Shown: positions 1 through 64,000, counted from the first letter of the stretch. The stretch: DNA of 64,000 nt from an uncultured Alphaproteobacteria bacterium (GCA_963779545.1 CAVZYQ010000017.1:54172-118171), one strand, 5' to 3'. The notes: generated by a model not told the origin, from the letters alone. A program made the numbers and translations.

Positions 1-945
1 GAGCCGGCATCGGGAATGTCCGGCGGCAAGGTCGTGAAACTCGATCGCGTCGAATGGCTCGCGATTTCCGACCAGCAGCAGGCGGTGAATGCCCTGCTCT
101 CGGGCGAGCTCGATTACGTCGAGCAGCCGGCGATCGACCTGCTGCCGCTGCTGAAGGGCGACTCCAACGTCAAGCTGGTCGACTACAATCCGCTCGGCCT
201 GCAGTACACGTTCCGGCCCAACCACCTGCAGAAGCCGTTCGACAACCCGAAAGTCCGTCAGGCGCTGTTCTATGCCTTCAATCAGAAGGACTTCCTCGAC
301 GCCACGATCGGCAACCCGGACTACTACAAGGTCTGCAAGTCGATGTTCCCGTGCGGCAGCCCGATGGCGTCCGAAAAGGGCATGGAAGGCTTGCTCGAGT
401 CCAACTTCCAGAAGTCGAGAGAACTGCTGAAGGAAGCGGGTTACGACGGCGCGCCGATCGTTCTCCTGCATTCGACCGACCTTGCTTCGCTCACGAACCT
501 CGCGCCGGTTGCGAAATCGCTGATGGAAAAAGGCGGCTTCAAGGTCGACATGCAGTCGAGCGACTGGCAGACGGTCGTGGCGCGCCGCGTCAAGAAGGAT
601 CCGGCGAACGCCGGCGGCTGGCACGGCATGCTGACCGCGTGGGTCTCCGCCGACATCCTCAATCCGGTGATGACCGGCTTCGCCAATGCCAGCTGCGACA
701 AGGCCTCGTTCGGCTGGCCCTGCGACGCCGAAATGGAAAAGCTGCGCGACGACTTCGCCCGCGAGACCGATCCGGCAAAGCAGAAAGCGATTGCCGAGGC
801 GGTGCAGGTACGCGAGCGCGAGGTGGTCACGCACATCCATCTTGGCCAGTACTATCAGCCGATCGGCACACGAAAGACGATCGACGGAATCCTGACCGCG
901 CCCGCGCCGGTATTCTGGAGCATCGAGAAAAAGGGCCGCTCGTAA
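1..945 (+). CDS. ABC transporter substrate-binding protein, family 5 (peptide/nickel/opine type); 5' end cut by the window edge
   Basis: ORF 16..945 is open to the window start. It is followed by DppB/DppC-type permeases and a fused DppD/F-type ATPase. Confidence 0.8.
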   Translation, partial: EPASGMSGGKVVKLDRVEWLAISDQQQAVNALLSGELDYVEQPAIDLLPLLKGDSNVKLVDYNPLGLQYTFRPNHLQKPFDNPKVRQALFYAFNQKDFLDATIGNPDYYKVCKSMFPCGSPMASEKGMEGLLESNFQKSRELLKEAGYDGAPIVLLHSTDLASLTNLAPVAKSLMEKGGFKVDMQSSDWQTVVARRVKKDPANAGGWHGMLTAWVSADILNPVMTGFANASCDKASFGWPCDAEMEKLRDDFARETDPAKQKAIAEAVQVREREVVTHIHLGQYYQPIGTRKTIDGILTAPAPVFWSIEKKGRS

Positions 946-955
946 AATAGTAAAG

Positions 956-986
956 CGCCCGGACCCGCGCGTTCGCGGTCCGGGCG
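956..986 (+). promoter_or_regulatory. GC-rich intercistronic stem-loop between the binding-protein and permease genes
   Basis: Arms cgcccggacc(c)gcg / cgcggtccgggcg give 13 bp with one bulge and loop cgtt. No U-tract follows, so this is more likely an mRNA-stabilising or partial-termination hairpin than a full terminator. Confidence 0.45.
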
Positions 987-1013
987 TTCCATTCGCCGGG
1001 ACGAGGAGAGAGC

Positions 1014-1955
1014 ATGCTCGGCTATATCCTGCGCCGGCTTGCCGCCACCGTGCCGGTGATGCTGATCGTCGCGGTGTTCGTGTTCCTGATGCTGCGGCTG
1101 ACGCCGGGCGATCCGGCCGCCATCATCGCGGGCGACAACGCCAATGCGGATCAGATCGCGGCGATCCGCACGCGGCTCGGCCTCGATGAGCCGATTTTCA
1201 CGCAGTTCTTCATCTGGATCGCCAATATCCTGCGCGGCGATTTCGGCGAGTCGTTCTTCTTCAAGAAGACCGTGCTCGACCTGATCGTCGGCCGGATCGA
1301 GCCGACGCTCGCGCTGTCGCTCGCCACCATCATCATCGCGGTCTGTATCGCGGTGCCGCTCGGCGTGCTCGCCGCCTACAAACAAGGGAAGCTCATCGAC
1401 AAGATCGTGATGGGCTTTTCGGTGCTCGGCTTTTCGGTGCCGGTGTTCGTGATCGGCTACTCGCTGATCTACCTGTTCGCCATCCAGCTGAACTGGCTGC
1501 CCGTGCAGGGCTATCAGCGCATCGGCGACGGCTTCGGCGGCTTCCTGCAACGCCTGATCCTGCCATCCATCACCCTGTCGATCATCTACATCGCGCTGAT
1601 TGCGCGCATCACCCGAACCAGCGTGCTCGATGTGATGGGCGAGGATTACATCCGCACCGCACGCGCCAAGGGCCAGGTCGAGATCAAGGTGCTGTTCAAG
1701 CACGCGCTGAAGAATGCCGCGGTGCCGATCGTCACAGTGATCGGCCTCGGCGTGGCTTTGCTGATCGGTGGCGTGGTGGTGACCGAGAGCGTGTTCACGA
1801 TTCCCGGCCTCGGCCGCCTCACCGTCGACGCGGTGCTGGCGCGCGACTATCCGACAATTCAGGCTGTGATCCTGCTTTTCTCGTTCGTCTACGTGCTGAT
1901 CAACCTGATCGTCGACCTCGCCTACACGCTGTTCGATCCGAGGATCCGCTATTGA
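1014..1955 (+). CDS. ABC transporter permease (DppB/OppB family)
   Basis: Intact 313-aa ORF. N-terminus MLGYILRRL and multiple TM segments are typical of family-5 importer permeases. SD GGAGAG lies upstream. Confidence 0.9.
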   Translation: MLGYILRRLAATVPVMLIVAVFVFLMLRLTPGDPAAIIAGDNANADQIAAIRTRLGLDEPIFTQFFIWIANILRGDFGESFFFKKTVLDLIVGRIEPTLALSLATIIIAVCIAVPLGVLAAYKQGKLIDKIVMGFSVLGFSVPVFVIGYSLIYLFAIQLNWLPVQGYQRIGDGFGGFLQRLILPSITLSIIYIALIARITRTSVLDVMGEDYIRTARAKGQVEIKVLFKHALKNAAVPIVTVIGLGVALLIGGVVVTESVFTIPGLGRLTVDAVLARDYPTIQAVILLFSFVYVLINLIVDLAYTLFDPRIRY

Positions 1956-2878
1956 GCGCCGAGCCCACGCTTCTGGCCGGCGAGAAGGCCGCACCGCCGC
2001 CCAAGCCCGGCCTTGCCGGCCGGCTCGCGCGCGACGGCGGCATCGTCTTCGGCGCCACGATCATCCTGCTGATGGCGATCATCGGGCTGACTGCGCCGTG
2101 GCTCGGCACCAAGAGCCCGTCCGAGATCAATCCGTCGTTCCGCAATCGCGTGCCCGGCATCGAGCAGACCATCCGCAACGATGACGGCTCGACCCGCGTC
2201 TTCAAGTATCGCATGGGCACCGACAGCTTGGGGCGCGACATCTACAGCCGCGTGGTCTACGGCGCGCGCGTTTCGCTGATCGTCGGCATCACGGTCGCGG
2301 TCATTTCGATCGCGATCGGCCTCTTCATCGGCCTGATCGCCGGCTACCTCCGCTGGGTCGACGCCGTGGTGATGCGCCTGATGGATGGGCTGATGGCGAT
2401 CCCGGCGATCTTGCTGGCCATCGCGCTCGTCTCGATCTTCCGCGCAGGGCTGTTCGCCGTCATCGTGGCGATCATCGTGCCGGAGATTCCGCGCGTGGTG
2501 CGCCTCGTGCGCTCGATCGTGCTCTCGGTACGTGAGGAGCCTTACGTCGAGGCCGCCATCGTCGCCGGCACGCCGACGCCGCTCCTGCTCTTCCGCCACA
2601 TCCTGCCGAACACGGTCCCCGCGCTGATCGTGCAAGGCACGTTCATCTGCGCCAACGCGATCCTGCTCGAAGCAATCCTGTCCTTCCTCGGCATCGGCAT
2701 CCCGCCCGAAACGCCGACCTGGGGCAACATCATGGCGGAAGGACGCGGCCTGTTCCGCATCTATCCGCACAACATCTTCTTTCCCGGCATCTGCCTTGCG
2801 CTCACCGTGCTCGCCGTCAACGTGCTCGGCGACGGCTTGCGCGACCGGCTCGATCCGAAACTCGCGCGGCGGATGTGA
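1952..2878 (+). CDS. ABC transporter permease (DppC/OppC family)
   Basis: Intact 308-aa ORF. Its start overlaps the previous stop by 4 nt. Confidence 0.9.
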   Translation: MSAEPTLLAGEKAAPPPKPGLAGRLARDGGIVFGATIILLMAIIGLTAPWLGTKSPSEINPSFRNRVPGIEQTIRNDDGSTRVFKYRMGTDSLGRDIYSRVVYGARVSLIVGITVAVISIAIGLFIGLIAGYLRWVDAVVMRLMDGLMAIPAILLAIALVSIFRAGLFAVIVAIIVPEIPRVVRLVRSIVLSVREEPYVEAAIVAGTPTPLLLFRHILPNTVPALIVQGTFICANAILLEAILSFLGIGIPPETPTWGNIMAEGRGLFRIYPHNIFFPGICLALTVLAVNVLGDGLRDRLDPKLARRM

Positions 2879-4516
2879 TGGCTACGCGCACGCACAAGGC
2901 CCGTTCTCGATGTTCAAGGGCTGACCGTCCGCCTGCCGTACGGCGCTGGACCGCCTGAACGCCGTGGAGAACGTCTCGGTCGCAGTCGCGCCCGGCGAGA
3001 TCGTCTGCGTCGTCGGGGAATCCGGTTCGGGCAAGTCCGTCACCGCGCACGCCATCATGGGCCTGCTGCCACCCGGGCAACTCACCGCCACCGCAGGCCG
3101 CGTGCTGCTGGAGGGCGACGACCTGCTCACGAAGTCGCGCGCCGAGATGCGCCGCATCCGCGGCGACCGCATTGCGATGATCTTCCAGGAGCCGATGACC
3201 GCGCTCAATCCGGTGATGCGGCTGGGCGACCAGATCGCCGAAGTGCTGGACATCCATACAAAGCTCAATGAGCGCGAACAGCGCGCGCGGGTGCTCGATG
3301 TGATGCGATCCGTGCATCTGCCCGATCCGGAGCGCATGATCGATGTCTACCCGCACCAGATTTCCGGCGGGCAGCGCCAGCGCGTCATGATCGCGGCGGC
3401 ACTGGTGCTCGACCCCGTGCTGCTGATCGCCGACGAGCCGACCACCGCGCTCGACGTCACCACTCAGGCGCAGATCCTGAAGCTGATCAAGGAGCTGCGC
3501 GAGCGGCGCAACACCGGCGTGCTGTTCATCACGCACGACTTCGGCGTGGTCGCCGAGGTCGCGCATCGCGTGGTGGTGATGCAGCACGGCCGCGTGGTCG
3601 AGCAGGGCCGCACCGAGGACGTGCTGCGCCGGCCGCGCGACGACTACACCCGCATGCTGATCCGCTCGGTGCCGAGCCTGTCGCCGCCCGCGCGCGCGCC
3701 GATCACCGGCACGCCGATCGTGCTGCAGACCAGCGATCTCGACAAAACCTACGTATCGGGCGGCCTGTTCGCGCAGCGCCGCGAGGTAAAAGCGGCGATC
3801 AACGTAAATCTCTCGGTCCGCCGAGGCGAGACGCTCGGCGTGGTCGGCAAGTCCGGCTCCGGAAAATCCACCGTTGCGCGCTGCATCGCGCGGCTGATCG
3901 AGCCGACGGACGGCGCGATCCTGATCGAAGGCGCGGACGTCGCGAAACTTTCTGCGCGCGCGTTGCGCCCGCACCGCAAGCGCGTGCAGATCGTGTTCCA
4001 GGACCCGTATCGCTCGCTCAATCCGCGCCGTATCGTCGGCGCGGCGATTACCGAAGGGCCGATGAATTTCGGCATGTCCGAGACAGGAGGCGACGAGCGC
4101 GCGCACGCGAACTGATGCGCCTCGTCGGGCTCGATCCCGACGCGCTGTCACGTTTCCCGCATCAGTTCTCCGGCGGGCAGCGCCAGCGCATCTGCATCGC
4201 GCGCGCGCTCGCGATGGAGCCGGAAATATTGGTGGCCGACGAGCCGGTCTCGGCGCTCGACGTGTCGGTGCAGGCGCAGGTGCTCGAACTGCTCGACGAC
4301 GTACGCAAGCGCTTCAACCTCGCGGTGCTGTTCATCACCCACGACCTGCGCGTCGCCGCACAGGTGTGCGACCGCATCGTCGTGATGCACAAGGGCGAGG
4401 TCGTGGAGGAAGGCGCCACCGCCGCGGTGTTCGCGGCGCCGAAGCACGATTACACCCGAGCGCTGTTTGACTCGGCACCCGGGCGCAATTTCGAGTTCGG
4501 GAAGTTTGAGGTGTGA
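2878..4516 (+). pseudogene. Fused double ATPase of the ABC importer (DppD/DppF-like), reading frame interrupted
   Basis: ATG 2878 overlaps the dppC-like TGA. PVLDVQGLTVRLP is in one frame, and LNAVENVSV..GESGSGKS (ORF 2964..4115) is in another. The second Walker A is GKSGSGKS. The second LSGGQRQR signature lies in ORF 4115..4516. Apparent shifts are near 2898, 2945 and 4090. Confidence 0.85.
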
Positions 4517-4522
4517 TGCGCC

Positions 4523-4656
4523 GTGTCCCGGGCGCACTGCGGCGCGAAGTGCCGCTGTGCAGACCCGGGATCCCGGTTTCTTATTTCAAAGAGAAGCAAC
4601 CGGGGTCCCGCATCTGCGATGCACCACCAAGCGGTGCTGCATCGCGTGCGGGACAC
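4523..4656 (+). repeat. Nested-palindrome intergenic repeat (REP/MITE-like), copy 1
   Basis: Pattern is gtgtcccgggcgca...cccgggatcccggtt...aaccggggtcccgcatctgc...cgcgtgcgggacac. It is near-identical in architecture to 10118..10248, and to 13679..13806 in inverted orientation. Confidence 0.85.
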
Positions 4657-4660
4657 CAGA

Positions 4661-5191
4661 TTACTTCCCCGCCATCTTGCCATACAGGAACAGGAAGTCG
4701 CTCGCCTGCGGCAGCGGCTTGTGGCACTCGAAGCATGCCGTGAGCTTCGCGTTTGCATTCACCGCCTTGGCCGCCGTGAAAGCCTGATACTCCCATTCGC
4801 CGTTGCGGATGTTGTCCGGGTATTCGGTGCCCCAGCCCTTGCGCTTCTCCATCACGGTGTAGGCGAGCAGATCGCCCTTGATGAAGCGGCCGTTCGCGTC
4901 TTTCTCGGGGTTGCCGTCCGCGGCCAGCTTGGCGCGATACTGCACCAGCGTGATCACCGTGCCGTCCGGCATCGGCTCTCCCTTCTTGGCCGCATCGACC
5001 GCCGCCTGGCTGGTGTAAAGCTCGCGGTACTGCTTGTTGTCGGCGCGATCGACCGTCGTGTAGAGCACGCCCTTGTCGTATCCTTCCGGAAACTTGACCA
5101 GATCGCCGCCCGCCCGAACGTGCGTGGCAAACGCGAACACGCCGAGGCCAACCAAAGCAGTCGCAACCGGCAGGACGCTTGATTTCAGCAT
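4661..5191 (-). CDS. Cytochrome P460 family protein (secreted, single CxxCH haem site)
   Basis: 176-aa protein starting MLKSSVLPVATALVGLGVFAFA (signal peptide). CFECH motif near the C-terminus. It forms the lower part of the long ORF 4661..6058. Confidence 0.8.
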   Translation of the reverse strand: MLKSSVLPVATALVGLGVFAFATHVRAGGDLVKFPEGYDKGVLYTTVDRADNKQYRELYTSQAAVDAAKKGEPMPDGTVITLVQYRAKLAADGNPEKDANGRFIKGDLLAYTVMEKRKGWGTEYPDNIRNGEWEYQAFTAAKAVNANAKLTACFECHKPLPQASDFLFLYGKMAGK

Positions 5192-5397
5192 TGTCTCCCC
5201 CTCGATAGTGCCGCCAACCGGGCGGCTCGGCTGCCAGAATAAACCCCACACGCAGGATTGGAATTCCTCCAATTCGCACGTTCTTGTGAGAACGCCGCGA
5301 ATTACGAGCACCGATAGGGACAGGTTTCGACCGGGATGAAATTTTGCGACATTGCGGCGGCTGACCGCCCTTCCCGTTTCGCCGCGCGGAATTCGAA

Positions 5398-7478
5398 ATG
5401 CCCCCTGACCTGAAAACCGACCGCGCGGCGCTGCGCCAGGCGCTTCTCTCGCCCCGCTCGGTCGCGATCGTCGGCCAGTCCGACGATCCCGGCAAAGACC
5501 ACCGGCAGGCCGCTGCGTTTCCTGCGGCAGATGGGCTATCGCGGCGCCGTCTATCCGGTGAATGCCCGGCGCGACACCGTGATGGGCGAGCGCGCCTACC
5601 GCTCGATCGCGGCGCTGCCGGAGGTGCCCGACCACGCTTACCTCGTGGTGCCGACCGAAGCCGTGATCGACACGGTGGCCGAATGCGGCAGGGCCGGGGT
5701 GAAGGTCGCCAGCATTTTGGCAGCGGGTTTCTCCGAAACCGGCGCGGACGGCGTCGCGCGCGAACAGCGGCTGCGCGAGGTCGCGGCCGAGACCGGCATC
5801 CGCATCGTCGGGCCGTCCTGCCTCGGCGTGATCAACATGCGCGAAGGCGTGATGCTGACCGCCAACGCGGCGTTTTCCGAACCGGACATTCCGGTCGGCC
5901 GCACCTTCGTGGCCTCGCACTCCGGCACCATGATCGGCGCGCTGATGTCGCGCGGCAAAGCCAAGGGCATCGGCTTCGCGGGGCTGGTTTCGGTCGGCAA
6001 CGAGATCGACGTCTCGGTCGGCGAGATTTGCCTCTCGCACGCTCGACGATCCGGACATCGACGGCTACCTGCTGTTCCTCGAAACCATCCGCAACGCGGC
6101 CGCGCTGCGCGAGTTCGCGCTGGGCGCGGCCGAGCGCGGCAAGCCTGTGGTCGCCTACAAGCTCGGCCGCTCGTCGGCCGCGCGCGAGCTTGCCGTGACG
6201 CACACCGGCGCGCTCGCGGGCGAGGACGATGTGGCGAGCGCATTCCTCGCCGATTGCGGCATCGCGCGCGTGGAAACTCTCGAAGGGCTGCTTGAAGCAC
6301 TTCCGCTGGTGCGCCGCACGCCGATCCGCCCGGCAGGCGCGCGCAAGCCGCGCGTCGCGGTGCTCACCACAACCGCGGGCGGCGCCATCATGGTGGTGGA
6401 TCCGCTCGCGATGCGCGGCGTCGAAATCGCGCAGCCAAGCGACGAGACGTTCGCGCGGATCGTGCAGCTCGGCGTCGAGGTTTCGCCCGCGCGCATCATC
6501 GACCTGACCATCGCGGGGGCGAAGTACGAGATCTACAAGGGCGCGCTCGACATTCTCACGACTGCGCCCGAGTTCGACGCGGTGCTGGCGGTGGTCGGCT
6601 CGTCCGCGCGCTTCCATCCCGAACAGGCCGTGAAGCCGATCGTCGATAGCGCGAACGCGGCGAAACCGATCGCGGCGTTTCTGGTGCCCGATGCCCCGCA
6701 GGCGCTCGCCACATTGAGAGAGGCCGGCGTGCCAGCGTTTCACACGCCCGAGGCCTGTGCGGACGCCATCGCGGCGGCGTTCGGACGGCGCGAGCCAAAA
6801 ACGGCGGTCGCGGCACCGCAGGCTGGCGCAGGCCGCGTGCTCGATGAACTGGAGGCCTACGCGCTGCTCGACCGGCTCGGCGTACCGCGGTCGCCTGCCG
6901 TCGCGCTTGAGACCACGATTGCGAAAGCACCCGCCCTCCCCTTCCCCTACCCGGTCGCTGTGAAAGTTCTGTCTGCCGACATCCCGCACAAAACCGAGGC
7001 GGGCGGCGTCGCTCTGAATGTGCACAACGGTGAAGCATTGCTCACCGCGATCAAGTCCATGCGCGAGACCGTGAAACAGCGCACCGGCATCACGCCGGAG
7101 CACGTGCTCGTCGCCCCGATGGTCTCCGGCATCGGCGAAGCACTGGTCGGCTATCGCGTCGACCGCGAGGCCGGGCCGCTGATCATGGTTGCGGCCGGCG
7201 GCGTGTTCACCGAAATCTACCGCGACCGGGCGCTGCGCCTCGCGCCGGTCGATTTGCCGGCCGCCCACGAGATGATCGCCGAGGTGAAGGCCTTCGCCAC
7301 GCTGACAGGGTTCCGGGGCGGACCGGCCGGCGATCTCGACGCGCTAGCGCGCGCCATTGTGGCGCTGTCGCAACTGGCGTTGCAGAATGACCCGGCCATC
7401 GCCGAGGCCGAGGTCAATCCGCTGATCGTCCGGACTGACGGCGTTGTGGCGGTCGACGCGCTGATAAGAACACTATGA
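5398..7478 (+). pseudogene. Acetate--CoA ligase family protein (ADP-forming; CoA-binding + ATP-grasp), frame interrupted twice
   Basis: Three consecutive ORF pieces (5398.., 5531.., 6147..7478) continue one another: SVAIVGQSDDPGK / TTGRPLRFLRQMGYRGAVYPVN ... EICL / LDDPDIDGYLLFLE. Shifts are near 5494 and 6040. Confidence 0.8.
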
Positions 7479-7491
7479 CGGGGAGGCCCTG

Positions 7492-7862
7492 ATGCTCGAT
7501 CAACTGGCCGCGCGCGTGAACGGCGACGCCAATCTCGTACGGCGCGGCAAGCACGTCACCACGACCTTCCTGATCCAGATCGACAACGCCGACCATCTCG
7601 TCAGCGTCGCCGAGGGCAGTATCACCGGCATCAGGCCCGGCCCGTTCATCACGCCGAACTATTCCTTCGCGCTGCGTGCCTCCCGCGAGAGCTGGGACAA
7701 ACTGTGGTCGGAGAAGCCGATCCCCGGCTTCACCGACATCTTCGCGCTGGTGAAGAAGAAGCTGCTGCGCATCGAGGGCGACCTGCATCCGTTCATGAGC
7801 AATCTTCTCTACTTCAAGGGCGTGATCGCTGCGCCGCGGCCCCGGAGGGAGCCGCGACATGA
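7492..7862 (+). pseudogene. SCP2 sterol-binding-domain protein; no in-frame stop
   Basis: The translation MLDQLAARVNGDANL...LLRIEGDLHPFMSNLLYFKG is SCP2-like. Its frame runs on for 888 aa. The only plausible stop (TGA 7860-7862, overlapping the next ATG) is in another frame, and the 371-nt span is not a multiple of 3. Confidence 0.5.
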
Positions 7863-8722
7863 GCCCACGCTTCGAACCGGCCATCGGCCGCTATTTGCAT
7901 CTCGACCTGCTTGGCAAGCCGCATCGGCTTTATGTCGAGGAGGCCGGCCAGGGCATTCCCCTGCTCTGCCTGCACACCGCAGGCTCCGACGGGCGGCAGT
8001 ATCGCGGCCTGCTCAACGACGAGCGCATCACCAAGAACTATCGCGTCATCGTGTTCGACATGCCGTGGCACGGAAAATCGTCCCCGCCCGTCGGCTGGGA
8101 GAACGAGGAATACCGCCTCACCTCGCGCGACTATGTGCGCATGATCCTCGAAGTGTCCGCCGCGCTGGAGCTCGACAAGCCCGTCGTGATGGGCTGCTCG
8201 ATCGGCGGGCGCATCGTGCTGCATCTCGCGCACGAGCATCCGGAGAAATTCCGCGCCATCGTCGGGCTGGAGATCTCGCCCAAGGTCGATCCGTATTACG
8301 ACACAAGCTGGCTGCATCGGCCGGATGTGCACGGCGGCGAGGTCTCCGCCGGCATCGTCTCGGGGCTTGTCGCACCGACCGCGCCCGACGAAGGCCGCTG
8401 GGAAACGCTGTGGCACTACATGCAGAGCGGCCCCGGCGTGTTCAAGGGCGACCTCTATTTCTACATGATCGACGGCGACATCTCGGACAAGCTCGACCAC
8501 ATCGACGCGCGCCGCTGCCCGCTTTATCTGCTCACCGGCGAGTACGACTATTCCTGCACCACCGAGGGCACGCTCGAAGTCGCGAAGCGCACCGGCGCGC
8601 AGGCGACCATCATGAAGGACCTCGGCCATTTCCCGATGAGCGAGAACCCCGAGAAATTCATCGGCTATCTGCTGCCGGTGCTGGAAGAGATCCGTTCGGG
8701 CAAGAAGGCGAGCGCCGCATGA
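7859..8722 (+). CDS. Alpha/beta-fold hydrolase
   Basis: Intact 287-aa ORF. SD GGAGGGAG lies 8 nt upstream. Nucleophile elbow is GCSIGG. Confidence 0.85.
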   Translation: MSPRFEPAIGRYLHLDLLGKPHRLYVEEAGQGIPLLCLHTAGSDGRQYRGLLNDERITKNYRVIVFDMPWHGKSSPPVGWENEEYRLTSRDYVRMILEVSAALELDKPVVMGCSIGGRIVLHLAHEHPEKFRAIVGLEISPKVDPYYDTSWLHRPDVHGGEVSAGIVSGLVAPTAPDEGRWETLWHYMQSGPGVFKGDLYFYMIDGDISDKLDHIDARRCPLYLLTGEYDYSCTTEGTLEVAKRTGAQATIMKDLGHFPMSENPEKFIGYLLPVLEEIRSGKKASAA

Positions 8723-10114
8723 AGACCTCCGAAGCCCACACGCTGCATCCCGCCGCGGGCGCGACCGCGACCATCGTGAGTTTTGCGAGCGGTCTGCGCT
8801 ACGCCGATCTCTCGGACGAGGTGCGCTACTACGCGCGGCGGCATCTGCTCGACACCGTCGGCGTGATGATCGCGGGCGCGCCCGGCGATGTCGCGACAAA
8901 TGCCGAGACAATGCTTGCCGGCGTGCGCAGCGGCGGCGGCAAAATCCCGGTCCCCGGCCGCGCCAAGCGCCACGACCTGCTCGACGCCGCCTTCCTCGGC
9001 GGCACGGCGGCGCATGGCATCGAACTCGACGACGGCTATCGCGTCGGCTCGGCGCATTGCGGCTGCACGGTTGTGCCTGCCGCGCTCAGCGTCGGCTACG
9101 AACGCGGCGCGAGCGGCGCGCAGATCATCGAGGCGGTCGTCGCCGGATACGAAGTCGCGATCTGCCTCGCGCGCGCCTGCGCGCCGGACCTGCGCCAGCG
9201 CGGCTTCCATCCGACCAGCGCGGTCGGTCCGCTCGGCACCGCGGTCGCGGTCGCGAAGCTGCGCGGCCTCACCGCCCAGCAGATCGCCGACGCGCTCGGC
9301 ATCGCGGCCAGCGCCTCCGCCGGCCTGTTCGCCTTCGTCAACGGCGGCGCCGACATCAAGCGCCTGCACGCGGGCCACGCCTCGCGCGAAGGCATCCAGG
9401 CCGCGCTGCTCGCCGAGCTTGGCGTGCAGGGCCCGCCCAACGTGGTCGAGGCGCGCGACGGCTTCATGCAGGCCTTCGCGTTCGGCCGCTCCGACAAGGC
9501 GCGGCCCATCGCGCTGCCGCCCGACGCGCCGTTCGGCATCACGGATTGCTACATCAAGCCATATGCGTGCTGCCGCCACATCCAGCCCGCCGTCGAGGCG
9601 CTGTTCGGCCTGATGAACGACGAGAAGATCGACGCCAAGGACATCAGCAAGGTCGATGTCGAGACCTATCGCATCGCCGCCGAGCACGCGCACACCGGCT
9701 GGGACGACTACGCCAGCGCGCAGCTCTCGTTCCCCTACCTGATGGGCCTCGCGGCGCGCTTCCGCGGCATCAAGGTGGAGCATTTCAACGCGGCAACCCG
9801 CAGCGACCCGGCGTTTGGCGACGTTCGCCGAAAAGCTCACCGTCACGGCGCCGCCGGAGATCGACGGGCTTTATCCCAAGCTCCGCCCGGCCCGCGTCAC
9901 CGTGACGACACCGAAGGGCAAGTTCGTGCGTCAGGCCGACGAGGCGCTCGGCTCGCGCATCGTGCCGCTCGACGATGCCGGGCTGGAGGCGAAGTTCATC
10001 GAGCTGGTCGAGCCGGTGCTGGGCGATGCGCGCGCGAAGGCGCTGGTGCGGCAACTTTGGGATGTCGAGACGCTCAGCGACATCCGGCCGCTGGTCGACG
10101 CGACGGCGCTCTGA
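8719..10114 (+). pseudogene. MmgE/PrpD family protein, frame interrupted near the C-terminus
   Basis: MKTSEAHTL...GIELDDGYR..YIKPYACCRH lies in the 7492 frame. The C-terminal part ATFAEKLTVTAPPEIDGLYP... is in ORF 9815..10114. Shift near 9815-9825. Confidence 0.8.
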
Positions 10115-10117
10115 CCC

Positions 10118-10248
10118 GTGTCCCGGGCGCAGCGCAGCATGCAATGATGCGCTGCTGACCCGGGATCCCGGTTTCTTTTACACGTAGGCAACCGGGGTCC
10201 CGCATCTGCGACGCACCGCGAAGACGCGCTGCATCGCGTGCGGGACAC
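10118..10248 (+). repeat. Nested-palindrome intergenic repeat, copy 2
   Basis: Same termini (gtgtcccgggcgca / cgcgtgcgggacac) and core (cccgggatcccggtt ... aaccggggtcccgcatctgcg) as copy 1. Confidence 0.85.
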
Positions 10249-10270
10249 GGAAACAACCATCGGAGGACGA

Positions 10271-10731
10271 ATGCCCAAAGCCGCAAAGAAAAAACTCCCC
10301 GCAAAAATCTCCGGCAAGAAACCTCGTCCGCACTGGCGCAAGGACTGGAAGAAGGCCGAGAGGCCTGGGACGAGGGCCTCGACGTCCGCCGCGCGATGTT
10401 CGGGCCGGCCGGCGCCGAGAACCAGATCGCCGACACCTCCGACTTCATGTGGCCGATGCAGGACTACGTCACGCGCAAATGCTTCGGCGAGACCTGGACG
10501 CGCCCGCACCTCAACCGCAAGACCCGCAGCCTGATCACGCTCGCGATGCTGGTCGCGCAGGGCCGCCCGCACGAGATCGCCGTGCATGTGCGCGGCGCGG
10601 TCAACAACGGCGTCAGCAAGGAAGAGTTGTCCGAACTGATGATGCACTCGATCATCTACTGCGGCATTCCGAAGGCGGTCGAAGGTTTCCGCACCGCGCA
10701 GGGCGTGCTCAAGGACATGGGCTTCGAATGA
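10271..10731 (+). pseudogene. Carboxymuconolactone decarboxylase (CMD) family protein, probable early frameshift
   Basis: The conserved body LAQGLEEGREAWDEGLDVRRAMFG...TRPHLNRKTRSL..HVRGAVNNG has no ATG/GTG/TTG in frame upstream. The only SD-preceded ATG (10271, MPKAAKKK) is in another frame. The span is 461 nt. Confidence 0.6.
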
Positions 10732-11631
10732 GCATCAAGACCGTCGGTTTCATCGGCATCGGCAACATGGGCCGGCCGATGGCGGCCAACCTCGTGAAGG
10801 GCGGCTATCAGGTCGTCGTCTATGACCTCGACGGCAAGCGCGCGCAGCAGACCGCAAAGGACATCGGCGCGACAGCCGCCACCTACGCTCGCGGAGCTTG
10901 GCAAGAGTGTCGACGCCATCGTCACCATGCTGCCGACCGGCAAGGAAGTGCGCGCCTGCCTGCTCGAGACTGAAAACGGTGCGCTCGCGGCGAACCTCCC
11001 GAAAGGCGCGCTGGTCATCGACATGAGTTCGGCCGATCCGGTCGGCTCGCGCCAGACCCACGCCGATCTCGCCAAGCGCGGCCTCGCGTTTGTCGATGCC
11101 CCGGTGTCCGGCGGCGTGCCGCGCGCAACCGACGGCTCGCTCGCGATCATGATCGGCGGCGATCCCGCCGCGGTCGCGGCCGCCAAGCCGCTGCTGTCAA
11201 AAATGGGTGCGCGGCTGTTCGAGGTCGGAGGCCCCGGCAATGGTCACGCCATGAAGGCGCTGAACAATTTCGTGGCCGGCACGAGCTTCATTGCCGTGTC
11301 CGAGGCGCTGCTGGTGGGCGAGAAGTTCGGGCTCGATCCGGCGACAATGATCGACATCATGAACGTCTCGACGGGAAAGAGCTTCAACACCGAAATGGTC
11401 GCCAAGCAGCACCTCGTCTCGCGCCAGTTCGCCTCCGGCTTCGCGCTCGGGCTGTTGGCAAAAGACGTCGGGATTGCCGCCGACCTCGCGAAGGCCATCG
11501 GCGTCGACAGCCCACTCATCGGCACGTCGTCCGCCCTGCTCGGCGAGGCGCGCGACAAAGTGGGCAGCGAGAAAGACCACACGCTCGCCTACACCTACTG
11601 GGAAAAGCGCGATAACAAGGCTGCCAAATGA
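10728..11631 (+). pseudogene. NAD-binding 3-hydroxyisobutyrate/6-phosphogluconate dehydrogenase-like oxidoreductase, one frameshift
   Basis: MSIKTVGFIGIGNMGRPMA (Rossmann motif) is in one frame and TLAELGKSVDAIVTMLP... (ORF 10822..11631) is in the next. Shift near 10880. The ATG overlaps the previous TGA. Confidence 0.8.
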
Positions 11632-11633
11632 CG

Positions 11634-11656
11634 TGGCGGCAAGAGCCGCCATTGTG
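11634..11656 (+). terminator. Weak intrinsic terminator candidate
   Basis: tggcggc-aaga-gccgcca followed by ttgtg, directly after the dehydrogenase stop. Confidence 0.4.
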
Positions 11657-11693
11657 ATAAGCAATAACAAAATAACTTATGGGAGGAACGGCA

Positions 11694-12714
11694 ATGAAAC
11701 ACATCGGGAAACTGACGTTTGCCGCCGCACTTGCTCTGCGCCGGCTCTGCCTTCGCGCAGGACAAGCCGGTCGAGTGGCGCTTCTCGCACTGGGTGCCGG
11801 CCGCGCACCCGATGCATCCGGCGGCCGAAGCCTGGGCCGCCTCGATCGACAAGGCTTCCGGCGGCACGATCAAGATCAAGATTTTCCCCGCGCAGCAGCT
11901 CGGCAAGGCGTTCGACCATTACAACATGGCGCGCGACGGCATCGCCGACGTGGCGCATGTGAACCCCGGCTACGAGCCCGGGCGCTTTCCGGTGATGGGC
12001 GCGATGGAGCTGCCGTTCCTGTTCGCCAACGCCAAGGAAGGCAGTGCGGCGCTCGACGCGTGGTATCGCAAGTACGCGCCGAAGGAGATGGCGGACGTAC
12101 ATTACTGCCTCACCTTCGCGCACGATCCCGGCACGTTCCATTCCACGAAAAAGAAGATCACCAGCCCGGCGGACATCAAAGGCATGAAGGTGCGGCCCGC
12201 GAACGCGACGATCGCACGCTTCGTCTCGATTCTCGGCGGCACCAACGTGCAAGCCTCCGCGCCGGAGTCGCGCGACGTGCTCGAGAAGGGCGTCGCCGAG
12301 GCGATCACCTTCCCGTGGGGCTCGATCGTGCTGTTCGGCATCGACAAGGTGACGAAGTATCACGTCGACAGCGCGTTCTACGTCACCGAGCAGGGCTGGG
12401 TGATCAACAAGGGCAAGTACGCGGCGCTCTCCGCCGCGCAGAAGAAGGTGATCGACGATCACTGCACGCCGGAATGGTCCGGCAAGATCGCCGAACCTTG
12501 GGCGACCTTCGAGGCCGGCGGCCGCGAGAAGATCAAGGCGCAGGCCGGGCACGAGCTGAATGCGCTCACGCCCGAGCAGCTCGCCGAGTGGCGCAAGGCG
12601 GCCGAGCCGCTCTATGCCGAATGGGCCGAGAACGCCAAGAAGGCCGGCTACAATCCGGACGAGATCATGAAGGACCTCAAGGACAGCCTGACGAAGTACA
12701 AGTCGCTGTATTGA
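11694..12714 (+). pseudogene. TRAP transporter substrate-binding protein (DctP family), frameshift inside the signal peptide
   Basis: SD GGGAGGA plus ATG 11694 gives MKHIGKLTFAAALAL. The mature part CAGSAFAQDKPVEWRFSHWVP... is in ORF 11719..12714. No DctQ/DctM genes are adjacent. Confidence 0.8.
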
Positions 12715-12731
12715 GCCGCACGCTCCTCTTT

Positions 12732-12868
12732 TCCCTCTCCCCGCTTGCGGGGAGAGGGTGGCGAGCAACGCACGTTGCGAGCCGGGTGAGGGGCATCTAA
12801 GAAATCACGAATAGCCCCTCACCCGACCGCCTTCGGCGGTCGACCTCTCCCCGCGCGTAGGGAGAGGT
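12732..12868. repeat. Composite REP-like cluster of GC-rich hairpins
   Basis: Hairpins are ccctctcccc-gcttgc-ggggagaggg (10 bp), ggtgaggggc...gcccctcacc, cgaccgcc-ttcg-gcggtcg and cctctccc-cgcgcgta-gggagagg. A related unit occurs at 46875..46913. Confidence 0.75.
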
Positions 12869-12883
12869 GAAGAAGGAGAGACC

Positions 12884-13676
12884 ATGCTTGCAGCCCTGAA
12901 CGGCGCCACCCGCATCCACGTCACCATCGGCGATCCGATCGCGCAGGTGAAATCGCCCGCCGGCATCACGCAAGGGTTCTGCGGCGCGCGGGCATGACGC
13001 GATCATGATCCCGCTGCAGGTGAAGCCCGCCGACATCGAGGATTTCTTCAAGCTCGCCAAGAAGCTGCCGAACCTCGACGGCATCGTCATCACGGTGCCG
13101 CACAAGCCGGTCGCGTTCCGTCATTGCGACACGACGACCGAGCGCGCCAAGGTGCTGGAGGTGTGCAACGTGATGCGGCGCATGCCGGACGGCCGCTGGA
13201 CCGGCGACATGACCGACGGCGGCGGCTTCATCGCGGCGCTCAAGCGCAACAGTTTCGATCCGAAGGGCAAGCGCGCGCTGCAGATCGGCGCGGGCGGCGC
13301 GGGCTCGGCGCTCGCGCTCTCGCTCACCATGGAAGGCGCGAGCGTGACGCTGTGCGATCTCGATACCGCCAAGCGCGACGCGCTGATCGCGCGCCTCGGC
13401 AAGCACGGTCACAAGGTCGCGGCGACCGACAAGCCCGACCCGTCCGGCTTCGATCTCGTGGTCAATGCGACACCGGCCGGCATGAAAGACGGCGATCCCC
13501 TGCCCGTCGATCCGTCGAAGATCGCGAGCAGCACCTTCGTCGCCGACGTCATCACCATGCCGATCATGACGCCGCTGCTCACCGCGGCGAAACAGAAGGG
13601 CTGCGGCACGTCGACCGGCGTCGACATGTTCAACGCGCAGGTCGATTTCATCACGGAGTTTTTGCTGGGGACGTAA
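12884..13676 (+). pseudogene. Shikimate/quinate dehydrogenase family protein, one frameshift
   Basis: MLAALNGATRIHVTIGDPIAQVKSPAGITQGF is followed in another frame by IMIPLQVKPADIEDFF...VITVPHK...IGAGGAGSA (ORF 13005..13676). Shift near 12980. Confidence 0.75.
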
Positions 13677-13678
13677 CT

Positions 13679-13806
13679 GTGCCCGCACGCGGTGCGGCAC
13701 GCAGTGACGCACCGCAGATGCGGGACCCTGGTTACTTTCTTCTGCTAACAAACCGGGGTCCCGGGTCTGCATCGCACCACGAGCGTGCTGCGATGCGCCC
13801 GGGACA
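13679..13806 (-). repeat. Nested-palindrome intergenic repeat, copy 3 (inverted relative to copies 1 and 2)
   Basis: gtgcccgcacgcg...gcagatgcgggaccctggtt...aaccggggtcccgggtctgc...tgcgcccgggaca. Confidence 0.8.
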
Positions 13807-13810
13807 AGCA

Positions 13811-14832
13811 TCAGTTCACCAACCCCTGCTTCACGATCCACTCATTGACCAGCTTCGCGACATCGTCCGAGTTCTTGTCCATCATCAGCATGTGCGTGTT
13901 GCCGGTGAGGCCCATCTTGGCCAGCTCAAAAGTGTCAGATCTTGCCGCCCGCCGCCTTGATGGCCTCACTCCACCTCGTCGGGTTCGGGGTGATCTTCGG
14001 CCACACCGGATGCTTGTCGATGAAATCGCCCCACACGGTCAGCAGCGGCACGCCCTTGACCTTCGCGGCGTCGGCCTTCGCCGGATCGGGCGCGCCTGAC
14101 GGCTCGACCGCGATCAGCGCTTTCACCTTGTCGGGCGCGTTGAGCGCGGCATTGAAGCCGAAGTTGCCGCCCTGGCTGTGCACCACGATGATGCACGGGC
14201 ACACCTTCTGCACCAGCGCGTCATAAGCCTTCTGCGTCGCGGCATCGTTGGTCGCCCAGCGCGGCACGCCCTGCTTCATGAACTGATCGAGGTTCTCGAC
14301 CGGAAACTGCTGGCCCTCGTAGGCCACGCGCTTGCCGCCCGACCTCATAGGTCGGACCGATGCGGAACAGCTCCCACGCCTCCTTCTTGGTGCGGAAGAT
14401 CGGCTCGCTCTTGAAGATCTCCGGATAGCGCGCCCACGAGGCGCGGCCGCGCTCGACCGCGTCCGACACGTACACGTCGTAGCCCGCGTTGAGGAAGAAC
14501 TGCTGCCAGCCGGGCTTGCCGTCGGGTTTGGTTTCCCACGTGACGCCGGAGAGTCCGCCGCCGTGCCACAGCAGCAGCGGCACTTTGCCTTTGGGCTGCG
14601 CGAGCTTCACGTATTGCACGTACATCTGTTCGACCTCGAACTCGCCGTTCGGGTCGACCTTGATGGCCGGCATGCCGGGGCTGAACACGACGTCCTTGGT
14701 CGGCAGGCCGACGAGCGTCTCGCTTCGTCCGCCGACATGGAAGCTGCCGACTTCCTTGACCATGTAGTCGGCGGCCGCGGGCGCGGCGGCCGCAAAAGCG
14801 ACGCAACTGCGAGCGTGATGGCGCGCATTCAT
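13811..14832 (-). pseudogene. Secreted alpha/beta-hydrolase (esterase-like), two frameshifts
   Basis: Three pieces continue one another: ORF 14221..14832 (signal peptide, LLLWHGGGLSG), ORF 13935..14348 (IIVVHSQGGNFG), and a tail DTFELAKMGLTGNTHMLMMDKNSDDVAKLVNEWIVKQGLVN ending at TGA 13811-13813. Confidence 0.75.
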
Positions 14833-14885
14833 ATCCTCCCCGTGCTGTTGTTGGGAGGAAGCGTATCAGCCGATGGACGCGCGCG

Positions 14886-15704
14886 CTATCGCACGTCCAT
14901 CGAGGCGACCGGCCGCCAAACCAGCAGCCGCTTCTCGATCGCCGTGACCGCCATGTCGATCACGATCACGAACACGGCGAGCACGAACATGCCGGCAAAC
15001 ACACCCGCGACGTCGAACACGCCCTCGGCCTGCTGGATGATGTAGCCAAGGCCCGCCGCCGATCCCAGATATTCGCCCACCACCGCGCCCACCACCGCGA
15101 AGCCCACCGACGTGTGCAGCGAGGAGAACATCCACGACAGCGCCGACGGCCAGTACACGTGGCGCATCAGCTGCCGCTCGCTCATGCCGAGCATGCGCGC
15201 GTTCGCCAGCACTGTCGGGCTCACTTCCTTGACGCCCTGATAGACGTTGAAGAACACGATGAAGAACACCAGCGTGAAACCGAGCGCGACCTTCGACGCG
15301 ATGCCGAGCCCGAACCACAGCGCGAAGATCGGCGCCAGCACGACGCGCGGCAGGGCGTTGATCATCTTCACGTATGGGTCGAACACCGCATTGATCATCG
15401 GCTTGCGGGCGAACCAGAAGCCGACCAGCACGCCGGCGAGCGATCCGATGATGAACGCCAGAATCGCCTCGACCAGCGTGATCCACAGATGCTTCCAGAT
15501 CGTGCCCTCGTAGAACCATTTCACGACGCGCGAGGCGACATCGAGCGGCGTGGAGAAGAAGAACGGCGGCAACACGGTCAGGCAATCGTTCTCGCGGCCA
15601 AGGTACGACAGGCCGCAGATCGGGTACTTCGTGAGCACGTGCCAAAGTCCGATCGACACGACCGCGACAAGGATCTGGAGCGTGAGGAGCGTCGCGCGGC
15701 TCAT
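14886..15704 (-). CDS. ABC transporter permease (nitrate/sulfonate/bicarbonate, SsuC/TauC-like)
   Basis: 272-aa protein starting MSRATLLTLQILVAV, inside ORF 14886..15962. The typical EAA-loop region is present. Confidence 0.8.
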   Translation of the reverse strand: MSRATLLTLQILVAVVSIGLWHVLTKYPICGLSYLGRENDCLTVLPPFFFSTPLDVASRVVKWFYEGTIWKHLWITLVEAILAFIIGSLAGVLVGFWFARKPMINAVFDPYVKMINALPRVVLAPIFALWFGLGIASKVALGFTLVFFIVFFNVYQGVKEVSPTVLANARMLGMSERQLMRHVYWPSALSWMFSSLHTSVGFAVVGAVVGEYLGSAAGLGYIIQQAEGVFDVAGVFAGMFVLAVFVIVIDMAVTAIEKRLLVWRPVASMDVR

Positions 15705-15706
15705 GG

Positions 15707-16539
15707 TCACCCTCCCCCCGTCTGCTGATAGCCCTTCATCACTTCGTCCTTCAGCGCTTCCCAGATTTCGCGATGCAGCTGGTGGAAAGCGGGGTCGAGC
15801 TTCACCTCGCTGATGTCGCGCGGGCGGCTCAGCGGCACCGTCCAGTTGCCGATGATGCGCGCGGCCGGCCCGGCCGACATGATCACCACCCGGTCGGAGA
15901 GCGCGATCGCTTCTTCGAGATCGTGCGTGACGAACAGCACCGCCTTGCGGTCCGCGCTCCACAGGTCGAGCAGCAGATTGCCCATGATCTGGCGCGTCTG
16001 CGCGTCGAGCGGGCCGAACGGCTCATCCATCAGCAGGATCTTCGGATCGCGGATCAGCACCTGCACGAGGCCGACGCGCTTGCGCTGCCCGCCGGAGAGC
16101 ATGTGCGGATAGCGGTCGCCGAAGCCGCCGATGCCGACGCGAGTCGAGCCACGATGCGGCGCGCTCGCGTGCCTCGGCCTTCGCGGTCCCGGCAATTTCG
16201 AGACCGATCGCGACGTTGTCGATCGCGGTCTTCCAGGGGAACAGCGCCTCGGCCTGAAACAGGTACCCGGCCTGCCGGTTGAGGCCCGGCAGTCCCGCGC
16301 CAAAAATCCGTCGCTTCGCCATGCGATGGCGCAATCAGTCCGGCCGCCACGTTGAGCAGCGTCGACTTGCCGCAGCCGGTCGGGCCGACGATCGCGACGA
16401 ATTCGCCGTCTGCGACCTCAAGCGAGGCGCGTTCGACGGCCTTGTAGGTCCCGCCGTCGGCGAGGCGGAACGTCACATCGACATCCTTGAGCGAGACGGC
16501 CGCCGCGAACGCGCTTGCGGCATTCGAACTTGCGGCCAT
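15707..16539 (-). pseudogene. ABC transporter ATP-binding protein (SsuB/TauB-like), two frameshifts
   Basis: Walker A GPTGCGKST, then GYLFQAEALFPWKTAIDNV, then LSGGQRKRVGL..LLMDEPFGPLD, in three different frames. Shifts near 16325 and 16140. Confidence 0.8.
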
Positions 16540-16640
16540 GCATCCCCTCTCGTTACGGCGGTCTTGGTGCTCGCCCCGCGGCAAGCTAGCGGGATCAAAG
16601 GAAGATGCAAGCGATGGGCAACGCGGCGCGTGGGCGCGGT

Positions 16641-18349
16641 CTACAACCCCTTGATCAGCCCTGCGTCGATCAGCAGGCGGTTGAAACGCCGCGCCTCGGC
16701 GCCGCCGTTGCAGCGGTAGAACAGCCCATTGCAGCGCTGCAAAATCTTCTTCTGCTCGGCGAACGAAGGGTCGAGCGGAACGCCTGCGGCTTCCAGCACG
16801 ACCAGCGGCAGGTACGGCGCATCGAGCGCATTCACGGCGGAGGAGAGATCGCGCGGCGTGAAGTTGATCGTGTTGATCGCGTAGTAGGTGGTGAGGAAGC
16901 GCGGATCGGCAGCGGCGATGCGGCGCGCGATCATCGAGTCGTCCTGCCCGGGATCGATCAGGCTGCGCGCGAGGTACGGCTGGTGATCGCCGAAGCGCAC
17001 GATCAGGAATTGCTCGGAGGGGAAGTCCTTCTTCAGCCGCTCGACGAAAGCCTGATAGTCGACCGCGCTCAAATGCTGGCGCCGCAGGTACTCGTCGACG
17101 TCGGCGCGGTTGCCGGGATCGCGCCATTCGGGCGCGAGATCGGGCCGGAAGCGGAACGTCCATGGAAAGTGGTTCTGCGCCGTATAGACCAGAAGAAACA
17201 GCGGGTCCTTTCCGTGCCGCTTCGCAATCGTTTCGGCCGCCTTGTTGAAATAGAACGAGTCGGGATCGAGGAAGCTCGCGCCGAGCGACTCGAAGTCATG
17301 GAAGTTCTGAATTCCGGCGGTGGTCTGGAAATTCCGCGCGCTGAGGAACGCACCGTACATCGGATAAAGCGTGTGTGTCTTGTAGCCGCAGTTGCGCAAC
17401 GTGTGCGGCAGTCCGCGTTCGACGCGCCCCGCCGCGATACGCGTGACGAACTCGGCGAAGCGCCCGTAGGAGCGCGCCGAAAGGCCGGTGAGCACATTAT
17501 ATTCCGTGTACCAGCTCGGGCCCCCGGCACCTTCGACCATCAGCGAGCGCTGCGTGCCGTCGCTTGATTGAAAATGCGCGCCATAGCCGGCCGGAAGCTT
17601 GATGCCAGGAATTGCGCGCGCATCGAAGCTCGAACTCGTCGAACACCATGATGATGTGCGGCAGCTTCGTGACCGTGCACGGCGCGGCCGGAGCGGCGGC
17701 GAGCCGGTCGACGGTCTTGGCGTCCGCCTCCAGTACGCCGCGCGTGATGAGGTCGCCGACCGCGGTCACGCCCGAGCGCGTGAATTTGGAGAAATAGTTT
17801 TCCGCATAAAACTCTTCCCACGGGTCGCTCGGGACCGCGGTCGCAAGTCCGACGAGACACACAAGACACGCCGCCGCACCGAGCGATGGCGACGCGGCTG
17901 CGCACGCGGAACGGATCGAAGTGCCAGATCAGGACCAGCGCAACGAGCAGAAGCGCGAGCGCAATCGCGACCTTCATGCTCAGGTTGGGGAAGACCTTGA
18001 TCAGGAACGAGAACGTGTCCGCGTCGACCACCATGAGGTCGACGAAGTTCACCGTCATCAGCAGCACATCATGCTTGAACTGCGAGAGCAGGATCAGGAG
18101 CGCAAGCCAGGCGAGCGAGATGGCGGCGGCGACCGACGGCCGGCGCAGCAGCAGCATCCAGCAGAAGTTGAAAAATCCCCACGACAGCAGGAACGCCAGC
18201 TGCGGCACCAGCCGGCTTTCGGTCGCGAGCAGGACGATCAGCGCTGCGACGTGAAGGGTCGCCAGCACAATGAGGCCGGCAGCACGCCCGCGATCGGCGA
18301 ACGAAGCGCCGAAGAAACGGGTACTCAAAGCGGCAATGGCGGGCGGCAT
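16641..18349 (-). pseudogene. Membrane-anchored sulfatase-like transferase (LTA-synthase / phosphoglycerol-transferase family), two frameshifts
   Basis: A polytopic N-terminus (ORF 17540..18349) is followed by ...PHIIMVFDE, then SSFDARAIPG...LMVEGAGGPSWYTEYN (ORF 16641..17540). An extra t near 17637 and a shift near 17880 break the frame. Confidence 0.7.
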
Positions 18350-18478
18350 GACCTACACGGCCGCGCCCGGATTATTGTCCCCAACTTATCCCCAGGCCGC
18401 GGTCGGCGTCATAAAACTGTAATCAACGCGTCATGGCAAGAGTCGGTGCATTTTGCCGCGAATTTTCGCCGCCACCGG

Positions 18479-18865
18479 TTAACCCGGCGCGAGCAGTGCG
18501 CCTGCCAGCGCGGTGTCGAAGAACGTTGTCAGCGAGGAAATCCGGCCATCCCGTACCTCGATCAGGTCGAGGATGTCGGTATCCGCCTGCTTGCCGTTCC
18601 CGGCGCGGAAGCTGCCGCGCCAATGCACAACGGCGCGCGGCGGATCGATGATCCGGCAGTGGATCGTCATGCCCAAGAGTTCGAAGGCATCGAACTGGGC
18701 CTTCAGCGCCAAGGCCTGCTCGGCGCGGGATTTGGTTTCCGGCCCTCCATTGACGCGGAAGCAGCCGTCGTCGGCAAAACAGGCCGTGGCGCCCTCCACG
18801 TCCTGGCGCTGACGCGCCGCATAGGCCTTGTCGAGGATGGCTTCGATCGAAGCGCGGGTATCCAT
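18479..18865 (-). CDS. SnoaL-like / NTF2-fold protein
   Basis: Intact 128-aa ORF with composition typical of the NTF2-like fold. Assignment is by eye only. Confidence 0.55.
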   Translation of the reverse strand: MDTRASIEAILDKAYAARQRQDVEGATACFADDGCFRVNGGPETKSRAEQALALKAQFDAFELLGMTIHCRIIDPPRAVVHWRGSFRAGNGKQADTDILDLIEVRDGRISSLTTFFDTALAGALLAPG

Positions 18866-19040
18866 GATCTGCTCCCTCGGCGTTGCAACTCAGGCGGGCA
18901 GCATGCCTCATGGGCAGACCGAACGCAAAACGAGCCCGCAAGCGGGCCCGTTGCAAACGGATGCCGCTCGTCCCGCGAGAGCGGGGACCCAGAGCCAAGA
19001 ACTGGAGTCCAGCTTTCGCGGGAATGAGCGGAGTAAGCGG

Positions 19041-20066
<1,026 letters not shown>

Positions 20067-20164
20067 TTACCCCTTGCTCCTTGGGCCCCAAAGGCCGTTT
20101 CGTTTTGTGACGGTGCTTCTAGTTTCAATGCGCCGCCCGGACAAGCCCGGGACGGCCGTTGACG

Positions 20165-20791
20165 TTACGCCTTGGCGAGATTGACGATCCCGCCGTTTCC
20201 GCCCTTCTCGGGCACGAACATGTTGAACTTGTACTTCTTCGAAAGGGCGTTCTGGCTCCATTTCAAGCGCTTGGCGACGCTCTCGATCGCCTCCCGGTCG
20301 CGCCCGTCCTCATCGAAGAACTCGGAGAAGAACAGCGCATCGAGCGCCGAGCTCGGAAACCACTCGGCGGAGCCCGCATAACCGCACACCCAGCGCGGCG
20401 TCTTCGGATGGTCAGGCTTGCCGAAAATCGTCTTCGCGTTCTTGTCAGTCAGGATGTAGCAGCCGCTGAAATAGAGCCCCGCGACCCGCGTCCCGACCGC
20501 CTCGCTCTGCTTCAGAATGACGTCGCGGATGCGCCGCATCGGGACCTTCTCGCCGTTCGGGCACTCGATCATGCTGCTGGCGCAGTGCGAGCCGATGTAG
20601 ATGTAGGAGACCCGCTTCTTGATCACGAATTTCAGCACTTCTTCCAGCGACGCCTTGCTGACGAAGCGCTCATAGAGATATTCGCCGCGATCGTGCCGCG
20701 CATCGCAAAGCAGGTCGAACAGCGGCCGCACCGAAATCTCGTTCGAGAACCATTTGCTCTCGAGCACCGCCAGCAACCGCCTCCGCCGCAT
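20165..20791 (-). CDS. Uncharacterised 208-aa protein (ORF-B) between ilvH and ilvC; possible caspase/CHAT-like fold
   Basis: Intact ORF. The ATG lies 4 nt after the ilvH stop, with GGAGGGG upstream. Third codon positions are mostly G/C. Motifs: YIYIGSH(69)C, GLYFSGC(111)Y, WVCGYAGSAEWFPSSALDALFFSEFF. Confidence 0.75.
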   Translation of the reverse strand: MRRRRLLAVLESKWFSNEISVRPLFDLLCDARHDRGEYLYERFVSKASLEEVLKFVIKKRVSYIYIGSHCASSMIECPNGEKVPMRRIRDVILKQSEAVGTRVAGLYFSGCYILTDKNAKTIFGKPDHPKTPRWVCGYAGSAEWFPSSALDALFFSEFFDEDGRDREAIESVAKRLKWSQNALSKKYKFNMFVPEKGGNGGIVNLAKA

Positions 20792-20795
20792 GATT

Positions 20796-21344
20796 CTACA
20801 TCCCCTCCGGCCCGCGGGAGATAGCTACCACGCCGGTGCGGGAGACCTCCACCAGCCCGAGCGGCAGCATCAGGTTGATGAAGCTTTCGATCTTCTCGCT
20901 CGCGCCGGTGATCTCGAAGATGAAGCTCTCGGTCCCGGCGTCGATCACGCGCGCGCGGAACGCGTCGGCGAGGCGCAGCGCCTCGACCCGGTTCTCGCCC
21001 TTGCCGCGCACCTTCACCATCGCAAGCTCGCGCTCGATCGCGGGACCGGACTCGGTCAGATCCACCACGCGCTGCACCTGCACCAGCCGTTCGAGCTGAT
21101 GGCGGATCTGCTCGATCACCATCGGCGTGCCGGTGGTGACGATGGTGATGCGCGAGAGATGCTTCTCATGCTCGGTTTCCGAGACCGTGAGCGAGTCGAT
21201 GTTGTAGCCGCGTCCGGAGAACAGGCCGATGACGCGCGCGAGCACGCCCGGCTCGTTGTCGACCAGCACCGAGAGCGTGTGGCGCTCCGGCCGCTCATGC
21301 ACGGTCGCGGCGGGGTAGTGGGTCGTCGTTGCGCTCGTGTTCAC
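20796..21344 (-). CDS. ilvH: Acetolactate synthase small (regulatory, ACT) subunit
   Basis: Intact 182 aa with GTG start: HTLSVLVDNEPGVLARVIGLFSGRGYNIDSLTV... Confidence 0.95.
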   Translation of the reverse strand: MNTSATTTHYPAATVHERPERHTLSVLVDNEPGVLARVIGLFSGRGYNIDSLTVSETEHEKHLSRITIVTTGTPMVIEQIRHQLERLVQVQRVVDLTESGPAIERELAMVKVRGKGENRVEALRLADAFRARVIDAGTESFIFEITGASEKIESFINLMLPLGLVEVSRTGVVAISRGPEGM

Positions 21345-21366
21345 GTCACTTTTCCCAGGTCGTTCG

Positions 21367-21906
21367 TCATTGAGCTTTCAGGAGCGTGTCCCGGCGTTGA
21401 ATGTCGACTTCGGAGCGCGCGTGCTTCAGAAACGCCCGCTTCTTCTTCAGCACCTCGCTTTTTGCGAGCTCTGCAATCGCCCCATCCTTCAGATTGACGC
21501 CGCTCACGAGGTCATAAATCTCGACAAGATGATTCAGGATCGCGGGACGTTCGTCCTTACGCGGTGCAGGCTCCGACGCGACGACATCGAGGCTGAACAC
21601 CGGGAAATACAGCCGGCCCTTGTCGATCGTCGCCGACAGCGAAATGAGAAGCTCATCCCGCTTCCCCGCAAGCTGCTCGCCGGTCGCACTGCGCGCGCAC
21701 TCGCGGAGCAGAAACTCGATCTGGATGATCGTGTCGATCGCGCTGTTCGTCCACGCGATGATGTCGTTGTCGCGTTGAATGCGAAGCGTAACGATCGCCA
21801 GTTTCCGTTGCTTGAAATAGGCAACAACGGAAAATGCAAACGCAACGCAGGCGATCGCCGCAGCGGCGAGGTCGAGCTGTATTGCGATACGCTCTTCGAT
21901 CTGCAT
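21367..21906 (-). CDS. Uncharacterised 179-aa single-pass membrane protein (ORF-A) between ilvI and ilvH
   Basis: Intact ORF. The ATG lies 2 nt after the ilvI stop. There is one N-terminal hydrophobic helix (about residues 13-31), then a helical soluble part. It has more A/T-ending codons than its neighbours. Confidence 0.7.
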   Translation of the reverse strand: MQIEERIAIQLDLAAAAIACVAFAFSVVAYFKQRKLAIVTLRIQRDNDIIAWTNSAIDTIIQIEFLLRECARSATGEQLAGKRDELLISLSATIDKGRLYFPVFSLDVVASEPAPRKDERPAILNHLVEIYDLVSGVNLKDGAIAELAKSEVLKKKRAFLKHARSEVDIQRRDTLLKAQ

Positions 21907-21908
21907 CG

Positions 21909-23669
21909 CTACACCAGCACCTTGCCCTTTTCGTCGATCGCCTTGCGGATGTCCTGCTCGACGTCGCCCATCAGCATTTCGTTATGCGCCTTGCCTGACG
22001 GAATCATCGGGAAACAGTTTTCCGCCTGATCGACCATGCAGTCGAAGATCACCGGCTTGTCGACGTTGATCATCTCCTTGATGGCATGGTCGAGGTCGCC
22101 CGGCTTGTCGCAGCGGATGCCGACGCCGCGGTAGGCCTCGGCGAGCTTCACGAAATCCGGCAGCGCCTCGGAATAGCTGTGCGAGTAGCGCCCTCCATGC
22201 AGCAGCTCCTGCCACTGCCGCACCATGCCCATGTACTGGTTGTTCAGGATGAATATCTTGATCGGCAGATTGTACTGCGCCGCCGTCGACATCTCCTGCA
22301 TGGTCATCAGCACCGAGGCCTCGCCCGCGATGTCGATCACGAGCGACTTCGGATGCGCAAGCTGCACGCCCACCGACGCCGGCAGGCCGTAGCCCATGGT
22401 GCCGAGCCCGCCGCTCGTCATCCAGCGGTTCGGCTCCTCGAACTTGAAGAACTGCGCCGCCCACATCTGATGCTGCCCAACTTCCGTCGTGATGTAGACG
22501 TCGCGATCCCTGGTCAGGTCGTACAGGCGCTGGATCGCGTATTGCGGCTTGATCGTCTCGTTCGAGGGGCGGTACGCGAGGCAATCGCGCGCCCGCCACT
22601 TGTCGATCTGCTTCCACCATGACGCCAACGCGGCCTTGTCGACCTGCTTACCGCCCTCTTTCCAGATGCGGATCATGTCTTCCAGCACGTTGGCGCAATC
22701 GCCGACGATCGGAATGTCGACCTTGACGTTCTTGTTGATCGACGAAGCGTCGATGTCGACGTGGATCTTGCGCGAGTTCGGCGCGAACGCGTCGATACGG
22801 CCGGTGATGCGGTCGTCGAAGCGCGCACCGATGCACAACATCACGTCGCAATCGTGCATCGTCCAGTTCGCCTCGTAGGTGCCGTGCATGCCGAGCATGC
22901 CGAGCCATTGCGGGTTCGCGGCCGGGAATGCGCCGAGCCCCATCAAAGTCGAGGTCACCGGAAAGCCGGTCATCCGCGCGAACTCGCGCAGCAGATGGCT
23001 CGCCTGCGGACCCGAATTGATGATGCCGCCGCCCGAATAGATGATCGGTTTCCTGGCATTCGCCAGCATCTCGATCGCAGCTTTGATGCGGTCCTGATCG
23101 CCCTTCACCCTCGGCTGATAGCTCTTCATCGGCACCTCTTCGCGCTCCAGATAGGTGCCGGTCGCAAACTGCACGTCCTTCGGGATGTCGACCACCACCG
23201 GTCCCGGCCGGCCGCTCTTCGCGATGTGGAACGCCTCGTGCAGGACGCGCGACAGGTCGTTCACGCTCTTCACGAGGTAATTGTGCTTGGTGCAGGGGCG
23301 CGTGATGCCGACCGTGTCGCACTCCTGGAACGCATCGTTGCCGATGAGATGCGTCGGGACCTGTCCCGTGATGCAGACCAGCGGGATCGAATCCATCAGG
23401 GCGTCGGTCAGTCCGGTCACGGCGTTGGTCGCGCCGGGGCCGGAGGTCACCAGCACGCAGCCGACCTTGCCGGTCGAGCGCGCATAGCCCTCGGCGGCGT
23501 GCGTCGCGCCCTGTTCGTGCCGCACCAGGATGTGCTGGAGCTTCTGTTGCTGGAAAATGGCGTCATAGATCGGAAGGACCGCCCCGCCCGGATAGCCGAA
23601 GATGTGCTCGACCCCATTGTCCAGCATGGCCTGGACCACCATTTCGGCGCCGGTCATTTGTCTGCTCAT
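21909..23669 (-). CDS. ilvI: Acetolactate synthase large (catalytic, ThDP) subunit
   Basis: Intact 586 aa: MSRQMTGAEMVVQAMLDNGVEHIFGYPGGAVLPIYDA... Confidence 0.97.
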   Translation of the reverse strand: MSRQMTGAEMVVQAMLDNGVEHIFGYPGGAVLPIYDAIFQQQKLQHILVRHEQGATHAAEGYARSTGKVGCVLVTSGPGATNAVTGLTDALMDSIPLVCITGQVPTHLIGNDAFQECDTVGITRPCTKHNYLVKSVNDLSRVLHEAFHIAKSGRPGPVVVDIPKDVQFATGTYLEREEVPMKSYQPRVKGDQDRIKAAIEMLANARKPIIYSGGGIINSGPQASHLLREFARMTGFPVTSTLMGLGAFPAANPQWLGMLGMHGTYEANWTMHDCDVMLCIGARFDDRITGRIDAFAPNSRKIHVDIDASSINKNVKVDIPIVGDCANVLEDMIRIWKEGGKQVDKAALASWWKQIDKWRARDCLAYRPSNETIKPQYAIQRLYDLTRDRDVYITTEVGQHQMWAAQFFKFEEPNRWMTSGGLGTMGYGLPASVGVQLAHPKSLVIDIAGEASVLMTMQEMSTAAQYNLPIKIFILNNQYMGMVRQWQELLHGGRYSHSYSEALPDFVKLAEAYRGVGIRCDKPGDLDHAIKEMINVDKPVIFDCMVDQAENCFPMIPSGKAHNEMLMGDVEQDIRKAIDEKGKVLV

Positions 23670-23720
23670 GGCTCACTCCAGTCTCGGTCAGCTCTCGGTC
23701 GTTAAACTCTTACTCAGGCA

Positions 23721-23746
23721 ACAAAAAAGGCCCCTGAAGGGCCCTG
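23721..23746 (-). terminator. Attenuator terminator in the ilvI leader
   Basis: The mRNA reads GGCCC-UUCAG-GGGCC followed by UUUUUUGU, about 50 nt before the ilvI ATG and just after the leader ORF. Confidence 0.65.
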
Positions 23747-23773
23747 CACGCACCGCCTGTTCGCGGATGGCTG

Positions 23774-23827
23774 TCAGCCACCCTCGGCAGTGCGTGCGAT
23801 ACCTACGATAAGAATATTGCGCGACAT
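23774..23827 (-). CDS. ilv leader peptide MSRNILIVGIARTAEGG (17 aa)
   Basis: Hand translation gives ATG TCG CGC AAT ATT CTT ATC GTA GGT ATC GCA CGC ACT GCC GAG GGT GGC TGA. AGGA lies just upstream. Five of residues 5-10 are Ile/Leu/Val. Confidence 0.6.
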   Translation of the reverse strand: MSRNILIVGIARTAEGG

Positions 23828-23858
23828 CGTCCTAGTCCGTCATTTCCTTGCGCGGGCT

Positions 23859-23887
23859 TATAAGGCTCTCGCGCGGGCTACGTCAAG
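23859..23887 (-). promoter_or_regulatory. Sigma-70-type promoter candidate for the ilv operon
   Basis: The minus strand reads CTTGAC-N17-CTTATA, upstream of the leader ORF. Confidence 0.5.
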
Positions 23888-23921
23888 CAGAATTAAGGCG
23901 TTCCGGCAAGACGGCAAGGCA

Positions 23922-25059
23922 TTACGAAAGCTCCATCAGCAGCCCGGTCAGCAGCTTCGCCCGCACGGCCAAGCTGTCGACCAGAATGTGTTCCTGCAGC
24001 GTATGGGCGCCCGCGCCGCAGACACCCAGCCCGTCCAGCGAGGCAATTCCCAGCGCGCCGGTGAAGTTGGCGTCCGAACCGCCGCCCGAGCTTTCGTGCG
24101 CGAGGTCGATCCCGAGGCCGGCAGCGATCCGCTTCGCGGTGTCGTACATCGCCAGAGTCTTGGCGTTCGGCTCCCACACCGGGCGCGTGACGCCGCGCGT
24201 GACGATGAAGCGGCCTGACTCGTCGTCGCCCTTGGTCAGGCCAAGCATGCGCTCGACGCCGCCGTCGAGATCGCTCTGACGCTTGGCCATGCTCAGCGCC
24301 TCGCCCTCGCACGCGCTCGCCACGCAGTTCACCCACTGCCCGCCGTGGATCACGCCGACGCTGAACGTGCAGGCATCGGTGGTCATGCCTTCGATTTGCG
24401 GGATCATGTCCGCCATGATGCGGATCGCGGAGCGCCCGTCCTTCAGCCGCGCGCCCGCGTGGCTCGGCCGGCCGATGGCTTTCAGATTGAACCGCGCAAT
24501 CGCATAGCGCCCGGTGACGATCCCGCCGTCAGCCCGGCCCGGCTCGGGCACCAGCACATATTTGTGCCGCGCGGCTTCTGCCTCGATCAGTTCGCGCGTG
24601 CTTGGACTGCCGATTTCCTCATCGCTGGTGAACAGGAACGTCACTGGCAGCGCGGGGCCCTCGCCCAGCCGCTGCAGCATGCGCAGCGCTTCGAGTGCGA
24701 TGAAGTTGCCGCCCTTCATGTCGAAAATGCCCGGGCCGTAGCACTTGTCGCCCTCGCGCCGCCACGGCAATCCGGACGCAAGCGTGCCGACCGGATGCAC
24801 GGTATCGAGGTGGCCCATGACCAGAACGCCGGGCTTGTCCTCGTGCCCGAAGGAAAATCGCGCGCGCACGCAATCGCCGAGGCCCATCCGTCCCGCGATA
24901 CGCTCCACCGTCGCACCGGACTGCAGCGCACTCCCGCGCCGCGTGGTCCATCATCGCATTCACCCGCGCCGCATCGAAGGTCGGGCTTTCGATCTCAACC
25001 CAGGGCTTGAGGCCCGCCAGCATGGCGTCGGCATCGAACGGCAGTTGCGCAATGTTCAT
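23922..25059 (-). pseudogene. M20 family metallopeptidase (carboxypeptidase G2-like), one frameshift
   Basis: The N-terminus MNIAQLPFDADAMLAGLKPWVEIESPT (ORF 24619..25059) continues in ORF 23922..24908 (GHLDTVHP...FTSDEEIGS...). Shift near 24925. Confidence 0.8.
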
Positions 25060-25137
25060 GGGGCACTCGTCTGGCGGGCAGGAAGACAGCCGCTATGATA
25101 GAGGAAGGCCGCGCCGAAAAACCATCAGGAAACGCCC

Positions 25138-25851
25138 ATGCTCGACCCTGCTTCCGTTAAAGCGCTGTTCTTCGACGTGTTCGGCACCGTGGTCGACTGG
25201 CGCACCTCAATCGCACGTGAAAGCGAAGCCGTGCTCGCGCCGAAAGGCCACACGCTCGACTGGCTCGCCTTCGCGGACGCCTGGCGCGACGAGTATCAGC
25301 CCGCCATGGAAGAGGTGCGCACGGGCGTGATGCCGTTCTCCAAGCTCGACGTGCTGCACCGGCGCAATCTTGAGCGCATCCTGCCGCGCTTCAAGGTGTC
25401 CGGCCTCGACGAAGCCACGATGGCGCACCTCAACCGCGCCTGGCACCGGCTCGACGGCTGGCCCGACGCGACCGAAGGACTGCGGCGGCTGCACCGGAAA
25501 TTCCTGATCGCGCCGGTGTCGAACGGCAACATCTCGCTGATGTGCGGCATCGCGCGGCGCAACGACTTCCCGTGGGACGCGATCCTCGGCGCCGAGATCG
25601 CGGGCGACTACAAGCCGAAGCCCCGCGTCTATCTGCGCGCCGCCGAAGCCTTCGACTGCGCGCCCGGCGAATGCGTGATGGTGGCGGCGCATTCCGGCGA
25701 CCTCGCTGCGGCGGCCGCGGCCGGGCTGAAAACCGCGCACGTCGCGCGGCCGAACGAGCACGGCCCCGGCAAGGGCGAGACCAAGCCGGACGTACCGGTC
25801 GATATCGCGGTCGGCAGCTTCACGGAACTTGCCGACAAGCTTGGCGCATGA
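25138..25851 (+). CDS. HAD-superfamily hydrolase (haloacid dehalogenase type II-like)
   Basis: Intact 237 aa. It has an FFDVFGTVVDW motif I and a C-terminal AAHSGDL motif. Confidence 0.8.
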   Translation: MLDPASVKALFFDVFGTVVDWRTSIARESEAVLAPKGHTLDWLAFADAWRDEYQPAMEEVRTGVMPFSKLDVLHRRNLERILPRFKVSGLDEATMAHLNRAWHRLDGWPDATEGLRRLHRKFLIAPVSNGNISLMCGIARRNDFPWDAILGAEIAGDYKPKPRVYLRAAEAFDCAPGECVMVAAHSGDLAAAAAAGLKTAHVARPNEHGPGKGETKPDVPVDIAVGSFTELADKLGA

Positions 25852-25936
25852 TCACAGGCGTCTCACCGGATCGTCATCGGAATTGCATCGCGTCCCTGCG
25901 CGGCTCGGATATTTTCGGGCAAAGCTGAGGAGCCTG

Positions 25937-26833
25937 ATGCCCTTCCTGCGCGAAAAATCCGGCAAGTGGAGCCCTGAGCGGATCGTTGCCTTCGTCGGCG
26001 CATGCCTGCCCGCGCTGTGGCTGGCGTGGCGCGCGTGGAACGGAGAGCTCAACCCCGCGCGCCCGGTGAACGAAGCGATCCACTCGACCGGCTACTGGGC
26101 GATGCTGTTCGTGGTCTTCTCGCTCGCCGTCACGCCGGCGCGCCGCCTGTTCAACGCGCCGAAGCTGATCAACATGCGCCGCACGCTCGGCGTCACGGCG
26201 TTCTGCTACGCGGTGCTGCATCTTCTGCTTTACGTCGTTCAGGAGAAGTACGATCTCCTGAAGGTCGCGAGCGAGATCGTGCTGCGCGTCTATCTCATCA
26301 TCGGCTTCCTCGCGCTGATCGGCCTGACCGCGCTGGCCGCAACCTCGACCGACGGCATGATCAGGCGGCTCGGCGGCGCGCGCTGGAGCCGGCTGCACAA
26401 AATCGTTTACGCGATCGCGATCCTCGGCGGCATCCACTTCCTGATGCAGACCAAGCTCGACATCTCCGACTCCGTGATGGTCGTCGGCTTTGTGCTCTGG
26501 CTGCTCGGCTACCGGCTGCTGCACCGCTACGTCGGCGCCGTGAGGCTGATGTGGTCACTCGCACTCACGTTCATGGCGTCGGCGCTCACCGCCGTCGCCG
26601 AAGCCGCATGGTACGGCGCAACAACCGGCGTGATGTGGACGCGTGTACTGTCAGCCAACCTCGATTGGGACATCTGGAGCCTGATGTTCCGCCCTGCGCA
26701 TTGGGTGCTGATCGCGGGCCTTGGCGTCACGTTCGCGTCGTTCCTGTGGTCGCTGCGTCCTCAGCGGCCGAGCGCGCGCAGGACCTCGCCAAAAGCGCCC
26801 TCCGGCGCGATCCATGCCCAGTCCGTCAATTGA
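25937..26833 (+). CDS. Ferric-reductase-like transmembrane protein (MsrQ/YedZ-like) with extended C-terminus
   Basis: Starts [11 protein letters not shown] after [37 protein letters not shown] is YedZ-like. The 3' end overlaps the convergent miaA by about 70 nt, so the stop is uncertain. Confidence 0.6.
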
Positions 26834-27687
26834 TGGCGCACCCAGGTGAATTGCCGCTTGGTGTAGCGGCGGGTGTCGTTCTTTCCGCCTTCGGCCGCTT
26901 CGGCCAGCGTGATCTCGCCATTGAGATGGCGGATCAGCCACGGCACACCATGCGCCTTCATCGCCGGGAGCAGCGGGTCGAGCTTGCGCTCGCCAAGCGC
27001 ACGCACTTCATCAAGCGCGCCGGCGGCCATCATTATGTCGAAACGCGCATCGATGCGGCGGCGCAGCTCGGGCCGCTCCGGCGCGAGGAAGACCTTCACG
27101 GCATTTGAGGCGTCCACAAGCGGCGGCAGTCCGTCGCGATGCCACTCACTCAACGAACGTCCGGTCGCCTCCAGCACCTCAAGCGCGCGTGCGATGCGCG
27201 TGCGATCGTTCGGCTTTAGCGTGGCTGACGATGGATCGCGCCGCGCGAGTTCGCTGTGCAAGGTCACGGGACCTTCCGCTTCCATGCGCGCCCGCACGTT
27301 TGCCCGGATATCATCCGGGACCCACGGTACGTTCGACAACCCCCGCGTCAGCGCCTTGAAATAAAGCCCGGTGCCGCCGACGAGGATCGGTACGCGACCT
27401 GCTGCCTGCACATCCGCCAACCCCGGCTGCACATCCGCCAGCCATCGCCCGACCGAATAATTCTCCGCCGCATCGACGTGCCCGTAGAGCAGGTGTGGAA
27501 CGCGCGCTTCCTCATCCGGCGTCGGCCGCGCCGTGATGACCCGCAGGTCGCGATAGACCTGCATCGAGTCCGCATTGATGATCGTGCCGCCGGTCTCCCG
27601 CGCGACCGCAAGCGCCAGCGCCGACTTGCCGCTCGCGGTCGGCCCTGCGATAAGCACCGCCTTTCCGGCAGTTTCCGAATGACTCAC
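26761..27687 (-). CDS. miaA: tRNA dimethylallyltransferase
   Basis: GTG start gives [26 protein letters not shown]... It is the lower third of the long ORF 26761..28512. Confidence 0.9.
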
Positions 27688-28572
27688 GTCGCAACTCTCA
27701 TTTCCAATCCGGCCCACGCCGCGCTCGACAATCCCGCGATCGCGCTTGCCGTGGGCGTGCTGGCGACTGCGCAGGACGTGCGCGTGCTCGACCCCGGCAT
27801 CGCGGCCGATATTCCCTTTACGCCGGGCGGCGCGAACGACAAAGCGGTCGCCGAGCTGTTGCGCACCGCCCTGAAGGACTTGCCCGTCGATGTGGTCGTG
27901 CAGCCGGCCGCCGCGCGCCGCAAGAAGCTGTTCGTCGCCGACATGGATTCCACCATGATTGGCCAGGAATGCATCGACGAACTCGCCGACTACGTCGGGC
28001 TGAAGGCACACGTCGCGGCGATCACCGAGCGGGCGATGCGCGGCGAGATCGCGTTCGAGCCCGCGCTGCGCGAGCGCGTCGCGTTGCTCAAGGGCCTGCC
28101 GGTCAAGGCCGTCGAGGAGGTGATCGCAAATTGTATCACCTTGACGCCAGGGGGCCGCACGCTGGTCGCGACCATGCTCCGGAACGGCGGCTACACGTGC
28201 CTTGTCTCCGGCGGGTTCACGTTGTTCACCAGCCGCATCGGCGCAGCGATCGGGTTCAACGAACACCGCGGCAACACGCTGCTGGTCGACGGCGACGCCT
28301 TCGCGGGCGCGGTGCAGGAGCCGATCCTCGGCCGCGAGGCCAAGCTTGGGACGCTGATCGAGCTGCGCGATCGCCTCGGCATCGCCGCCAGCGAAACAAT
28401 GGCCGTCGGCGACGGCGCGAACGACCTTGCGATGATCGAGGCGGCGGGCCTCGGCGTCGCCTATCACGCCAAGCCGAAGGTCGCCGCAGCCGCGCACGCG
28501 CGCATCGATCACGGCGATCTCACGGCGCTACTCTATGCGCAGGGCTATGCGCGTGCCGAGTTCGTGGAATAG
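27679..28572 (+). CDS. serB: Phosphoserine phosphatase
   Basis: [11 protein letters not shown]...[18 protein letters not shown]...[11 protein letters not shown]. It lies within ORF 27256..28572. Confidence 0.9.
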
Positions 28573-29782
28573 CGCCCGATCAGCAGCGTACCGATCGCGA
28601 GCGCATACACCAGCGCGGCGACCGCAAACACCGCGCCGCCGCCCGAGACCTCACGGATAAGGCCGAAGGCCGCGGGCGCGAACGCGTAGGTCGCCTGCCC
28701 GATGGCAACCACCAGCGCGACCACACGCGGCACGTCGTCCTTGACGAAATCGGTCTGCGCGATCAGCGGCGGCATCGAGGTCACGTTGCCGATGCCGACG
28801 CCGAACAGCATCACGCCGAGAAGCAGCAACGGAATATTGGTACCCGCGGCCACGACCAGCAGCAGCGTCCCGGCGATCTGCACCGCATAGCTGATGCAGG
28901 CGACGACGCGGCGGTCGGCATGCGCCGGCATCAGCCAGCCGACGATCATCCGGCCAAACATTCCGGCGCCGGTGCCGATGCCCATGACGATGCCGGCCCA
29001 CCCCTTGCCGAGCGCCGGCACCAGCAGCGAGTAGAGGTGCGTGATCAGGCCGATCTGCGCGAACAGCGAGAGCGCCGCGCCGGCCGCCAGCGTGATGAAG
29101 GCGACATCGCGCCACAGCAAGCGCCCCGGCAGCGCCTTCGCATGCGGCGAGGTGACGGACGCGGCGGGCACGCCCGGATCGTCGCCGTCCGGAGCGAGCC
29201 CCATCTGCTGCGGCGTGCTCGAGAAAAATCGCAGCGCAAGCACACCGGTCGCCGCAATCGTGGCGACGCCGATCAGAGCCGCGGCGAGTGGAAATCCCAG
29301 CCTCCGATCGCCACGACCCACAGCGGCGAGAAGATCAGGCCGGCGAAACTCGCGCCGTTATAGGCGGCCCCAAGCGCGGCCGGCCGCGTGCGCACGAACC
29401 ACGGCGAGACGACCGCGTTGACCGCAACGCCACCCATCGCGGCCCAGCCCGCGCCGCTCACCAGCGTGGCGGCGAAAAGCTCCCAGGGCTCTGCCGCAAC
29501 GGCCCAGCCGAAAACACCCGCCGCGAGTAGAATGGCCGCCGTCGTGGTGACGGCCGGCAGTCCGAACCGCCGGTACAGCGCCGGCACACTGGCGACGACG
29601 ATGGCGCCCGCGAGATAGTGCACCGTCACGGCGGTCGAGATCACGCCGAGCGAGAAGCCGCGCGCCTCGCGCACCGCATGCAGGTAGACCGGGGGGCCGT
29701 AGAACCCGAGGCCCCAGCCGAAGAACGCGAGCACGAAGGCCGCGCCGACGATCCGCCATCCATAGAATTTCGCCACGCGCAT
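28545..29782 (-). pseudogene. MFS transporter, one frameshift
   Basis: The N-terminal half is ORF 29273..29782 and the C-terminal half is ORF 28545..29321. Shift near 29300. Confidence 0.75.
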
Positions 29783-29909
29783 TCTCCCCCGGTCAATCTG
29801 CCGGGCGCACGCAAGCGAAGCTACGGCATACGCCGAAGCGTCGCTCCGTCTGATGCTGAGGAGATAGGCGCGATGTGTCCGGGAAACTTGGAGAAAATTG
29901 CGGGAAAAC

Positions 29910-30191
29910 TCAACCGACTGTCACGTCTTTCCAGAAGCCGACGCGGTCCGCGACCTGGGCGATGCGCGGCTGCGGGCGCTCGTAGACCCATGCGTTGCGC
30001 GGATAGCGCCTGCCGTCGATCACGACGTCATAAAACTGCACGGCGTGCGGACACTCGAGATCCTTCGGTGTCCTGGGCGACTTCTCCAGCCACTCCGTGC
30101 GCGCAGCGGCGAGCGGGAAATAGTGGTAGCCGCCGACCGAAACGGTGTCGCTGCTGTCGGCGAGCACGGCGCCGTTGAGCGTGGCTTTCAT
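29910..30191 (-). CDS. DUF427 domain protein
   Basis: Intact 93 aa: MKATLNGAVLADSSDTVSVGGYHYFP... Confidence 0.7.
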   Translation of the reverse strand: MKATLNGAVLADSSDTVSVGGYHYFPLAAARTEWLEKSPRTPKDLECPHAVQFYDVVIDGRRYPRNAWVYERPQPRIAQVADRVGFWKDVTVG

Positions 30192-30201
30192 ATGAAGCTC
30201 C

Positions 30202-30290
30202 GTAGGGCGGGCAAAGCGAAGCGTGCCCGCCGAATCTCAAGCCTCAAATAAGAAGGCGGGCACGGCGTTTCACGCCCATGCCCGCCCTAC
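30202..30290. repeat. Tandem REP-like hairpins sharing the stem GGCGGGCA/TGCCCGCC
   Basis: Hairpins lie at 30206..30231 and 30255..30286. The outer arms gtagggcggg / cccgccctac are also complementary. Confidence 0.7.
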
Positions 30291-30306
30291 AGCAATCACA
30301 GTCTGC

Positions 30307-31830
30307 TTACTGCAGCGTCAGGGCCACGAAGCGCACGTCGCCCTCGGTGTTAGCCACTAGCAGAAGAGCGGTCTTCTTGCCGTCCTTCTTGAGCTGGTCG
30401 ATGCGCTTCTGCACGTCGGCGGGGTTTGTGACCTCCTCGTCCGTCACCTTGACGATGACGTCGCCGGCATTGAGCCGCTTCTCGGAAGCCGCCGAGTTGG
30501 CGTCAACACCGGTGATCACCACACCCTTCACGGCATCCTTGATCTTATACTTCTTGCGCAGGTCCTCGGTCAGGCCCGCGAGGTTGAGGCCGAGCGCCTT
30601 TTGAACGACCGACTTGTCTTCGGGCGGCGCATCGGTCTTCACCGACGCCTGCTGCGGCGTGTCCTCGAGCCGGCCGAGCCGCACGGTCTTGGTCTCTTCC
30701 TTGCCCTTGCGGATCACCAGCACCGGCACGTCCTTGCCGATCGGCGTATCGCCGACGATCTTCGGCAGGTCGCGCATCTCCTTGATGTCCTTGCCGTCGA
30801 ACTTGACGATCACGTCGCCCGGCTCGATCCCGGCGGGCTTCGCCGGGCCCTTGTCGTCGACACCCGCGACGAGTGCCCCGCGCACCGGCTTGATGCCGAG
30901 GCTTTCGGCGATGTCGTCGGTCACCTGCTGGATGCGCACGCCGAGCCAGCCGCGCCGCACTTCCTTGAACTCGCGCAGCTGGTCGATCACCGCCATCGCG
31001 GTGTTGGCCGGCACCGCAAAGCCGATGCCGATCGAACCGCCGGAAGGTGAGATGATCGCGGTGTTTACGCCGACGACTTCGCCGTTAAGATTGAACAGCG
31101 GGCCGCCCGAGTTGCCGCGGTTAATCGCGGCGTCGGTCTGGATGTAATTGTCGTACGGCCCGGAATTGATGTCGCGGTTGCGCGCTGAAACGATACCCGC
31201 CGTCACCGACCCGCCGAGGCTGAACGGATTGCCGATCGCGATCACCCATTCGCCGAGCCGCAGCTTCTCGGAGTTGCCGAACTTCACCGCCTTCAGCGGC
31301 TTGTCCGGCTTCACGCGCAGCACCGCGAGATCGGTCTTGGGATCCTTGCCGATCAGCTCGGCCTTGAGCTTGGAGCCATCGTTGAACACGACGTTGATTT
31401 CGTCGGCGTCCGCAATGACGTGATTGTTGGTGACGACGATGCCCTCGGCATCGATCACAAAGCCGGAGCCGAGCGAATTGACCCGGCGCGGGCTGGGTGT
31501 GCCGCCCTTGTTTTCACCCTGTCCGCGGCGGTTCTTGAAGAACTCCTCGAAGAATTCCTCGAACGGCGAGCCGGGCGGAATGTTCGGGCGCGCTTCGGGG
31601 CCCGGTCCTGTTCCCGGGTTCTGCTCGCGGCGCGCGGAAGGTCCTCCGGAGTTGACCGTCTGCGAGGTCGAGATATTGACCACCGCATCGATCACCGCTT
31701 CGGCGACGTCAGCGATGTTGTCTGGCCCGCGGGCGTGACCCTGCGAGGCAAGCGGGAGCGCGAGCGCCGCCGCCGCGACAAGCCCGAGGGCGGAGCGGCG
31801 AACGTTGAGGAGTGCGGAAGTGCCGGCCAT
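30307..31830 (-). CDS. degP: Do/DegP/HtrA family periplasmic serine endoprotease (trypsin domain + 2 PDZ)
   Basis: 507 aa from MAGTSALLNVRRSALGLVAAAALA. Motifs TNNHVI, DLAVL and GNSGGPL form the catalytic triad. Confidence 0.9.
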   Translation of the reverse strand: MAGTSALLNVRRSALGLVAAAALALPLASQGHARGPDNIADVAEAVIDAVVNISTSQTVNSGGPSARREQNPGTGPGPEARPNIPPGSPFEEFFEEFFKNRRGQGENKGGTPSPRRVNSLGSGFVIDAEGIVVTNNHVIADADEINVVFNDGSKLKAELIGKDPKTDLAVLRVKPDKPLKAVKFGNSEKLRLGEWVIAIGNPFSLGGSVTAGIVSARNRDINSGPYDNYIQTDAAINRGNSGGPLFNLNGEVVGVNTAIISPSGGSIGIGFAVPANTAMAVIDQLREFKEVRRGWLGVRIQQVTDDIAESLGIKPVRGALVAGVDDKGPAKPAGIEPGDVIVKFDGKDIKEMRDLPKIVGDTPIGKDVPVLVIRKGKEETKTVRLGRLEDTPQQASVKTDAPPEDKSVVQKALGLNLAGLTEDLRKKYKIKDAVKGVVITGVDANSAASEKRLNAGDVIVKVTDEEVTNPADVQKRIDQLKKDGKKTALLLVANTEGDVRFVALTLQ

Positions 31831-31955
31831 GGGCGTCGGTGCTCCAGAGTGAATGAGATTCGCGCGACAGTGCCCCCGCGCCGGGTTCCGCGCAAGGGTT
31901 GTCGGAGCCGCACTAGCCGTTGGAAATGGGGCGGAAACGGGGCTCGGAGCCGCCC

Positions 31956-33119
31956 CTACACGGTCCGGTCCGGCGCGACCTGTCGCGCCGCCGGCGGCGC
32001 CATCACGATCCATTCGCGCCAGATCGTGAGCAGTGCCGCCATGATCACGGGCCCAACGAAAAGGCCAAGCAGTCCAAAACTTGCGAGACCGCCGAATATC
32101 CCGACGAAGGCCAGCAGGAACGGCAGCTTGGCCGCGCCTCCGACCAGCGCAGGCCACACAAAATGATCCCCGGCCAGCATCACCACCGCACCCCACCCGA
32201 ACACCGCGAAGGCAACCCACACCGGACCGCCGCTCACGCCGAGCGTTATTGCGGCGGCCGTGAACGCGGCCCACGCGCCGAAGGGAAGCATCGCGAACGC
32301 GATGGTCAGGATGGTGAAGACGATCGCGTTAGGCACGCCTGCGAGAACATAACCGGCACCGATCAATAGCCCCTCGGCGACCGCGACGACGATCGTGCCA
32401 TTCACGGTTCCTCGAATCGCCTCGACCATCTTGCCGGCAAGCCCCTCGCCGGGATCGCCGAAGATGCGATCGGTCGTGAGCAACACGCGCTGCGCCAGCT
32501 CTCTTCCGTTGCGCAACAGGACGAACAGCGTGAGCAGCGCAACAACGAACATAAAGGCCCGGTGCAGCAACTGCCCGCCGAGCGTCGTCATCACCGCCGA
32601 TGCCTTGTCGGCATTCAGGCTTTGCAGCCACGCAGCGGCCGCGCGCGGATCGGTGAGATTGCTCTGCCACCATTCGCGCACCGCATCCGCCGCCATCGGT
32701 GAACGCGCAATCCATTCCGGCACCGGGATGCCGTTGTCGCGTGCCTGCGTGATCCAGGTGATGAGCGCTTCGTTGTGCTGGGCGAGCTGATAGGCCGCGA
32801 GCCCCAATGGCAGAAAGACCGTCAGCCCGACGATCACGGTGATCAGAAACGCGCTGAGGCTCGAAGCGCCGCCGGTGAAAATCGCGGAGACCCGCAGATG
32901 AAGCGGCCAGACCGTGATCGCCAGGATCGTCGCCCAGATCAGCGCTGGGAGGAAATCCATCGCGATCCAGAGCGCGGCACCGAGCAGCACGATCGAAAGC
33001 CCGACACGTGCCGTCAGCCTTGCTCCGGGATGAAGCGGCAAAGGTTGATGATTATCGGCTTCCGTCCCGCTCTTGGCCGCGCGCGCGGACACGCGGCGCT
33101 GCTTTGTGTCCGTAGCCAT
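31956..33119 (-). CDS. AI-2E family transporter (PerM/UPF0118)
   Basis: Intact 387-aa polytopic membrane protein. Confidence 0.75.
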   Translation of the reverse strand: MATDTKQRRVSARAAKSGTEADNHQPLPLHPGARLTARVGLSIVLLGAALWIAMDFLPALIWATILAITVWPLHLRVSAIFTGGASSLSAFLITVIVGLTVFLPLGLAAYQLAQHNEALITWITQARDNGIPVPEWIARSPMAADAVREWWQSNLTDPRAAAAWLQSLNADKASAVMTTLGGQLLHRAFMFVVALLTLFVLLRNGRELAQRVLLTTDRIFGDPGEGLAGKMVEAIRGTVNGTIVVAVAEGLLIGAGYVLAGVPNAIVFTILTIAFAMLPFGAWAAFTAAAITLGVSGGPVWVAFAVFGWGAVVMLAGDHFVWPALVGGAAKLPFLLAFVGIFGGLASFGLLGLFVGPVIMAALLTIWREWIVMAPPAARQVAPDRTV

Positions 33120-33228
33120 GAGCGCCTGTCCCGTGAGCGGTTCGCGTCGATGGGCGAAAAGCAGCCTTCGCCAATGCCTTCAAGGGAAGCAACCCTGAAC
33201 CCGACACGAAAGTTCCGGCGGGACGAGG

Positions 33229-33414
33229 CTATCCGCGCACGAACCATACGAGGATGACGCCCAGCACCGCCGAACCGACCCCGACCAGACGCAGCGGGCC
33301 GTCTGCCGTCTCCAGCACATGCGCCATGGCGTTCTTCGCGGCCGAAGGGCTGACCGCGAAGATCAGCCCCTCAATGACGAACACGAGACCAATCGCGACG
33401 ATGAAATCCGACAT
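33229..33414 (-). CDS. DUF2065 small membrane protein
   Basis: 61 aa, MSDFIVAIGLVFVIEGLIFAVSP..., in the usual position downstream of hflC. Confidence 0.7.
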   Translation of the reverse strand: MSDFIVAIGLVFVIEGLIFAVSPSAAKNAMAHVLETADGPLRLVGVGSAVLGVILVWFVRG

Positions 33415-33435
33415 ACCCCGCCATTGCGCCGCGGA

Positions 33436-34374
33436 TCACACCGCGGCGCAAGCCCTTATTGACGCGGCGCGGCCGGCGCGGATCGTCGCTCCGCTGTCAC
33501 GCATCTTGCCGGAAGGGTCGGCGAAATAGCGGAAGAAGTCGGAGTTGGGCCGCAGCACCATGCGGGTATCGCGATGCCCCAGTCCGGCCTCATACGCCTG
33601 CATCGAGCGGTGGAAGGCGAAGAAATCCGGGTCCTTGTTGTAGGCGTCCGCGAAGATGCGGTTGCGTTCCGCCTCGCCCTCGCCGCGGATCGTGTCGCCG
33701 CGGGCCTGCGCGTCGGCGAGGAGAACCGTCACGTCGCGGTCGGCACGGGCCTGGATCTCCTGCTTGCGCTGCGAGCCGTTGGCGCGGAACTCGGCCGCTT
33801 CGCGCTGACGCTCGGTCTGCATGCGCTGGTAGACCGCCTGGCTGTTCTGCTCCGGCAAGTCGGCGCGGCGGATACGCACGTCCACCACGGTGATGCCGAA
33901 GTTCGCCGCCTCGCGGTCGAGTTGTTCGCGCACGCGGGCCATCAGGCCGGCGCGCTCGTCCTTCACGACATGCGTCAGCGTCGACTCGCCGAGCACGCGG
34001 CGCAGCGCGGCGTTCAGCAAGGTCGAAAGCCGAGAATTCGCACCTTCGATCGAACCGACCGATTGATAGAACAACAGCGCGTCCTTGATCTTGTAGCGCG
34101 CGAAGGCATCGACCACGAGCCGCTTCTGGTCCGAGGCGATCACTTCCTGCGCGGCGTTTTCGAGGTCGAGGATGCGCTTGTCGACATAGATGACGCTGTC
34201 GATCAGCGGATACTTCCAGTTCAGGCCTGGCTCGGTGATGACCTTGACGGGCTGACCGAGCCGGACAACGAGTGCGAGCCGGGTCTGATAGACCGTGAAC
34301 AGCGACGAGTAGCCGACGATCGCCGCGATGACGGCGAGAACGATCAGCACGCCGCCTGCAATACCGAACCTCAT
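33436..34374 (-). CDS. hflC: Protease modulator HflC
   Basis: Intact 312-aa SPFH/band-7 protein. Its start overlaps the hflK stop. Confidence 0.9.
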   Translation of the reverse strand: MRFGIAGGVLIVLAVIAAIVGYSSLFTVYQTRLALVVRLGQPVKVITEPGLNWKYPLIDSVIYVDKRILDLENAAQEVIASDQKRLVVDAFARYKIKDALLFYQSVGSIEGANSRLSTLLNAALRRVLGESTLTHVVKDERAGLMARVREQLDREAANFGITVVDVRIRRADLPEQNSQAVYQRMQTERQREAAEFRANGSQRKQEIQARADRDVTVLLADAQARGDTIRGEGEAERNRIFADAYNKDPDFFAFHRSMQAYEAGLGHRDTRMVLRPNSDFFRYFADPSGKMRDSGATIRAGRAASIRACAAV

Positions 34375-35519
34375 CGCGTGCCTCCCGTCGTACTGGTTTC
34401 CGGCAGGCGCCGGAGCATTTCATTGAGCGGCAAGATGGGCACGACGTTGCCGCCGCTGTTGCCGCCCCCCTGGTTGGAATCGAGCAGGATCTTGTCGGTG
34501 CCGCCGAACACGCGCTCCATCGTCTCGAGATAGATGCGCTGGCGGGTGACCTGCGGCGCCTTCCTGTACTGCTCGTAGACCTGACTGAAGCGCGCCGCCT
34601 GGCCCTTGGCTTCGGCGACGGTCTGCTCGCGAAAGGCTTCGGCCGACTGCTGAATCTGCGCCGCCTTGCCGCGTGCCTCGGGAACGACGCGATTCGCGTA
34701 GGTCTGCGCCTCGTTCTGCGCGCGCTCGAGGTCGGCGCGCGCCGCCTGCACGTCGCGGAAGGCGTCGATCACCTGCGCGGGCGGATCGACCTTCTGCATC
34801 TGCACCTGGGTCACCTGGATGCCGGCCTGATAGGTGTCGAGCACCTTCTGCATCAGGTCATGCACGGCGGTTTCGGTCGCCTGCCGCGCGCCCGTCAGGA
34901 TGGCCTGGATTTCCGACCGGCCAACCACCTCGCGCATCGCGCTTTCGGCGACCGCCTTCACGGTGCCTTCCGGGTTCTGGATGTTGAACAGGTAGTCGCC
35001 GGCGCCGCCGGTCTTGACCAGCCAGAACACCGACACGTCGACGTCGACGATATTCTCGTCGCCGGTGAGCATCAGGCTCTCTTCCGGGATGTCGCGCATC
35101 TGCGTACCGCCGCGGCGCGGGTCTTCGATCAGCCGCATGCCGATATCGATGCGATTGACGCGCGTGACCTTCGGGGTGAGCACCGTCTCGACCGGATATG
35201 GCAGGTGATAGTTCAGGCCCGGCTTGGCGTCGCGGGTGTATTTGCCGAAGCGCAGCACCACGCCCAATTCGTCAGGCTCGACCCGGAAGAAGCCCGAGAA
35301 GCCCCACACGACGATGCCAGCCAGCAGGATCAGCGCGATGCCGCGGCCGCCGAGGCTGCCGCCCGGCAGGACGCTTTTCAGCTTGTCCTGGCTGCGGCGC
35401 AGCAATTCTTCCAGATCGGGCGGTGTCGGACCGCTCGATTGCGGACCCGAACCCCAGGGCCCCTTGGAGCCGCCGCCCCCGCCGCCCCAGGGGCCGCCGC
35501 CTTGATTACTCCATGGCAT
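34371..35519 (-). CDS. hflK: FtsH protease modulator HflK
   Basis: Intact 382 aa with a Gly-rich N-terminus MPWSNQGGGPWGGGGGGSKGPWG and an SPFH domain. Confidence 0.9.
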   Translation of the reverse strand: MPWSNQGGGPWGGGGGGSKGPWGSGPQSSGPTPPDLEELLRRSQDKLKSVLPGGSLGGRGIALILLAGIVVWGFSGFFRVEPDELGVVLRFGKYTRDAKPGLNYHLPYPVETVLTPKVTRVNRIDIGMRLIEDPRRGGTQMRDIPEESLMLTGDENIVDVDVSVFWLVKTGGAGDYLFNIQNPEGTVKAVAESAMREVVGRSEIQAILTGARQATETAVHDLMQKVLDTYQAGIQVTQVQMQKVDPPAQVIDAFRDVQAARADLERAQNEAQTYANRVVPEARGKAAQIQQSAEAFREQTVAEAKGQAARFSQVYEQYRKAPQVTRQRIYLETMERVFGGTDKILLDSNQGGGNSGGNVVPILPLNEMLRRLPETSTTGGTR

Positions 35520-35635
35520 TGAAATCTCTCCTGCCCGACTCCCAGCTTCGGGCGTGTCTTCGCGGGGGTTATATGGGACACCCCTGTGGCTTTCAACGCG
35601 GCGGCGCGCTGCGGCTTGGGGTCGCGGAGTCTGAG

Positions 35636-36164
35636 TTAACGTTTAGGGTCTAGCGCGTTTGCCTTGAGATAGCTCACGAAATCGTACCCCGCATCATCCC
35701 CCTCGCCCGCCGGATGGGACGTGCGAGCCGCCTCGCGCCACACGGCGGGATCGATTTCCGGAAAGCGCGTGTCGCCTTCCGGGCTCAAATGGATCTGCGT
35801 GATCTCCAGCCGCTGCGCGAACGGCATCGCCTGCACGTAAATCTCGGCGCCACCGATCACCATGATGTCGCTTATGCCGCGTCGCATCGCGTCGCCGCGT
35901 GCGGCGTCCAATGCGGCCTCGAGGTTCGGCGCGACCAGCGACGCCCGGCGCGGTGAAGTCCTTGTCGCGCGTCACCACGATGTTGGTGCGCCCCGGCAGC
36001 GGCTTGATCGAGGTCGACTGATACGTCTTGCGCCCCATCACCACCGGCTTGCCGAGGGTGAGTCCGCGGAAGTGGCGCATGTCGGATTTGATCCGCCACG
36101 GCATCGTGCCGCCCTGCCCGATGACGCCGTTGTCCGCCACGCCCGCGATGAGAACGATCTGCAT
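35636..36164 (-). pseudogene. folA: Dihydrofolate reductase, one frameshift
   Basis: MQIVLIAGVADNGVIGQGGTMPWRIKSDMRHFRGLTLGKPVVMGRKTY continues in ORF 35636..35911 (VIGGAEIYVQAMPFAQRLEITQI). Shift near 35935. The span is 529 nt. Confidence 0.85.
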
Positions 36165-36646
36165 CACGATCGCGCCGCCAGCCGCGTGAGCGCACTGCCG
36201 ACGACGCGCACGCCGGTCCATTCATCGAGCATCACGGCACCCAGCGATTTGTAGAAGTCGATCGAGGGCGTGTTCCAGTCGAGTACCGCCCACTGGAAGT
36301 GGCCCCACCCGTTCGCGACGCACTTCGCTGCGAGATGAACCATCAGTGCTTTGCCGATGCCCTTGCCGCGATGCTGCGGCCGCACGAACAGGTCTTCGAG
36401 ATAGAGGCCGTGCTTTCCGCTGAAGGTCGAGAAATTCAGGAACCAGAAGGCAAATCCAACCGGCTCGCCATCCCATTCGGCGACATCGCAGGACACGCGC
36501 GGCGTTTCACCGAACAGCGCCGCGTCGATCATCGTGTCGGTCGCGACGCACTCGTGCGTCAGCTTCTCGTATTCGGCGAGCTCGCGCACGAACTGGAGGA
36601 CGAGCGGCGCCTCGCCGCGGCGCGCGGAACGGATGGAGAGGCTCAT
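36164..36646 (-). CDS. GNAT family N-acetyltransferase
   Basis: Intact 160 aa. The motif A region is RPQHRGKGIGKAL. Confidence 0.8.
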   Translation of the reverse strand: MSLSIRSARRGEAPLVLQFVRELAEYEKLTHECVATDTMIDAALFGETPRVSCDVAEWDGEPVGFAFWFLNFSTFSGKHGLYLEDLFVRPQHRGKGIGKALMVHLAAKCVANGWGHFQWAVLDWNTPSIDFYKSLGAVMLDEWTGVRVVGSALTRLAARS

Positions 36647-36662
36647 CGTGCGTGCGGCCCGC

Positions 36663-37458
36663 TCACACCGACACCGCGGCCTTGATGTGCGGGTGCGGCT
36701 CGTAGCCTTCGAGCACGAAATCCTCGTAGCGGAAGCCGGTGAGGTCCTTCACGGCCGGGTTCAGCTTCATCACCGGCAGCGTCCTTGGCGCACGCGAAAG
36801 CTGCTCATGCGCCTGCTCGAGATGATTGAGATAAAGGTGCACGTCGCCGAACGAGTGAACGAACTCGCCGGGCTTCAGCCCCGTCACCTGCGCGACCATC
36901 AGGGTCAGCAGCGCATAGGACGCGATATTGAACGGCACGCCGAGGAACGTGTCGGCGGAGCGCTGATAGAGCTGGCAGGAGAGCCGCCCCTCCGCGACAT
37001 AGAACTGGAACAGGCAATGGCACGGCGGCAGCGCCATGCGGTCGACCTCGGCGGGATTCCACGCGGTGACGATCAGCCGCCGCGAAGTCCGGGTTCTTTT
37101 TGATCATCGCGACAACATTCGCGATCTGGTCGATCGTCTCGCCATCCTGCGCGGGCCATGAGCGCCACTGCGATCCGTACACCGGCCCGAGATCGCCGCG
37201 CTCGTCGGCCCACTCGTCCCAGATGCGCACGCCGTGATCGTTCAGGTATTTGATGTTGGTGTCGCCCGCGAGGAACCAGAGCAGCTCATGCACGATCGAC
37301 TTCAGGTGCAGCTTCTTGGTGGTGACGAGCGGAAAGCCCTCCGCGAGATCGAAGCGCATCTGGTGGCCGAACACCGACAGCGTGCCGGTGCCGGTGCGGT
37401 CGCGCTTCTCCACGCCTTCGCGCAGAATCCGTTCCATCAGGTCGAGGTATTGGCGCAT
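36663..37458 (-). pseudogene. thyA: Thymidylate synthase, one frameshift
   Basis: [31 protein letters not shown]... continues in ORF 36663..37037 ([13 protein letters not shown]...DVHLYLNH). Shift near 37085. The span is 796 nt. Confidence 0.9.
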
Positions 37459-37589
37459 CAGCGTGTTCCGACTCAGGCGTCACTTTAGCGCCGGGGGGCG
37501 GGACGGCGAAGCACGCACGCTCCCTACTTGTGGACGGCCAAAGGCCCGTGCAACCGTTCGGTCAGCGGCGGCACATGGGGGAAACGGGC

Positions 37590-38555
37590 ATGCTCACGCG
37601 CAGACATTTCCTTGGCGTGTCAGCGGCTTGCGCGCTGGCAACACCAGCCTTCGCTCAGGCATTTCCCGACAAGCCGATCCGCCTGATCGTCCCCTCTGCG
37701 CCCGGCGGCCCGACCGACATTCCGGCGCGGCTGCTCTCGCAAATCCTGCCCAAGCTCGGCCAGCCGGTGGTGGTGGAGAACCGCCCCGGCGCGGGCGGCG
37801 CGATCGGCGCGCGTGCGGTCGCGGCGTCCGCGCCCGACGGATACACGCTGCTGGTCGGCAACACGTCCGTGCTCGCCGTCATCCCGGCGGTGTCGGCCAG
37901 CGCGGGCTACGATCCCGCCAAGGCGTTCGCGCCGGTCGCGAAGATTTCCGAGAGCTACCAGATCCTCGTGGTGCACCCCTCCGCGCCATGGAAGAGCGTG
38001 GCGGAATTCGTCGCCGACGCGAAGGCCAATCCGGGCAAGTTCAACCTCGCGCACACCGGCGCGGGCGGCCTGCCGCATCTGACCGGCGCGCTGTTCACGG
38101 CGAGCACCGGCACCGATCTCGTCGGCGTGCCTTACAAGAGCGGCGGCGAAGCCGTCACCGCGCTGCTCGGCCAGCAGGTGCACTGCACCTTCGAGGCGAT
38201 CTCGATCCTGCTGCCGCTGATCCGCGAAGGCAAAGTGCGCGCGCTCGCCATCACCAGCCGCAACCGCACGCCGCTCGCGCCGGACTTGCCGACCATGATC
38301 GAGGCCGGCGTGCCGGATTATGAGGTGACGACCTTCTATGGCGTGGTCGCGCCCGCGGGGACGCCGGGCGATATCGTCGCGAAGCTGAACACGGCGATCA
38401 ACGAGGGTTTCGCGGCGGAGGAGATGCGGGCCGCAATCGGGAAACTCGGCTCCACGCTTGCGACCGGAAATGCCGCGGAGTTCGGTGCCTTCATGGCGGC
38501 GCAGGGCGCGAAGTGGAGCGCGGTGGCGAAGAAGGCGAACATCAAGGTGGAGTGA
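37590..38555 (+). CDS. tctC: Tripartite tricarboxylate transporter substrate-binding protein (Bug/TctC family)
   Basis: Tat-like signal MLTRRHFLGVSAACALATPAFAQ. The body is Bug-family-like. Confidence 0.8.
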   Translation: MLTRRHFLGVSAACALATPAFAQAFPDKPIRLIVPSAPGGPTDIPARLLSQILPKLGQPVVVENRPGAGGAIGARAVAASAPDGYTLLVGNTSVLAVIPAVSASAGYDPAKAFAPVAKISESYQILVVHPSAPWKSVAEFVADAKANPGKFNLAHTGAGGLPHLTGALFTASTGTDLVGVPYKSGGEAVTALLGQQVHCTFEAISILLPLIREGKVRALAITSRNRTPLAPDLPTMIEAGVPDYEVTTFYGVVAPAGTPGDIVAKLNTAINEGFAAEEMRAAIGKLGSTLATGNAAEFGAFMAAQGAKWSAVAKKANIKVE

Positions 38556-38558
38556 AGA

Positions 38559-39024
38559 TCACTTCTCCAGCACCTTCGGCCAGTTCTTGTTCGCGCTGGT
38601 GATGTGCCCCGGGATGTCCTTCTCCCAGTCGCTCTGCACCTTCGCGTCGTAGTTCAGGAACAGCTTGCCGTCGACGATCTTCCAGTGATTGGGATCGCCT
38701 TTCGCGGTGTAGCCCTGCGACACCGCCCAGGCGCAATAGCCGCCATATTGCGGCGCGTATTTCTCCGGGCTCGCCTTGAACAGCGTCGCGGTTCTTCTCC
38801 GAGGCAAAGCGCCAGGTCACGCCTTTCCATTGATGCGTGATGGCGCTCTTGCCTTCGACCGGCTTGCCTTCGGTGAAATACGCGACCGGATCGTATCCGC
38901 CGACGGCGGATGAATTGAGCCAGCCGGTGTAGATCTCGGCGGCGACTTCGCCGATGCGGCCGAGCGGGCCGCGCAACGAGCGGCGGCGACGAGCACGCGG
39001 CGTGTCAGCTTGACCGGGACGCAT
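38559..39024 (-). pseudogene. YHS-domain protein, frame interrupted
   Basis: GGYDPVAYFTEGKPVEGK...WRFASEKNRD in one frame continues as LFKASPEKYAPQYGGYCAWAVSQGY... (ORF 38559..38807). The N-terminal signal region is also unclear. Confidence 0.65.
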
Positions 39025-39187
39025 GGATTCTCCCCGGAATGCGATTGCGCGCAGCATCGCGGCGCATGCGCGGCCGCGTCCAATCACGCCGGTTCAAGAT
39101 CGCGTCAGTGCGCGTGAACACACATCAGAAGCAAAACGGCCCGCCAACCGGCGGGCCGCGTCGCATTTCTCTCAGAGCATCGCGGAA

Positions 39188-40168
39188 CTAATTCACCTCC
39201 GCGCCCGCCTCCTTGATCACCTTGCCCCACTTGTCGACTTCGCTCTTCACCAGCGTGGAGAGCGCGGCCGGGCCGCGGCGCGGGCCGTCGGGGATGTCGC
39301 TGCCGAGTTCGAGCAGCCGCTTGCGCACGCCCTCGTCGTCGAGCGCCTTGGCGAGCGCGTCGGTGAGCTTGTCGACCGCCGCCTTCGGCGTGCCCTTCGG
39401 GGCGAACAGCGCGTTCCACGCCGAGGCCTCGAAAGCCGGCAGGCCCGCTTCCTTGGTGGTCGGCACGTCGGGGAGCGACGGATTGCGGTCCGGCGTCGCG
39501 ATCGCATAGGCCTTGATGGTGCCGCCCTTGATCTGCGGCACCGCGTTGACGATCTGGTCGCACATATAGTCGACCTGTCCGCCGACCAGCGCGTTCATCG
39601 ACGGGCCCGTGCCGTTGAACGGCACCGACACCGGCTTCACCGCCATGATTGAGTTCAGCAGCAAACAGGTGGTGAACGACACCGAGCCAACGCCCGCGTG
39701 CGCACCGTTGACCTTCGCCTCGTTCGCCTTCACGTAGGCGACGAATTCCTTCAGGTCCTTTGCGGGAAAATCCTTCTTCGCAAGGATCAGGATCGGCGTG
39801 CCGGCGATCAGGCCGACCGGCTCGAAATCGGTGCGCGGGTCATACTGCAGCTTGGGATAGAGCGCGACCGAGGCCGCGTGGGTGCCCATGTGGCCGGTGA
39901 TGATGGTGTAGCCGTCCGGCGCGGCGCGCTTGGCGCGGGTCGAGGCGGTGGTGCCGCCGGCGCCGACCACGTTCTCGATCACGAGTTGCTGGCCGAGTGT
40001 GCGCGACATGTGTTCGCCGACGATACGCGAGATGACGTCGGTCGGACCGCCGGCCGCGAACGGCACGATCAGCGTGATGTTCTTGGTCGGGTAGTCCTGC
40101 GCGGCGGCAGGCAGCGCGGCGAGCATCAGCGCGGCGAGCGCGCCGCTCAATCGGGGCATCAACCTCAT
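39188..40168 (-). CDS. tctC: Tripartite tricarboxylate transporter substrate-binding protein (Bug/TctC family)
   Basis: Starts MRLMPRLSGALAALMLAALPAAAQ after AGGAGA. 326 aa. Confidence 0.85.
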   Translation of the reverse strand: MRLMPRLSGALAALMLAALPAAAQDYPTKNITLIVPFAAGGPTDVISRIVGEHMSRTLGQQLVIENVVGAGGTTASTRAKRAAPDGYTIITGHMGTHAASVALYPKLQYDPRTDFEPVGLIAGTPILILAKKDFPAKDLKEFVAYVKANEAKVNGAHAGVGSVSFTTCLLLNSIMAVKPVSVPFNGTGPSMNALVGGQVDYMCDQIVNAVPQIKGGTIKAYAIATPDRNPSLPDVPTTKEAGLPAFEASAWNALFAPKGTPKAAVDKLTDALAKALDDEGVRKRLLELGSDIPDGPRRGPAALSTLVKSEVDKWGKVIKEAGAEVN

Positions 40169-40381
40169 GGCGTTTCTCCTTGATTTTATTGCGCGACGAG
40201 CCTCGATGGGAGCTAACACCGCGGCCGACCGGGCATATGCAGGACAGATCGTCGCGGTGGTTTTAACGCGCTGAGCCGGGCACGCAAGCGTGTCCGGCTA
40301 CCGCCGCGGATCCTAGAGAGTTCCAGCAGGCTGAACGCCGGGTTTGCTGAAAACCACCGGCCGTCAGCGTCGCTCAAGCGA

Positions 40382-41891
40382 TCAGTTCGTTTCCTCCACG
40401 AACACCTCGTCGCGCTTCTTACGGATCATCGGCAGGAGCGCGATGACCAGCAGGAAGGTCGCCAGCACAAGCAGCACGCCGGAGATCGGTCGGGTGAGGA
40501 AGGTGGACGGATCGCCGCGCGCGATCAGCATGGCGCGGCGCAGGTTCTCTTCCATCAGCGGGCCGAGCACGAAGCCGAGCAGCATCGGTGCCGGTTCGAA
40601 GCCGTGCTTCATCAGCCAGTACCCGAGCAGCCCGAAGCTCGCCACCATGATGACGTCGGCGGGGGCGTTGTTGATCGAGTAGACGCCGATGGAGCAGAAG
40701 ATCAGGATCATCGGGAACAGCATGCGGTAGGGCACGCGCAGCAGCCGCACCCACAGCCCGACCAGCGGCAGATTGATGACGACCAGCATCAGGTTGCCGA
40801 GCCACATCGAGGCGATCAGGCCCCAGAACAGGTCCGGCTGCTTGGTCATCACCTGCGGCCCCGGCACGATGCCGTGGATGGTCATCGCGCCGACCATCAG
40901 CGCCATCACGGCGTTGGGCGGGATGCCGAGGGTGAGCAGCGGGATGAACGAGGTCTGCGCCGCGGCATTGTTGGCGCTTTCCGGCGCCGCCACGCCTTCG
41001 ATCACGCCCTTGCCGAACCGGTGCGGATACTTCGAGACCTTCTTCTCCAGCGTGTAGGCCGCGAAGGCCGCGATGACGGCGCCGCCGCCCGGCAGGATGC
41101 CGAGGATCGAACCGAGGACCGTGCCGCGCCCAATGGCCGGCGCGGCCGCCCTGAAATCCGCCATCGTCGGCATCAGGCCGGTGATCTTTGCGTTGACGAT
41201 CTCGCGACTCGACGTTTGCTCGAGGTTGCGCATGATTTCGGCAAAGCCGAACACACCCATCGCGACGGTGACGAAGCCGATGCCGTCGGCGAGTTCCGGA
41301 ATGTCGAACGACAGGCGCGACTGCCCGGTCTCGATGTCGGATCCGACCGAGGACATCAGCAGGCCCATCAGGATCATGGCGATCGCCTTGAGCACCGAGC
41401 CCGAGGCAAGCACGACCGCGAACACAAGGCCGAGCACCATCAGCGAGAAGTATTCCGCCGGGCCGAACAGCAGCGCCAGCGAGGTGAGCGGCGCGCCGAG
41501 CGCCGCGACCAGCACGGTGGCGACGCTAGCCCGCGATGAACGAGCCGATGGCCGCGATGGCGAGGGCGGCTCCGGCCCTGCCCTGCTTGGCCATCTGGTG
41601 GCCGTCGAGCGTCGTCACCACCGCGGACGATTCACCCGGGATGTTGATCAGGATCGCGGTGGTCGAGCCGCCGTACTGCGCGCCGTAGTAGATGCCGGCG
41701 AGCATGATCAGCGCGCCGACCGGCGGAAGCCCGAACGTGATCGGCAGCAGCATCGCGATGGTGGCGAGCGGGCCGATGCCGGGCAGCACGCCGATCAGCG
41801 TGCCGACGAGCGCGCCGACCAGGCACAGGCCGATATTGGTCGGCGTGACCGCGACGGAAAAGCCGAAGATGAGGTTTGCGAAGAGATCCAT
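40382..41891 (-). pseudogene. tctA: Tripartite tricarboxylate transporter permease TctA, one frameshift
   Basis: ORF 41526..41891 ([11 protein letters not shown]...) and ORF 40382..41515 are contiguous parts of one TctA. The junction GSFIAG|(S)VATVLVAALG is near 41525. The span is 1510 nt. Confidence 0.9.
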
Positions 41892-41909
41892 GGTGTGTCC
41901 CCTCGCGCC

Positions 41910-42566
41910 TTAAAACCGTGGCCAAAGCTGCAGCGGCAGATTGAGCCCGTAGGGGAACAGGATCGCGCAGAACAAGGTGAGCACCGCGCCCCAGATCGCG
42001 GTCTCGATCCAGCGCACCTCATGGGTGGCGGCGGCCGAGACCATGATGGTCAGGAAGCTTGCGGTGATCAGACCGAGCGGACGGACCGACATGGCGAAGA
42101 TCAGCGTCGCGCAGGTGATGAACACCGGCCCGCGCGGTGCGAACCGCATCAGGATCAATGCAAGGCCGATCAAGACGAGGATTTGCAGCGTCGCGACGAT
42201 GATCTCGGTCGGGATGCCGGCGGTCTGGCGGCCGAGCTTGCTCGAGTAATACGTCATCGGGATCAGCGCGAGGACCATAACTGCGCCGCCGAGCGGCCCG
42301 GTGACGGAGTGCGGCTCGCTCGGCGGGCCATCGGTCAGCAGGCCGACCAGCGCGACTGCGGCGCCAAGTCCGATCAGCGAATAGGTGAAGAGCCGCGGCG
42401 CGGTGCCGGGGCCGAACGCAAAGCCGCGCATGCCGGGCAGGTCCGAAGCAGCCCACAGCGCAAAGCAGCCCATCGCGATAAGGGCGAGGCCACCCCAGAA
42501 ATCCTGCGGACTGCGGATCAATCCTCGCTGCCGTGACGGCGCGATCCCCCCGGACCCCTCAGACAT
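41910..42566 (-). CDS. tctB: Tripartite tricarboxylate transporter small membrane subunit TctB
   Basis: Starts MSEGSGGIAPS after GGAGAGG. It has four hydrophobic segments and sits directly upstream of tctA. Confidence 0.75.
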   Translation of the reverse strand: MSEGSGGIAPSRQRGLIRSPQDFWGGLALIAMGCFALWAASDLPGMRGFAFGPGTAPRLFTYSLIGLGAAVALVGLLTDGPPSEPHSVTGPLGGAVMVLALIPMTYYSSKLGRQTAGIPTEIIVATLQILVLIGLALILMRFAPRGPVFITCATLIFAMSVRPLGLITASFLTIMVSAAATHEVRWIETAIWGAVLTLFCAILFPYGLNLPLQLWPRF

Positions 42567-42845
42567 GTCCCCTCTCCGTTTTTGTGTACGAAAAACCGCC
42601 GCGCATTCTTCGTGCGCGTATCCTTGCCTAGCACACTCAATCGGCCTCTGCCCAAACAAAAGCGACAAAAGCGCACACCGTCAATCTGGGATTTGCGCTG
42701 CCTGAATTTCGGGCAGCAGTGTTGCGGCAAAGCCGAGAGATTACCGGGAGTTCCGCCGGACCATTCCACCCTTCGGCTTGCGCGATGAGGTGAGCCTTGC
42801 GGTCGTGACGCTGGTCCCTACGATGCGTCTACACGGGGGAAACAC

Positions 42846-43271
42846 ATGGCATCGGAGAAAGATCTCAACGCGCCGGACTTCGGCGGCAACGCCGCATCAG
42901 CTTTCGGCGCGGCCGCGATCGCGCAATCGGCGAAAGGCACGAAGGGCTGGCTGCGCTGGTTTCTGCTGGCCTGCCTCGCCATCACGGCGCTGGCGGTCGG
43001 CGCGGGCGCGATCGACAAGATCGTCAACATCAACGCGCTGCCGGCCTGCGATGCGAAGCGCACGCGCGACACGCTCTCCGATCTCAACAAGGCGAGCCAG
43101 GTGAACGCCTCGGCCTACAACTTCATCAAGGAGACGGCGAAGAGCGAGACCGAAATCCGCTGCGTCGCGAATCTGGCACTGCGCGCCGGCGGAACGCTCG
43201 AGTACGACTACCGCATCTATAAGGACGGCTCGGCCATCAAGGTCGAGATCACAAATCGCCGGAACCAGTAG
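42846..43271 (+). CDS. Hypothetical membrane-anchored protein (141 aa)
   Basis: One TM segment (WLRWFLLACLAITALAVGAGA) plus a small extracytoplasmic domain with 2 Cys. No family recognised. Confidence 0.5.
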   Translation: MASEKDLNAPDFGGNAASAFGAAAIAQSAKGTKGWLRWFLLACLAITALAVGAGAIDKIVNINALPACDAKRTRDTLSDLNKASQVNASAYNFIKETAKSETEIRCVANLALRAGGTLEYDYRIYKDGSAIKVEITNRRNQ

Positions 43272-44867
43272 CCGGCCGCGCCAAGGGTACTGCCGAGATT
43301 GTCGATCAGCCGCGCGAGACCGGCCGCGTCACGGGCGATTCCGTAAACATAGAAATCGGGGCGTAGCAGAACCGCAACCGCCTGATGCGCCGAAAACCAG
43401 GCCGTCAGGTCGCCATCCTCATCGCGCAGCGTTGACGTGTCGTTCGCATCGCCAATCGCGAAGGCGCGGACGCCAGCGCGTCGCATCGCGGCGCGCTGCG
43501 CAGCGCTCAGGCCCCCAAGCAACGCTTGCGAATCCGCCAGCACAACGAATCCGCCGCCGGTTGCATCGTCGAGCATCATGCGCCGGCCGCCCTGCCCGAC
43601 ATGCGGCTGGATGAAACGCGCGCCGGTTCCCGGCGCCGCCCTCCGCGTCGACCACCCCGGCGCGGATCGGCGGGATGAGATCGCTCGCGCTTGCGGGCGC
43701 GGGCTTGCCCATGGCGGCGCGCAGCGTCGCGTCGCGTTTCGCCGCGGCGGCCGGATCGCGCTCGCAGATGTAGCGCCCCGCCGCGATCGCGGCCTCGATC
43801 ACGGCGCGCACATGCGGCTCGCGCTCTTGTTGATACGTGTCGAGCAGGCGCGCGTCCGCGCCGCCGCGCAGCACCGCCTTGAATTTCCACGCGAGGTTCG
43901 CGGCGTCGCGGAACCCGTGGCACATCCCCTGCCCGAAGAACGGCGGCGTCTGATGCGCGGCGTCGCCCGCCAGGAAGATGGCGCCCTGTTTCCACTGTTC
44001 GGCGAGGAGCCCGTGAAACCGGTAGGTCGCGGCGCGGACGATGCGGGACTTCACATTGCGCACATAGGGCGCGACCAGCGCCTCCACGCGCGCGGGCTCC
44101 ATCATCTCGTCCTCGCGCTCGCCGGGCAGCAGCATGAACTCCCAGCGGCGGTGATTGCGGCGGCCCGGAACCAGTGTCGCGGGCCGCTTCGGATCGCACA
44201 GCATCACCGAGAGATGCTGCAGGTCCGCGCCGGCGGGCACGCCGGAGAAATCCGGGAACGTCATCGGCCCGTCGACCTCGGCATCGACCACAAGCCACGG
44301 CTCGTCGAACACAAGGTCGGCGAGCCGGATGCCGAGCGCCTTGCGGGTGAAGCTGTTGGCGCCATCGCACGCCACCACGTAGCGCGCCGTGATTTGCCCG
44401 CGTGCGCCGTCCCGATCCTTGGTGCCGAGAACAACCCGGTCGCCGTCCTGCGCGATCGCCGTGAGTTCCACGCCGCTGCGCAACGCCACATGCGGATAGC
44501 GCGCCAGCGCCTCGCGCATCGCGGCTTCGAGTTCGGGCTGGAAGAAGAAATAGTCGTTCGCCCAGCCGAAGCGCTTGCGCAGCCCGGCCGAGCCGAGATA
44601 GCGGATCACGCCGCCGTCCGCGCCGATGTGAATGTGGCCGTGCGCCTCGCGCATCAGCGGCAGCACCGTTTGCGCCAGGCCCACCGACTGGAAGATGCGC
44701 ATCATCTCGTGGTCGATATGCACGGCGCGCGGCAGCGGATAGGGCGCGGCCTCGCGCTCGATCACCAGCGTGCGCAGGCCCGCGTGTCCGAACAGGTTCG
44801 CCGCCATCGCGCCGACCGGGCCGCATCCGATAATCGCGACCTCGCAGTCCACCGCCGCATCGCTCAT
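43217..44867 (-). pseudogene. FAD-dependent aromatic monooxygenase (MhpA/3-hydroxyphenylpropionate hydroxylase-like), one frameshift
   Basis: MSDAAVDCEVAIIGCGPVGAMAANL...GDAAHQTPPFFGQGMCHG is followed in another frame by MMLDDATGGGFVVLAD... (ORF 43217..43579). Shift near 43630. The 3' end is uncertain. Confidence 0.75.
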
Positions 44868-45766
44868 GTGCGGAAGCCGTCCGCGCTGAAGGCAAACAGC
44901 TGCTGGATACGCGCGAGCCTTGGCGTTTGCGGATTGGTCACGCCCCACTGGTCGCTGCGCCCGGGCGGAAATTTCCAGAAATCCGGCCCGCGCGGCACGT
45001 AAGCGTCGTCGATCTGCAGCACCTCGCTGGTGTATTCGAGCGGGATCTCCTCCGGCCCCGCGAAATACGCGAACACGTTGTTGCCCGGCCCGTGGCGCCC
45101 GACGCCCCACTCGATCGGATAGCCGGCGTCGCGCATGCGCCCTGCCCCGCGCATCACCGAGTCGAGATCGATCATGTCGAACGCGATGTGGTTGAGCGTG
45201 GCGTTGCTGTGCTTCACCAGCGCCAGCGAAAAATGATCCGGGCAATCCGCGTGCAGGAAGCGCGCCCGCACCGTCTCGTCGATCAGGCGGAAGCCGAGCA
45301 CGTCGCACATGAAGCGCGTCGAGGCGTCGTAGTCGGCCGCATTCAGGTTGATGTGCGTGACCTTGTGCGGCCGGTCCGGCGCGGGCGCTTCGCTGCGCAT
45401 CTCGCCGCCGCACGCCACCGCAAGGTTGCGCCCTTCCGGGTCCCGGAACCCGAAACCGAAGCCGCCGCCCGGCGCGCTCCACTCATGCGGCGCTTCGCAC
45501 TCCACGCCGCTCGCCTTCACCCGCGCGTGCAGCGCCGCGACCGCCTCGCGGTCCGCCGCATCGAACACCACGCGGCGGATCGCCGGCTGCGCCGCCGCAT
45601 GCAGGCTGAGGATATGATGATACGTGCTGGTGCCGGCGAAATAGCGCACGCCGTCGGCGCCCACCACTTCCGTCAGCCGCCACACATCCGCGTAGAACGC
45701 CGCCGCCTCATCCATCGCGCAGACGTCGATCGCGACGCTGCGGATGCCCCGCACACGCACCGTCAT
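44864..45766 (-). CDS. Extradiol ring-cleavage dioxygenase (VOC superfamily, two-domain)
   Basis: Intact 300 aa. Its stop overlaps the monooxygenase ATG (ATGA). Confidence 0.75.
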   Translation of the reverse strand: MTVRVRGIRSVAIDVCAMDEAAAFYADVWRLTEVVGADGVRYFAGTSTYHHILSLHAAAQPAIRRVVFDAADREAVAALHARVKASGVECEAPHEWSAPGGGFGFGFRDPEGRNLAVACGGEMRSEAPAPDRPHKVTHINLNAADYDASTRFMCDVLGFRLIDETVRARFLHADCPDHFSLALVKHSNATLNHIAFDMIDLDSVMRGAGRMRDAGYPIEWGVGRHGPGNNVFAYFAGPEEIPLEYTSEVLQIDDAYVPRGPDFWKFPPGRSDQWGVTNPQTPRLARIQQLFAFSADGFRT

Positions 45767-45773
45767 GACTGGT

Positions 45774-46748
45774 TTACTGCGGCTCGATGCCGAGCTCCTG
45801 CGTGGTCTTCGCCCACAGCGCGAGCTGGACTTTCAAAAACTCCGCCGCATCCTCGGGCGAGCCGACGCCCTTCGGATCGAGCTCGAAGCCGAGCTTGGGC
45901 GCAAGGTCGCGCACCTGCGCGTCGCGCGCCGCCTCGCCGATCGCGGCGTTGAGCTTCTTCACGATGTCGGCGGGCGTTCCGGTCGGCGCCATCACCATGA
46001 ACCAGCCGGAGAAATCGAAGCCCGGCAGCGTCTCGGCCGCGGCCGGCACATCGGGCGCCGCGACAAGGCGATGCGTTGAGGCGGTCGCGAGCGCGCGCAG
46101 CGCGCCGCTGCGCACATGCGCCTCCACGATCGAGGCCGAGAAGATGCCGGCCTGCGTGCGGCCCGTGATGGTGTCCTGCAGGCCGTTGTTGATGTTCACC
46201 GAGGGCACCAGCACCATCTGCGTGCCGGCGCGCTTGTTCAGCGCCTGGCCGGTGACGCCCGCGAGATTGCGCAGGCCGTCGACCGACATCGAGATCTTGC
46301 CGGGCTCCTTTTTGTCGAGCGCGATCAGCTCGGCGAGCGTTTTCGCCGCCACGTCCGGATGCACCACGATCACCTGATGGCTGCGCGTCACCAGCGCGAC
46401 CGGCACGAAATCCTTCACCGGGTCGTAGCTGAGGTTCTTCACCATGTAGGGATTGGTGACGAGCGACGCGGAGGTCGCGAAGAAGAAGGTGTAGCCGTCC
46501 GGCGCCGCGCGCGCCGCGGCCTGCGCGCCGATCACGTTGCCGGCGCCCGGCTTGTTCTCGACGATCACGGTTTGGCCGAGCGTCACGGAGAGCTTGGCGG
46601 CAATCATCCGCGCCATCACGTCCGGGCTCGCCCCCGCCGATTGCGACACGATGAAGGTGACGGGCCGTGTAGGCCAGGGTTGGGCGGCGGCGGGCGAAGC
46701 CAGCGCGGCGGTCAAGATGGTGAAAAGCAGGGCGGCGAGCGCACGCAT
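45774..46748 (-). CDS. tctC: Tripartite tricarboxylate transporter substrate-binding protein (Bug/TctC family)
   Basis: Starts MRALAALLFTILTAALASPAAAQ after GGAG. 324 aa. Confidence 0.85.
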   Translation of the reverse strand: MRALAALLFTILTAALASPAAAQPWPTRPVTFIVSQSAGASPDVMARMIAAKLSVTLGQTVIVENKPGAGNVIGAQAAARAAPDGYTFFFATSASLVTNPYMVKNLSYDPVKDFVPVALVTRSHQVIVVHPDVAAKTLAELIALDKKEPGKISMSVDGLRNLAGVTGQALNKRAGTQMVLVPSVNINNGLQDTITGRTQAGIFSASIVEAHVRSGALRALATASTHRLVAAPDVPAAAETLPGFDFSGWFMVMAPTGTPADIVKKLNAAIGEAARDAQVRDLAPKLGFELDPKGVGSPEDAAEFLKVQLALWAKTTQELGIEPQ

Positions 46749-46874
46749 GCAGTGCTCCGTGTTGTTGCCCACGCTCATAGCACAGGGGCGGAGGTGGGAA
46801 AGATGCTCACTGCGGCACCGCTAGGAGATACGCAGCACAGATGACGCGACGCCTGCCCGCGAACTCGGTCTGGT

Positions 46875-46913
46875 CCCCTCTCCCGCTTGCGGGAAGAGGG
46901 TTAGGGAGAGGGC
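46875..46913. repeat. REP-like hairpin related to the 12732..12868 cluster
   Basis: ccctctccc-gcttgc-gggaagaggg followed by ttagggagaggg. Confidence 0.6.
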
Positions 46914-47013
46914 TCTTAGAACTCGCGGCGGCGAAAAACCGCGGAACGGCAGACCCGCTCGCACGTTGCGCTCTCGCGAACCATCGCGGTCGCGCCGCAG
47001 CGGTGATAGTCCG

Positions 47014-47504
47014 ATGACCTCCAAATGCCTCACCCGACCTGCACGGCTTCTTGCGTCGGTCTTCATCATGGGTCTCGTCATCGGCACCGCGTCGGCACAG
47101 CCGGCCGGTCTCGACTGGCGGCAATTCAGCGACCGGCTCGGAACCCGCGTCGACTATCCGGCGGCGCTGTTCTCCGAAACGCCCGCCTCAGGCGAGAACG
47201 GCGTGACGCTTGCGCGGCCCGACGGCCGCGCCCAGCTGCGCATCTTCACGGTCGCGAATGCACGCGGCGAGACACCGCGCAGCTTCCTGCGCCGCCAATT
47301 CCCCTTCAACCGCGCGACGCTCGCCTATGATCGCGTCACGCCAACTTCTTCGCGGTCTCGGCGCGGCGCGAGGGGCGGATCGTCTACACGCGCTGCAACT
47401 TCGCGCAACGCATCCACTGCATCGAACTCGGCTATCCACAATCCGAGAAGCGCGCGTTCGATCCGGTCACGACGCGGATCAGCCTGTCGCTGCGGCCGCG
47501 GTGA
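47014..47504 (+). pseudogene. Hypothetical secreted protein, one frameshift
   Basis: MTSKCLTRPARLLASVFIMGLVIGTASA... runs to LAYDRVTP. It continues in another frame as NFFAVSARREGRIVYTRCNFAQRIHCIELGYPQSEKRAFDPVTTRISLSLRPR, ending at TGA 47502-47504. Confidence 0.5.
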
Positions 47505-47607
47505 GCGGGCGGGCTTAAGACCTACCACCGATCGCTGCATTAAGCGCCTGCGCGGCCAGCCGCTCGTCGGACGCTGCCGGCGAGCGACTTGGCGGCAAGG
47601 CACGCCT

Positions 47608-47637
47608 CTTGACTATTTCCTATCATAGGAATATACA
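47608..47637 (+). promoter_or_regulatory. Promoter candidate with an embedded perfect palindrome (operator-like)
   Basis: CTTGAC (47608-47613), an 18-nt spacer, then TATACA (47632-47637). The spacer contains TTCCTAT-C-ATAGGAA (47617-47631). Confidence 0.5.
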
Positions 47638-47644
47638 CATTTCC

Positions 47645-48060
47645 ATCCCTTGCCCGCTCTCCCCTTGCCGTCATGACGCGAGGGGCTGCGCGGGAAAGGC
47701 CGAAGGACGGGCCGGAGATCGGGCCCAAATCCTTTGGGGCGGATGCGGCGAAAGCCGTATCGGCCGGTGGAGCGCCGGGAGGCGCAGCGTCCGGGTGGCT
47801 GGCCTCGCAAACCTGCCATTGCAGGGCGCGCGCGCCTCGGGATGGGCCTCGCAAACCCATCCCGACAATCGGGCCGTTGGCCTTCGCAAAGCCAGCCGGT
47901 CCGCGGTGCGCGAAGTGTCCCGATCGCAAGGGGCACGAGCGGCCTCGCAAGCCGCTGGCGCCTCCCGGCGCTCCATTCCCTCTTCGGAGGGCTAAGGAAA
48001 ACGGGAACGGGCAACCCGCGCCCTCGTCAAAACGGGCGGCGGAGCGTTGGCAACGGACGG
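47645..48060 (+). ncRNA. Candidate structured non-coding RNA or hairpin array of unknown class
   Basis: A 600-bp gap without credible coding potential. It has at least 8 stem-loops, including c(GAAA)g at 47742-47761 and c(UUCG)g at 47978-47991. Five hairpins share the loop YUCGCAA. A 17-bp long-range complement pairs 47769-47785 with 47958-47974. Confidence 0.35.
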
Positions 48061-48109
48061 GAACAATCGCAGCCTTTCTTCTTAACCTGCGCCCCCCTAT
48101 ATTGGGCGT

Positions 48110-48480
48110 GCCGTCCCGCAAGGGCCGGCTATGGCGATAAACGGGCGTCGTAATAAACCTTTCGGACCCGGGGGCAGTACCCGGCGGCTCCACCCGTGCA
48201 GCTCTTGCGTCTCAAATCCCATCTCGGTGGGATCGGTCCTCTCCGTAAGGATGGACCTGAGGGCTGCATCGGCGGGGCCGAAACAGGATCGACGAGGGCG
48301 TAAAGGACGTGCTTTTGCCCGAGATGGCTCCGACGTAACGGGCCAATCCATAGTTGCCAACGACAACTATGCTCCGGTAGCGCAGGCCGCGTAAGCGGTT
48401 TGTAATACCGATACTTAAAGTCCTGGCGGGATAAGCTCCGTCAGGCGGGGTTCGGAGGCACCTGGCAACAGAAGCCTCCA
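48110..48480 (+). ncRNA. ssrA: Two-piece (circularly permuted) tmRNA gene: acceptor piece, intervening segment, coding piece
   Basis: UUUCGGAC plus T-arm CCGGG-GGCAGUA-CCCGG plus CGGCUCC-A-CC (48161-48194). GGGGCCG (48274-48280) pairs with CGGCUCC, giving G3:U. GGAUCGACG lies at 48286-48294. The tag ORF GCC AAC GAC AAC TAT GCT CCG GTA GCG CAG GCC GCG TAA is at 48356-48394. CTATAT at 48097-48102 is a possible -10. The ends are approximate. Confidence 0.9.
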
Positions 48481-48581
48481 CTTCTCTTCTCTCTCGCTTT
48501 GTGACAAGGCCGCGCCAACAAGGCAGTGGGCGGCCCGCGCGCCGCAGCGCTAATATCGGCACGAATCTGATCAGGGCTCGC

Positions 48582-49199
48582 ATGTCGGTCGACCACATCC
48601 GCTACGATCTGTTGACCCAGCAGGCGCTGCGCGCGGTGGTGCGCCGCGTGCTGTCCGATTCGCCAAGACCGGCGCGCTGCCGGGCGAGCATCATTTCTAC
48701 ATCACGTTCGACACGCGCGCGCCGGGCGTGAAGCTGTCCACGCGGATGCGCGAGCAGTATCCGGAAGAAATGACCGTCGTGCTGCAGTACCAGTTCTGGG
48801 ACATGGCGGTGACGGAGGCGCATTTCGAGGTGGCGCTTTCCTTCAACGGCGTATCCGAAAAGCTTCATGTGCCGTTCGACGCCGTGAAGGGCTTCTTCGA
48901 TCCGTCGGTGCAGTTCGGCCTGCAGTTCGAGACCGTGACCGAGGCGCTCAACGCCGAGAAGCCGGCGCTCGCGCCCGCCGCCGAGGAGAAAGCCGCGCGG
49001 CCGCGCCGCAAGCCTGCGGTGGCCGAAGCGGATGATGAGCGCCGGCCGCGATCGGTCCGGCGGAGCCGGCAAAGCCCGCGGCGGCGAAACCCGCGCCCGC
49101 CAAGGCGCGCCGCCTGCGATCGCGGTGGTCGAAAACAAGCCGGAGCCCGAAAAGGGCGGCGCCGAAGTCGTGCGGCTGGATCGCTTCCGCAAGAAATAG
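48582..49199 (+). pseudogene. sspB: Alpha-proteobacterial SspB (ClpXP adaptor for ssrA-tagged proteins), two frameshifts
   Basis: MSVDHIRYDLLTQQALRAVVRRVLSD / FAKTGALPGEHHFYITFDTRAPGVKLSTRMREQYPEEMTVVLQYQFW... / C-terminal ...EVVRLDRFRKK. Frames go 0, 2, 0. Confidence 0.8.
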
Positions 49200-49205
49200 A
49201 CTTCC

Positions 49206-50632
49206 TCATCCGAGGGGCGCGCGTCTCAAGCGATGTATCCGCATCGGCAGCCCGTTCAGCGGGCGCAAGGTCATGCGCGCGAACGGCATGACCTCCGTGC
49301 CCTCGACCAATGTCAGCCTGAACCGCCGCGCGATCATCGCAAGCGCGAGCAGCGCCTCCTGCATGGCGAACGTCGCACCGACGCAGATGCGCGCGCCCGC
49401 ACCGAACGGCAGATAGGCAAAGCGCGGGATCGCGCCGCGCCGTTCGGGTGAGAAACCGCTCCGGAATGAACCGGTCGGCATCCGGCCACAGCTTGCGATG
49501 CCGGTGCAGCACCCACGGCGCGATGATGATGCGCGTTCCCGGAACGACCATCGCGTTGCCGAGCTGGTCGCGCCCGACCGCCTGCCGGCTCAGGAACGGC
49601 ATCGGCGGATAAAGCCGCATCGACTCTTCGAGGATCATGCGCGTGTTGATCAGACGGTCGACGTCGTCGACGCGCGGCGCATCGGCGCCGAACGGCTTCG
49701 CGCTTCCGCCGCCACCTGCGCATCGGCCTCGGGAAATTCCGACATCAGGAACAGCGTCCAGGCGAGCGCGTTCGCGGTGGTCTCGTGGCCGGCGCCGATG
49801 AAGGTGACGAGATTGTCGTGGATCACCTCGTCGCTCAGCGGCGCGCCGGTTTCCGGGTCGCGCGCCTCGATCAGCCGCGCCACCAGATCGCTCGGCACCG
49901 CTGCCCGCCGCGATGCGCGCGCGGCGGCGCTGCAGCAGCCGCCCCACCTCCTCGCGAAAGATCTTCTGCGCCGGCCGCGCGCGGATGAAGGCCGGGCGCG
50001 GCAGCCAGCGCGGCAACGGCAGCACGTCCCACAGGTCGATGCGCCCGAGCGCATCGAAATAGGTCGTGATCGCCTCGCCCATCACCTGCGGCGGGCGTCT
50101 CGATCTCGTGGGAAAACACCGTGCGCGAGATGATGTCGTAGGTCAGGTTCGTCATCTCGTGCGCGATGTCGACCACCGCGCCCGACTGCGCATGAGCCTC
50201 CCAACCGGCCAGCATCTCGTCGACCGAAGCCGCCATCGGCGCGAGATAGCTCTCGACCGCCGCCGGCTGGAACAGCGGCGCGACGGTGCGGCGCTGCAGC
50301 CGCCAGCTTTCGGGCTCGGCGGTCAGCAGCCCGCGCCCGATCGCGGGGGTGAGCTTCTCGAGCTGCAGGTCGTCCTTCGGATAATTCGCCGCATTGTCGA
50401 TCAGCACGCGGCGGATCAGGTCGGGATCGTTGACCAGCACGTAGCCGCCGAGCCGGTTGCGGTCGGCGATCAGCGGCTCCTCGAAGGCCTGGTCGCGCCA
50501 CGCCGTGATCGCGTTCGCCCGCAGCGCGCGATAAAGCGCGAGCGGCCCGAGCCGCCCGACCGGCGGCTGCGGCGCGGGCGGCCGGTAGTCCGCCCGGCGC
50601 GCGCGTGCCATCACGTCGGTGTCAATCGTCAT
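49206..50632 (-). pseudogene. Cytochrome P450, about four frameshifts
   Basis: Pieces lie in ORFs 49871..50632, 48865..50085, 49650..50054 and 49206..49481. The haem loop is FGAGARICVGATFA. Shifts are near 50095, 49910, 49700 and 49460. Confidence 0.8.
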
Positions 50633-50711
50633 GCCCTCGAACCTGCCGCCTGCACACCTTATTGTATAGAGAGACGCGCGCCGACGATGGCGCGCCGATC
50701 AAGGACGCATC

Positions 50712-52104
50712 ATGGCGAAGACCCGCACCGAAACCGACACCTTCGGCCCGATCGCGGTGCCGGCGGAGAAGCTCTGGGGCGCGCAGACGCAGCGCTCGCT
50801 GGAGAACTTCCGCATCGGCGAGGAGCGCATGCCGCTGCCGCTGATCCACGCGCTCGCCATCGTCAAGCGCGCCTCCGCGGAGGTGAACGTCGAGCTCGGC
50901 TCGCTCGACAAGCGCCGCGCGCGCGCGATCGTGCAGGCCGCACAGGAGGTGATCGACGGCACGCTCGACGATCATTTCCCGCTGGTCGTGTGGCAGACCG
51001 GCTCCGGCACGCAGACCAACATGAACCTGAACGAGGTGATCGCGAACCGCGCGAACGAGCTGCTCGGCGGCAAGCGCGGCGAGAAATCGCCGGTGCATCC
51101 GAACGATCACGTCAACATGAGCCAGTCGTCGAACGATGCGTTCCCGACCGCGATGCATATCGCGGCGGCGAGCGAGATCGCGCATCGGCTCGATCCGGCG
51201 CTCGCGCATCTGCATGGTGCGCTGAACAAGAAGGCGAAGGCGTTCGCCAGGATCGTCAAGATCGGCCGCACCCATACGCAGGACGCAACGCCGCTCACCC
51301 TCGGCCAGGAATTCTCCGGCTACGCCGAGCAGCTCAGGCTCGGCCGCGCGCGCGTGGGGCTTGTGCTGAAGCAGCTCTATCCGCTGGCGCAGGGCGGCAC
51401 CGCGGTCGGCACCGGCCTCAATGCCAAGCCGCGATTCGCCAAGCTGTTCGCCAAACGCGTCGCCGCGATCACCAAGCTGCCGTTCGTCTCGGCGCCGAAC
51501 AAGTTCGAGGCGCTCGCCTCGAACGACGCCTACGTGTTCGTGCACGGCGCGCTCGACTCGGTCGCGGCCGGCCTGTTCAAGATCGCGAACGACATCCGCT
51601 TCCTCGGCTCGGGCCCGCGCTCCGGGCTCGGCGAACTGATCCTGCCGGAGAACGAGCCCGGCTCATCGATCATGCCCGGCAAGGTCAACCCGACGCAGAG
51701 CGAGGCGCTGACGATGGTGTGCACGCGCGTGTTCGGCAACCAGACGACCAGTCGCGGTGGCCGGCTCGCAGGGACATTTCGAGCTCAACGTCTACAAGCC
51801 GGTGCTCGCCTACGCGATGCTGCAATCGATCCGCCTGCTCGCCGATGCGGCGCGCTCATTCACCGACAATTGCGTCGTCGGCATCGAGGCGAACGAGACG
51901 CGCATCCGCGAATTGACCGAACGCTCGCTGATGCTCGTCACGGCGCTCGCGCCGAAGATCGGCTACGACAAGGCGGCGAAGATCGCCAAGACCGCACACG
52001 CCAAGGGAACGACCTTGCGCGAGGAAGCGGTCGGCGGCGGCTACGTCACGGCGGCCGAATTCGACCGCCTGGTGCGGCCGGAAAAGATGGTTCGGCCGGG
52101 CTGA
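50712..52104 (+). pseudogene. fumC: Class II fumarate hydratase, one frameshift
   Basis: [29 protein letters not shown]...[16 protein letters not shown] continues in ORF 51757..52104. Shift near 51750. Confidence 0.9.
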
Positions 52105-52586
52105 CTGCTCCGCGTGTCCAGCATCTCGAGGCGTGTCCGAAAGGGAACTACTGCGAAGCTCGACGATCATCTGTCCGTTTATTACGCAGCTGTTCTTGTG
52201 AATTGTTCGAACGTGAGCAGTAGAGCATTTTCACAGATATACCACTGCAAAGTATTCATTGTTTCATTATACAAAACTACGTGAAAGTCGAAATAACGAC
52301 TCAAATAGTGTTTCGTATTGACCTCTTTCATCGTTCAGCTATACAGCCGCATAACATGTTAAGTATGCGAAAGTTATGTCCTATAAATTTATTGGCCGAA
52401 AAGATTTCGCTGGCCGATCACCGACTTTTTTCTTGCAAAGAAGCAAGATTTACCGTCAGCTTTCACCCATATTCTGCATCGCCCAAACGGAGGGCGGTGA
52501 AGGTCCGCCGGTCGAAACGGGCCGAGCAACGGTAGCACGCTACAGCGTTTGCGTTCGGTCACAGCGCTCGGACGCTGGCTCTAGCG

Positions 52587-52787
52587 GTGAAGGTCACGAT
52601 GGGCGAGATCGTCAATCTGCGCAGGGCGCGCAAGGAAGCCAGGCGGCGCGACGACGCTGAGCGCGCCGCGGCCAATCGGATCGCTCACGGCCGCACGAAG
52701 GCGGAAAAGACCCTGCAGGAAGCCCGCTCCGAAAAAGTTCGCCGCATTCTCGATGCACACAAGATCGACACGGGAGACACTCGATGA
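52587..52787 (+). CDS. DUF4169 family small protein
   Basis: MGEIVNLRRARKEARRRDDAERAAANRIAHGRTKAEK... The start is GTG 52587 or ATG 52599. Confidence 0.65.
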   Translation: MKVTMGEIVNLRRARKEARRRDDAERAAANRIAHGRTKAEKTLQEARSEKVRRILDAHKIDTGDTR

Positions 52788-53080
52788 AATCGCCGGTTGT
52801 CAAACGCTCGATCGTCATCGCGGGACACAAGACCAGCGTCAGCCTTGAGGATGCGTTCTGGAGCGGCCTGAAGGATATCGCGGTGTCGCGCAACCAGACG
52901 CTCTCGGAGCTTGTCGCTTCGATCGACACGGATCGCCGCCAAGGCAACCTGTCGTCGGCGATCAGGCTGTTCGTGCTGGATCACTATCGCACGCTGGCCG
53001 GCAGCGCCGGCGCGCGGTCTGCCGAGGCGCGTGAAGCCGGCGGCGGACGCCCGGCGATGTCAGCGCTGTATCCCGAATAG
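52784..53080 (+). CDS. Ribbon-helix-helix domain protein (RHH_4-like)
   Basis: MKSPVVKRSIVIAGHKTSVSLEDAFWSGLKDIA... The start overlaps the previous stop (ATGA). Confidence 0.7.
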   Translation: MKSPVVKRSIVIAGHKTSVSLEDAFWSGLKDIAVSRNQTLSELVASIDTDRRQGNLSSAIRLFVLDHYRTLAGSAGARSAEAREAGGGRPAMSALYPE

Positions 53081-53084
53081 CGTT

Positions 53085-56000
53085 TCAAGCGCCGAGCGCG
53101 GCGGCGGCAGCGCGGCGGCGCTTGCGTCGCGGCGCCGGGCGCTCGGTGCGCGTCGATTTCGCGGCGCCCGGAGCGGGTCCGATATTCAAAGGCGGCGGCA
53201 GCGCCGGCGCGCGTTCGGCGGCGGGCGCCGCAGGACGCGGCAGGGCGCTTGGCGGACGCGACGGCGCGCTGCGGCGGCGGCGCAGCGGTCCCGCTTTCAT
53301 CCAGGATCGACGGGGGCGGCATCGCAGCAGCAGCCGCGGCGGCCCTTGCCTCAAGCTCGCGCCGCTCCGCATCCCGCCGCTCCGCCTCGCGCCGTTCGGC
53401 TTCGCGCGTTCCGTTCGCGCCGCTCGGCGTCCGGCGTTCGGCCTCGATCACATCGAGCGTCTTCGCCTGGCGCTCGACCGAACGCAGCATCAGGAATCCG
53501 GCGAGCGTCGAAACATCGATCGTGCGCTTCGGCGCTGTAATCGGCCCCTTCAGTGCGACCAGAATTTCCGGCCGTATCGTGTTCGAGCCTTCGGCGATCG
53601 TCGGGCCGGAGAGCGTCAAGCCGCGCATCCATCGATGCCATCGGACAGGTCGGCGCCGCCGACAAGCGACAGGTCCGCGCCCTGCCCGTAGACCATCGTC
53701 TTGCCGACGCGCGCTTGGCCGGCGGTCACGGTGACCGGCGCATCGAGCCGCGGCACGGCGAGATAGCCGCCGTCGAGGACGGTGGCGACGACATCGCGAA
53801 TTCGCGCGGCATCGACCGCCGTGCTCTGGTCGGCCGCGCGGATCGCCGCGTTGAACGCCTTCGGATCGAGGCCGGAGATCTGCGCATCCTCCAGCGTGAT
53901 CATGCCGCTGCCGCTCGAGCGAACCGATCAGCGACGCGGCGCTGAGCCCGCTGCCCTCGAAATCGGCAGAGAGACCGATGCGGCCATTGACGACCGGCTT
54001 GCCTTCACTCGGCAGGACCGCGGCCGCGTCTGCGTTGGCGAGCGAAATACGCGCGCGCGCCGCGATGCCATCGGCATTCCGGCGCAGCACCAGTTGACCT
54101 GTTGCGCGGCCGCCCGCGAGCGTGCCCTCGACGTCGTCGAGCGCGACCTCGCCCGCGCCGAGACGCAGCGTCGCCCGCATCTGCCGGCCGACCAGCGCGG
54201 GCGTCAGCGTCGCGCGCCCTGCGCTGATTGCGATGCGCCCTTCGTAACCGGCGAGCGCGCCTTCGCCGAACGGATCGCCGGTCCAGAACGCGGTGTCGCC
54301 GCGCGCCGCCTTCGGCATTCCGGCGAGCATCGCCAGCAGCGGCATGACGTCGAGCGCGTCAGCCTCGATCTGGCCTTCGATTTTCTTCGCCGACGCGAGA
54401 TCGAGCTTGAGCTTGCCGCGCACCGGCGCGCCGGCGACGATGCCGGTGATGCGAATCGAGCGCGAACTCGTTCGGATTTGCGTTCAGCTTGGCGCGCAGC
54501 GCGACCGGCAGCAGCGCGGTCGCTTGCGCGGCGGCGCCGCGCCGCAACGGGCTCATGTCGGCGGCCTGCAGGGTGAGATCGAGCGCGCCCGCCAATCCGC
54601 TCGCGCTGAACAGCCGCGCGGTGCCGTTGGCGCTCGCCGTCAGTCCGCCTGCATTCAGCTTCGCATCGACCCGCGCATCGCTGCCCGCGGCGCTGCGCAC
54701 CACAAGGCTCAGCGTGCCGGCGCGCTTGTCGACCTTGAGCGCACGATCGAGCCCGAGCAGTCCGACCAGCGCCATGCCGTCTGTCGCGCTCACCTGCCCG
54801 TCGAGCCGGAACTCCGGCAGCGTCAAGCGCCGCAAGATCGCCCGCCGCCTCCGCGCCGATCTTCATGCGCAGCGCGCCGGCGGTGCCGTCGAGCGCGAGC
54901 TTGACCCGCTCGGGCCGCCCGGATTGGTCGAGATCACCGGCTCGATGCCGAGCGTCGCATGCGTCTTGAGCGGAACGATGCGCGAGGCGGCCTGGCGCAG
55001 CGGGTCCGCTGCCGCCGGCAGATATTTCGACGAGGATCGCGATCGTGCCGTCGAGCCCGCGCGCATCGACGTCGAACGTCACCGTGCCGCGCGGCGCGTC
55101 GAGCGCGCCTTCCATCCGGCCGTTCAGGTTGAATGCCGCATCGGCGAGATCGGCGATGCGCACGCGATCGAATGTGACGCCCGCGGGATCGAGCTTGAAC
55201 GTTCCGCTCACGCCCTTGACATCGACGCCGGCGAGCGTGGCGCGCCCGATATCGACCACCAGCGACACATCGCGCGGGCGTTCGACCGCGCTGCCGTCGA
55301 GCGCCGCGCGCGCGAACGCCAGCACGCCATCGACATCGAGTTCGCCGGCCTTGAGTTCCGCGTCGAGGCGTGGCGCCTTCGCGCCGTCCGCGCCCGCATA
55401 GGCGAAACGGCCCTCGACGGTCTTGCGGTCGAACTCGAACTTGAAGCCGCTCGACCGCGAACTCCTGCGCGCCGACCGTGACATCGCCGCTGGCGCGCAG
55501 CAGGCCGGCCTGCCGCTGGCTCGCGTCGGCGCGGCCTTCGAGCCAGCGCGACGAACGCCTTGCGGATCGCTCGCCTCGATCTGCGCCGGCCCTTTGAACG
55601 TCACCGCCTGCCCGGCGCGCCACGCGTCCGCTGAGGCGAAGCTGCGCAAAACCCGGCGCGCGGAATTCGAGCGTCTCGATGTCCCAGCCGTCGCTGTCGA
55701 GCGTCAGGTCGCCGCGCAGGTTCTGCAGCGTCCCGGACGCGAGCGTCACCGCATCGACGCCGATGCCGAGCCGCACCGGGAATGGCGGGCGATAGGACGA
55801 CGGCGAGCGGCTCGATGAAGGCTTTGAGCGCGGCGAGCGGCAAGCGGCCGACGCCTCCGGCAGCGCCAGCGCGCGATCGAGGTCGACCTGCCGCGCCGAC
55901 AGCACGCCGTCGAAGCGCGGCTCCTTGCCGAAACGCAACTCGGCCGTGCCGGTCAGCTTGATGGCGCGCTCGTCCGGCCCGTACTGGTATTCGAGCTGTT

Positions 56001-56819
56001 CGAACAGCGCCTGCGCGGGAGTGGCCTTCACCTTCGCGCTCGCGCGCCACGGCATCGCGACGGTGCCACGCCCGCTCGCGCCCGCGACCGCAACCGGCCG
56101 CGCGAGCGTCAGCGTGCCCTCGAAGCGCGGAGCGTTGTCTTCGAACCGCACCGCGCCGTCGGCCTCGATGGCGAGCGGCTGATCGGCGGGATCGAGGCCG
56201 AGCTTGATCTTCATGCCGTCGTCGGCCGACGCGGCTGCCGGCGAAAGCGGTAGCCGTAGCGCTCGCCGCCCGACCGTGAAACCGCCCTCGCCTTTCACCG
56301 GCCCAAGCAGCGAGCGCAGGTCGCCCTTGAACCAGAACGCCTTCGAGTTGCGTCTGCGTGCCGCTCGCGCCGTCGCTGAACGCGATGCGGCCGTCCTCGA
56401 TCGCGACCTTCTCGATCTGCAACTGATCGGGATCGAATCCAAGGCGCGCTGCCGGCCAGTCGAGCTTTCCATTCCCCGCGACGCTGAGCGACATCTGCGG
56501 GTCCGACGACGCGCAACTCGGCGGCGCGAAATTCGCCGCGCATCAGCGAGCCGAGCGCCAACTCGGCATAAAGCTCGCGCGCCTTCGCCTGCGGCTGCGC
56601 GGCGCTGCCGATTTCGACGCGCCCGAGCGTCAGCGTCGGCGTGGGCAGCAGGCGCACATCGATCGCCCCGCCGATGCGCACCGGCACGCCGGCAAGCTTC
56701 GTCGCCTCGCTCTCGATGGTGGCGCGGTATTTGGTCCAGTCGACGAAATGCGGACCGACCAGCGCCGCGAGCAGCGCCAGGATGATCGCTCCAGCTATTC
56801 CGAGCAGGGTCGCCTGCAC
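53085..56819 (-). pseudogene. AsmA family outer-membrane-biogenesis protein (about 1240 codons), many frameshifts
   Basis: The N-terminus MQATLLGIAGAIILALLAALVGPHFVDWTKYR is in ORF 56295..56819. The body is spread over ORFs 54934..56847, 55601..56494, 54204..55649, 52984..54423 and 53085..53372. Confidence 0.65.
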
Positions 56820-56935
56820 CGCGTGCTCCGAGCCCTTCGGTCCGCAATGCCGGACCGTATCAGCCCCAATGCCGAATAATGCCGGATTCTAGCCGATTCA
56901 ACGCGGCGATTATATGTCGGATGGGCTTAAGTCGA

Positions 56936-58347
56936 TCAAATTGCGACGATTTTGCCGGGATTCATGATGTCCTGCGGGTCGAGCGCGTGCTTGATCGCGC
57001 GCATCGACGGACAGCGCCTCGCCGTGCTCGGCCTTGAGATATTTCATCTTGCCCTGCCCGACGCCGTGCTCGCCGGTGCAGGTTCCGTCCATGGCGAGCG
57101 CCCGCTCGACCAGCCGCTCGTTGAAGGCCTTGGCGGTCGCGACCTCCGCCGGATCGTCCATGTCGAGCAGCAGCGTCAGGTGGAAATTGCCGTCGCCGAC
57201 ATGGCCGACGATCGGCGCGATCAGCTTGTGTTCGGCGATGTCGCGCTGGGTCTCGGTGACGCATTCGGCGAGCCGCGACAGCGGCACGCAGACGTCGGTC
57301 GCGAACGCCTTGGCGCCGGGCCGCAGACGATGACGGCCCAATAGCGCGTCGTGGCGCGCCTGCCAGAGCTTGGTGCGCTCCTCGGGCTTGGTCGTCCACT
57401 TGAACGGCCCGCCGCCGAGCTCCTCCGCGATCTCGCCGAAGCGCTCCGACTGCTCGGCGACGCCCGCCGCGGTGCCGTGGAACTCCAGGAACAGCATCGG
57501 CGTCTCCGGCAGCGTCGAGCTTGGAATAGACGTTGACAGGCTTTGACCTGCAGCGCGTCGAGCAGCTCGATGCGCGCGACCGGAATGCCGGACTGGATCG
57601 TCACGATGGCGGCGTTGCAGGCGGCCTCGACCGACGGGAACGGACAGATGCCGCCGGAAATCGCCTCCGGGATGCCGTGCAGCTTCAGCGTCAGCTCGGT
57701 GATGACGCCGAGCGTGCCCTCCGAGCCGACCATCAGCCGCGTCAGGTCGTAGCCGGCGGAGGATTTCTTCGCGCGCCGCGCCGTCGTGATCATCTCGCCG
57801 TTCGCCAGCACCACTTTGAGCGACAGCACGTTGTCCTTCATGGTGCCGTAGCGCACCGCGTTGGTGCCGGAGCGCGCGTCGCCGCCATGCCGCCGAGCGA
57901 GGCGTCGGCGCCGGGATCGATCGGGAAGAACACGCCCTGGTCGCGCAGATATTCGTTGAGCGCCTTGCGCGTGATGCCGGGCTCGACCACGCAGTCGAGA
58001 TCTTCGGCATGCACCGCGAGCACCCGGTTCATGTCGCGGAAGTCGATCGAGACGCCGCCGTGCGGCGCGTTGACGTGGCCTTCGAGCGAGGTGCCGGTGC
58101 CGAACGGGATGACCGGCACGCGATGCTGCGCGCAGATGCGCACGGCGTCCTGCACGTCCTCGGTCGATTGCGGAAACACCACCGCGTCCGGCGGCTGGTT
58201 CTCGATCCAGGTGAGCGGTGTTGCCGTGCTGCTCGCGCACCGCCTGCGAGGTGACGAGCCGGTTGCCGAAGCTGCGCGGCGAGCGCGCTCACCGCCGCAT
58301 CGACATCGCTTTGGGTTGCGCCGGGAAATAACTTCCGCCACTGCCAT
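56936..58347 (-). pseudogene. FAD-linked oxidase (GlcD / D-lactate dehydrogenase-like), about six frameshifts
   Basis: Pieces lie in ORFs 57838..58347, 57221..58240 and 56910..58010. The tail MRAIKHALDPQDIMNPGKIVAI ends at TGA 56936-56938. Confidence 0.75.
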
Positions 58348-58431
58348 CGGATTCTCCTGCCCGGCGGCAAGTTAGCAACGCAAGCGGCGCCGGCAAAGCC
58401 GCGGCGCGCCACGCATTGTTTCGCATTTCCG

Positions 58432-59201
58432 TCAGGCGGCGATGGTTTCCCGCTTCGTGAGTTCGGGCGCCGCGCCGCGTCCGGACTTCGGGAATAGCAT
58501 CCGACGCGTTCGCGGTAGCGGCGGTACTCGTCGCCGAACAGCGCGACCAGGTCGCGCTCCTCCAGCAAGATGCCGACGAAGATGTAGGCCGTCGTCACCG
58601 CCGCGAACAGCAGGTGCCCGACCGTCATCGTCGGCGCCGCCCAGAACGCGATGATGAAGCCGAGATAGATCGGGTGCCGCACCACCTTGTAGAGCATCGG
58701 CGTCTTGAAGCGCGGCGCCGGCATGTCGCGGCCGGAGAGATTGTTGACGACCTGATGCAGCCCGAACAGCTCGAAGTGGTTGATCAGGAACGTGCTGGTC
58801 AGCACGATCAGCCAGCCGACCAACGAAAGCGCCGGTGATCGCGATCGCGGCGGCGGGTCGGTGACCTGCCAGACCACCGCCGGGATCGGCCGCCACTGCC
58901 AGAACAGCAGGACCAGCGCGAGGCTGGCGAGCAGCACATAGGTGCTGCGCTCGACCGATTTCGGCACGAATTGCGTCCACCAGCGCTTGAATTCCTGGCG
59001 CGCCATCACGCTGTGCTGGATGGCGAACAGCGACATCAGCAGCAGATTGACGATGAGCGCTTCGGTGAGCGGCACCGACCGCGCCGCTGTCGATGGTCTT
59101 CGGCACCACCAGGCCGTTGACGAAGCCGATGGCGTAGAGAAACGTGACGAAGAACAGCAGATAGCTGGCAACTCCGTAAAGAAGAGCGAGAACCGTCCCA
59201 T
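58432..59201 (-). pseudogene. ICMT/PEMT-type membrane methyltransferase (MddA-like), several frameshifts
   Basis: [23 protein letters not shown]..., ...[10 protein letters not shown]..., ...[21 protein letters not shown]... are split between ORFs 58029..59201 and 58432..59463. Alternative in-frame starts are at 59244 and 59394. Confidence 0.6.
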
Positions 59202-59212
59202 GGTGTCCTCCC

Positions 59213-59394
59213 TCAGCGCGCGGTCGCCGGAACGGCGTGCACATGTCCGCCGTCGCGGCGACGGCGGCGCGAACGAAGCGCACGATCCCCTTCAGCATTG
59301 CCTTCATTTCGGCGCGGCGTTCGGCCAGACCTTGGTCGCGATAGAATTCGATGTCGATCGAGCCATCGGGGCGGCGGCGGACGTCGTTTGTCAT
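59213..59394 (-). CDS. Possible small protein [36 protein letters not shown]...; end uncertain
   Basis: GGGAGA lies upstream of ATG 59394. There is no in-frame stop before the methyltransferase body, and the nearest TGA (59213-59215) is out of frame. Confidence 0.3.
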
Positions 59395-59528
59395 CGTCTT
59401 CTCCCACGGTTTCGGCCGCGCCAATCGCGACCGGCATGCGTGGAGAATGCGCGCGTGCGACACGGAAGACTTTGCGGAGCGCTTGATTTGTCCTTGAGAT
59501 AACCCTGATTATTTCCCGAGAGGCACAG

Positions 59529-60722
59529 GTGCGGATTCAGTTTGCGGAGTATGCGCTCGATATCGGCCGCCGGGAGCTGCGCCGGGGCTCGGCGCTTGTC
59601 GACATCGAACCACAAGTCTTTGATCTGCTTGTTTATCTGATCCAGAACCGCGATCACGTCGTCAGCAAGGACGACCTCATCGCGTCGGTTTGGGGCGGAC
59701 GGATCGTCTCGGACTCCACCCTCACCAGCCGCATCACCGCCGCCCGCAAGGCAATCGGAGATTCCGGCGAGCAACAGGCGCTGATCCGCACCGTCCCGCG
59801 CAAGGGAATCCGTTTCGTCGGCGAGGTGAGCGAAGCCGCCGAAGCCGCTCAGTCCTCAACAGTTTCACCGGCTAGGCCGGAGGACCTTCGCCAGGACGTG
59901 CACTTCTGCACCGCTCCAGACGGCACGCGCATCGCCTACGCGTCCGTTGGCCAGGGACCGCCGCTGATCAAGACCGCGAACTGGCTCAATCACCTGGAAT
60001 ACGACTGGGAAAGTCCGGTCTGGAGCCCCTTCCTCCATGAGATCGCGGCCCAGCATCAGCTCATCCGCTATGACGCGCGCGGCAACGGCCTCTCTGATTG
60101 GGACGTTGCCAATCTCTCGCTCGACGATTTCGTCCGCGATCTTGAGACCGTGGTCGAGGCAACCGGCCTGAAGCGCTTCTCGCTCTTTGGAATGTCGCAG
60201 GGATGCTCGATCGCGATCAGCTACGCGGTGCGCCATCCCGAGCGCGTCAGCCACCTCGTGCTGTTCGGCTCATTCGCGCGCGGGCGGGGAAAGCGCGGCT
60301 CGCCGCAGGACGCCGCGAGCGCGCAAGCGATGGCAACGCTGATGCGTCAGGGCTGGGGACAGGAAAATCCTGCCTTCCGCCAGATGTTCACCTCGTTGTT
60401 CATTCCGGGCGGAACGCCAGAGCAGTGGCAGTGGTGGAACGACTTGCAGCGCATCACGACATCGCCGGACAACGCCGTGCGGCTGCGCCAGATGGTCGAC
60501 GAGCTCGATATCACTGACCTTCTGCCGCGCGTCCGTACGCCGACGCTGGTGCTCCATTGCCGCGATGACGCCGTGCAGCCCTTCGACGAGGGCCGGCGCG
60601 TCGCAGCCGGCATCCCGGGCGCCCGCTTCATCGCCCTTGAGGGACGCAATCATGTCCCCCTCAAGGGCGAACCGGCCTGGACACGGCTCCTCGACGAGAT
60701 GCGCGATTTTCTTCGCACCTGA
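59529..60722 (+). CDS. Winged-helix (OmpR/PhoB-type) DNA-binding domain fused to an alpha/beta-hydrolase domain
   Basis: Intact 397 aa with GTG start. The N-terminus has ...VFDLLVYLIQNRDHVVSKDDLIASVWGGRIVSDSTLTSRITAARKAIGD...IRTVPRKGIRF. The C-terminal part has GMSQGCS and is hydrolase-fold-like. Confidence 0.8.
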   Translation: MRIQFAEYALDIGRRELRRGSALVDIEPQVFDLLVYLIQNRDHVVSKDDLIASVWGGRIVSDSTLTSRITAARKAIGDSGEQQALIRTVPRKGIRFVGEVSEAAEAAQSSTVSPARPEDLRQDVHFCTAPDGTRIAYASVGQGPPLIKTANWLNHLEYDWESPVWSPFLHEIAAQHQLIRYDARGNGLSDWDVANLSLDDFVRDLETVVEATGLKRFSLFGMSQGCSIAISYAVRHPERVSHLVLFGSFARGRGKRGSPQDAASAQAMATLMRQGWGQENPAFRQMFTSLFIPGGTPEQWQWWNDLQRITTSPDNAVRLRQMVDELDITDLLPRVRTPTLVLHCRDDAVQPFDEGRRVAAGIPGARFIALEGRNHVPLKGEPAWTRLLDEMRDFLRT

Positions 60723-60775
60723 CCTGACGACGCGCTTCCAACCGTCCGCGAATATGGCATTATTCATGCGCCGGG

Positions 60776-61294
60776 ATGATCTGGATGCTGGACCGTACTG
60801 ACCTCGAGCCGCTGTTCTTTGCGCCGTTCGTTTCTTCGGTGATGAAGGTCGAGCCTGCGTGGATCGACTACAACGGCCATCTCAACATGGCCTACTACAA
60901 CGTGCTGTTCGACCGTTGCGTCGACGAGGCCTACGAGCTTCTGGGAATCGGGCAGACCTATCTCAACACTGAGAAGCATTCGACCTTCACGGCCGAAGCG
61001 CATGTGCGCTACCTGCGCGAAGTCCACGAGAACGATCCCGTCCGCGTGACGTTTCAGTTGCTCGACTACGACACCAAGCGCATCCACTATTTCCAGCAGC
61101 TCTTCCACGCAACCGACGGCTGGGTGTCGGCCACCTCGGAGAACATGACGCTGCACGTCGACATGACGGCAAAGAAGGTCGCGCCCTTCCCCGAGAAGGT
61201 CGCGCGCACGCTCGCCCGCATGAAGGCCGCGCACGCCCGCCTGCCGCGCCCCGAGGCCGCCGGCCGCGCCATCGCGATGCCGGAGAAGCGATAG
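60776..61294 (+). CDS. Hotdog-fold acyl-CoA thioesterase (4HBT family)
   Basis: Intact 172 aa. An alternative start is at 60785 (MLDRTDLEP). Confidence 0.7.
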   Translation: MIWMLDRTDLEPLFFAPFVSSVMKVEPAWIDYNGHLNMAYYNVLFDRCVDEAYELLGIGQTYLNTEKHSTFTAEAHVRYLREVHENDPVRVTFQLLDYDTKRIHYFQQLFHATDGWVSATSENMTLHVDMTAKKVAPFPEKVARTLARMKAAHARLPRPEAAGRAIAMPEKR

Positions 61295-61397
61295 TTTCAG
61301 CAGAATCGCAAAGCCTTACCCCTCGCCAAAGCGGGGGTGCGATGCCATTTTCAGGACTGGGATTCGCCGAAAACCGATCATTCAGGGCCCCTTCTTA

Positions 61398-63821
61398 GTG
61401 GCAGAGATTTCGCGTCAACAGATCACGGGAACTTCCGCGCCCGCGCCCGCCGCCGGCGGGATCGCGGCGCGTGCGCGTGCCAATGTGGCAGCGCCGTACC
61501 TCAACGGCCTCAATCCGGAACAGCGCGAGGCGGTCGAGACGCTCGACGGCCCGGTGCTGGTGCTGGCAGGCGCCGGAACCGGCAAGACCCGCGTGCTGAC
61601 GACACGCATCGCGCACATCCTCAGCCTCGGCAAAGCGCGCCCTTCGGAAATCCTCTCGGTCACCTTCACCAACAAGGCGGCGCGCGAGATGAAGACCCGC
61701 GTCGGCACGATGGTCGGACAGATCGTCGAGGGCATGCCTTGGCTCGGCACCTTCCATTCGATCGGCGTGAAGATCCTGCGCCGCCATGCCGAACTGGTCG
61801 GGCTGAAGCCCGACTTCACCATCCTCGACGTCGACGATCAGGTGCGGCTGCTGAAGCAGCAGCTCGCGGCCGCCAACATCGACGAGAAGCGCTGGCCGGG
61901 ACGCGTGCTCGCCTCGATCATCGACGGGTGGAAGAACCGCGGGCTTACGCCCGATAAAGTGCCGCCGGGCGAAGCCGCGACCTTTGCGAACGGGCGCGGC
62001 ATCGAACTCTACGCGTCGTATCAGGCGCGGCTGAAGGCTCTCAATGCCGCCGACTTCGGCGACCTGCTGATCGAGATGTTGCGCCTGTTCCGCGAGCACG
62101 AGGAAGTGCTGCGGCAATATCACCAGCGCTTCCGCTACGTGCTGGTCGACGAGTATCAGGACACGAACGTCGCGCAGTATCTCTGGCTGCGCCTGATCGG
62201 ACAGGGTTCGAAGAATCTGTGCTGCGTCGGGGACGACGACCAGTCGATCTACGGCTGGCGCGGCGCCGAGGTCGACAACATCCTGCGCTTCGAGCACGAC
62301 TTCCCCGGCGCGAAAGTCATTCGCCTCGAACGCAACTATCGCTCGACCGGCCATATCCTCGCCTCAGCTTCGCATCTGATCGCCCATAATGAAGGCCGCC
62401 TCGGCAAGACGCTGCGCACCGAAGACGAGCCGGGCGAGAAGGTCACCGTCACCGGCGCGTGGGATTCGGAAGAGGAAGCGCGCACGGTCGGCGAGGAGAT
62501 CGAAAATCTCCAGCGCGAGGGCCACTCGCTCGACGAGATCGCCATCCTGGTGCGCGCCTCGTTCCAGATGCGCGAGTTCGAAGACCGCTTCGTCACGCTC
62601 GGCCTCCCCTATCGCGTGATCGGCGGCCCGCGCTTCTACGAGCGCGCCGAGATCCGCGATGCGCTTGCGTATTTGCGTCTCGTCAATCAGCCCGCCGACG
62701 ACCTCGCGTTCGAGCGCATCATCAACACGCCGCGCCGCGGGCTTGGCGACGCAACGCTGCAACAGCTCCAGCTTCACGCGCGCCGTGCCAACGTGCCGTT
62801 GCTCGAAGCCGGACGCGAGCTGTCGCAATCCGAAGAACTCAAGGCCAAGCCACGCGGCGCGGTGCGCGATCTCGTCGCGGCATTCGACCGCTGGCGCGCG
62901 CAGAAGGACGCGCTGCCGCATACGGAGCTCGCCGAAATCATTCTCGATGAATCCGGCTACACCGAGATGTGGCAGAAGGATCGCTCGGCGGATGCTGCGG
63001 GACGGCTCGAAAACCTGAAAGAACTCGTGCGCTCGATGGACGAGTTCGAGAACCTGCAGGGCTTCCTCGAACACATCTCGCTCGTAATGGACACGTCCGA
63101 CAAGGGCGAGGCCGCCGAAGCCGTCTCGATCATGACGATGCATTCGGCCAAGGGACTCGAGTTCGACACCGTGTTCCTGCCCGGATGGGAAGAAGGCGTG
63201 CTGCCAAACCAGCGCGCACTCGACGATCAGGGCCGCGCAGGCCTCGAGGAGGAGCGCCGGCTCGCACATGTCGGGATCACGCGCGCACGGCGCCGGGCAA
63301 AAATATATTTCACCTCGAACCGGCGCATTCACGGCTCGTGGTCGTCGAGCATTCCGTCGCGCTTCCTCGATGAGTTGCCCGAGGCGAACGTCGAGGTGAC
63401 CGAGGCCAAAGGCTTCGGCAACTTCGGCCAGAACTATGGCGCCTCGCGCTTCGATCAGATGGAGAGCTTCGGCTCAAACTACACGACGCCCGGCTGGCAG
63501 CGCGCGCAGGCACGTAAAGCACGCGGCGGATTCGAGGAAGATACCGACGACTACGCGCAGGCCGAAACGATCGAAGACGCGCCGTCATCGTCCGCGAAGG
63601 CGCGCGCGAAACCGGGCAGGCGCCGCATGCCGCTCACCATCGAGGGCGAGCTGGTGGCGAAATCGACCGGCACCGTCTCGCCGTTCACGGCCGGCGACCG
63701 TGTGTTTCATCTGAAGTTCGGCAACGGCAATGTGACGCACATCGAGGGCAACAAGCTCACGATCCAGTTCGACAAGGCTGGCGAGAAACGCGTGGTCGAC
63801 AGCTTCGTCGAGCGGGTGTGA
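61398..63821 (+). CDS. uvrD: ATP-dependent DNA helicase UvrD/PcrA (SF1)
   Basis: Intact 807 aa with GTG start. Motifs LAGAGTGKT, VDEYQDTN and TMHSAKGLEF, plus a C-terminal Tudor-like tail. Confidence 0.9.
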   Translation: MAEISRQQITGTSAPAPAAGGIAARARANVAAPYLNGLNPEQREAVETLDGPVLVLAGAGTGKTRVLTTRIAHILSLGKARPSEILSVTFTNKAAREMKTRVGTMVGQIVEGMPWLGTFHSIGVKILRRHAELVGLKPDFTILDVDDQVRLLKQQLAAANIDEKRWPGRVLASIIDGWKNRGLTPDKVPPGEAATFANGRGIELYASYQARLKALNAADFGDLLIEMLRLFREHEEVLRQYHQRFRYVLVDEYQDTNVAQYLWLRLIGQGSKNLCCVGDDDQSIYGWRGAEVDNILRFEHDFPGAKVIRLERNYRSTGHILASASHLIAHNEGRLGKTLRTEDEPGEKVTVTGAWDSEEEARTVGEEIENLQREGHSLDEIAILVRASFQMREFEDRFVTLGLPYRVIGGPRFYERAEIRDALAYLRLVNQPADDLAFERIINTPRRGLGDATLQQLQLHARRANVPLLEAGRELSQSEELKAKPRGAVRDLVAAFDRWRAQKDALPHTELAEIILDESGYTEMWQKDRSADAAGRLENLKELVRSMDEFENLQGFLEHISLVMDTSDKGEAAEAVSIMTMHSAKGLEFDTVFLPGWEEGVLPNQRALDDQGRAGLEEERRLAHVGITRARRRAKIYFTSNRRIHGSWSSSIPSRFLDELPEANVEVTEAKGFGNFGQNYGASRFDQMESFGSNYTTPGWQRAQARKARGGFEEDTDDYAQAETIEDAPSSSAKARAKPGRRRMPLTIEGELVAKSTGTVSPFTAGDRVFHLKFGNGNVTHIEGNKLTIQFDKAGEKRVVDSFVERV

Positions 63822-64000
63822 CGGCGGCGGCGCGGTCTTCACATCACGTTACAATCGGTTTCGCCGCGCGGAAGCGAGAGTAATTTTCCAACATTTTTCA
63901 ACAAAGCGGTTGCTTTTCACGCCAAGGCGGCAGCGCTAGAATGCGCAAACATTGCGGTTGCGATTATCCCCGCGAAAGCGCAGTGTGCGCCCGGCTAAAC

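Follow-up and report, generated by a model that had tools for sequence, protein, structure and literature searches.

Two unrelated genes, probably independently acquired passengers, flank ilvH in the branched-chain amino-acid locus of a soil alphaproteobacterium

Two complete genes, here called ORF-A and ORF-B, were found on either side of ilvH in the ilvI-ilvH-ilvC locus of a soil alphaproteobacterium. The locus lies in a stretch of 64,000 nucleotides, referred to below as the window. ORF-A and ORF-B are probably unrelated passenger genes, acquired independently in two insertion-permissive boundaries of ilvH within one clade, the Xanthobacteraceae in the GTDB sense. The genes for the large and small subunits of acetohydroxyacid synthase (AHAS) form a standard, tightly coupled two-subunit operon. 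Here a foreign gene appears to have captured the coupling site, which in related species is occupied by different genes or by MITE-like repeats.

All five genes are read from the minus strand. ilvI (21909-23669) encodes the AHAS large subunit of 586 aa and matched Pfam TPP_enzyme_N/M/C with E-values from 1e-42 to 1e-53. ORF-A (21367-21906), encoding an orphan-family protein of 179 aa, begins with ATG after a 2-nt gap from the ilvI stop. ilvH (20796-21344; Pfam ACT_AHAS_ss and ALS_ss_C), encoding the small (regulatory) subunit of 182 aa, has a GTG start 22 nt past the ORF-A stop. ORF-B (20165-20791) starts with ATG 4 nt past the ilvH stop and encodes a stand-alone, clan-CD peptidase-like protein of 208 aa. 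ilvC (19041-20060; Pfam KARI_N and KARI_C), the gene for ketol-acid reductoisomerase of 339 aa, follows 104 nt past ORF-B. A preliminary description of this DNA had given the order, starts and gaps around ilvH correctly to the base. The Shine-Dalgarno-like sequences it placed in the 3' end of ilvI (AAGGTG, for ORF-A) and of ilvH (GGAGGGG, for ORF-B) were found, and the ilv block is indeed intact amid frameshifted neighbouring genes.

Comparison of junctions in related loci revealed what the inserted genes have displaced. Empty ilvI-ilvH junctions of relatives read AAGGTGCTGGTGTGATG, and ORF-A occupies precisely this slot, as TAG-cg-ATG in the window and as a GTGA overlap in the contigs L001 and L102. 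ORF-B starts 4-5 nt past the ilvH stop in the junctions compared. ORF-A would have lodged inside the ilvIH operon, its start taking both the TGATG stop/start slot of ilvI-ilvH and the AAGGTG Shine-Dalgarno sequence. It would then most likely be translated by coupling to ilvI, with ilvH pushed 22 nt downstream. ORF-B would be the last gene of the ilvIH transcription unit, with its Shine-Dalgarno sequence within ilvH, and end before the promoter-like element of ilvC. Judged by spacing, both ORFs may be co-transcribed and translationally coupled with the preceding genes. The flanks of both ORFs were free of mobility genes, target duplications and att-like repeats within the window.

Both ORFs are genuine same-strand genes abutting the preceding stops, as first proposed; this is supported by homologs, GC3 and the codon-position pattern. 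Homologs of ORF-A fall into at least 122 protein clusters and the ORF-B family has 237 representatives. GC3 was 0.72 for ORF-A and 0.87 for ORF-B, coding-like in both. ORF-B is 96% identical to its counterpart in a sister genome, and the differences are distributed over the codon positions as 6:3:32, similar to 6:1:22 for ilvH. ORF-B is under strong purifying selection. We give next to no credence to the reading that the ORFs are non-functional, whether as frames left open by chance in DNA of high GC content or as genes in decay. Many long spurious ORFs do occur in the GC-rich DNA of the window, and two minus-strand junction 'gene clusters' of relatives (7 and 12) were rejected as antisense artefacts of an F420_oxidored-like gene. 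Frameshifts also interrupt ORF-A in two assemblies, L064 and the sister L101. These frameshifts are probably sequencing errors, because ilvI, ilvC and adjoining genes are broken in such assemblies as well. Together with the concentration of ORF-B differences at third codon positions, the hundreds of full-length homologs with invariant motifs refute non-functional frames for both ORFs as gene families.

A branched-chain leader attenuator had been claimed upstream of ilvI, and this was well supported. A sequence resembling a promoter for ilvIH, CTTGAC ... TTATAAG, can be read at 23857-23887 on the minus strand. It is followed on this strand by a putative leader peptide ORF of 17 codons (23774-23827, MSRNILIVGIARTAEGG) that is rich in Ile, Leu and Val, with five of six consecutive residues belonging to this group. 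An attenuator terminator hairpin with a T-run lies at 23718-23745 (minus strand), upstream of ilvI; the hairpin itself (23727-23745) has an 8-bp stem with 5 GC pairs and is followed by TTTTTTGTT. The leader RNA folds with a z-score of -4.7, and a further hairpin was predicted upstream, where it overlaps the last part of the leader ORF. The locus combines a short leader ORF, in which the regulatory residues abound, with an intrinsic terminator before the first structural gene. An Ile/Leu/Val-rich leader ORF was present in 69/73 related loci and a T-run of at least five T ahead of ilvI in 70/73 relatives. The region 23713-23831 also matched the full model (1-122) of Rfam RF02502, the Rhizobiales sRNA Atu_C8, with an E-value of 9.5e-6; its score of 40.6 bits stayed below the gathering threshold, which is 50.

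A second promoter-like element, CTTGTC-N17-CTAGAA, was found at 20117-20145 on the minus strand, starting 20 nt past the ORF-B stop. It is the single exact match in the window, where 0.08 would be expected by chance, and it occurs in 59 of the 80 loci listed, 40-80 nt upstream of the ilvC ATG regardless of cargo. An E. coli-type scan called no promoters, the ilvIH element included; its consensus is misleading for this host, because alphaproteobacterial -10 boxes differ from the E. coli type. The ilvC element matches the rhizobial promoter consensus CTTGAC-N17-CTATAT, and the CTTGAC of the ilvIH element equals its -35 box (PMC3384568). The conclusion that no promoters lie between the genes was consequently wrong for ilvC. 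The premise of a single ilvI-ilvH-ilvC operon also needs revision, in view of the internal promoter-like element and the antisense genes (FMN reductases) that 17 relatives carry between ilvH and ilvC. Given the conserved element, the ilvH-ilvC space is better described as a gap between the ilvIH unit and the ilvC promoter, which fits the antisense cargo found there.

ORF-A and ORF-B would probably be transcribed from the attenuator-controlled ilvIH promoter and would rise on shortage of Ile, Leu or Val. Such a response would most likely be regulatory hitch-hiking and not a sign of a role in branched-chain amino-acid synthesis. The proposal that the two proteins are wired to amino-acid-starvation signalling is therefore plausible as far as expression is concerned. 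A functional link does not follow: in L093 and L094, ilvIH is absent upstream of ORF-B, which has a promoter copy to itself.

The ORF-A family consists of proteins of about 180-200 aa with the motifs E-x-L-R-x-Q-R-D-N-D-x-I-x-W and I-D-K-G-R-L-Y-F-P, both of which place ORF-A in the family, and 13 residues are invariant in the family alignment. An N-terminal transmembrane helix covers approximately residues 10-31 (hydropathy peaking at 2.32, with charges of -1 and +4 in the flanks), and the structural model is all-helical (pLDDT 71), with a helical C-terminal domain. The product is predicted to be a single-pass membrane protein with the N-terminus out and the helical domain in the cytoplasm. 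Family scans of ORF-A against Pfam, NCBIfam, PADLOC and PHROG gave nothing significant, nor did a PDB sequence search with the close alignment. Foldseek searches against PDB and BFVD returned generic helical-bundle noise (best E-values 0.18 and 0.39), and the most divergent family members gave noise only against Pfam and PDB.

In 12/12 contigs examined, ORF-A occupied the ilvI-ilvH junction and was co-oriented with these genes, although identity was as low as 38% (38-55%). The one seeming exception, a contig carrying MaoC and an ORF-A fragment (P0137), was rejected as a chimera of 715 bp. The gene is hypervariable: between sister genomes ORF-A is 53% identical, compared with 91% for IlvI and 96% for IlvH in the same pair. 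It forms a sharply bounded island of divergence, with nucleotide identities of 0.52-0.70 as opposed to about 0.90 and 0.94 in the flanks, and its GC3 was lower than that of its flanks in 5/7 genomes. ORF-A is also patchy, occurring in one of 80 species representatives among the loci listed.

Exclusivity to one junction was not expected for a purely opportunistic passenger, and an AHAS-related role therefore has to be weighed. ORF-A could be a dedicated AHAS accessory that is produced together with the large subunit and tethers the enzyme to the membrane, helps its assembly or regulates it, for example, and ORF-B could likewise process or regulate ilv enzymes. The constant location of ORF-A, the coupling of its start to the ilvI stop, the invariant residues and the lack of matches in viral contigs, phage genomes and plasmids all favour this explanation, as does the fact that the subfamily of ORF-B was directly upstream of ilvC in every case. 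We nevertheless regard it as unlikely. The contigs L004 and L005 have IlvI and IlvH proteins 88-92% identical to those of the window, yet lack ORF-A, as do 79/80 species representatives listed. A change of about 45% of the ORF-A residues while the two subunits hardly differ fits poorly with a tight enzyme partner. The same slot elsewhere holds unrelated genes and MITE-like repeats, and relatives of ORF-B also occur in non-ilv contexts. In its most specific form, the proposal makes ORF-A a third AHAS component of some soil alphaproteobacteria, membrane-anchored, made by coupled translation and tethering or modulating the enzyme. The exclusive ilvI-ilvH placement would then be functional and not historical; we consider this quite doubtful.

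The statement that neither protein can be assigned to a family holds in that neither had a direct match in Pfam, NCBIfam, PADLOC or PHROG (for ORF-B, no Pfam match at E-values up to 1). It does not hold for the fold of ORF-B, which is of the caspase/CHAT/legumain type with a His-Cys dyad. ORF-B belongs, as a divergent member, to a DUF6642-related family of peptidase-like proteins of about 210 aa that stand alone and have the caspase fold (clan CD). Its AlphaFold model is of moderate confidence overall (pLDDT 66, pTM 0.69), with a core, residues 50-140, at 77-93, and it shows the alpha/beta/alpha sandwich typical of caspases. The best Foldseek match in PDB was SAVED-CHAT 8tl0 (E-values 7e-4 and 1.4e-3, probability 1.0, TMq 0.55-0.60). 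Further matches were procaspase-8, CED-3, GPI transamidase and caspases 6, 7 and 3, with flavodoxin-like folds also among them.

In an alignment of relatives with 25-40% identity, His69 and Cys111 were each conserved in 63/64 sequences, with 42 residues between them. Both dyad residues follow beta-strands (E63-67 and E105-109) in the segments SYIYIGSH69 and GLYFSGC111. A PDB sequence search with the close ORF-B alignment gave nothing significant; GPI transamidase, legumain and CED-3 gave weak profile matches in PDB, and the alignments fall exactly on the segment with the dyad. The His-Gly motif seen in 61/64 relatives is replaced by His69-Cys70 in ORF-B, and the close subfamily is mostly His-Cys, which makes this a deviation at the subfamily level. 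Among the 64 relatives, Pfam matches were to DUF6642 (10, best E 1.7e-8), Peptidase_C13 (7, 9e-6), CHAT (2) and Peptidase_C25 (1). The tie of ORF-B to DUF6642, CHAT and Peptidase_C13 is transitive, through profile search, and ORF-B itself does not reach the gathering threshold. The wide family gave nothing against NCBIfam. On the strength of the modelled fold and the dyad, ORF-B is a putative cysteine peptidase that may have protease activity.

A metagenome scan with the closer ORF-B alignment found five loci only, and the contig P0139 was too short for gene context. No match was found in viral contigs or phage genomes. Distant relatives of ORF-B (21-30% identity, four contigs representing three distinct neighbourhoods) were located in plasmid or defence-type settings. 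Their neighbours, according to PADLOC matches, include type III restriction-modification genes (MTase_III), GajB-like helicases and a PDC-S32 candidate.

These neighbourhoods suggest that one or both ORFs could be conflict-system effectors acting in abortive infection or stress-induced death. Placement behind an Ile/Leu/Val attenuator would then be adaptive: when ribosomes stall, in a starved cell or in one taken over by a phage, a membrane protein and a caspase-like protease would be set off. The caspase/CHAT fold is employed by bacterial immune proteases, and the best structural match of ORF-B is of this kind. Toxin-antitoxin pairs also use the ilvH-ilvC slot, the attenuator is conserved, and the hypervariability of ORF-A resembles that of arms-race genes. 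Even so, we judge this explanation improbable. PADLOC matched neither protein and gave only two weak matches among the 64 ORF-B relatives, and ORF-B has no sensor or partner domain. The association rests on a handful of distant relatives. Furthermore, ORF-B is independent of ilvIH in L093 and L094, and in L007 it comes after HigBA and not after ilvH.

The reading of ORF-A and ORF-B as passenger genes fits the content of the two slots in other species. The comparison set consisted of 80 loci listed, one per related species and mostly from MAGs. Among the loci listed, a gene lies between ilvI and ilvH in 16/79 species (20%), and the ilvH-ilvC spacer exceeds 220 nt in 47/69 (68%), most of these containing at least one gene. 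Spacers in the loci listed ranged from overlapping to about 1.35 kb for ilvI-ilvH and from 79 nt to about 3.8 kb for ilvH-ilvC. With inserted genes this common at both boundaries in the clade, the arrangement can no longer be called unusual, as it had been at first. Between ilvI and ilvH the cargo, invariably oriented like the ilv genes, consists of an F420_oxidored-like gene (in 15 species), of ORF-A or of a gene for a secreted protein. The ilvH-ilvC cargo is more varied and includes the antisense FMN reductase with HxlR, a LysE exporter, MazEF, HigBA and a 74-aa membrane peptide. Spacers of intermediate length between ilvI and ilvH were searched for remnants of ORF-A or of the F420_oxidored-like gene; none were found, and many of these spacers are filled by nested-palindrome, MITE-like elements instead.

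Separate insertion events, proposed earlier as one possibility, are supported by the independent distributions of the two genes. ORF-A occurs without ORF-B in 10 contigs (L001-L003, L006, L064, L088-L091 and L102), ORF-B without ORF-A in six (L004, L005, L007 and L093-L095), and the two are found together in the window and the sister assembly L101. Within the ilvI-ilvH slot itself, L064 has the order ilvI, F420-like gene, ORF-A, ilvH, and L089 the order ilvI, ORF-A, F420-like remnant, ilvH; at least two insertion events are therefore required. The co-occurrence in the window and L101 might suggest a single two-gene system split by ilvH. This was very improbable, being largely refuted by the independent distributions; the opposite evolutionary rates of the two genes in the same two genomes (53% and 96% identity) also speak against it. 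Homologous recombination in the conserved ilv flanks is the probable route by which the passenger genes spread among relatives.

If the passenger explanation is correct, a core biosynthetic operon can serve as an expression platform for passenger genes with its own function kept. ORF-A represents an orphan, hypervariable membrane-protein family seen only between ilvI and ilvH in the contigs examined. ORF-B represents a minimal stand-alone caspase-fold family, whose members are unnamed or annotated as 'hypothetical', linked to DUF6642 and to plasmid or defence-type neighbourhoods. For annotation, caution is advised: tight same-strand packing in a biosynthetic cluster does not equal a functional link to the pathway.

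The ilv slots resemble integration hot spots and islets, defence islands and toxin-antitoxin sites in their fixed position between conserved flanks, their patchy and interchangeable content in close relatives, their decay remnants and their differences in composition. They differ in that the ilvI-ilvH slot, with all its cargo co-oriented, interrupts an operon whose two genes encode the subunits of one enzyme and are translationally coupled. ORF-A moreover re-uses the coupling signal of a host gene, the inserts are single genes and not islands, and no integrase, tRNA or att site was found near the slots.

ORF-B is similar in predicted fold to the clan CD peptidases (CHAT PF12770/8tl0, legumain and GPI transamidase of Peptidase_C13, the C14 caspases, gingipain C25 and DUF6642) and has in common with them the order of His and then Cys after hydrophobic beta-strands. 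The His-Cys spacing of caspase-3 and legumain is about that of ORF-B, 42 residues. Unlike these peptidases, ORF-B is far smaller and lacks sensor modules such as SAVED, TPR or a prodomain, and its subfamily is fixed beside ilvC and not in a defence operon. PADLOC recognised neither ORF-A nor ORF-B as a defence component, and a literature search for DUF6642 gave nothing relevant.

The E. coli ilvBN and ilvGMEDA operons and ilvBNC of Corynebacterium glutamicum are attenuated by leader peptides, and ilvBNC also has an internal ilvC promoter. The window shares with such operons an Ile/Leu/Val-rich leader and terminator ahead of the AHAS genes and a downstream ilvC with its own promoter or promoter-like element; the normal translational coupling of their subunit genes corresponds to the empty junctions of relatives. 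In the window, by contrast, foreign genes lie between the subunit genes and between ilvH and the promoter-like element of ilvC, an arrangement that is not known from the model operons. A search of the literature on alphaproteobacterial ilvIH leaders and Atu_C8 found no description of such interleaving. With its leader ORF and terminator, the leader of the window reads as a cis-acting attenuator and not as a trans-acting sRNA, and the Atu_C8 'sRNA' of Rfam is probably explained by this conserved branched-chain leader.

Recomputation of the gene order gave ilvI (21909-23669), ORF-A (21367-21906), ilvH (20796-21344), ORF-B (20165-20791) and ilvC (19041-20060), all on the minus strand and separated by 2, 22, 4 and 104 nt, exactly as in the preliminary description. 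The identities of ilvI, ilvH and ilvC were all confirmed by a Pfam scan, and direct scanning of the ORF-A and ORF-B proteins against Pfam, NCBIfam, PADLOC and PHROGs gave zero matches. For ORF-A, 32 homologous clusters were found in a single-sequence search and at least 122 in a profile search, nearly all of 180-200 aa and without annotation. ORF-B has 14 close homologues of 50-80% identity, and an exhaustive profile search extended its family to 237 representatives. The gene order and the flanking genes are the same in L101, a sister assembly of the window. ORF-B is 96% identical between the two; its substitutions are distributed 6:3:32 over codon positions 1:2:3, a pattern like those of ilvH (6:1:22) and ilvC (6:3:65). 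GC3 values are 0.72 (ORF-A) and 0.87 (ORF-B), compared to 0.88-0.92 for the ilv genes. ORF-A and ORF-B are real genes. The ilv block is without frame switches, as claimed earlier, amid broken neighbours: the M20 peptidase (23925-25059), sulfatase (16644-18349) and ABC ATPase (15710-16491) genes contain one to three each relative to intact orthologues in the related locus L004. The same problem was seen in the sister assemblies L006 and L101, even within ilvI and ilvC, and several comparison assemblies carry indel errors. The frame switches in the neighbouring genes probably reflect indels from long-read assembly, not pseudogenes.

In relatives with an empty ilvI-ilvH junction, the two genes overlap as ...AAGGTGCTGGTGTGATG..., and the start of ORF-A occupies this overlap position with the same Shine-Dalgarno sequence. 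The ilvI stop and ORF-A start read TAG-cg-ATG in the window and form a GTGA overlap in the related loci L001 and L102; ilvH restarts 22-60 nt past the ORF-A stop. ORF-B starts 4-5 nt past the ilvH stop, with GGAGGGG lying within ilvH. No target duplication or repeats flanking either ORF were found.

ORF-A contains a single strong hydrophobic segment at residues ~10-31 (Kyte-Doolittle 2.32), with charges of -1 and +4 in its N-terminal and C-terminal flanks, respectively, from which the positive-inside rule predicts an N-out, C-in topology. The structural model is all-helical (pLDDT 71), and the conserved motifs are ExLRxQRDNDxIxW, IDKGRLYFP, ILDxLVEIYD and KRxF...EVxPxRR. Relatives were sought in Pfam, PDB (sequence and structure), BFVD, PHROGs and PADLOC, and on plasmids, phages and viral contigs, and none was found. 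In each of the 12 contigs examined, which together encode 9 distinct versions of the protein with identities as low as 38%, ORF-A lies between ilvI and ilvH and always on the ilv strand. A second, divergently oriented TPP-enzyme paralogue (AHAS/oxidase-like) is located directly upstream of ilvI on the minus strand in three ORF-A-carrying genomes (L001:2372-4051, L102:2186-3787, L006:2326-3928); the window, L088, L089 and L091 lack it. The window and L101 copies of ORF-A share only 53-55% identity, while IlvI and IlvH share 91% and 96%. At the nucleotide level, identity falls from 0.90 to 0.52-0.70 precisely over ORF-A and recovers to 0.94 in ilvH. The two copies are at roughly equal distance from the remaining family, and GC3 of ORF-A is below that of its flanks in five of seven genomes.

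An ilvH-anchored scan covered at least 80 species representatives. MAGs account for all of them except one, and the labels they carry are Xanthobacteraceae, Pseudolabrys, Rhodoplanes, Hyphomicrobiales or uncultured Alphaproteobacteria; the comparison genomes overall were likewise MAGs or metagenome contigs with one exception. Among the matches listed, the ilvI-ilvH spacer was at most 30 nt in 21 of 79 loci, 31-120 nt in 21, 121-300 nt in 21 and above 600 nt in 16. The ilvH-ilvC spacer, in 69 loci listed, was at most 220 nt in 22, 221-400 nt in 7, 601-1000 nt in 15 and above 1000 nt in 25; a further 7 listed loci had no ilvC within 4 kb. Cargo between ilvI and ilvH is always on the ilv strand and comprises ORF-A, one secreted protein and, most commonly (15/80 species listed), a 213-aa F420_oxidored-type NADP oxidoreductase-like gene (L067:3348-3989 and 14 other loci). 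The Rossmann domain family of the latter is related to that of ketol-acid reductoisomerase (KARI, the ilvC product) and PanE, and a real pathway link is therefore possible. Many intermediate spacers (60-300 nt; L087:3729-4001, L029, L017, L045, L020, L037 and others) consist of nested perfect palindromes, for example CCCTCTCCCCTTGTGGGAGAGGG...GGGTGAGGGG...CCCCTCACCC... (265 nt, MFE -174 kcal/mol). These spacers resemble MITE/REP-type mobile repeats, and blastn linkage groups them into one family with 18 loci and another with 6; none was found in the junctions of the window. Cargo between ilvH and ilvC occurs on both strands and includes an antisense FMN reductase with HxlR (17 loci among those listed), MazE/MazF, HigBA and others. 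A gene for a conserved 74-aa hydrophobic membrane peptide without a Pfam match was found there in 7 species (L047:4552-4776 and 6 other loci), and a LysE-type translocator of ~198 aa directly after ilvH on the ilv strand in 9 (L056:4547-5143 and 8 other loci). Since members of the LysE family are amino-acid exporters, this cargo might be functionally tied to branched-chain amino-acid overflow. Both junctions are cargo slots in this clade. The order is ilvI-F420like-A-ilvH in L064 versus ilvI-A-ilvH in L089, with a fused N-terminal/C-terminal remnant of the F420_oxidored-like gene, left by deletion, between ORF-A and ilvH (L089:5593-5775; L090 also keeps such a remnant next to ORF-A), and insertions therefore occurred more than once. 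Given such interchangeable occupants of the same slot, the patchy distribution of ORF-A and its hypervariability, a role as partner of acetohydroxyacid synthase (AHAS, encoded by ilvI and ilvH) is unlikely; this reading is kept alive because ORF-A was never seen outside the ilvI-ilvH junction. Its specific form, ORF-A as a third AHAS component, is slightly more doubtful still.

ORF-B had been described as unassignable, a view that did not hold. Its close alignment contains the invariant motifs SYIYIGSH and S(G/A)C. The AlphaFold model is of moderate confidence (pLDDT 66, core 77-93), and its best PDB match was SAVED-CHAT 8tl0 (E 7e-4, probability 1.0, TMq 0.55-0.60), followed by procaspase-8, CED-3, GPI transamidase and caspases 6, 7 and 3. 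In a 64-sequence family alignment (25-40% identity), near-invariant positions include His69, Gly70 (Cys in the window copy), Gly105, Cys111, Trp134, Gly137 and Tyr138; the dyad His and Cys, 42 residues apart, are each present in 63 sequences. Family members matched DUF6642 (10/64), Peptidase_C13 (7/64), CHAT (2/64) and Peptidase_C25 (1/64), and in a PDB profile search the dyad segment aligned weakly with GPI transamidase, legumain and CED-3; ORF-B itself was above no curated family threshold. Motifs, structural matches, dyad and family links together identify ORF-B as a divergent, minimal, stand-alone clan-CD peptidase-like protein with putative peptidase activity.

The close ORF-B subfamily is directly upstream of ilvC in 8/8 contigs examined, and immediately after ilvH in the window, L101, L004, L005 and L095; in L007 the homologue is preceded by a HigB/HigA pair. 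The loci of L093 (L093:90-160) and L094 (L094:215-285) are rearranged, so that ilvIH no longer precedes ORF-B and ilvC: a different upstream gene is followed by an additional promoter of the ilvC type (CTTGTT-N17-CTAGGG), by ~20 nt left over from the 3' end of ilvH, which still provide the Shine-Dalgarno sequence, and by the ORF-B homologue. Distant relatives (21-30% identity) occur in other settings: a Rhizobium plasmid carries one adjoining NYN and AbiJ-like/PDC-S32 genes, a Pseudomonas plasmid one adjoining a GajB-like helicase, and a Vibrio plasmid one flanked by IS3 elements; in a metagenome locus the neighbours are a type III restriction-modification methylase on one side and a GajB-like UvrD helicase on the other. 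No PADLOC model matched the family itself.

The region upstream of ilvI contains a promoter-like CTTGAC...TTATAAG and a leader ORF (MSRNILIVGIARTAEGG), followed by a terminator hairpin and its T-run, and its RNA fold is significant (z = -4.7). The leader (23713-23831, minus strand) also matched Rfam Atu_C8, listed as a Rhizobiales sRNA, over the full model but with 40.6 bits, below the gathering score of 50. These features indicate a branched-chain attenuator, in agreement with the preliminary description, and this leader type is kept in 69/73 relatives. The full-length match suggests that Atu_C8 may be the terminated leader transcript of such an attenuator and not a trans-acting sRNA.

The absence of any promoter between the ilv genes, also claimed earlier, was not borne out. 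Alignment of ilvC upstream regions revealed a CTTGTC-N17-CTAGAA(GCA) element 40-80 nt before the ilvC ATG in 59/80 loci listed, conserved whatever the spacer length or cargo. In the window it lies at 20117-20145 (minus strand) and starts 20 nt past the stop codon of ORF-B. It is the window's single exact match (0.08 expected by chance); the only other near-match, with one mismatch, is at 63913-63941 (plus strand). The promoter assignments for ilvC and ilvIH are sequence-based, and the ilv locus is apparently not one operon. A conserved inverted repeat (20131-20150, minus strand), with equivalents in relatives and the consensus GCCGGG-CTTGT-CCCGGC, holds the -35 box of the ilvC element in its loop; it might bind a regulator or act as a U-less terminator of the ilvIH transcript.

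ORF-A and ORF-B are best explained as passenger genes, acquired independently of each other, at gene boundaries that tolerate insertions. The first would lie within the ilvIH operon and borrow its coupling signal. Expression of both is likely under the Ile/Leu/Val attenuator; a functional link to starvation or AHAS is hypothetical. ORF-B would be at the 3' end of the operon, ahead of the ilvC promoter-like element, which in the window fits the rhizobial sigma-70 consensus CTTGAC-N17-CTATAT (PMC3384568).
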